DNA of 64,000 nucleotides from positions 35,152,492 through 35,216,491 of the forward strand of contig NC_058133.1 of NCBI RefSeq assembly GCF_016433145.1. The letters are read 5' to 3'. Of this stretch, positions 1-64,000 are shown in pieces. The DNA is from Gracilinanus agilis. Taxonomy: Eukaryota. Below the pieces are notes generated by a model. It was not told the DNA's origin, made no database searches, and saw nothing but the letters and a program-made list of their open reading frames with translations. A program made the translations under genes and the position numbers. How positions within the stretch are numbered: position 1 is the stretch's first letter; each line of letters begins with the position of its first letter.

Positions 1-34
<34 letters not shown>

Positions 35-620
35 AGGAGGAGGAGGAGGCGGAGGCGGAGGCGGAGGCGGCGGAGGAGGCGAAGGAGGAGGAAGTGGCAG
101 CCGGGCTGGCTCTGGGACGGACGGACAGACCGAGCGACCGAACGAAAGGAAGGACGGACGGACCGCCCTGGGCCAGGGCGCGCCCTTCCCTGCTCTCCCC
201 GGCCAGGCCCTCCACCAGGCGGCCCGCCTCCGCCCCCTCCCCCGCCCCCAGCCCCTGCCCGTCTGGCCATCCCAGCGCCCGCCCCGAGGAGTTCTACGCG
301 CGCTCGCGCGGCCCGGTGAGTTCCTGGGCCCGGGCGGGGCAGGCGGGGCTCGGGCTCCGGGCGCGGCTCGGCACGGGGGCAGGCGCGGGGCGCGTAGGGT
401 GGGGCTCTGTTTGGCAGCCCCCCGACCCTCTTCCACTGTCCCGTCCCATGTTCCTTTTCCCTGGGCCGGGTCGGCCCGGAAGGGAAGGGGGGTGCCGGCC
501 CTGGGCCTTCTCCAAACTCCGGTGGGGAGGAAGGAAGGAGCACGTGTGCGTGTGAGTGTGGCTCTGACGGTGACTGGCAGTGCGAAAGCAGGAGTGAGCC
601 CGCGCCGCGGGCATGTGCCC
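1..620 (+). promoter_or_regulatory. ELOVL1: CpG island containing non-coding exon 1 of ELOVL1 (exon ends at 315; donor CCG|GTGAGT at 316)
   Basis: Very high GC and CpG density, a consensus donor at 316-321, and a matching acceptor at 2691-2692 just upstream of the ELOVL1 ATG. The TSS may lie at or before base 1. Confidence 0.75.
3..95 (+). repeat. (GGC)10(GGA)5 followed by a degenerate GGC/GAG triplet repeat
   Basis: Read directly: GGC x10 at 3-32, GGA x5 at 33-47, then mixed GGCGGA units. Confidence 0.95.
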
Positions 621-2049
621 GGAGGCCGCGGGGAAGGGGGGGCACAAACTTCTCCTTTGGGTGGCGCCCAGCTTTGTCCGGCATTCTAGGCCTCTGGCCC
701 CTCCAGCTGTGTCAGCCTTCCTGGCTCCCTCTTCAGGCCGGGGGATGATGAAGGGCAGGGAGGAGTGGGGGGCCCTAGCCTGGGCCTGGCAGCCTGGAAG
801 CCTGTCAGCTGACTGCCCACAAGTTTTGGCTGAACACCTGCAGGGGAGCCCCCTGACGCTGCAGGCTTGGACAGTGCCCCTCCTCCCCTTGTGGGGGGCC
901 GGGGCAGGCAGTTTGGGGCCTGCCCATCTCCTTGGGATGCTGGACAACTGTTCTGGGGTGTGCCAGGCACCCAGTGTGCAAAGTCCTCTGGGCCCCTTGC
1001 TCTGGGCTTGGGTCTGGCATTTATTCTCAGGAATGCATGCCCAGCTCCTGAAACACCTCTGGGGGTGCTGTGCCAGGCACTGGGCTGGGCAGAGGGCTTT
1101 ACCTATACTCAGGGAACCAGCCTCTACACTGACAAGTCAATACAAAAGTCTAGCCGCTAGGAGGGTGGCTGTCATGGGCATGGATGGCCTCTGAGGGCCC
1201 CTCCAGCCCCAGAGGGTCCTTGGATCCCTGCCATGACCCAGCTGAGCCTCGAAAGCCACCAAAACTTAACCTGGTGTGAAGTGAAAAGGGACTCCTCTGA
1301 GGAAGTGCCAGGTCACTCTGGCTAGAGAGCCGGAAAAGGACCTACCAGCAGGAGGGAGCCAGAAGCCCTCCTTGTCTCTGGGCCTTGGGCCGGGGACATC
1401 CCTATCTTTTTCTGAATCTTTGATGCCTTCTTTACGGGTGTGCAGCCCACTTGGGGCTCCTTTGCCTTTGTTCTGTGTCTCTGGGCCTGGCTAGTGGCCA
1501 GCCAGGGAATTCCAGAGGGCCCAGAGTGGCTGCCCCTCCTCTGACATTCCTGCCTGCCCATTGGGACCCCTCCCTTCAGAAAGGGGTGATTTGGGGGTGG
1601 CTGCTCCCCTCCCCCTTACATGCCAGGGACTCCTGCCACCCACTCTGCACAGGGCAGGCCTCTGAGGGGCCCAGGGGCATCCCCCATCCTAGGGCCAGGC
1701 CTTTTTTTTTTTTTTTTTTTCTTTTGGCTTTCTGCTTTTCAGAAGTTTTATTACATAGAAAGTTTGAGCTAAGCATCTGAACTAGCCCAATGTGTCAGGG
1801 CCAAGGGAAGCCCTAGTCAGGAAAGTCAGAGCAAAGCCCCATGGGGAGAACCTGCCCCCTCCCCTGTTCTTTCTATACACTGACAGCATGGGCAGCAGCC
1901 GCTCCCAATAGCTGGACACACTAGCCACGCCTGTCCCCAGGGTTCGAGCCCGGCCATTTCCCCCGTAGCCACCAGAGAACAGGTTTGGCAGCTTCTTCTC
2001 CCATCTTCTGGCTCTCTGGCTCCAGTTCGTGGGAAATGCAGTTTGCTAG

Positions 2050-2650
2050 AAAGGCACCCCCTGCCTTCCAGCCCGGGCTCGAGGCCCTGTGCACCCCCTG
2101 CCCCGCAGGCCCCTTGGGGCTCCCAGCCTTTCCGGCCGGCCGGCAGGGCCCCCTCGAGGGGAGAGCCAGTTGGGCCAGTTGGGAATGTGGCTGGGGAGGG
2201 GTCCGGGGACCGGGACTACTACCGGGACCGGGGTAGTGAGTCCTTTCCCAATCCTGGCAGCCGGCCCCGCCCACCCGCTCCTCCCGTCCCACCCCCCGGG
2301 CCGCTGACCTGTGGCCCGGATCCTCCTCGGACCCGCCCTGCGAGGGTGGAGGGCGGGGCCGCCGCCTGATCTAGTCAGACAGGTGCAGCTGCGGGCCCTG
2401 AGCACCTCAGAACGGGCCCGGGAGAGCCAGAGGTAGGTTCGGGCTGGAGAGCCGCGGCGAGAGGCCCCCGGGAGGAGCGGAGGGAGCGAGGCCGGGGATC
2501 CAGCACGGGAGATGATGGGAAGGGAGCGCCCTCTCCACCTGTCCGGCTGGGCTTCATGGCCCCTTTCCCGGCTTCCTCCCCTGGTCGCAGCCTCCCTCCT
2601 TCGCCCCTATCCCTTGCTGCCCCCAGAGCGCCGGAGGGAAGGGCAGCGGG
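2050..2650. promoter_or_regulatory. Second CpG island in ELOVL1 intron 1; possible alternative promoter or first exons
   Basis: CpG-rich block with a GC box (GGGCGGGG near 2350) and donor-like sites GTGAGT (2236) and CAGAG|GTAGGT (2433). Confidence 0.5.
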
Positions 2651-2709
2651 AGCTGTGTGGGCCCGGGCTGACCTTCCCTCCTCCCTTCCCAGAAGCCTAG
2701 CCAGCCAGG

Positions 2710-4143
2710 ATGGAGTTCGTGGTGAACTTTTACCAGGAGGTGATGAAGAGAGCAGGTGAGAGCAGTCCCTCCAGGCAGCCCCCCCACCCCCCCCCCCCAG
2801 CCAGCCTCCCCAGGGCCTGAGCTGGTGCTCGTGTCCCCACAGACCCCAGGCTCCAGGGCTATCCCCTGATGGACACTCCGCTGCTCATGACCTCCATCCT
2901 CATCGCCTATGTGTACTTCGTTCTGTCCCTGGGGCCTCGGCTGATGGCCAATCGCAAACCGTTCCAGCTCCGAGGCTTCATGGTCATCTACAACTTCTCC
3001 CTCGTGGCTCTGTCCCTCTACATCGTGTATGAGGTGGGTCGGGGGCCCTTGCCCTTGAGGGCTGCTGTGGAACCAGAACCCACACCGCAGGGGGCATCCT
3101 GCTTGGGGGAAGGTGGGCATCCAGGGCTGAGGGACTTGGGCTTCTGGGGATGGGGAGCAACTCCTCTGACCAGCTTCTTCCTCGGCCTCAGTTCCTGATG
3201 TCTGGCTGGCTAAGCACCTACACATGGCAATGTGACCCTGTGGACTATTCTCAGAACCCCGAGGCCCTTCGGGTAAGTAGAGCCCTGGGCAGGAGTGCAG
3301 CGGGGAGCCAGGGCAGAGCCCAGGACCTAATGCTCCTTCCTCCTTCCTCCCACCCTTGCAGATGGTTCGAGTGGCTTGGCTTTTTCTTTTCTCAAAGTTC
3401 ATTGAGTTGATGGACACGGTGAGTATTTCTGTGTTTGGGGTGGACAAGGGGCAGTGCATGGGGAGGCCAAGCCTCTGCCCTGACCACTACCCGTCCCCTA
3501 CAGGTAATCTTCATTCTTCGAAAGAAGGACGGCCAGGTGACTTTCTTGCATGTCTTCCATCATTCGGTGCTGCCCTGGAGCTGGTGGTGGGGCATTAAGG
3601 TGGCCCCAGGTGAGGAGGGGATGGAGAGGAGAGGGAGAGGAGGGAGGAGGCTCAGCTCAAAGGCAGAAATGCACTGACTGTCTCCTTTGCTCCTAGGAGG
3701 AATGGGCTCCTTCCATGCCATGGTGAACTCCTCCGTCCATGTGATCATGTACCTGTACTATGGGCTGTCTGCTTTAGGCCCAGCCGCCCAGCCCTATCTC
3801 TGGTGGAAGAAGCACATGACAGCCATCCAGCTGGTGAGAGCCTGTTTCCCAGCCCTGAGCCTTCCTGCTTTGCCCCAGCTCCTTCCTAGGCTCTTGGCCC
3901 TGAGCCGGGTCCTCTCTCTCTTGCCCCCAGATCCAGTTTGTGCTGGTCTCCTTGCACATCTCTCAGTATTACTTCCTGCCCAGCTGTGACTACCAGTACC
4001 CTGTGATCATTCACCTCATCTGGATGTACGGCACCATCTTCTTTGTGCTCTTCTCCAACTTCTGGTATCATTCCTATACGAAGGGCAAGCGGCTGCCCAG
4101 GGCTGCCCAGCAGAATGGGGTGCCCAAAGTCAAGGCGAACTGA
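2710..4143 (+). CDS. ELOVL1: Very-long-chain fatty acid elongase 1, 276 aa
   Basis: Coding exons 2710-2755, 2843-3033, 3192-3272, 3362-3418, 3504-3609, 3697-3833, 3931-4143 (831 nt, all GT-AG, phases consistent). Starts [25 protein letters not shown], contains the ELO motifs [14 protein letters not shown] and HVIMYLYY, and ends in the ER-retrieval-type tail KVKAN. Confidence 0.97.
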
Positions 4144-4681
4144 GCCAGGCTGGTCTCACCTGGGCCCTCGCCCACCACCTAAGTGCCTCAGGGCTGCGCC
4201 GAGGGCAGCCATTCCATTTGGGCAGGGGGTCTTGCCTATCCACAATTGGCATCTCGGTCTCTGCTGGTGGGTCACAGGACCTGGCTAGTGCAGGAGGACT
4301 GAGCCGGACCCTCCCCTCTTCCCACGAGCTGGCACACAGGGACCACAAGCACCCCCTCTCCCAGTACCTTACCCCTAACCACAGGGGCTCCCTTGCCCTC
4401 TGCCACAGCACAGCCCTGGGGGTGGGGGTGCAGCTTGAGCTGGACATGCCCCCTTCCCCCCCACCCTGGGCCAGCTTGTCTGTCTGGGGAAAGGGAATAC
4501 TCAGGGCTGGCCCCAACCACAGGCCTGTGGCCTTTTAACTTTTCTCACACTGAAGAGGTCAGCAATAATCTTCCCCTGGTCACCGGGGACTTGGTTCTCA
4601 CCCCACACATGCCCTAAAGTTGGAGGGGCTCGGGGTTGGGAGAACACGGCCCACAGGGGCTGCTCACTCACATGTGTCTTA

Positions 4682-4687
4682 ATTAAA
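4682..4687 (+). terminator. Candidate ELOVL1 polyadenylation signal (ATTAAA)
   Basis: ATTAAA about 540 nt after the ELOVL1 stop, followed by GT-containing sequence. Confidence 0.55.
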
Positions 4688-4867
4688 GTGACAGGAAACA
4701 TCAGGGGACTGGTGTGTACTATGTGGCCAAGGGAAGAGCTGGGCCGGCCCCAGCTTATTCATCTAGAAGTGTCTGAGGAGAGTGGACTTTCTCCAGTCAA
4801 GCCCTCCCAGGTGGTGCCCATATTGGGGCAGAAGAGAGGACAGTGGAGGTGGCAGGCGACACATGTC

Positions 4868-4884
4868 TTTATTAGAAAAATAAA
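4868..4884. terminator. Back-to-back poly(A) signals: AATAAA on minus (4868-4873, CDC20) and AATAAA on plus (4879-4884)
   Basis: Sequence TTTATTagaaaAATAAA; the minus-strand hexamer lies 45 nt downstream of the CDC20 stop. Confidence 0.7.
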
Positions 4885-4917
4885 ACCCAGGGAAGTGGGA
4901 GGGAGCTGGGGCCGGCC

Positions 4918-7170
4918 TCAGCGGATGCCCTGGTGGATGAGGCTGCTTTTGGCTGCACTCGCCTTCTCCCGCTCCCGCCGCTGCGCAGGATCCAGCTCAA
5001 AGCAGCGCCACAGGCGCAGGGTCTCGTCAGCAGCGGCTGAGGCCACGGTACAGCCGTCGGGGCTCATGGTCAGGCTCAGCACTCGGGCCGTGTGACCTTT
5101 GAGCTCAGCCACCTTGGCCATGCTGGGGTACTTCCAGATGACCAGCTGGTTCTGGGCAAAGCCATGGCCAGAAATGAGTTCTTTGTAGTGTGGGGACCAG
5201 AGGATAGCGCACACCTGGGACTGGGCATCCACAGCACTGAGACATGCCCCTGAGCAAACGTTCCAGATGCGGATGTGCCGGTCGCTGGTGCCACCTCCGG
5301 TGGCCAGCACGTTGGACTGCCAGGGACACCAGGCCACAGCCTAGCAGAAGAGGGGAAGAACAAGGGTTAGGAGGGCACCAACCCCACGTGGCAGCCCCCC
5401 TGCCCCAAGCTGCCCCAGCCTCTCACCTTGACTGCTCCCACATGCTGAGTGAAGGTCTGCAGGGGTCCCCAGCCCCCATCGCCAGGGGCACTGGGCCACA
5501 CGTTCACCAAGTTGTCATTGCCACCACTAGCCAGGTAACGGCCATCAGGGGACCAGCGTAGGCCACACACTTCTTGGCTGTGTCCACTCAGTGTGGCTAC
5601 ATGGTGTTCAGCCACTCGGACATCGTGGTGATGGACGTGGCCAGACCGAGACCCACTGGGAGGAGGAGATGGCTACTAAGATGGGGACTCAGAGGCCCTT
5701 CGTACCCCCAGCTGTCCAGTCCAAACAAACCTCGCCTCCCTCCCAGCAGGACCATGCATGACAAGATGTGTATGTGTGTGTGTGTGTGTGTGAGGGAAAG
5801 GGAGGACTGAGCCGGATGGATGGAGTACACTCAGAGCCTTCGGGGACGAGGGCCCAAGCTCAGACCTGGAAAGGATGTAGCTGTTCCAGGACAGGGCGCC
5901 CACACGGGCTGTGTGGCTGCTCATGTTTCGGAGCCGTTTCTGCTGCTGGACGTCCCACAGCTAGGGAGAGAGGGATCGATGATCAGAGGCCCTGTCTCAG
6001 ATTGTTGCTGCCCCTCAGGGCCCCTGGGGGTCAGGGAGGAAGATCTGGGCCTCACCTGAACCTCTGCACTGCTGGTGCCCACAGCCAGGTAGTTTCCCTC
6101 CTTGATCCAGGCCACAGAGGACACATAGTCCCCGGGCCGCTCTGTCTGCAGCAGCTGCAGGATCTCCCCGGAGCCTGCACTCCACAGGTATACTGATGTG
6201 TCCAGAGCCACAGCCAGCACGTTGCCACAGCTCCAGTCCATGAGGTTCAGGTCTAAGGCAGAGAGTAGAGGGAGGCTGCATCCAGGATTACTGACTCTCC
6301 CCATCTCGCCCTGACTCCCAAAGCTTCCCAGGGCCACTCACAGTAGTCATTGCGGATCTCGGGGGCGTCTAGGATTCGGTCAGGGAGGGAGGGGATGTAG
6401 CGACAGGTCTTCTTCCTGCTGGAGCCTGGGGTGGCCTTCTGACTATAGAGCACCCGAAGGCTGTTCTGATAGCCCTCAGGGGCATTCTGGGGCTTCCCAC
6501 TGAGCCGGAGGATCTTGGCTTCTTCCACATCGAAACCATTCAGGTTCAAGGACCAGGCTTTCTGCTGCTCCTGAGGAGGGCAGGGGTCAAGGGCAGGAGG
6601 GTCATGGACCAGCTTTCCTCCAAGAATGCCCTGCTCTTGTCTGTGGGCAGGTGACTTCCCAGTGGCTGCATGTCTTGTTCAGTGTCCCATCCACCCCCCA
6701 CCCCCCCGCCCACCTCCCCCACACACCTTCCTGGTGGGCGTGTGGTTGGCTGGTTGATTCTCCTTGCTTAGCAGGAAGCTGGCTACCTCCATCTGGGAAG
6801 TGCTTCGATGGGGGATGTAGCGATCCCCCCCGGCTTTACTGGGGGTGCTCTGTGTCTTAGAACTAGATTTGCCTGAGAAGAAAGACAGGCTGGAAGGGTT
6901 TGTCCTATCCCATGACTCCCAAGCCAGGCCACAAAGGTCTGTTCTTCACACATTCCCCCCATCCTAGCCCCAGGTCCCCTTGTCCTTACCAGGAGTCCGG
7001 CCCGGCGTTCTACTAGAGCTATGGGATCGGTTGGCCGTGCGCATTGGGGAAGGGGGTGGCCCAGGGGTTTCCTTGGCTTTGCGCTGCCATCGGGCAGGGG
7101 GTGCATTGACAATAGATGTGTCCAGCTGGAGCAGTGAATGCAGGTCATTCTCAAACACAAACTGAGCCAT
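4918..7170 (-). CDS. CDC20: Cell division cycle protein 20 (APC/C coactivator), 499 aa
   Basis: Coding exons in transcript order 7170-6990, 6872-6727, 6570-6342, 6252-6056, 5960-5866, 5655-5427, 5340-4918 (1500 nt, GT-AG). Contains the C-box DRYIPHR, KEN box, KILR motif, CRY box, WD40 repeats and the terminal IR tail (HQGIR*). Confidence 0.98.
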
Positions 7171-7239
7171 GGTACCAGACCTGGAAACAGAGGCCAGCAG
7201 TCCTCAGAGCTCTTGAGGAGACGCAGGGAAATGACCAAA

Positions 7240-7432
7240 GATGAAGCCCTCCATTGGATTGAGAGCCAGGCCTAGAGATGGGAGGTCCTGGGTTCAAATC
7301 TGGCCTCGGACACTTTCTCGCTGTGTGACCCTGGGCAAGTCACTTAACCCCTATTGCCTAGCCCTTACCGCTCTTCTGCCTTGGAGCCAATACACAGTGT
7401 TGATTCTAAAACAGAGGGTAAGGGTTTAAATA
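7240..7432 (+). mobile_element. Marsupial tRNA-derived CORE-SINE (SINE1_Mdo-like)
   Basis: Motif string GGATTGAGAGCCAGGCCTAGAG...GGTTCAAATCTGGCCTC...GTCACTTAACCC...GGTAAGGGTTTAAA, shared with about 20 other copies in the window. Confidence 0.85.
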
Positions 7433-8145
7433 CAAAACAAAACAAAAAAACTGTGGAAGGAGGTGAGGAGCCAAAGATGATGGGATGGGCACTATAGACA
7501 TAAATTGCAATTGCAGGGATAAATGTCAAAGTCCTACAACTGAGCTTAAACAATCAATAGCACAAGGACAGAAATCAGGAGAGAGCAGCCCAGAGGAGGA
7601 AATTGTAGAGCAAGGAGAAAGTCTAGGATAGATTGGACCTTTGGAAAAAGGGAGGCTAAAAATGAGAGTGGAGGCTTTATCCTACTGGAAGGAGAAAGCC
7701 TTGGAAGGCTCTGGAGGCTGGGAACTTGTTTGGAAAAATACTGCAGACTGTATTTCAACAGACTTGATTTCTTTTGTAATGCTACCCATTCTATGCATTT
7801 AAAGAAGCTTTCTGAGAAGGCATGCAGAAGGTCAATGTCAAAACATAATTAGGACTTTCAGCCTTAAGAGTATCTAGTAATAGCTAGTGTTTGCAAAGCA
7901 CTTTACATGTTATTGCACTCGACTCTCAGACTCTCATGATACCCCAAGGAGGCAGGTGCTGTTTTTTTTTTTCCTCCATCTTACAGATGAGGAAATTAAG
8001 ACCCACAATGGGAGGGTTAGTGAACTGGCTAGGGTCAACACAGCTGGCAAGTGTCAGAGGTAGCACTGGCACTGGGGACTTCCTAACTCAACACTCTGAG
8101 CTGCTATCAGATTTGTAAAGAGTAAAATGAAGAACAGGAGAGGAT

Positions 8146-8327
8146 GGGGCAGCTAGATGGTTCAGTGGATAGAGCCAGTTCTAGAGATTTGGAAGTCCTG
8201 GGTAGCTGTGTGACCCTGGGCAAGTCACTTAACCTTCATTGCCTAGCCATTACCACTTTTCTGCCTGGGACCTGATACTCAGTATTGATTCTAAGACAGA
8301 AGGTAAGGGTTTGAGGGGGAAAAAAAA
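8146..8327 (+). mobile_element. SINE1_Mdo-like SINE
   Basis: GGGGCAGCTAGATGG head, shared core, GGTAAGGGTTT plus A-rich tail. Confidence 0.85.
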
Positions 8328-8586
8328 GACAGGGAGAGAGAACTCTACTTGAAGGACACTCCAGACAACGGCAAAAAGAGGATCCAGGGGAATCTTGTGT
8401 TCAAGGGCAAGAATCAATCAAGAAAAATGTCCCAAGCACCTAATATATGCTAGGAATTGCTCTCTGGGCTGGAGCATAAAGACAAACATGGAAAAGGAGC
8501 AGTGCTCAAGAAACTAAGTCAGTGCAAAATATACATATATAGCAGGGAGGGCACCTACATCTGAGCCTATCAAGAAAAAAGTTTAG

Positions 8587-8784
8587 GAGGCAGCTGGGTA
8601 GCCCAGTGGATTGAGAGCCAGGCCTAGAGACAGGAGGTCCTAGGTTCCAATCTGGCCTCAGACATTTCCTAGCTGGGTGAGGCTGGGCAAGTCACTTGAC
8701 CCACATTGTCTAGCTCTTACCACTCTTCTGCCTTAGAACCAATACATAGTATTGATTCTAAGGTGGAAGGTAAGGGTTTAAGAA
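8587..8784 (+). mobile_element. SINE1_Mdo-like SINE with 15-bp TSD
   Basis: Full-length copy flanked by AAGAAAAAAGTTTAG at 8572-8586 and 8785-8799. Confidence 0.9.
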
Positions 8785-10109
8785 AAGAAAAAAGTTTAGT
8801 GGTTGGGGGCAGCTAGGAGGCTCAGTAGATAGAGTGACAGGCCTGGACATGGGTGATTCACCTACCCTCATTTGTTTAGCCTGTACCCTTCAGTCTCAGA
8901 GTTGTTACTAGGACAAAAAGTAAGAGTTTAAAAAAGGAAGGTGGAGTGGAGAAGACAGGGGTGAGTGGGAAGGCAGTGCAAAGGCTGGAAAGGCTGGGAC
9001 ACAGGTGTAGGAATATTAAAAGTCTGCTGAGACGTAAGTCAAATGCTATAAAAGAAGGTCAACTAGAAGAGCAATGAATGGGGAGTCACAGACTCTTGAG
9101 GATGTGGTCAGTCTACCTGCTGTGGAAAGGCTGGGAAGAGAGAGGGCAGGCAAGGAGACCAGGCAGGAGGTTGGGACATCAGTGAAGGGTAAGGAGCCTG
9201 CATCAGGGGAAGAGCTGCCCACTCTGCTGATTTGGGGAGGGGGGGTGAGGTGCCAGACTACTCCTCAGCTCTCACTACCCAGGTTCTTTCCAGGCTTTTT
9301 GACCCCAAGACAGTCCACAGGCAATAAACAAACATATGCTAAGAACCTACCTCTGTACCCCACAATGTAACTAGCTGGCAAGGCAACACTCAGGTCTGAC
9401 CATTTTTGTGGGGAAATGCTCTTATCTTTCATTCCCTCCTTCTGGTGACCCCACCAACTCCAGAAACTCCAAACTCCAGACAAAGCTGTAGTCCTCCACT
9501 ACCTATTACTTGCTTGTTAGGCATCAGGAACTGGCAGGCACCTCAGAATCAGCATCTCCCTTTCTCATAGAAAACTCCCTTCCAGAGAGGGGCTCCATCC
9601 TCCCGTCCTCATCTCCTGGCTCTTGGACTCTTCCCTGTACTCCCTACTCCTGCCACCTCTCCTGAGAAGTACTAAACCTCCTCTGGGTAAGCCTGCCTGC
9701 AGCTTCCACACAGCTACCAACAAGATCCTGCTACACATAGAAGGGGTGACCATGCCATTCCGTCTACCTAATCCAGTGGGTGTCCACTGACTTGAGCTGG
9801 TATCAAATAAATTAAAACTTCTCCAGATTGGCATTTAAAGCCCTGGCCTCCAGGACTTCAATCTACCTTCCTAGCTTTAGGAAGGAAGCTCCCCATATTA
9901 TTTTCCACCCTTCTTGTGGTTTCTCACTTCTCATCTCTGGCCTTTTGTCCACCTCCTCACCTTTATTTGCAAGTTTTTCCTCCCCCAGGCTCAGGCCAGT
10001 GGTTGCCTTTTCCATGGTTTCTTTCCTGACTTCTCCCCTCCCCCCAGTTTATTTTGGAAATAATGACCCAGTAAGCCCAAGACACATCTGTCCCTCCTTC
10101 CCTTTCTTA

Positions 10110-10300
10110 AAAAAACAAAAAACCCTTTAGTCCCCATCTTAGAATTAATACTATGTTTTGGTTCCAAGGAAAAAGAGCTAGGCAATGGGGGTGGGGTGGG
10201 GTGGTATTAAGTGACTTGCTGAGGGTCACACCAAGGGGAGTTATCTGAGGGCACATTTGAACCCAGTCTCGGCTCTCAATCCACTGAAACACCTAGCTGC
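10110..10300 (-). mobile_element. SINE1_Mdo-like SINE
   Basis: Reverse-complement core (AAGTGACTTGC...CATTTGAACCC...CTCAATCCACTGA...CTAGCTGCCC). Confidence 0.8.
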
Positions 10301-11017
10301 CCTCATTACCTCCCTTTCATGGTGCCCAAGAACAGGGATGCCCAGCTGTCCAGCCTGCTGACCATAAAACACCCTCGATTCAGGCCTGAGCCATATTGAA
10401 ATACAACTGGGAAATGTTTGCCAAAATAAAGAAGCTTCGGATAAGGCTGCATTTAAAAATCTCGAGTCTTTCCCTACAGATTGGTACCACCCGCTATGTG
10501 GGTCCAGCCCCACGGAGCATCCCACACCCAAACTCTTTCCCAAGGGCTCCAGTCCCGCAAGCCTGGTCGCAATCTTCTCCCCTCCCCAAGGTCAGGCCCT
10601 GATGCCTCCTTTCCCCTCACTTTCGGTTCTTTGCTCCAGCTACCCCCCTGCATGCGGGAAAGGAGTCCTCGTTCCAGCTGGCCATCCAGGTCTTCTGGGC
10701 CGCACCCCCTTCACGCCCCTCGCTCATTTCCAGGTAGAGTCCGCCCGCGTGGCACCGGACCAAGGAATGCTCCATTCCGCCCCAGGGAGGCCCTCGCCCC
10801 TCGGGCCGGCCGCGACTTCCTCAGACCCCAGGGACTCGGGTCCTCAGCGGCTCCCACCATCCTCCCCACGATCGTCGGAGCCTTGACTCAGCAAGCCCTC
10901 ACCTCTCTCTAACCCCAGCTCCAGTAGGGCCTCCGTCCGTCCGGAGGGCACGCAATTAGCCCATAATCCACGCTCGGACCCAAGCCCTCAATTCCCTCGC
11001 ACCCGGCCTCCTCGTAC

Positions 11018-11360
11018 CTACGCCCAGTCTCTCTCCGTCCTCGGCCGCTGCTGCCGCCTCCACTGCCCGCGTAGGCAGGGCATTTCCGGCCGCCGCCATT
11101 TGAAGGCTCCCGCCGCGCTCCCATTGGTCCCTTCAAACTCAACGGCCCCAACTGCCATCCGCCATTGGCTCCAGGACTCGGGGCAGGACTTCCTCCGAGA
11201 CCCACCTTCCTCGCGAGAGGCTGGAGACGCCGACGGAGGGCGAAGCCTAACGAGGAACTGAGACCAATGAGAGATCGGAGCTAAATGAGGGCGTGGTCTC
11301 ATGAGGAATGGAACCAATGAATTACGGCTAAGGCGGGGGCTTATTACGAATGTGACCAAT
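11018..11360 (-). promoter_or_regulatory. CDC20: CDC20 promoter and non-coding exon 1 (donor at 11017), with CCAAT boxes and CHR elements inside a CpG island (about 10550-11560)
   Basis: Minus strand reads CCAAT (11168-11164) ... TTTGAA (11137-11132) ... CCAAT (11127-11123), the G2/M NF-Y/CHR layout. A second TTTGAA lies on plus at 11099-11104, three plus-strand CCAAT boxes start at 11264, 11314 and 11356, and the donor TAG|GTACGA is at 11017. Confidence 0.8.
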
Positions 11361-13359
11361 GAAGAGCCAGATCCGAGGCTAAAGCGGAACAGGAGGCAGA
11401 GTGGAGGGGAGAAGCTGGGGATGTGTGTGTAGATGTCTAACGTTGGGGGTATATTAGTGTGTGTGTTAAGTGTGAGGTGCCTAATGAAGGCCTGGGGTAG
11501 CCCAGGGTCCAGGGGGCGCCAGGGCAGGACTCGCAAGCCTCTGAACTCCGGGACCCCTCTTTAGATCTTCTCCCACCCCGGATACTCTAGGCTGTGGGGT
11601 GCAACGGCCTGAATCTGGATGACAGATCATCCCTGCTGCTGGAGACATTCCCAGCCTTGGCTTGAATACATTCAGGGATGGGGAGCTTACCGTCTTTGGA
11701 GAAAGCCTGTTCCACTGGGCTAAAGCTCTCGGCTTCCAGCATTTCCCTAACATCCAACACAACTCTTATCTCCTTGAGGCACCTCCCCCCCCCTTACGCC
11801 CCATCCTTCAAAGCTGACCTTCCGACTTGGAGTTGGGGTTTGAGGTAGTTCAAGTCTCGAGAGAACAGGCTAGGGGTCTCAACAGGCTGGTTCGCAAAGA
11901 CACAGTCCACTCGGGGATTTCCATCATTCTAGCTCTCTGTCTTGCTTGTCCCCTCCTAGGGAGACTGCTGGTGGTGTGTGGGGCGGTGTTCCAAGAAGGA
12001 GGGACAAGGCGGGTGAGGAATCTCAAGCTAGAGGACTCAGGTTCCAGCCTTTGGGGTTCTTTCCCCTTCCAAATGCCCTCTGATGCCCCTCTGTTCTCCA
12101 GAACACCCAATGAGATGTTCTTTAGGCAATGGAGAATTATGGAAAGTTTCTGAGCTGGAAATCACCCAGTGAGAAGATTAATCTGGCTTCAGCCTGAAGG
12201 ATGGGGCCACAGGGAAAGCTGGCTAGGAGACTTGACTGGACAAAGATCCCTAAAAGGTGGGGAGGTAGGCAGCCTTAATCTTTTGGAGGAGAGGAGGGAG
12301 GGCCACATAGTGAAGATGGAGATTTTTTAGACTGGTCCAGGGATTTCATTTCCCAATGCACAGTCAGCTACCCTGAAATCTAGTCCTAGAGAGTTGTCTG
12401 CAGTGCTTAGAGGATGAGGAAATGGAAGAATTAATGAATGGAAAAGAATGAAAAGCATTTATGAAACACTCAGGATATATACTAAGCACTCAGCTAAGCT
12501 AAGCAATGGGGACACAAATGAGTCCTTTGCCCTCAAAAAGCTCCTGTTCTAATGGGGAAGACAATGCTCTAATGGGCAGTGGTGTGGTCTGGGGAACTTT
12601 GGTCTGCAAAGTGATTAGGAGTGGGACTCAGTGACAGAGTTAGTTTGATCTTGACTCCAGAACTGGAGGGGCAAAGTGGGGGGAGATGAGTGAGGTTATG
12701 GATATGGAAGGGGAGAAGATAAGGAAATGGAGCCTGGCTGAGGCTTTCCTGCAAGAATGTGCCCCGGCTCCTATGGACATTATCAGACAGGCCTGGAATC
12801 CTGGTCTTCCTGAGGCTGAGGCTAGCTCTGCTGCCACCACCCCTGTCTCACAGCCTCTCTTTTATCATCAAAATAAAGTAAATTTTCCTATTAGAGCCAT
12901 CCAAAAGGGGTCTGGGGAAGTAGGGTGTTTCCTGTCATCACTGGTTTTTTAAGGGGAGGTTGGATAACTGACCACTTGTTGGTGAGTGCCATGGTGATTC
13001 TGGGACTAGCTGGCAATGAAAGGCTAGTGATCAGAAGACAACCAGGCTCCCAACTTGGCTAGCTTTGTAGGTTGGGGAGATGATGGAGAAGCTGGGGAAG
13101 GGGTCATGCCACGCCTAAATGCAGCTGGAGTTTGGACATGGTTCTGGAGGCAATGGTACCATAAGGTTTCTGAGTCAGGGCACAGCATAATCCAATCTGG
13201 GCTAAAGATGAATCTGTCAGCATCCACACCATTGTTTGGAAAGAGGAACCTGGAATCAAGGAGTCTAATTAGGCCCAATTTGCCAGGCTTGTCTTGGTAC
13301 GATCCTGAGGATGAAGAACTGAGGTGGTGTAGATCTTGGGAGGAAGTGACTAATCTGAG

Positions 13360-13480
13360 TCATAAGTCAATCAACAAGCATTTATTAAGCATGAGCTGTG
13401 TGCCAGACACTAAGGTAAGCAGTGGGGACCCAAGGACAAGAGCAACAGCAGTTCCTGCTCTCAAGGAGCTTACATTCTAA
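13360..13480 (-). mobile_element. L2 3' end fragment
   Basis: TCAATCAACAAGCATTTATTAAGC...TGTGCCAG...CCTGCTCTCAAGGAGCTTACATTCTA is the reverse complement of the L2 terminus. Confidence 0.75.
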
Positions 13481-13924
13481 GGAAAAGAAAATAAGTAGAG
13501 GCTTAATGAAAACAATTGCCCAACTCCATGCATTCTCTTAAAAGGTTGGTATTCAAAAAGATTTTGAAACTCTTCATTGGCTCAGAGTCCCTGTGAGGCA
13601 TCAGACTAGCACCAAGAGCAAGACTGGGGAGTGAGCTCATCTGAATGAATCCTTTATTCTCAGTGAGCATCTTTCTCCTGGTAGGGCTAAGTAAGGCTTC
13701 TTTTGTTAACTGCTGGATGGATTACAAGTGTTTTATTTCATGCTCCATTTGAACCTAAACTATCAGGAGACTGGCCTGAGTGAAGCTCAAACTATTACAA
13801 CTGACACTGATACACATCTATACACACACAAATAAATACATTTAAAATGTGTGTTAAATGCCATGTGATCTGGGGCTTTAGGGAACGAGGTAATCAATCA
13901 GACAAAGCATTTGGGCTGAGGCTT

Positions 13925-14120
13925 TTTAAAAAATGAATTAATTTGTTATATTAAAATTCCCAGATATCTCCCACCCTCCCTCTCCTCCCCATACTGAAGA
14001 AAGCACCATTTAACAAAAAGACATATGTATATATAGAACCATGTCTTGCTAGATTTCTATTCTATCAGTTCTTTCTCTGGAGGTGGACATACACAAGTCA
14101 TTCTTCAAGCAATATTTCTA
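13925..14120 (-). mobile_element. Marsupial L1 3' end fragment
   Basis: T-rich tail, CCCACCCTCCCTCTCCTCCCC tract, CTATCAGTTCTTTCTCTGGAGGTGGA...TTCTTCAAGCAATATTTC, typical of reversed marsupial L1 3' UTRs. Confidence 0.6.
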
Positions 14121-14340
14121 AGTCTTGAAGGAAATCGGGGATCACAAAAGGTGGATGTGAGGAGAGAGAATATTTTGGCATGGAGATGGGGCAGGGAGAG
14201 AAGGCTAGTGCAAAGTGTTATAAAGAAGGTATCTTTCTCTACTATTATATTATTTTAGGGTATATTAATCAGGGAAGCTGTGCTTTGGATTCCCTTGATA
14301 GCTGGTGCAAGGACACCCGAGTCCTGTCACTCAAGCTGGA

Positions 14341-15149
14341 TGTTATAATAACTGCCCCTTCATGATAACAGCGCCCAGATAGGATCCCTAAAGGTCAGGT
14401 GGATAGGTAACCCTTTCAGGTCCCACCTGGGGTTGGATTGATTATTAATATTGGGCTCTATTAGCCTTGAATAACCTTTTCATCTGACTGTGTTGCTCCC
14501 TCCCCAAGGGTTGTGATATAATAATCACTCGGGAAGGTACTTAATAAACTTTATAGATATTAGGGAAAGGAATAATCAGGAATGGATTGGGGATAGGAGA
14601 CCCTGTCACTAATGGCTATGATCACTAATCCCTCAGGACTGTAGGCTGTTTCAGTAATGCTGGAGCTCTTGTTCTTCACCTCTGGCTCAGCTTGGCCACG
14701 GCCAAACCAGAGAAAGCAATCTGCTTGGTTGATACAGATATCAGTGATCCCTCTCAGCTTCCCATTGCCAGTTGTTATGTCAGTCCTACAGCTGTCAGGA
14801 AATACCTCCTTACCTCCCTCTGCTTCTTCTCCTTCCCTCTTCCCGGTTCCCACCCGGGCCCGGATACCTAAATGTCTAATGATGGTTCAGATGTCTAAAT
14901 ATCTAGGGGGAATTCAGAGAGAATCAGAGGACCCACGGGTCAATGCTCCAAGATCAGAGATCAATGTCCAAGCCCAAGGGTTCCTGGCCAAGGGTCAAAG
15001 CCTAAAGGGCCTTGTCAGATGGCTGTCAGGGTATTTATATCCTCTGGCCAACTGCCTTTCCTCTTGTCCTCACGGCATCTGGGAACATTCCGATGTCTTC
15101 AACTGTCAACCAAGGTGAGACTCACAACTCCCAGAGTTTGAATATGACA
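14341..15149. mobile_element. Possible solo LTR or unclassified repeat of about 810 bp
   Basis: Bounded by TGTTAT...ATGACA (imperfect inverted ends, TG..CA), with a TATA-like motif on minus near 15031-15040, AATAAA at about 14543 and retained CpGs. No TSD found. Confidence 0.35.
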
Positions 15150-15609
15150 AAAGATATGAAGTCCAGAAAGGGAAGGGACCTACTCAAGTTAGGAATCAAT
15201 GTCTCCCAGTCTTGTGGAGAATGCATGGAAGAATAGACAAGCCTAGATGTGAAGGGTGAAGAAAGAGGTGGAGTCTGAGGGGTGGAGGTTTGGTGTCTTT
15301 GTGATCAGGAGGAAGATGGTACAAAGAGACTGGAAGGGGGAGCTGAGATGGAGTGTGTGGGGCTCGGTGTGCAATGGGGAGATGGAATGGAAAGTATATA
15401 CAGAAAAAGATGTCCGTGAACACACTGGGGACCAGTTTGAGACCTACCCATAAGACCTTCAGCACCTGCCCCAGCTCTGAAAGGACTCCACGTGGGAGGT
15501 AGCAAGCTGCTCAAGGGGAACACAGGGGAGAGCCAGCTCTCTGCTGTCAGAGCCAAGCAGGTGGGGCTCTGGCATCCTTCAATATTGGCAGGAGATAAAA
15601 AAAACTCAA

Positions 15610-15900
15610 CTATCCAAGTGGCCCAAGAGGCCACAGGGGAACCATGACAGCTGTCTTCAAAAACAGAAAGAGCTGCCATATGGAAAAAGCATTAGGCTTG
15701 TTCTGCTTGGCCTCAGGGGGCAGAATCGGGGATGAAAGGAAGCTGCAAAGAGGCTATCTGAGGAAAAACTTGGGATAAGAGCTAGTTTCCAGGGGCATAG
15801 GCTGCCCTGGAAGGAGATGGGCTCCCCAAACTTGGAGGTCTTTCACCACACGGTGAATGGCAGCCCATGCAATGCTCCATGGGGTAGATTCTCATTAGGG
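15610..15900 (+). mobile_element. CR1/L3 LINE 3' fragment
   Basis: ATGACAGCTGTCTTCAA...GCTTGTTCTGCTTGGCC...GGCTGCCC...TTGGAGGTCTT matches the mammalian L3/CR1 3' region. Confidence 0.75.
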
Positions 15901-16937
15901 ATGCTACAGATATTGGGTTCTTTTGTGGGGCTCTTTAGAACTCAGAAATCCAAGGATTCTTCTCTTTCCATTTCTCCTCTTTCCTCAATCTGTCATTTAA
16001 GGCTGTCCAACATCTGGCTTCACCTTAACCATCAGTCCACAAGCAGAGATTGAATGGCAATTTTGTCCCAAGTCCTGACTTAGGTAGGCAGGGCTGCTCA
16101 TTGCCTCTCCTCCCTAAATTCCAATACTGAGCAATTTGATGTTGCCCTTAGAATCCAGAGGCCAAGGCCCAAATCCTCCCTTTGACACTTTCTGGCCATC
16201 TCTGAGCCTTGGTTTGCTTCTTTATGAAATGGCAAGGAGGTGGGAGGATCCGGATAGTGGGTTTCCTCACCAGGGAGCTTGTGAGGATTCACTAAGAAAT
16301 GAGTGTGCTTTGAGGTGCTCCATGTGTCAATCATTAGTCTTCGGGTCCTTCAGAGTCCCATATATGAACCCCTTCCCCACCCCTCAGAGCTCATTTCTCC
16401 TGACTCTGAGTCTGTTCCCAAGGAGGGCTCCCATCACTCAGGCTATGTCTTGTCCTGTGTCTTGTCCAGTGCTAGGACAAGAGCAGGTCCTCAGCTAAGG
16501 TGGTCAAAACTTAGGACCACAGAGGTGAAAGGGTTTGGCTTTTCCATGGTCACACAAGGACTGTAAGTCCGAACTGAAAGCAAGCTGGGTCTTCTTATTC
16601 CTAGGCTGATGGCTGGCCCTGCAAAAAGGGCCTATAGTTCTCCTAGCTCTTAGGATGAACAGAGAAAGGCAATGCCTCTCTCTAGAGAAAGTTCTCACCT
16701 GCCTTTCAGGGCCTCTCATTCCCTGCCCCCAGGCTTTGCTCAATCATGCTCATTTGCTGACCTCTGAGTACTTGTCTCTGCTGATGCTGTGAGGCAGCAG
16801 GGGGCTCAGGCCAGGCTGACCAGGTCTGCCAGGTCTCTTCTCCCTGTGACAACAGGCAGGGGCCTGACCATCCCTTAGCCCTGTGTTCCTCTCCTTGTCC
16901 TCAGTGTATGAATCTCAACTGGTCATTCAAGGAAACC

Positions 16938-16943
16938 TTTATT
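16938..16943 (-). terminator. Candidate MPL polyadenylation signal (AATAAA)
   Basis: TTTATT on plus, about 480 nt downstream of the MPL stop. Confidence 0.5.
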
Positions 16944-17417
16944 GAGTGGCAGTGTGAGAGAGATTCAAAAGCCTGAAGTCCAATCACTGAGCCCAGGGGG
17001 TTCCAGCTGGTCAGAGGAAAGAGTGAGACACATGAGGCTGTTCCCTGCTCTGGAAAATGAGGCACTAGACTAGCCTCTGAGGTCTGCAAAGGCTTTGGGA
17101 AACATTTGGCCCTGTGTTTTGGGACAGACCTTGCTGATGCCCAGTGATATGGGCTCAAGTCATATTGGCAGACTACTCTAGGAAGCCATTGCTACTCAGG
17201 GAACTTGTAGCCAGCCTTACTCAGGCTTCCATAATCAGGCGGTGGTGTTAGAGCTGGACCCTGGGGAAGGAGGGGGCTGCCTGGCCACAACTGTGCTCTT
17301 TGTGGCTTAGGTATAGGAGGATGAAGAACAGAGGACAGGAGGTTTGTTCAGGAAATGAGGACTTGGTCAAGCAAAGGGCCCCACTCTGGGAGATGGGTTC
17401 TCAGGAGAGAGAGAAGA

Positions 17418-20400
17418 TCAATAAACTGAGCTGGAGCTCACATGGGAAAGTAATGGGGCTAAGGGAGTCCCTGGCAAGCATTCGTGTCCTGGAGCTCTAG
17501 GGAAACGTACTTTGTCCAAGGGCTGGTGGCAATGATTTGAAGGTGGGGGAGGGTGGGACAAGTGAGGCAGGTAGGAGTAGTTGTCAATGTGAGTGGTGGG
17601 GCCAAGCTCAGAGTCTGTAGGGGCTGGGGCCAGGGGTGGGGACCAGGACCCCAAGCAGCCAGCCTGAAGCAACACAGGGTAATCCGGCTGGGATTGGCCA
17701 TCCACAGACTCAGAAAGGACCTCCAAGAGGCTGGGTTCCTCTTCTTCATCTACACCTGAGGCTGAGGCCTTGGGCTAGAAAATATGAGGTAAGGGGCTGT
17801 GAGGGACAAAGTAGAGCTTATCAGGAATGCCAAGTCACAACAGCATCACTCACCTGGCTCAAGGAGGCTGGGGGCTCAGTGAGGAAACCTCCAAGAACCC
17901 GATGAAGGTCAGGAAGTGGAGGCCATAGGGTCTGCCACAGGGCCCTGCACAGGGAGGGAAGGGGTGAGACAGGCATTGCTGATAGTATAGGGCTCTTCTA
18001 GAGGAAAGTAAAAGGGACAGTGGGAAAGGGGCAGCAGTGAGTACCCAGGGCCCTTGTACTCTAGCACTGGAGCTCTTACAAATGGACCCTGCCACTCACT
18101 TGGGCAAATAGCCCCCCACTGGGGTGGCCTGTACATGTTGGGTCCTGCTGTACCTCATTTCAGGCTTCAAAAGTTGCCCCCTTGGTCTGTTCTAGGAACA
18201 GAGTGTCCTGTTCCTCCCCTGCCAGTTGCTCTAGAGCCCACTGTCCTCTCTCAAGACCTCCCACAGCCTAAAGGTCAAGGCATGGCAGGGCTGGCTAGTG
18301 CCTGCTGCCCATGAGCTGCCTGGGACAATGGTAGAACTAGGGTCTAGCCCCATCTTGTGGGACTAGAGCCAAGCAGCCTCGAAGTCCCTCACTAATATGG
18401 AATTGCTCCCTTCCTGGCCCTGGAGGATCATAGGGCCTCAAGTCTTCCCCCAGAAAGGATTGGCCCACTTTGGTCTCCTCTTCCTATCTGTTCTACCTGA
18501 ACTAAGCCAAAGACCAAACCCTTCCAGGCTTCAATCATGAATCTTGTCAAAGCCTTTCTGTTCCAGTCTGAGACAACCTCAGCCCCTAGGAAGACAGTCC
18601 AGCACCCAGGACAGTGCCAAGGTAAGAGATGCCCTGGGGAATCACAGCCTATCTTGGACCCTTAACTGCTTCTGTCTTAAATAATGAAACTGTCCCCCAA
18701 GTAGGCCCAGCACTGGTAGCATCCATGGAAAGAGGGGAAAGATCCTTGAGAATAGTGGCCAAAGGAATGGGGTTGGGGGAGATGGGGGTGGGTGGGAGGG
18801 GAGGCTGCTTCTTCATTGGTGGCTTGCAGCTCTCCTCTCACAAACAGGAATCAGACTGCTGTTTTTCTTGACTTCCAGGCCTGTTCTCTTTGTCACTGCT
18901 CTGGGGCCTAACAAGTCTAACTGTACCCCACCCCACAACAGCCCGTTAGGTGTTTGAAGTCAGGGATCTCATTCCTAGAGTCTTTTTTCTCCACACTAAT
19001 CACCCCTAGGTTCTTTGATCAGTCATCAGATGACATGGACTCTAGGCTCTTTGCAATCCCCTCCTCTAGACACTTGAACGATTAAGTCAGTGCAGGGCAG
19101 AGGATGGAGAAGGCAGAGTTCTTGCCTCCTGCGGCTCTCAATGTGGGCCAAAATCACATCCACTTTCTTGGCCACCGAATCCCTGCTAAAATTCCTGCCT
19201 CCCCTTTGAGATCATATCCAATTTTTGCCTAGTTTTGCCTCTATTCCCAGCCCCTGGCACAGGGCCTGGCATATGCAGTGGTTCAGTTGTGACAACTCTT
19301 TATGCCTCCATGGACTATACTGTCCATGGGTTTTTCTTAGGCAAAGATAGTGGAGTAAGGCAAACAGTGTTTAAGGGACTTGCCTAAGGTGAAAGGCACA
19401 TCTAGGAAAGATCTGAGGCAGGAATCAAACTCAGGACTTCTTGAATCCAGGTCTTGGACCCTCAATGCTACTGGAACTTTGTTAGATGAACTCCTGTCTA
19501 GCTCTAACCCTTCCTCACTTTTTCCTTAGGAAGTGGACTTTTTGGTACCAGAGGAGAATATGTTCTATCTATCCCTCCTGAATCTCATCTTGGCAGATTC
19601 AGTTCAATTGCTCTTTGGCCCTTTGTGGCTCCTGACCCTGTAGTCATTCAGGATTAGTGATCCTTCCAGGTTTGTCACCTGCAAATTTAATGAATATGCC
19701 ATCTATTCTACTCTGGACCTAGTTATTTACATGGTGTCACTATCATTAGAATATGAGCTCCTGGAGCAACTAGGTGGCTCAGTGGATAGAGAGCTAAACC
19801 TGGAAATGGGAGGTTCTGGGTTCAACTCTGACCCTGCACAAGTCACTTATCCCCCATTGCCTAGCCCTTACCACTTTTCTGCCTTGGAACCAATATCTAC
19901 TATTGATTCTAAGATGGAAGGTAAAAGTTTTTTTTTTTAAAAAGGGAAATATGAGCTCCTGGTTGGCAGGGATCCTGTTTGTGCCCTTTGTATCTCCAGT
20001 AGTTAGCACAGTGCCTGGCAGAGTTAGCACATGATCACTATTTGTTGACTGACTGATGATATTCTTATCTAAGTCATGGAATAAAAAGAAAGAAAGAAAC
20101 ATTAGAATAGCACAGGGCCAGGCACAGATCTCCTGGGCATTCGTTCTACTTTCCCCTGACCACAATGACTGTGAACCATTAACAACTCCTTTTTGAGGAT
20201 GGCCACTTAACCTGCTCGGAAGCCGTTAGTTCTTATCATCTATTATGAAATCCCTCTAATTTTTATCATCTAGTCCACATCTCTTTATCTGTAAGAACTT
20301 GATCAAAAACAGCTTTTCTAAAATCTAGGTAAATGCTATGCTTGCAGCATCCCCATACCAGTCCACTCACTCTGAGAAAACCTGCTGAGAGCAATCCCCT

Positions 20401-23400
20401 TCTTATGAAGCCTGAAGAAGCATAAGGTACAGAAATGGAGAGGAAGTCCTGGGGCCACCCCTGCTTTGGATTAAAGGCTGAAGGTTCAGGAGAGAAAGGA
20501 AGGGGAGGGGAACAGCAGGTTAAGAAGGGGTTTAAGGAAGAGATTTGGATTCACAGGTCCTAACTTAAGCCTCTTGTCAAGGGGTTGAAAGCACTCATCA
20601 GGGGAAAACACCAAGGCCTGTAGCTTGGTGAGTCTAATTAGCAAAATGAAAAGAATGAGAATTGCCCTGGAGCTCAGACAAATTGGGGATGGCAGAGTAA
20701 TGCAGCCCTAACCTAAGAGGGCACCGATCTGTACTCAGGTCTGGTGCCAATCCCAGCCCTGCCACTTAATATATCTGGGTGACCTTGTGCCACTTATTTC
20801 CTCTTTCAGGCCATAGTTGCTCTATCTTTAAGATCATGAGGTTGGACTAGATGACCTTTAAAGTCCCTCTACTGCTGGATCCACGATCCCATGGCCAGTA
20901 TTTAGCATGTTACAAAATGGTTCCAGGTCATATCTAATGCAAGTCAAATTCAGTGAATGTGATATGCTCCAGCTTTTCCAGGGTTATAGCATACTGCTTT
21001 GGATCAGTGCGTGTGAGTGAAGTGTGCTGCTACATACCTTATTACCAATGGCTGTGCTAACGGTTTTTAAAAGTCTTTGCTAAAATGCACAAAAAGAAGA
21101 ATACAGGAGATGGAAACACTGCCAGCTCCCAAAAGAAGTTTGCTATAACATGAAAGCAATAGTTGGATGTAACTGAGTGATATAAATGTGGTCCTAAAAT
21201 AGGAAGTGATGTTTGACTATCTGGATCCACTGTGCAGAATCTTAGAAAACATGCAGGTGAAATAAAAGAAAAAGCCAAAGCTGCATCAGCCTTTTGTGGT
21301 TTGCAAACAATCATGAGGAATAGAGTTGTTACAACAATCAAATGGTGTCTCTTTTGGCAGACAGTTTGAAGACTGCAATCATCCATGCATTCCTTTTAGT
21401 ATAGCAGCCATTCAGGCAGAAGCATTAGCTGATTCATGGCAGGGAAAGTAAATGGAAATGAGTCAGACAGAGAAGGAACTTTTACTGTGCTTGTGTGACT
21501 GCTTTAAAAACTGAAGAAAGTGGATCCACTGATCAACACATTTTTCATGTAGAAGAAACAGGCTTATCCTACAAAAGAATGTCTTCCAGAACTTCTATTT
21601 CTAAGAAAGAAAAAAACTCTACCTGGATTTAAAGGGTCTAAAGCTTTCTTAGCATTTGGAGGTAAGTCAGAACAGTATTTTCAATCAAAATCTTGAAATT
21701 CTCAGGCTCTGAAAGGCTACAACCAGTGATTGCTTCAAGCACAGTGACTCAAAGTATTTTCACAGACTTTTCCCTTCAAACTATTTTAATCTAGCTGTTG
21801 GAAAAGATTTCAAGGATAATGATATAAAAAGTAATTTTGATTTTAGAAAATGCTATTGTGTGAAAATGTAAATGTGCAAATTCAGGAGATGTGGATAAAA
21901 TTCTGTGCACCTCCAGCAATCTTTATGAAAGACTTAAGGAAAGAGAAAATAATTCAGTACACTTTGCTAAGATCTTTTAAATGACAATAACATTTTCAAC
22001 ATATCATCAGTGTAGGCTTATCTATATCTATATATATTTATGTTAAATTAGTAAATTTATTTTTAAAAATTTTGATTATATTTTCTATTGGGCTATCATG
22101 TTTTGGTAGTAGCTAGGTAGGACAGTAGATAAGAGTGTCAGGCCTGGAGTCAGAAGGACCTGGTTCACATCTAGCCTCAAACACTTCCTAGTTGTGTGAC
22201 CCTGGAAAAGTCACTTAACCCCCACTGCCTAGCCCTTACAGCTCTTCTGCCCTGGAACCAATGCATAGGATTGATTCTAAGGAGAAAGGTAAGAATATCT
22301 GGGAAATAAACAAGGAAAATAGAGGATCTATCATAAGGAGCCCAACCTCCAGAAGAGATCCCTGTGCCTTGGTGAAATGAATTCTGGAAGACCAGATACA
22401 AAAAGATGCCTGGCAGTGTGTGTCCTTAAGATTTGCTTAGGTGAGGAAATCCAAGAAGTTCAAGGAAGAAACATAGAGGAAAGTGCTTCAAGTGGGTGAA
22501 GAAAGCCCCATAGAGGGAGGAAGCAAGGGACATAGCTGCTGAGTGTGTGCTGAGGAACAGAAGGAGGAAGGAGATCTTGGGAATACTAAGGAGGCCTGAC
22601 AGTGGAATGTGGCCTCCTGGGCATGTCCAGCTGGCTTTCCTGCAGGCACCTCACAGTTAGCATGACCAAAGCAGGAGAATATAGTTCCTTTCCCCCAAAT
22701 TCTTCTGACCTTCCTGACTTCTAGGTACCTCCTCCTCTAAGGCACACCCCCTCACAGCCTCCTCCCCATTCAAGACAGTCTGCTGCAAGCTTTTGTTTTG
22801 ACCCCCATATCTCTTGAATCCAGCCCCTCCACAAGAGTGCTTAGCTATCATCCTCTTCACCCTGATGATGGCAAGGGCCTCCTATCTGGTCTCCCTGGCT
22901 TGCCTGTCTTACATTCTTCTTCTCTATCCCCACCTCCCTGCTAAATGATATTGTTAAAGCTCAGCTTTGACCATGTCACCCTTACTAAAAATCTAGTGGG
23001 ACCTTTGGCTTCCAGGATGAAAAAAACAAATTCTTCTGTCTGTCTGGTTTTTAAAACTTTTCACAACCAACAATATTTCCCTCCCCACTCTCTAGTCTAG
23101 CTACCCTGGCTTTCTTCAAACAAGACAATTACACTATCTATCTTTGGGCCTTTGCCCAGGCTGTGCCCAATGCCTGGAATGCCCTCCCTCTTTTTTTCCA
23201 CCTTTCAGAATACCTAGTTTCCTTCAAATCTCAGCTTAAGTACCCTATCCTTTCCCAATCTCTGATTCCCTCAGCTATTAATACTGTTTTTTTGTGGGGT
23301 TTGTTATTTTTTGCATGAACCCTTTTGGTAGTCTTGTGAAGCCTAGGGACACTTTCGAGAATATTGTTTTAAAATAAAGTATATAGGATCACAAAGAAAA

Positions 23401-26400
23401 CAAATTCTATTGAAATAAGTGATCAAAAAACAACCAAAAAAAACCAAGTTGACAGCCTCCCTATCCCCAACCAAGAATCCCTGAGCTATAGTGTCTTCCT
23501 CCAAAATTGCTTTGTGCCCATTTGGTATGTTTTTGCTTTGCAGAGTGTCAGGCATATAGCAAGCACCTAATAAATGCTTACTGACTGCTTGAGAGTGGCC
23601 TGTGATTTCTCCTTGCTAAAGGCAAAACAGCTGCCTGCATGATGGCTTATCTTTCCAGAGCTGGCAGATGGGAGGAGGGAGCCACTTATCCTGGCCCTGA
23701 CCATAGGCTGGCCCCTCATCTGAGAATTCAGAGAGGAGAGAAGTCTGCCTGGATAAAGGCTGATGTGCCCCACCAGGCATGTTAGGAGAGTAAATCTCAA
23801 AGCATCCAAAGAAAACAAGGATGGCTGATAAAGGTAAGGAATTTTTCAGGGAAAGCCCAAACTCAAATAATTTAGGATAACCTTGTTCAGAAAGTGTCTC
23901 CTGGAGGGATAAGGGAGACAAAGATGAATCAAAAAGCAGTTCCTGTCCTCTTGGAGCTTGAAGTACAGGGGCAGGGAGTGGAAGGAGGGAAAGGCAACAC
24001 AGGTTAATCGGAAGAGATGGAGAATAGGAGAGCTGGCTCAGCTAGCTGGCTGCCATCTAGCCTTCTGGGATTTATGTCACAAGACTCCCCTTCCTCACTG
24101 AGGCTCTCCATTCCTACTCAGCACCGTCATCAAGCAAAGATTTAACCTCACTAAATCATTACTTAGTGTTTACTTACCTGCAGTACACAATGGTATCTCC
24201 TGGGGGCCGATTGGGACAAGGTGGCTTTTGTCTCACTTTCCCAAGCACCTGGCCAGGTGCCTTACAGCAGGGAGTGGACATGTTTGTTAAACTGAATAAC
24301 TTTTGCACTTAGAAGGGCAGAACAATCAGGCAGCTACTACTGCCCCAGATTCCTTCCCGGCCTAGGCTCAGGAAGAGACTGCTCAGATTCTGAGACAACT
24401 GGCACATTGAATCAGCAACCCAGAGAAGTGGACAAAGCACCTACTACATTCCAAGCCCAGTGTTATATTCTGAGAATCCAAAGAAAAGCAAAATCTGCCT
24501 CTGCCCTCAAAGGTATCCCATTCTAATGGGGGAAGAGAAGCTTTCCTGGGCCACTGACTAGAGAGCTGGCCTCAGGGCAACAGACTGGGGTTCAGATCTC
24601 TCTGACATCTACAGGCGGACATCTACTGACTCTGGGCAGGTCAGGGCTCAGTTAGCACCAGACAATTAGAAGGTGAGACCTGTATTGGCAGAGAGAGGAG
24701 TTTCCAATACAGGACAATGACCATACAAGCCCACTCCTCTAAAAAGCAGTCCAGACCACCCAGCCTTTCCACTGTACTCTGTCACACCCCAGAGGGTTCT
24801 TTCTTCTCCTGAACCCCTTCCTTTTGGGTGTTATCTCCCCCATGAGATGGTAAGATCCCTGAGGGCAGGGGTTCTTTCTTTTTAGTATCTGTTTCCAGTG
24901 CTGGGCACACAATAGACACCTAATAAATGTTTACTGACTGACTGGCTAATCACACACAAAGCAGACACCAGGAGAGAACACAAGCTTTCCAAGAGGCTTG
25001 GAAAGACTTCCTGAAGAAGGGGAAATTTGAGCTGAATCTTGAATAAGAGGAGGGAAAATATTCCATGTATGGGGGAAAACCAAGGCAAAGGTGCAGTCAG
25101 GAACTGTTGGGCTCTGTGTGAGAGGCAGGTAGTGAGCCAAAGTGGTGGGATCCATAGAGTTTGATCCTAAGAATCCTTGGAGCTGACCAAGGTGGGGGTG
25201 GGGTGGGTGGTGCAGGGGGGATGATATGGTCGGACCTGCCCTTTGGAGGCTGAATTCAGGAAGGAATGGAGTGGAGCGTGAAGAAGGCAGGGCTGAAGGC
25301 TGAAGGTGATGAGGTTGGTAGTGGTGCCAGAGGACAGAAGGGGCCCTTATGAAGGTAGAATCAACAGATCTTGGCAACAGACTGGATGTGAGGGGAGGGC
25401 TAAGAGAGAATGAGGAGTCAAAGATGACAAAGATTAAGAAGATAACCAAGCCTGAAGGTCTGCATGACTGAGAGGCTGGTGGTGCCCTGCACAGTCATAA
25501 GGACACTGGGCAATGGGGAGGGCTGGAGGGGAAAGACAATGAGTTTTAGATAGGGCATGTTGAATTGGAGATGCCTCTGGGACTAGCTGGTGGCGATGTC
25601 CAGGCTCAGTCAGGAATTGGAGGGCTGTGTATGAGAAAGGGGGTGGGGGATGGGGCCTGGACTCTGGAGGGCTTCAGATGGCATCATCAAGGCAGCTGGT
25701 AGAAGATGGGCAGTCAGGAGAGAGGTTTGAGCTGGGCAGCTGGGGCCTGGATCATTCCAATGGCTCATAATGTCTAACTTCGTTCAGAACAAGTCCTGCT
25801 GGGTCATCTTTAACAGGATTATTAAGTAGGTATGTGTGGCCCCTTCCCAAAAGCACAAAACACAGAGTTCCTTCCAAAGGAAGCCCATCCTCTGAAAATA
25901 ATTATCAGGAGATTTTCAACAAACCAAGTTCCCAGACTTGAGGTTATCCAGGTTTATCTGACCATGACATTCCCTGCTCAACAAAGTGCTGTGGCGCCTC
26001 CTGACTCCAGGATTACACTAAACTCTTCCTGGTGACCCTTAAGCCCCTCACCACCTGTCTTCCCGCCCCAGCAGGCGGGGCACTGCCTTCCTTTCTGTCC
26101 CTCGCAGCGGACCTGCTCCAGGCCTTGGCATCGTCTACCCCACGTGTCTGGAGGCTCTTCTTCCTCCTCTTCCCCCTCTTCTCCCCGCCCCCCATCCGGC
26201 TGCCTCCTTCAAGAAGATGAGGCCAGGACGGCAGCCGCAGCTCCGAGGAGGGGGATGGAGAGCGCTGCTTAGAAGACTCCTCCCGCTCCTACTCTGCAAC
26301 CATCTACAGCACGGCGGGGCGGGGCGGAGTTAGGAGGGGTGGTCAGGCTCAGGCACGCAGGGGCCTGGGGGAGGGGCATCTACCTGAATCGCGCCGGGAA

Positions 26401-29400
26401 AAGGCGCCGCAACACGAGACCGAGACCCAGGAGGCCACCGAAGCTCAGCGTCAGCACAGTGCTCGTCACCACGGAGATCCAACCTAGCAGGGGGGTCCGG
26501 GTCGCGAAGGTCAGAATGGCTGGGCCAGAGCGCCTCCTTTCTCCGACCGACCGACCGCCTCGCCCTGGCCCCGCCCCCTTTCTCACCCAACGCTGCCATA
26601 CCCGCCCTACCTCGCCCTCTGGAGCGCATTGCGCAGCCGCGGCCCTCTCCGCCCCAGCCCCTCACCGCGGTCCGGCGCCATCTCCACGAGCGCAGGCGCA
26701 GACCAGGCGCTCCAAGGTCCGTAATAGGTGGGGCCGTCTGGCCGTGCACGCAGCTGCAGCCTGTACTGGGCTCCTGGGCGGAGCTCCAGCATCTCTCCCA
26801 GCGCATCCGGAGGCGGCTCCAGCACCTACACCGAACCGTGCGGAGGGGGCGGGGGCAGAGGCCTTCAGCGGCTTCTGATTGGTCCGCGTGCACAGTCATC
26901 GTGGACGGGGGGAGGAGTTTGACACACCTTTGTCCTACCCTACCGACCCTCTCCTCACACTCTCTTGCTTGTCCGGTCATCCTCGCACCTCCCTATTTTC
27001 CCCTCTTCCTGATTCAGCCTTCTTGCCACGCATCTCTTGACACTCCCGTGCCTAGCGGCTCGGATGTTCTTACACGGACCTCCCACGCAGAAGCTGATCG
27101 TGAATACACCCCGACACTTTGGCGCAGTCGCCACACGGATGTTGCCATCCCGACATAACCACGCCGGGATACCCCAAGGGAGGCTGCCACCCCTTCGCTT
27201 ACATATCCTCTACAGCCTGGCCCCCACGAGCTGCCCACACTCCCATGCATTCCCTTCCCGGCTTGCCCAGCACGCCTGATGGCAGTGCAGTGAGGCTCCG
27301 GCAACAGGGGCTCAGGAGCTGGGACCTCGAAGCCCTCACCTTCCAGTGTCTGTGCTTCTGCCCGGAGTAACGGAGCTGATAGTGGGTCTTCCCAGGAAGC
27401 CAGGGCAAAGGTGGCCTCCAGCTCAGCTTGAGCTGTCCACCCTGTCCAGCTGTCCACTGCAGCTGTGGGGCTTCAGTGAGAACTGGAGAGGCAGGAGAGA
27501 GGGCGGGAGCAGCACTCAGGGCCGTTATGGGGGTGTGCAAAGGTTTGGGGTTCAGGAGGAGAGGGTGTGGGAGCTGAGGAGAGGGCCGGGAAGATAGTGT
27601 CTCACCAATTTGATGCATCCAGAAGGGAGTGCCAAGGAACTGATGGATGGTCCCCTGCTCATTGGTTATTTCCACCAGGATGTGAATGGTGCTGTCATTT
27701 TGGGACTCGAAGTGACATTGGGAGACTGAGGTTTCCTCTTCCCTGGAGTCCATTTTCTTACATTTCTTCCATGCTGGACCCCTGTGGAGAAACCCCCTCC
27801 CCCCACCATGGCCCATGATAGGCTTACTGAGGTCCTGAGTCATTTTTAAAACCCTTTCTTTCTGACTTAGTAACAATTCTAAGATAGAAGGGCAAGGGCT
27901 AGGCAAACAGGGTTAAGTGACTTGCACAGGATCACACAGCTAGGAAATGATGCCAGCTTTGAACCCAGGACCTCCCATCTCCAGGCCTGGCTCTATCAAC
28001 TGAGATACCTAGCTGCCCTTCAGAACCATTTATTTAAAAAAAAAATCCTTACTTTCTGTCTTAGAATCAATACTATATATTAGTTCCAAAACAGAAGAGT
28101 GATGAGGGTGAGACAATAGGGGTTAAGTGACTTGCCCAAAGTCATCCAGCTAAGAGATGTCTGTGGTCAGATTTGAACCCAGGATACCTCTGGTCTCTAG
28201 ACCTGGTTCTCAATCTACTGAACGACCTCACTGCCCCTTGTTCGGGGCCATTCTTAACAAGGCTGTTCCTAACTGGTCCCATCCCTGGCACTCAGCCCAC
28301 ATAGCCAATCTATTGTCGGGTTGTGTTGCCCTGGTGCAGACCCTCCACTCCTCACTTGGGTGATTGCAAGCCTCCTAATTGGTCTTTCTGCTTCTGTCGG
28401 AGGAACCCTTCTAAAATGTAAGTCTAATCCCATCCCTCCCTTTCCTACTCACATTGAGTGGCTCCCTGTCCCCTCCAGGATCACAGAAACCCTGTATGGC
28501 TCCTCTTTCACTTCCCTCTTTTCCATGCACTCAGGGATCCAGTGGCTCTGGCCTCTTTGCTCTTCCTTGGGCTTGACACTGCACTCCCCCACCTCTGTGC
28601 TGTTATACTGGCTTTGGCCTACTCCTGGAATGGTCTACACCTTCATCTTCACTTCCTGGCTTCCTTTCAACACTCAGCACAAAGCCCTACCGTCCTCCCC
28701 ATCTCAGGTGGCCTTCCGTCCAGCCTGTGCCTCTCTTAATATGTACATGGCTGTGTGCATGCTATCTCCTCCATTAGAATGTGAGCTGCTTTTGCCTTTC
28801 TTTGTATGCCCCCACTTAGCTCAGTGCCCAGGACGGGGGAAAGTGCTTGATAAATGAATGCCTGTTGATTGACTGCTTGACGTGTCCTGGTTTGGGAGGG
28901 CCAAAGAGCCTAGCTGGTCAGGATCCTGCCCCCTTCGGAAGAGCCCAGTGAGTCCAGGCAGGGCTGAGGCCTGCTTCTGTAGGGGAAGGCCTGATCATGG
29001 ACAGCTCACCTGACTGCCCATCACCTGCTCTGGAGATTATTGTTGTAGCCATCCCCAACGATAGGCCCACTGTGGACCAGTGTACTGCCATCTGCTGTGC
29101 AAAGTTCAGCATGGCAAAGCTTGAAGGGGCTTCTCCTTAGTAGAATCTCTCAGCTATGAAACCGTGGTAAGAAATGCAGGCCGGGGCCCTGAGTCATTCT
29201 GCAGGACATCATGCCAAAGCAATTGTTTGGGTTAAGTCTTTTTTGTCCTGGACCTGGCTCTTGATCTCCAGCAGTTCAGAGAACGGCCGGCCTGGTCAGG
29301 AAGGAAAGACAGGGCTTGCTTGTCCAGGGTGGCTTGAAGTGGATGGGAATAACCCAATACCTGGGGATAGCTACCCCCCCTACCAAGTCCTTGAAGACTA

Positions 29401-30130
29401 AGGGGAGGAGTTCTAGAGCAGCCCCATGGACAGGATCACTGCCACTCAGTTATTATACCCATTTTAAAGGTCAGAGGCAGGCTCATAACCCAGGTGTCTT
29501 CGTCCACTTCTTTCATTTACCACCCTCCCACCCATAACCAATTGGTTGTCAAGTTCTATTGATTCTACCCTCATAACTTGTCTCTTTTTTCTCCTCTTTC
29601 TCTCCTCTGACTCTGCTACCATCCTGGTGTAGGTCCTTATGCCAGACCTAGGCCAGCAGCCTGCCCACTGGTCTTCCTGCCATGAGTCTGTCCTGACCTC
29701 AGTATGTTCTTTACACAACTGTCAGAATAATCTTTCTAAAAGACAGTTCTGAGTGTACTGTCCCCCCCAAATCAATTCCAGCTGTTTCCTATTGCCTCCA
29801 TGCTCAGATAAAAAGTCCTCTGTTTGGCTTTTTAAGGACCATCAAGGCCTGGTCGCCTCTTACTTTTCCAGTCTTCTTATGTCTTACTTTCTCTATCTTT
29901 CCTGCCCCCATCCACACACTGAAATCCAGGGATCCTGGCACTGATTATCAAGGCACTGGTTGTTCCCCCTGCCCCAGGCCTGGTATTCTCTTCTCCCTCA
30001 TCTCTGCCTCCTGACTTCCTGTAGGTCTCAGCTAAAATTCCTCCTTCTGAAAGAAGCCTTCTCCAGCCCTCCTTAATCCTAGTGGTTATCCTATATAATC
30101 CCCCAGGTTATCCTGTCTATATCTTCTTGT

Positions 30131-30174
<44 letters not shown>

Positions 30175-33100
30175 TACATACATACATTGTTGTTTGCATG
30201 TTGTCTCCCCCCTTAGACTGTGAGCTCCATGAAGGCTCTTGTCTTTCTTTCTTTGTATTCCCCAGGGTGCTTAAGCACCATGCCTGGCATACTTCATAAA
30301 TGCTATTTGGAGGGGATAGCTGAGTGGCTCAGTGCATAGAGGGCCAGGCCTAGAGATAGGAGGTCCTAAGTTCAAATCTGGCCTTAGGCACTTCCTAGCT
30401 ATTTGACTTGGCTAAGTCACTTAACCTGCATTGCCTAGCTCTTACTGCTCTTCTGCCTTGGAACCAATATGCAGGATTGATTCTGAGACAGAAGGTATGA
30501 GTTTTAAAAAATAAATGCTAATTGGCTTGACTTAACTTTACCAAGAATAAAGAAAACTAATCAATTCTCTTGGTGTGAAGTCAAAGAGACCTACTCAGGT
30601 CCAAAAGTCTCTTTCTTATGAGGAATTTTCAGGGCTTCCGCCTCTTCTTTCTCATTAAGTCCCAAGTCTCAGAATTAGGAGCATTTCCCAAACCACAGCT
30701 CTGTTTCCAGGTAAATTCCTCAGCCATCATCTATGAAAGAGACCTTAGTAGAGAATTGGTCCTCCATCCTTACTCCCACCAACTGAAGACCAAATGCAGC
30801 AAAGAATCCTGAGGAAGAGATGAGTTGGCACATGCCAGGTGGGTCAAACCAATACCACTTCCTTTCAGAATAGACAGCCAGAACAAGACACCATGAGACC
30901 AGGAACTATCAGTACTCTGTTCTCCCTACTTCCTTCCCCCCTCCCCAGACCACTAGGTCCTGCTTCCAGTCTTGTCTCTACAGCCATCATCCCAGAGAAG
31001 AAACCTCTGGAAAGGCAAGACCTGACAACTGCTTCTGTAGGAGCTTCAGCACCCGCCTTCCCAGAAGCCATAGTGACAAAAGCCCTAAAAATGAATGCTC
31101 TTCCCTCAAAAAGGCATTGGCACGTCCAAACACCAGAAACAGAGAAGGGTTTATCAAAGGAAATTACCATAAAGAAGATTCATGGCCATCTGCCCTTCTG
31201 CTGTGTTCTAAGGTCTCATTTCCCTCAGCTGACTTGGAGCTGAGACCTCCTATATGTATTGTCTCCACCTATTACCACAGCAAGAACAGAGGCTGTCTCA
31301 TTTTCTATTTGTACCAATAGCACTTTGTACACAGAGAGCATTTCACAAGCTATTTTTCATTTCTTGGTTTAATTCCCTTGGGAGCCATTATCATCACTAA
31401 CCAGAAGCCTGTAGATTCTTTCCTAGTCTCTCTTCTGTGCTCTCTTCTCAGATCATCCACCGCTTATTGGAGATTTCAGATTGGAGGTCTCAAAGAAATC
31501 CCAAACCCAATAAGTCCAAGATGGAATTCCTTCTAGGTTTCCTAAACCCTTCCCTTTCCTTTATACTTCTCTATTCTTTTTAAAGGGACCATCATTGTCC
31601 ATGTTACCCAAATTCACAATCATGATAGAGCACTGGACTTGGAGTCAAGAAAACCTGAATTCAAAACCTGCTTCTGCTGTGTGATCTAAGTAAATCACAA
31701 CCTCTGTCTGTCTCAGTTTCCTCATCTTTAAAATGGGGTTAATAATAACACCTTCCCTCCAGGACTGTTGTTAAGATCAAAGAAGATAATATTTGTAAAG
31801 CTCTTCAGAAATCTTTTTTTTTTTTAACCCTTAACTTCTGTGTAATGGCTCCTAGGTGGAAGAGTGGTAAGGGTGGGCAATGGGGGTCAAGTGACTTGCC
31901 CAGGATCACACAGCTTGGAAGTCTCTGAGGCCGGATTTGAACCTAGGACCTCCCGTCTCTAGGCCTGACTCTCAATCCACTGAGCTACCCAGCTGCCCCT
32001 GCTCTTCAGAAATCTTAAAGAACCATATAAATATGAACCATGATTAGTATTGTTGTTTAGTCATTTTTTCAGTTGTGTCTGACTCTTTATGAGCCCATTT
32101 AGGGTTTTCTTTTTTCTTTTTTTTTTTTCTTTTTTCTTTTTTTAAACCCTTACCTTCCATCTTGGAGTCAATACTGTATATTGGCTCCAAGGCAGAAGAG
32201 TGGTAAGGGTAGGCGATGGGGGTCAAGTGACTTGCCCAGGGTCACACAGCTGGGAAGTGTCTGAGGCCAGATTTGAACCTAGGACCTCCCGTCTCTAGGT
32301 CTGGCTCTCAATCCACTGAGCTACCCAGCTGCCCCCAATTTAAGGTTTTCTTGATAAAGGTTCTGGCCTGGTTTGTCATTTCCTTCTCCAGTTCATTTTG
32401 AAGATGAGGAACTGAGGCAAACAGGGTGAAGTGACTTGCCCAGGGTTACATAGCCAATAAGTGCCTGTAGCCAGATTTGAACTCATGAAGATGAGTCCTC
32501 TTGATTCCAAGTCCAGTGCTCTATCCACTGTACCCAACTAGATGCCCCTATTATTATCATTATTCTTGTCTTTTTACTTTCCCCCATCCCACATAAGCAA
32601 ACAGTGGCCAAATCCTGTTTCTAGTCTGATAGCCTCTCCCTGTTCCCTTCTCTCTACTCACATAGCATTCACCTACCTGGCCAGACTCTCATCACCTTTC
32701 ATCTGGATTACGGTCACAGTGTATTCTCCCTCTCTAACCTATCCTCCTTTGATGCCAAAGTGATTTTCTAAAGTATGGGTCTGACCCTATCAGTCCCCTA
32801 TTGCCTCTAGGAGAAGTCTAAAGTTCTGGGTTTGGCATTCAAAGCTCTTTATCATCTGCCCCCTTCCTATCTTTCCAGACTTCCCTCGATGAACTCCATG
32901 ATCCAGCTCCACCTGCCTGCTTGGGGCTTCTTCCAGTGAATCTCTGCCTCAGCCCTCAGCTCTCCATGCCTACAATGCACTTCTCCCTCATCTCTGTTTT
33001 GGGGAATCCTTGACTTTCTTCAAGTCCGGCTCAGCACTGTCTTTGACATGAGCCTTTTCCTGGTCTTTCTCTACCTCCCGGGGCCTTCTCCTCAACTTCC

Positions 33101-33836
33101 TATTATCTCGAGTCTATAGGAATAGTATTCTCTTCCAGACTAGCCCATGAGCTCCTGGGGAGCAGAGAGCCTGTTTTTGCCTTTTGCCCTTTGTATCAGT
33201 GCTTAGCTCAGTGCCTAGCACATGAAGATGCTTAACCAGTGCTTGTTGGTATGGCCAGGCAGCTCAATGGATAGAAGGCCAGTTCTAGAGATGGGAGATC
33301 CTGAGTTCAAATCTAACCTCAGACACGTCCTAACTCAGCAAGTCATTTAACCCCTATTGCCTGGCTCTTATTGGTCTTCTGCCTTGGAACCAAGATTCTA
33401 AGAGAAGATAAGGGTTTAAAAAAATCAATGCTTGTTGATTGATTGATTCTACAGAGGCAGGTTTAGATGTGGATGGTAAAGGAAAGAGGGTTGACCCCAT
33501 TGGAGCTGCTCTGTGACCCCCAAGAGGGGACAGCTCTCTCTCCTTCATTTAATCTGGAGCCTCTGTGACCCTAGGCCCAGGCCTCTCCTCACCCCAGACT
33601 TCCAGCCCTGCTGTCTCACCCCTGCCTGCTCACCTGTCTCCAGGGCAGCTGCCAGCAGTCCTCCAGTGGTAGAAGTAGCCATGGGAGGTGGTGGAATGGG
33701 CTGGTCCTTGCCACTGGCATGTGACACGTTCCAGGTCCTGAGTGAAGCAGTGCAGCCCAATCTCCCCTGGGCCAGGAGAGAGAGACTGTGCTGGGCCCCA
33801 GCCAAACGTCCCTCCCTCCCTGGTCCCCAGTACTTC

Positions 33837-33874
<38 letters not shown>

Positions 33875-36800
33875 TCTGCTTTTCTCCCTATCCCTGTTCC
33901 TCTACACCATCAACCTTCCCTCCCCCAGGTGACTCACTTGCATCCTGTGGCAGGGTCACAGTCACAGGAGATGACCAAGGTCCCCAGAAACCCTTGAGGG
34001 AGATCCCATCAGGCTTCCTCCGGAGCTGGAGCCAATAGGAGGTCCCAGGTTGAAACCCTGAGATGATACAGCTTCCACCAATTAGATCTAGGGACTGAAG
34101 AGGATCATCATTGAATCAGAGAATCCAAGAAAGATGGGACTTGAGGGTTCCTCTAGTCCAAATCCCTTCTCCTCCTCCATGTAATCTGCCCTACTCACCA
34201 TATTCCTAGCAGGAAAGGGGGCATTTAACTTTTGCTTTGACATCTAGAATAATGGGGAACTTACTACCTTATAGAAGGAGGCTATATAGGAGATTCTTGT
34301 CATAAGACCAGCCTCCTGGGGGACTTCTATCTAAGTTGGTACAGGGATGAACCCAAGATTTATCCATAATGACCTTGACCCCACAGTGGCCCCTGAGAAA
34401 GCTCCTAATTCTTGGGCCATGGGAGACCCCCAGGCTCCAAACTGTCATCTCAGGGAGAGGAGAGAAGATGGGACACTAGGAGGCTGGATGTCCATTTCCA
34501 TCTATAACCAGAGGAAATATTCTGGGCTTAGGGTGAGAGAAGATGGGGCCAGAGAAATCTGGGTACTTCTCTGGTGGCTTGAAGCTGTGGTAGACCATCC
34601 CGCTGTGGCACTGTGTGTCCCCTGATGGCAGGTCCCTGGCTCATGTATCCTTTTTTGGAGGATCCCTCCATGGTGGAGTGCTGCTGTAGAGACTGAGCTG
34701 GAGTCAGGTCAGGCCTAGTGGTTTCAGTGGCCTGCTGGGGCCACCTCATGAATGGGCAGCACATGGGTGCTTGAAGCAGAGCTGTGACTGTGGGCTGAGC
34801 AGAGTTGCTGGGATCCAAAGGGCCATACTGGAGTTCGTGCTGCATGAAGTCACTAATTTCAGGGGGCTGCACCTCCCAGGTGACTTGCAGCTCCCCAGTC
34901 TGACCAGAAGTCATTGCAGTGATGCTCTTAGGTGGGGCAGGCAGGCCTAGGGGAGAGAACCCATCACCTCAGTGCTTCCCTCCAACCACTTCAAATGCTC
35001 TCCCCCAAACTACCCTGAGGGATCTCTCCCAGGGACTGAGGAAAGACAGGACTGTGAGCACAAGGCTAAAGAGCTAGGATACAAAGGGCTGAGAAGTGGT
35101 CTAGAGTCTTGTAAATCTAAAGAGCTTTAATTGAAAAGGAATGGAGGGGCAGCTGGGTGGTTCAGTGGATAGAGTGCTGGGCCTGGAGTTGGGAGGACTT
35201 GGGTTCAAATTTGACCTCAGACACAGCTGTGTGACCCTGAGCAAGTCACTTAATCCTGTTTGTCTAGCCCTTGCCCTTCTGTCTTAGAGTTATTTCTAAG
35301 ACAAAAAGTAAGAATTTCAGGGGAAAGAAAGAAAGATAGGAAAGGCAGGGGAAGGGAGAAAAATTGTCCCAGTGTCTCCAATAAGCCAGAAATCATAGTG
35401 AATAACTACAGTGTAGAAGGGAGAAAAACACTTAAGACTCAAATATTCACAAGAGTCAATATCCAGGAAAAAGGCTGGTAGGAAGACACATGGCCTTAGC
35501 TAATACACAAATATATTAATACCTAAAAAGGCACAATCAATGAAAATTAGTGGGAGGAAATCCCTGACAGGAACCTTATTCTAAAGACATAGGATGGAGG
35601 AGAAAGGGGGAAGCAGGATAGGATTGAGCAGGAGCAAATCCAGGAACTAGAGGAGGAAAGCAGGAGGGAAGACAAGTAGAGGCTGAAAACAAAATGTTCA
35701 TTGAACTACAGACTGCCTGGATAGAAACAGGAAAGAGATGAGAGGTTCAGAAAGGAGATCTCGAGACTGGAACAGAAGCATAATACGATTAGGATATGGT
35801 GAGATATTTCAGGATCTGCTGGGGATTTCTCTCTGCCAAAGCTAATAATTGATGATAATTTCATCTTTCAAAAGGTGAAAGCACCAACATGGTGGAAATC
35901 CTGGATGTGTTTCATCAGTGGAGAGGAACTTGGTGCTGCGGTAGAGGTAATGAGAAGCTTGAAGGAAAGTCATTATTGCCCCATACAATTTGTGATAGAG
36001 ATGGAGAGGGCATCTGGGAATAATCTGACAGGCACCATAGATTTTGAGAGAGCGGATTTGAAATGGTGGTACAGGGAAAGGATAGGCAGGGTCCCATGGA
36101 CTGAAATGCTACCAAAGAATGAAATTCAGAAGGAAGCAATTCTGATGAGGAGGAAAAATAGAAGACATCTAAAGAGACCAGTGTGGATGCACACTTGGTG
36201 GTCAAGAGCTTAGATGGTTCAGAGATCTGATGGTCAAGAGCTTCTTTGCCAACTTTGTCACCTTTACTGGGGTTACAACAGTATGGGGGGAAGGGGAGAG
36301 CCCAGTGGTTTGATACATTAACATTATGAGGTAATCATCATAAAATGCAAACTGCCAGAACCTAAAACAATAGGTAGAGCTAAGATCTGGATCTGGAGCC
36401 CATGTGGCCTAAGGCATCTACTGATGTTTGATACCTATGTTAACTGATCATTGAAGGTAAAGTAAGGACACTGAGATAACTGACTTGTCTTCTGGGATGT
36501 AGCCTTAGGGAAGGGTTAGGAATTTGGCAAGGTTGAGGTTCAGTTTAACTCAAGGTTACAGAAATCAATCATAAGCAATACAAGAGTCAGTTTTTTGAGC
36601 ACTCTTAAAATAATATCAAGATTAATGTATACCTGGATTGCTACACATTTGAACCCAGGACCTCCCATTTCTAGGCCTGACTCTCTATCCACTGATCCAC
36701 TTAGCTGCCTAGCAGTACCTTCTTTATAGAGTTTTTGTGGAATCCCATGGGATGACCTTTTACAAATATAAAATTGTTATCTAAATGTCAGGTTATGATT

Positions 36801-39800
36801 ATTACTGATTCAAGAGTCTTGAACAAGCTAAAAGAGGCAAGTAGATGAGTCAGTGGATAGAAAACTACAGTTGGAGTCGGGAAAACCTGAGTTCAAATCC
36901 CATCAAAGACACTTATTGGCTGTCAGCCTCCCTCTTCTTCCATCTTCACCTCAAATGCCCTTGGCAAGTCACTTAACTTCTAGCTACCCCAGTTTTCCCA
37001 TCTGTAAAATGGGATAATAACAACACCTACCTCCTAGAGTGGTTGTAAAGATAAACCAGGATCATATTTGTAAAGCACTTAGCAAACCTTGGAGCAGTAT
37101 ATGCATGCTAGTTATCGTATTTGGGGTTCGATGGAATAAGATGAAATTCCATGTGATCTGGCAATGCTAGGATGCAGAAATCAGTTTCCCAAGTATCAGA
37201 GAAGTCTAGAAGCTAGAGAGCTGAGGTTAGATGGCCACAAACGCTTTGTCCAGCTCTGGCCAGGGCATGCTGGGTACTCCAAGCCCCACTGGACACTTTC
37301 TTCCGGAGTGTGGAAGCCGGAAAGGCTGACGGGCTGTCCTAGGTGAGGGGATGGGGGCGCTCTGGCAGAGCTCACAGGCCCTCAAGATGTATGCTGCCTA
37401 GGTCAGGTCCCGCGATATCACATTTACTTCTGAGCAATCTATTTGAAGAAGGATCTATTTGGTAGGTGGCTGAAGGAACCCTGATGTTTGCCTGGGGAAG
37501 AGAAGGTTCTAGAAGGCCATGAGAGTGGCCTGTCATGGGGAGAAATTTGTTCTGCTGGAATAATCGGCAGCAGTGGAGTGGGGAAAGATGCAAAGAGATA
37601 AGATTAGGCTTAATGCCAGGGGAAACCCCCAAAGCCTTCTTAACAGTCAGAACAGACTCCAGATGGAGAGGGGCTTCTGCAGAGATGACAGGCTTCCCCT
37701 TCTGGGAGGTCATGAAGCAGAAGTGGGTTGGCCACTGCTCAGACATGTTAGAATGGGGGTTCCTTATGGGTGCTGGTTGGACAAGAGCCTTTGACATTCC
37801 TTCCAGCTTTTCTATTCTGATACAGAGCTGTGAGGAGAGAAGATTCACTACCAGGATTGTGGGTTGGGAGGAGGGCCAGGATGAGGAGGGAGGCCAGGAT
37901 TGTGGGGAAGAAGGAGGGCCACAGGGCTTTGAGGTGCTGTCAGGCCTTAGCAGTGCCAGAGCCTCACCCACGTTTTCCACGCTGAGCACTCGCTGGGTCC
38001 GGTTTTGGGCTCTGGCAGGGTCCCACAGCCACAGGGCCAACTTGGCAAAGAGACGCAGGCCATCAGCAGGCTGGACTTGGCAGACGTGCCGGATCCCTCC
38101 ACTGGGCAGTCTCTGGATGCTCAGTGGGCACACCTGGGGCTCCTCCCTGCGGGCCGGGCAAGGGTCTCAGGCCCCAGCGTGGAGACTGCCAGGGGAGAGG
38201 ATGCTGCCGTCCTGGCCCTCCCTGGCCCTGTTCCTCCCCTCTCCGTCCCAGCTGCCCTGCCTCCAGCCTGGCCCATAGCGCTGGCTCCCCACTAACCACC
38301 CCCAACGTTGGTTTTAGTTGGGGAGGGGTGCGAAGGGGACACTCCCTGAGGGAGGGGGAGTCGCCGCCCCGCCCCCTCTCCTCCCCTCCTTTTCTCTTCA
38401 CTTCCACCCCTAGCCCCAGCCCCGCCTGCAGGGCTTCCCGCACCCGGGGTAGGCAAAGAGGAGCTGGTAGGGCTCTCCATCTTGCCCGCCTCCCTGCTCT
38501 TCGTCCTCAGCCTGGATCTCCTCCTCATCCTCATCCCAGAAGCACGTGAGGTCCTCGAACTCTCTGGAGAAGCAGCGCAGGGGTTCGGGCTCATCCGCCA
38601 GAAGCTGGGCATCTGGGGTGGGGCGGAGAGCAAAGCCGGGGTGTCAGCCGGCGAGGGGGGCCCAGTGCCGGAGACTGGACCCGGAGCCGGGCTCCCAGGA
38701 GGCCAGAGACCGGAGTCATTGAGCCGAGCAGGCAGCACAGAGCTCTCTACCGGGGATTGCGGACATTGAGGCAGACCGCGCCCCTTGGAAGCCCTGGCTG
38801 GAGGAGGAAGCCCTAGGACCTCCGGAGGCAGGCAGGCTCCCAGAGGCCTCCTGGCGCTCGGTGAGAGGGAGGCTTTCTTGGGTCTGGGCGTGGGGGGTGG
38901 GGGTGTGATGGAGCGTGGGTCTCCGTGGCGCCCTGATCACTCTGGCCTGGGGCTGGCTCTGGCTTCTGGGTAAAAGCTCTTTTTCTAGAGGGGGCGGAGG
39001 GATACCGCAGGAGCCGCAGGGGACCTCAGCCGCTGGAGCGGGGGCAAAAGCTGCGCCCTCCAGGAGGAAGGGTGGGGGAGGCTCCTCTCAGGGACCCCAG
39101 ACCGTCTGCCCATGGTGTGAGGTTGGTTTCAGACTCTCGCCCAGTGGCTGGCCGGCTTCCTGGCTTGTAACCCATAGCTGAGGCACGGTGGCTGCACACA
39201 GTAGGTGTTTCATGGGAGTCTCTGGCCCCAGCGGGCAGGAGGTAGCCTAGGGCAGAGCTGGCCCCTGGCCCTTGGCTCTCCGGAGAGGTTAGCAACCCCA
39301 GACACGAGCTAATCCCAAAGCCAGCTCCCCGCTCCAAGATTCCCAGCCCTGAGGACAAGCAAATCACAGCTCCCAAGGAAGAGGGCCAAGGAAGAGCAGA
39401 GAGGCCAGCCAGCCAGCCAACTTCCGAGGAGGCAGCCTCTGAGTCACTGCACTGCAATGATGGAGCTCATCCTGACGTCTTCCAGTACCTCAAGTCCCTC
39501 CCGTGGGCACAGAACCAAAAAACCTTCAGTGCCTCCTTGTTGTTCACTGGTGAGCCCAGGGACCATCACACAACAGCCCTGGCCAAGGGCTTTTCTTGGC
39601 AAGGATACTGGAGAGGTTTGCCATTGCCATCTCCAGTGGCCTGAGGCAAACCTGAGGAGGTTAAGTGACTCACCCAGGGCCACACAGCTAGGAAGTGCCT
39701 GAGGTCACATTTGAACCCAGGACCTCTCATCACCACTCCTGGCTCTATGCACTACCTAGCTGCACCCTTACTCTAAGTCCTGAGTCTATGCACCCAGATC

Positions 39801-40672
39801 CCTCCAGCTCAACCTCTGCTGTGCTCTGAGCACTTGAGAGGTAGCTGGGCCTTATGGACAGGGAGAGCAGGCAGTCACCCCTTCCTGCTGGGTGACCCTG
39901 AGGGAGCTGCTTCACCTCTCAGCACTCCCCACTCCTACCCCTCTCCAAGGCGATTCAGAGAAGGACCAGCCTGCCTTGATAGAGGGAGCTCCTCACACTT
40001 GGGAAATTCTGGGTCCGCTTCTCAGCCTGTCGTTTCCTCTCTTTGCACCTTCACATTTTGATCCCCCTTTCCTTTCTCCTGAGCAATTCCAGCTCCACTC
40101 CTGGGCTACTTCCTGAGAGATGCCTCCTGACACCATGCCCCTGTTAGCCCTTCTCTCAGGAAATGAATGTGAAATTGGGGCTAACATGGCCCGAGCCTTT
40201 GGGTCTCCCCCAGTGCTAAGCACAGTGCTCTACACCCAGCAGGTGCTTTATGACGGCTACATTCCTGGTAGATTATTCCTAACCTCTCCCTCAACACTGT
40301 TACCATCCCCCCTAGAGTTAATGTTCCCCCTCTCTCCTGACCTTTCTCTCTTTCCAGGCTTCTACTCCCCCTCCTCTTGCCCTCCTTCCCCATATCTCCC
40401 CTTTGCCCCTCTCATTCTCCCCTCCTCCTTCCCTGCCCCTCACTTTCTTTCCCCCCCTGCCTCCTCCCTTCTCCCTTTCCCCTTGTGTCCTTTCGCCTCT
40501 TCCCTGTCCCCCTCTTTTTCTCCCTTACCTTGTGAGGCCAGGGCTTTGGGGGGACTTTATGGGGGGTCCAGGACCTCTGTTCTGCCCCCTTACCTTCATT
40601 GCTGACATGGGTGGTAGCCTGGCTGGGCAAGAGGAGGCAGCAGGTGACTAGGATGAATACCCAGCTTGGCAT
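17418..40672 (-). CDS. MPL: Thrombopoietin receptor (c-Mpl), 707 aa
   Basis: 12 exons in transcript order 40672-40594, 38612-38444, 38146-37968, 34946-34567, 34094-33938, 33766-33634, 27781-27606, 27482-27340, 26825-26666, 26483-26384, 17944-17854, 17774-17418 (2124 nt, GT-AG, phases consistent). Signal peptide [33 protein letters not shown] motif, TM WISVVT..., Box1 [13 protein letters not shown], Box2-like EPSLLEVL, and NYSYLP. Confidence 0.93.
19440..20420 (-). mobile_element. Degraded CR1/L3 fragments interrupted by a SINE (19762-19938, +) and an L2 end
   Basis: Reverse-complement CR1 RT-region remnants (TTTGTCACCTGCAAATTT; GGGCCAGGCACAGATCTCCTGG), with a SINE core inside. Confidence 0.55.
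21080..21900 (+). mobile_element. Tigger/pogo-like DNA transposon remnant (decayed transposase)
   Basis: From 21546 it translates to [32 protein letters not shown] (one frameshift), resembling the Tigger DDE-domain N(V/A)DETGL..K.MP.RT....EK..PGFK. Upstream HTH-region remnants are present and the block is AT-rich. Confidence 0.7.
22110..22295 (+). mobile_element. SINE1_Mdo-like SINE
   Basis: Shared SINE core and tail. Confidence 0.8.
24900..25620 (-). mobile_element. L2 LINE fragment
   Basis: Minus-strand translation [21 protein letters not shown] resembles the L2 ORF2 3' region, with L2-type termini nearby. Confidence 0.6.
26000..27250. promoter_or_regulatory. Intragenic CpG island over MPL exons 9-10
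   Basis: Dense CpGs, tandem GC boxes at 26316-26327, CACGTG at 26141 and ATTGG at about 26878. Confidence 0.6.
27850..28235 (-). mobile_element. Two adjacent SINE1_Mdo-like SINEs (about 27850-28020 and 28040-28235)
   Basis: Two reverse-complement cores, each with the TTTCTG(A/T)CTTAG...GGTTAAGTGACTTG...TTTGAACCCAGGA pattern. Confidence 0.8.
30134..30186. repeat. (TA)n(CA)n microsatellite
   Basis: Read directly. Confidence 0.9.
31816..32000 (-). mobile_element. Young SINE1_Mdo-like SINE with perfect 16-bp TSD, inserted in a MIR-like element
   Basis: GCTCTTCAGAAATCTT at 31800-31815 and 32001-32016, with a poly(T) tail. Confidence 0.92.
32113..32336 (-). mobile_element. Young SINE1_Mdo-like SINE nested in a MAR1/MIR-type element
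   Basis: Near-consensus copy with a long T-rich tail and an imperfect TSD ATTTA(G/A)GGTTTTCTT. Confidence 0.88.
33840..33870. repeat. (TG)15 microsatellite in MPL intron 5
   Basis: Read directly. Confidence 0.95.
35840..36195 (+). mobile_element. CR1/L3 ORF2 remnant (endonuclease-to-RT linker)
   Basis: Translates to [13 protein letters not shown]...SH....F...DFERAD...RIGRVPW.E.L...RRK...LKRPVW, the CR1 ORF2 signature. Confidence 0.75.
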
Positions 40673-40890
40673 CTTTTGGGCATGTGGGCTGTGTGGCCCT
40701 GGTCCTCCCCTCAGGAAGCTGGGCCCCAGCGCTCTCTCTCCCCCAGGCCCACAGGTTCCTGTCAGATATGGCCCTACGTCCTGTCCCTTTCCCTTTCCCA
40801 GCCGTGGGCAGCCCAGGGGCCGGAGAGGAACTGATCCCTGACCACACTGGGGCCCCAGGCTTGGGGCCAGGGGGGAGGAAGTCTGGGGAC
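40673..40890 (-). promoter_or_regulatory. MPL: MPL proximal promoter with GATA, ETS and RUNX sites
   Basis: Minus strand GGGACAGGACGTAGGGCCATATCTGACAGGAACCTG...GGGGCCCAGCTTCCTGAGGGGAGGA resembles the human MPL promoter as I recall it. AGATA at 40764-40768, GGAA cores at 40712-40718 and 40755-40761, ACCACA at 40841-40846. Confidence 0.75.
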
Positions 40891-41956
40891 CTGTGAGGGA
40901 AGGTGGGGTAGTCTTATGGAGGAAGGGGGTGGACTCCAGGATAGCCTGGTTTTTTGTCCCCTCTTCATCCTTAGTCCTATAGCTGTGGTACTATAGAAAC
41001 CCTGGTTAGCATCTCACCTTGTTCCTCTAATACCAGTCTCTCAGGGGTGAATAATAATAGTACCTGCTCTGTGCCAGGCACTGTGCTAAGCACTTTACAA
41101 TTATGTTATCATTTGATTCTCACAAGTTAATTCTGGGAAATAGTTGCTATTATCATCATTTCATAGTTAAGGAACCTGAGGCAGACAGAGGTTAAGTGAC
41201 TTGCCTAAGGTCACACAGTAAGTAAGTGTCTCAGGCCAGATTTGAACTCAGGTCTTTGCGACTCCAAGCCCATCATCCATCAACTTCATCACCTAATTGA
41301 GTGGGGTCCAGAATCCTGCTTCCAGATTTTCCTAGTGTGGCTGGCCTAGTTGAAGATGTTAACTACCTACTTGACCTCTCCTGGTCATCCATTAGGACCC
41401 TGCAGCTCCTAACCCATTTATCTTACACTCCTAACCCATTTATCACTCTCGGGCTCTGATGGTCATTCACTTTCCACCCAGCTGGCTACCTTCAGAAGAA
41501 CCAGCAGTGATGATGGTGGTGATGGTGAAGCTGCAAAGAGATGGCTTTAGCCTTGGTGGCAGGAGAAGCTTCCTAGCAATTAGGGCTCTATAAAGGTAGA
41601 AGCCACAGGATGAGCCAGAACTCCCCTCCCCGCCCCCCACTTCCCTGGAAGTTTTAAGGCAATGCCTTGGGGACCATTTGTCTGGTATATTTTGGAGAGC
41701 ACATTTGTGGCAATAAGGGCAGGCCCAGAAAACGCTGAGGGGAGAGGTAATGAGTTTCCTGCTACTGGAAGTCTTCAAGCAGGGTCTTAACGACCACTTG
41801 TCTGGGAGTTGTTGCCTGGATCTCTCTTAGTTAGTCTTCTGCATTAAGGCTGTTGGATCCCATCTCTGGCCAGTTTCTTTCAACTCTTTTGCATCAGTTT
41901 CTCTACAAGTACCAGTTCAAGTAAAATGGGGATTATGATGCACCTACTTCCCAAGG

Positions 41957-42301
41957 CAGTGATGGGCAACCTTTTGAGCTTGATGTGTCAAAATTCACTG
42001 AAAAGCTGATCATAACTCGGGTGATGTGTCACTTCAAGAAAAAAAACCCATAATTTCATGATATTTATAGTTTAAATAATAAAAATGTATCATTGTAATA
42101 TATAACTATTTAATAAACCAAAATAGGTAAGTGAATATAGGTAGAATTGTCATCTATAGTGCACAGAGTGTCTACACTACACCACAGCAAATATTTCATC
42201 CTCGGCACGTGACCCCCTTCTTCTCTGTATGTGGCCACGTGTCAATGAAAATGGCTACATATGTCAGTGCTGACCCACGTGCCATAGGTTTGCCATCACC
42301 G
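41957..42301 (-). mobile_element. Non-autonomous hAT DNA transposon (hAT1-like MITE), 345 bp
   Basis: TIRs CAGTGATGGGCAACCT and AGGTTTGCCATCACCG; 8-bp TSD TCCCAAGG (41949-41956) versus TCCTAAGG (42302-42309); AT-rich interior. Confidence 0.85.
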
Positions 42302-43904
42302 TCCTAAGGTTACTGTGAAATAGTAGGAGATCATTTTGTAATACCATTAGTGAAACTCATTGTTTCTAGCTCCACCTCTTCTCTTGCCACTGTGACCACC
42401 ACCCTGGTAGAAGTCCCTGCCACCTCTCACCTTTATTATTGTAATAGCCTTCTGGTGGGTGTCGCAGCCTCGACGGCTCCTCCTTCCCATCGCTTTCCCA
42501 AAGCTGCCAAAGTGGTTTTCCTGGTGCCCAGATATGACCACGTGGTCCCTGCTTGATGTCTCAGTGACTTCCTTAGCCAATGAACTTTCAAGGACTTAGC
42601 AGTCAGGTGCCAACGCTACCTTCCTGGGTTTATTCACATTGTATTTCCCTCCTTCTCTCTGGTCACCCTCTTCCCTTTCGGCTCAACTGGCCAGCTCACC
42701 CATCCCTGATTCTGGTGCTCCATCCTCATCTCCCTGCAGGCTGGCACATACTAAATGCTTGCTGATTGTACTTCCACCTGTCAGAATCCCCAGCTCCTTC
42801 AGGGTCCATCTTTCATGCCCGTGTATACACACACATGTACATATACATATAAGCATACATATATTAATATATATATATACATGTATACATTCACACACAT
42901 GCATCTGGCACGTGCGGTTCCTTGAGGGCAGGCACAATTGTTTCTCTTGTCTTTGTGTGCCTCTCTGGCCTCGCAGTGCCTGGCACAGGAGACATCCACT
43001 CAGTGCTTGCTGGGTTGGACTGACCTGGAATGTGTCTCTCCACCCCTAGAAGGAGTCTGCTCTCTCCACTGGCCACTAGTAACAAAATCCAGCCTTTCTC
43101 CTCTGTCCCCATTCTTCTGGCTCCTCTGGCGCTCCCCAGATGGCTAACCATCACCTTCTCAGAGACTCCTTCCCATTCCTGCAGGGCACAGCTTCTGCTC
43201 GCTTCTCCTCGTGCTTGTCTGTGTCAGATTGCTCTGCCTCAGTGTCCTGGTCCCAAATCACCTCTGGCCCATCTCCTTACACAAGGCTCTCTCTTGATCC
43301 ACTCTCTGATTCATGGTTGTAATCTTCCCTGGGCAGGTGGCTCCCAGGTTTACTCCTGAGCTTGCTGGATGTTTAGTGGCTAGACACTGACACCTGGAAG
43401 TTCAGTTTGCTTCTCCAGCCCAACATGTTCCTCCCAAACCTGCCCCTCTCCTGATTGTCTTCCCTATCCTTCTAGTCAGTCAGGTTTGCTCTTTTGGTCC
43501 CCTTTGACCCTTGCCTCTTCCTCGATGCCTCTCCCATCCATCCAGTCAGTTGCCAGATCTTGACCACTCCTCCATAGCTCCATAGCTCCACCCTAGTTCA
43601 GGCCCTCATCATCTCTGCCTGGACCACTGTGACCATCTCCTGACGGCTCCCAGATTCTCCTCCCCTCTCGAATCCATCTTCTACATAGCCACGAAATTAA
43701 TTTTATTGATCTGATGTAGGAGAGAATCATCATCCAGGAGAGTGATGGTGCCAGGCAGGGCCCAAGTGCAGCCCCCCTCGGAGTCCTGGGATCACATCTA
43801 ACCTACCTGTCCTGCCTTCCCCCACCTGCAGTCTAAAGGTAAAGCCAGCCTGCCCAAGGGGAGGGAAATTCAACAGAGCAAGACTCTGGGACATAACCAA
43901 ATGT

Positions 43905-43910
43905 TTTATT
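43905..43910 (-). terminator. Candidate TIE1 polyadenylation signal (AATAAA)
   Basis: TTTATT on plus, about 360 nt downstream of the TIE1 stop. Confidence 0.7.
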
Positions 43911-44267
43911 GTCCCTATTTGCCCTAAAGAGGGGAGAAGAGGGGGCAGGAGTATGTAGGGAAGGATTAACTACAGTGAGGGGGGATTGCTTATTGGAGAG
44001 GAATAATAACTCAATGGAAGGGCAATAGCTGCACTGGGAGGGGAAAGGCAGAAGGAGCTGTCCAGGGCTGGCACAAGGATCCAGGCGCCACCATCTGTAC
44101 CCCTTCCATTCACCAAACTGAAAATATGATTCACTGAGGCTGGTTTGGTCTGAAATCACAGGGGCTTCATGGGCCCATGCCGGAGGAGGTCAGTTTATGT
44201 GCATCTGTCCATCAGGGGACTGAAGGGCCAGCAGGGAGGCCAGAGCCACCACCACCACTGCTGACTT

Positions 44268-63794
<19,527 letters not shown>

Positions 63795-64000
63795 CTGGGA
63801 TAGGCAAGTGTATCTGTGATACTCTGACCCTGTGCCCCAGGAACCCTCTCAGGACTTCCTGAGCCTCCCCACTATCTCCCGACCCTTTTTCTGGGCCATA
63901 TGACAGCCCCTACCCTTAACCTACCCTTTGCCCCTTCCCTGAGACCTGGCCCTGTTCCAGCCCTACCCCCCCTCCCAAATGCTGTGCCCCCAGCCCTCCG

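Follow-up and report, generated by a model that had tools for sequence, protein, structure and literature searches.

The MPL locus of Gracilinanus agilis

The window (the whole 64,000-nucleotide stretch of Gracilinanus agilis DNA that was analyzed) contains a 12-exon gene on the minus strand, and all 12 exons, located by tblastn matches, were open and in frame. The coding part of exon 1 (40594–40672) begins with an ATG at 40672 and encodes a 19-residue signal peptide. Exons 2 (about 38615–38442) and 3 (about 38146–37965) come next, followed by exons 4 (about 34946–34567), 5 (about 34096–33938), and 6 (about 33765–33632) and then by exons 7 (about 27781–27606) and 8 (27483–27340), the last two with boundaries good to about 2 nt. 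Two WSXWS-type motifs characteristic of a class I cytokine receptor ectodomain were found, the first (GPWSS) in exon 5 and the membrane-proximal one (WSAWS) in exon 9 (26666–26825). Exon 9 ends with ...APDR G|gt, and its join to exon 10 reads APDRGWISVV, which agrees with APESGWVSVV in other marsupials.

Exons 10–12 encode, in this order, a single transmembrane (TM) helix, Box 1 (PxxP), Box 2, and the C-terminal YLP tyrosines, recognized in stretches of 24 and 10 residues. Exon 11 (17854–17944) completes an Arg codon and adds 30 residues with Box 1 among them; the exon 10–11 join is also present in P0001, the NCBI protein that bears the exon sequences of the window. Exon 12 (17418–17774) contains Box 2, a 10-residue motif, a marsupial-type C-terminal extension ending in SSSSVY, and the stop codon. 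A conserved additional C-terminal segment of about 45 residues was observed in marsupial MPL.

P0001 is named thrombopoietin receptor [Gracilinanus agilis] by NCBI and has Pfam EpoR_lig-bind and fn3 domains on record. In a full-length profile comparison, the Gracilinanus receptor matched MPL proteins with E = 2e-239. Downstream of the gene lie the exons of CDC20 (4921–6337, minus strand; CDC20/Fizzy WD40 domain, E = 3e-52), and in crane (locus L003) MPL is also followed directly by a CDC20-type gene. A gene encoding fn3 and TM segments lies on the other side of MPL from CDC20 (57334–58413). Because the NCBI name of P0001, the tblastn exon matches, and the CDC20 neighbor all point to the same identity, the gene in the window is the genuine thrombopoietin receptor (TpoR; MPL) orthologue of Gracilinanus agilis.

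Exon 10 and the residue at the human W515 position

Exon 10 (26384–26483, minus strand) was 100 nt long with codon phase 1 at both ends. Its splice frame, ag|GT TGG ... TTC AG|gt, gives 32 residues between split codons for Gly and Arg, comprising the TM helix and the juxtamembrane sequence RRLFPARF(R), and the identical peptide is present in P0001. When 30 MPL proteins were aligned with MAFFT, the Arg codon CGG at 26407–26409 corresponded to human R514, the Arg codon CGC at 26404–26406 to human W515, and the Leu codon CTT at 26401–26403 to human Q516; the next codons on the minus strand were TTC (26400–26398) and CCG (26397–26395). An earlier note, made from the letters of the window alone, had described this exon with RRLFP and had placed Arg at W515, Leu at Q516, Val at 499, and Gly at S505. 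Translation and splice sites bore out the former and the alignment all four assignments, setting the CGC-encoded Arg on W515 rather than a Trp elsewhere in the register.

The Gly-rich core of the helix, SFGGLLGLG (26419–26445), was two residues longer than in Australian marsupials; the placement of this insertion within 26419–26430 is ambiguous. From its Trp to the last Leu, the helix was 24 residues long, and it was 23 in every one of the 110 eutherian (Trp515) sequences described below. This difference agrees with an exon of 100 rather than 97 nt and with the one extra TM residue previously noted. The additional Trp in the following ALWQ was also real: exon 11 opens with G GCC CTG TGG CAG (from 17944), in which TGG occupies 17937–17935.

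An Arg at this position could in principle stem from mistakes in sequencing or assembly, from a pseudogene or paralogue, or from a wrongly chosen exon, and the NCBI model of P0001 is indeed faulty in part: an intron-derived stretch separates exon 9 from exon 10, and the 3′ end differs. However, contigs from sequencing run X1, which is of the same species and has a word depth of about 25, were identical to the window across exon 10, with no TGG at this codon. In run X10, from a relative about 93% identical, a contig showed no differences at 26395–26412 and kept CGG CGC CTT; its exon 10 peptide comprised 32 residues, and its helix was as long as that of Gracilinanus. Runs X21 and X22, from a more distant relative, aligned only in part. 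A six-frame scan of the whole window, including the 8.4-kb intron 10, for [KR]W.FP, W.FP, and hydrophobic runs found no second TM/juxtamembrane exon, and an alternative exon supplying the Trp motif was ruled out, as exon 10 was the only one that fitted. The same motif is encoded in seven further annotated marsupial genomes and, with intact splice sites, in platypus genomic DNA. Together with the 12 open, in-frame exons and the preserved CDC20 synteny, these data make an artefact extremely improbable. From the gene models of several species and the intact splice sites, we infer that exon 10 is included in the transcript.

Residue 515 across vertebrates

W515 is one of the principal positions mutated in essential thrombocythaemia and myelofibrosis. 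In human TpoR, any residue other than Trp, Cys, or Pro at this position is activating (PMC5374145), and the W515R receptor, with RRQFP, shows constitutive activity (PMC10313314, Table 2). RWQFP has been termed 'unique to TpoR', and W515 is regarded as the brake of the receptor.

We surveyed residue 515 in 144 MPL sequences containing Box 1. Trp515 was found in 110, every one eutherian, with Afrotheria and Xenarthra included (elephant, dugong, aardvark, tenrec, sengis, sloth, and armadillo). Sixteen sequences had Arg515 (Gracilinanus, Trichosurus, Petaurus, Vombatus, Macrotis, Sarcophilus, Sminthopsis, Antechinus, and platypus) and 14 had Cys515 (ducks, goose, swan, crane, penguin, tortoises, terrapin, and Pleurodeles). 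RRLFP was present in all eight named marsupial species, which span four orders, so the motif is not a peculiarity of the Gracilinanus receptor. Platypus, the only monotreme sampled (the protein database held no echidna sequence), had RRLHP, and birds, turtles, and a salamander had RC[A/S/T]FP; at the crane locus, exon 10 was not located by peptide search. Genomic DNA with intact splice sites gave CGG CGC CTC TTC CCG in the Tasmanian devil and AGG CGA CTC CAC CCA in platypus.

Gracilinanus thus lacks the (R/K)WQFP motif, and its Trp was found in none of the marsupials, the monotreme, the birds, the turtles, or the salamander. Given RRLFP, RRLHP, and RCxFP outside eutherians, (R/K)WQFP is a mark of TpoR in eutherians rather than of the receptor at large. 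Marsupial TpoR has been described as lacking a cysteine pair in domain 2 (PMC10850085), and we found no mention in the searchable literature of a residue-515 difference in marsupials, platypus, eutherians, or zebrafish, or of this residue as a compensated deviation. The sequences are already public; the new element is the comparison across species.

The survey also bears on the proposal that the extra TM residue, by re-registering the helix, and the ALWQ Trp are natural suppressors of Arg515. Both features occur in the Gracilinanus window. A didelphid relative also has the 24-residue helix, and the platypus helix equals it in length alone. However, the Australian marsupials (dasyurids, wombat, possum, glider, and bilby) carry RRLFP on a helix of 22 residues, one below human, and ALRQ replaces ALWQ in dasyurids, wombat, brushtail possum, and sugar glider, although not in bilby. 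Neither feature therefore makes Arg515 tolerable marsupial-wide, and we regard this explanation as very unlikely. Helices of sauropsids and the amphibian were 19–21 residues long. The sole neighboring change common to every Arg515 species was Leu516.

Order of the changes at residue 515

With Cys in the outgroups and Trp in eutherians alone, Arg would be the older residue in mammals and Trp515 a eutherian novelty. Amino-acid parsimony, performed by hand on the accepted species tree, gave one best solution with two changes and placed Arg in the mammalian and therian ancestors. Codon-level parsimony was tied between a single T>C on the mammalian stem followed by a eutherian C>T and two parallel T>C changes with a direct Cys-to-Trp change (TGC>TGG) in eutherians. 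Because of this tie, Arg as the ancestral mammalian state is favored rather than proven, and the shared Leu516 adds to its favor. The likely course, judging from these sequences, is a change from Cys (TGY) to Arg (CGY) on the mammalian stem and then from Arg (CGG) to Trp (TGG) on the eutherian stem. The Trp515 "brake", confined to placental mammals in our survey, thus looks like an invention of that group rather than a universal feature, and human W515R would be a return to the older mammalian residue. The notion of a compensated W515R survives in one respect, in that a residue oncogenic in human MPL is normal in this species; it gives way in another, in that Arg appears to be the older state.

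GC-biased conversion was considered as a source of the Arg and rejected. The exon region was about 68–70% GC in opossum, devil, and platypus alike, and GC content therefore does not single out the Gracilinanus lineage.

Sequence context of Arg515 and basal activity

Across the whole protein, 22 alignment columns were fixed in eutherians and different from a state common to all marsupials and platypus. Seven of these fell within residues 501–550, S505 and Q516 among them (binomial P about 0.001, for an interval picked post hoc). In this TM/juxtamembrane cluster, the likely changes alongside Arg515 to Trp were G505S, L516Q, Q526H, T527A, F542Y, and T544R. The corresponding states common to all Arg515 species, G505, L516, Q526, T527, F542, and T544, are candidates for compensation, and would be better ones than the extra TM residue or the ALWQ Trp. 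S505, the second human hot spot, is likewise a eutherian-specific state.

As a residue oncogenic in humans is normal in Gracilinanus, either the surrounding sequence makes Arg tolerable or the animal tolerates more basal signaling. We favor the former (probability roughly 0.75): the gene would encode a selectively maintained wild-type TpoR with a marsupial-wide RRLFP, and Arg515 would be harmful only on the later eutherian background. From conservation over about 80 million years, a divergence time that we estimated, and from viability, we infer that the marsupial receptor is probably ligand-dependent like other TpoR.

Structure prediction, like the intact gene and its conservation across marsupials, was consistent with this reading and gave indirect support to a normally functioning receptor. 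AlphaFold2 gave a helix at residues 2–28 of the Gracilinanus fragment, a one-residue break at the Phe517 equivalent, and a second helix at 30–40; the macaque wild-type control had the same pattern (helix 2–27, break at F517, helix from 29). The helix through R-R-L is thus predicted to be wild-type-like and continuous in Gracilinanus, although a comparison limited to Gracilinanus and wild-type macaque, both from 8-sequence alignments, is weak evidence.

Alternatively, marsupial and monotreme receptors lacking the Trp brake may have higher ligand-independent activity that is offset elsewhere, for example by reduced receptor expression, stronger negative regulation, a shifted TPO set-point, or the C-terminal tail specific to marsupials. 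A single residue separates RRLFP from the constitutively active human RRQFP (PMC10313314, Table 2), Arg at 515 is activating in the human receptor (PMC5374145), and the conserved marsupial C-terminal segment could supply such an offset. Yet the TM helix differs from that of eutherians at many positions, some of which are needed for W515K activity; single substitutions at L512, R514, Q516, F517, or P518 reduce that activity, and nearly all variants that reach the cell surface remain Tpo-responsive (bioRxiv 10.1101/2025.09.09.675271). The wild-type-like helix predicted through R-R-L and the strict conservation of RRLFP over four marsupial orders, which suggests a tuned rather than a leaky function, also argue against high basal activity, and we consider it unlikely.

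If Arg515 is indeed tolerated because of its context, it would be activating in the human receptor solely within the eutherian setting, which combines L508/L512 packing with a helix of 23 residues that is rich in Leu and with Q516-F517-P518. Where marsupials have a Gly/Val-rich helix and Leu516, the helix may stay continuous through R-R-L, so that the JAK2-activating dimer would not be favored. Human W515R would then restore an ancestral residue that the eutherian background, after its later changes, can no longer accommodate without harm (epistasis, or entrenchment).

A further, more tentative possibility is that non-eutherian mammals silence TpoR without the Trp515 brake, that the eutherian stem acquired this brake along with S505, Q516, H526, and A527, and that the marsupial and platypus TM/juxtamembrane region carries suppressors of W515R/K/L that could be transferred, Leu516 and Gly505 being the foremost candidates. 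If so, both human MPN hot spots would occupy eutherian-specific residues. Such suppressors would silence the oncogenic receptor while keeping its Tpo response. Positions 505, 516, 526, 527, 542, and 544 can be tested, and these co-changed positions and the natural sequences could show a way to silence mutant MPL while sparing normal Tpo signaling.

Comparison with known systems

Gracilinanus and eutherian MPL share orthology, the 12-exon layout, two WSXWS-type cytokine-receptor modules, the CDC20 neighbor, a single TM helix, Arg514, Phe-Pro at 517–518, Box 1 (LWPPLPDL), Box 2, and the C-terminal YLP. In contrast to eutherian TpoR, the Gracilinanus receptor has Arg515 rather than Trp, Leu516 rather than Gln, Gly505 rather than Ser, and Gln-Thr rather than His-Ala at 526–527, together with a Gly/Val-rich helix of 24 residues in place of a Leu-rich one of 23 and the C-terminal extension of about 45 residues.

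Human W515R (RRQFP) and the marsupial form have in common Arg-Arg at 514–515 followed by x-Phe-Pro. The human mutation is somatic, constitutively active, and oncogenic, whereas the marsupial form is germline, fixed, and conserved over four orders, and has Leu516 and a different helix.

In a compensated pathogenic deviation, a residue that causes disease in humans is the wild-type one of another species, which implies epistasis with the background. Arg515, fixed in eight marsupials and platypus, resembles such deviations in being a human pathogenic residue that is normal in other mammals. Unlike the usual cases, the 'pathogenic' Arg is apparently older and the human Trp derived, and disease arises from gain of function at a cancer hot spot, not from loss of function.

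Sauropsid and amphibian MPL (RC[A/S/T]FP) retain Box 1 and the Arg-x-x-Phe-Pro frame at the membrane–cytosol boundary, but differ in having Cys515 on a helix of 19–21 residues. Of the substitutions at this site in the human receptor, only Cys and one other have been reported not to activate it.

Results

The gene in the window is an MPL orthologue. All 12 of its exons lie on the minus strand, open and correctly ordered, from 40672 to 17418, and the window contains no N. Exon 9 (26825-26666, minus) closes on a 16-residue stretch and a split Gly codon that links it to exon 10 (26483-26384, minus; 100 nt, flanked by ag and gt). Exon 10 encodes 32 residues between this Gly and an Arg, from which exon 11 (17944-17854, minus) carries on with 18 residues; exon 12 (17774-17418, minus) contains a ten-residue segment. 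Within exon 10, the minus-strand codons CGG (26409-07), CGC (26406-04), CTT (26403-01), TTC (26400-398), and CCG (26397-95) spell RRLFP. A six-frame scan of the whole window, with the 8.4 kb of intron 10 included, found no second transmembrane (TM)/juxtamembrane exon. The NCBI protein P0001, retrieved by phmmer with exons 7-8, contains the window's exon sequences as well as a 22-residue stretch, and is named thrombopoietin receptor [Gracilinanus agilis]. CDC20 (CDC20/Fizzy WD40 domain, E = 3e-52) lies downstream of MPL on the same strand, an arrangement also seen at the MPL locus of crane. An MPL paralogue was rejected, since the P0001 name and the CDC20 neighbor identify the orthologue.

The P0001 model is imperfect: its 3' end is odd, and intron-derived residues separate exon 9 from exon 10. 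Its residues about 575-629 (~55 residues) are translated from intron 9 (26484-26665, minus). Canonical splicing of this intron, from GT (26665-26664) to AG (26485-26484), gives APDRGWISVV, in agreement with other marsupials. At the end of exon 12 (17418-17560, minus), marsupial MPL continues for ~45 conserved residues beyond the YLP motif (...HQPLDKVxFPRA...ECLPxTP...LLSxVSSSSxY), a C-terminal extension absent in platypus, eutherian, and sauropsid MPL. Read-through in the window to TGA at 17420-17418 agrees with this extension; P0001 splices instead to 17269-17195. Intron 10 (17998-26383, minus; ~8.4 kb) makes up a large fraction of the ~23 kb gene. MPL is similarly long in Tasmanian devil and possum (23-25 kb); the platypus gene spans ~7.8 kb and the crane gene 5.8 kb. 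Elsewhere in the window, a long open stretch (57334-58413, minus) codes for fibronectin type III domains (E = 5.5e-21) and then for a TM-like segment (57390-57467).

The earlier note had read the CGC codon at 26406-26404 as Arg at the position of human W515, and the window translation and two sequencing runs confirmed this. Contigs from a run of the same species (X1; 0.88-1.00 of sampled words, word depth ~25) span 26250-26900 with no substitutions and just two small indels, both intronic. A contig from a run of a relative ~93% identical (X10) spans 26388-26900 and carries six differences in exon 10, none of them at 26395-26412; the listed differences give a 32-residue exon 10 peptide. Because X1 may come from the same sample as the assembly, the cross-species evidence outweighs the X1 match. 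Genomic DNA of Tasmanian devil (locus L002, 13678-13767) reads CGG CGC CTC TTC CCG, and that of platypus (locus L001, 7138-7233) reads AGG CGA CTC CAC CCA, both with intact splice sites.

Residue 515 was then compared across 144 MPL sequences containing Box 1, gathered from protein searches and cluster look-ups. Trp515 occurred in 110 of these, all eutherian (including elephant, dugong, aardvark, tenrec, two sengis, sloth, and armadillo), within (R/K)W(Q/E/K)F(P/L) and always with a helix of 23 residues; no sampled non-eutherian carried it. Arg515 was found in 16 sequences with a helix of 22 or 24 residues, namely platypus (RRLHP) and 15 sequences from eight marsupial species (Gracilinanus, Trichosurus, Petaurus, Vombatus, Macrotis, Sarcophilus, Sminthopsis, and Antechinus), all RRLFP. 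Cys515, in RC(A/S/T)FP with a helix of 19-21 residues, accounted for 14 sequences from ducks, goose, swan, crane, penguin, tortoises, terrapin, and Pleurodeles. The two Gly515 sequences (RGQFP, helix 23) belong to Otolemur garnettii. These entries (P0103 and P0162) agree between NCBI and UniRef and apparently derive from one assembly; the related Nycticebus has RWQFP, and RGQFP reflects either an assembly error or a genuine exception among eutherians.

When the residues C, C, R, R, and W were placed on the accepted species tree (amphibian, (sauropsids, (monotreme, (marsupials, eutherians)))), parsimony gave a single shortest history, with two changes. In this history, Arg would have replaced Cys on the stem of mammals and would itself have given way to Trp on that of eutherians. 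Each replacement is compatible with a single codon step, first TGY to CGY and then CGG to TGG (a CpG transition). Counted in nucleotides, a second history is equally parsimonious, in which monotremes and marsupials acquired T>C in parallel and eutherians acquired TGC>TGG. However, Leu516 (CTC/CTT) is common to the monotreme and marsupials and is separated by two or more steps from the Thr, Ser, and Ala codons of the outgroups, which favors common inheritance of RRL. On these sequence comparisons, we consider Arg515 probably ancestral to mammals (about 70%). The earlier note had taken Arg as the deviation from Trp; with Trp515 confined to eutherians, amino-acid parsimony reverses this direction.

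In a 30-species alignment, we counted columns in which eutherians are fixed to 85% or more and all five marsupials and platypus share a different state. The whole protein held 22 such columns, seven of which fell within residues 501-550 (S505, W515, Q516, H526, A527, Y542, and R544) against ~1.7 expected by chance (binomial P ~0.001, with the interval chosen post hoc). This clustering suggests that the TM-juxtamembrane-Box 1 segment was remodeled on the eutherian stem. S505 and W515, both hot spots of human MPN, are eutherian-specific states. Position 505 is Gly in marsupials and platypus and Gly or Thr in outgroups; the alignment of this part of the helix hinges on gap placement.

Discussion

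The observation of Arg515 held, and its interpretation was partly supported: its direction is probably reversed, and its scope widens to all non-eutherian mammals sampled. The proposed suppressors, an extra helix residue and a new Trp in ALWQ, are both present in Gracilinanus, the former also in its didelphid relative (24 residues). However, dasyurids, wombat, possum, glider, and bilby carry RRLFP on a 22-residue helix, one fewer than human, and the Trp is restricted to Gracilinanus and bilby, with ALRQ in the remaining marsupials. Neither feature therefore explains Arg515 tolerance across marsupials, and both were ruled out as general suppressors. H499 does align to Val, which is uninformative because non-human eutherians in the 30-species alignment have Leu there.

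Human TpoR becomes constitutively active with any residue at 515 other than Trp, Cys, or Pro (PMC5374145), so the outgroup Cys is one of two 'safe' residues. Arg515, the residue of marsupials and the monotreme, is unsafe in the human receptor; its RRQFP form (W515R) signals constitutively, with predicted helix unwinding from Q516 (PMC10313314, Tables 1-2). W515K activity relies strongly on L512 and is also weakened by substitutions at R514, Q516, F517, and P518, and nearly all surface-expressed variants in the W515K background are still activated by Tpo (bioRxiv 10.1101/2025.09.09.675271). Arg515 is probably neutralized by its marsupial context, through Leu516, the Gly-rich helix, and, in most species, Val at the 512-equivalent. 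AlphaFold2 was run on TM-juxtamembrane fragments of 101 residues, with alignments restricted to each clade; for Gracilinanus, it predicted a helix at 2-28 covering R-R-L, a single non-helical position at the equivalent of Phe517, and a helix at 30-40 (pLDDT 82-87). Wild-type macaque gave the same pattern (helix 2-27, a break at F517, and a helix from residue 29). This likeness lends weak support to neutralization by context. It is unlikely that the marsupial receptor instead has higher basal activity that is offset elsewhere in the animal.

Full-text searches found nothing on this MPL site in marsupial, platypus, eutherian, zebrafish, or compensated-deviation contexts. Marsupial TpoR was used in one structural paper, solely to argue a domain 2 disulfide assignment (PMC10850085). 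Reviews call RWQFP 'unique to TpoR' and leave its eutherian-only restriction unmentioned; non-eutherian TpoR proteins are already public and named. Marsupial Arg515 appears to exemplify a well-known general phenomenon, in which a residue pathogenic in humans is the wild-type residue of another species. Familiar as that phenomenon is, the comparison is informative and directly testable for TpoR and MPN specialists. Marsupial and eutherian TpoR are orthologous receptors that differ in their juxtamembrane motif.
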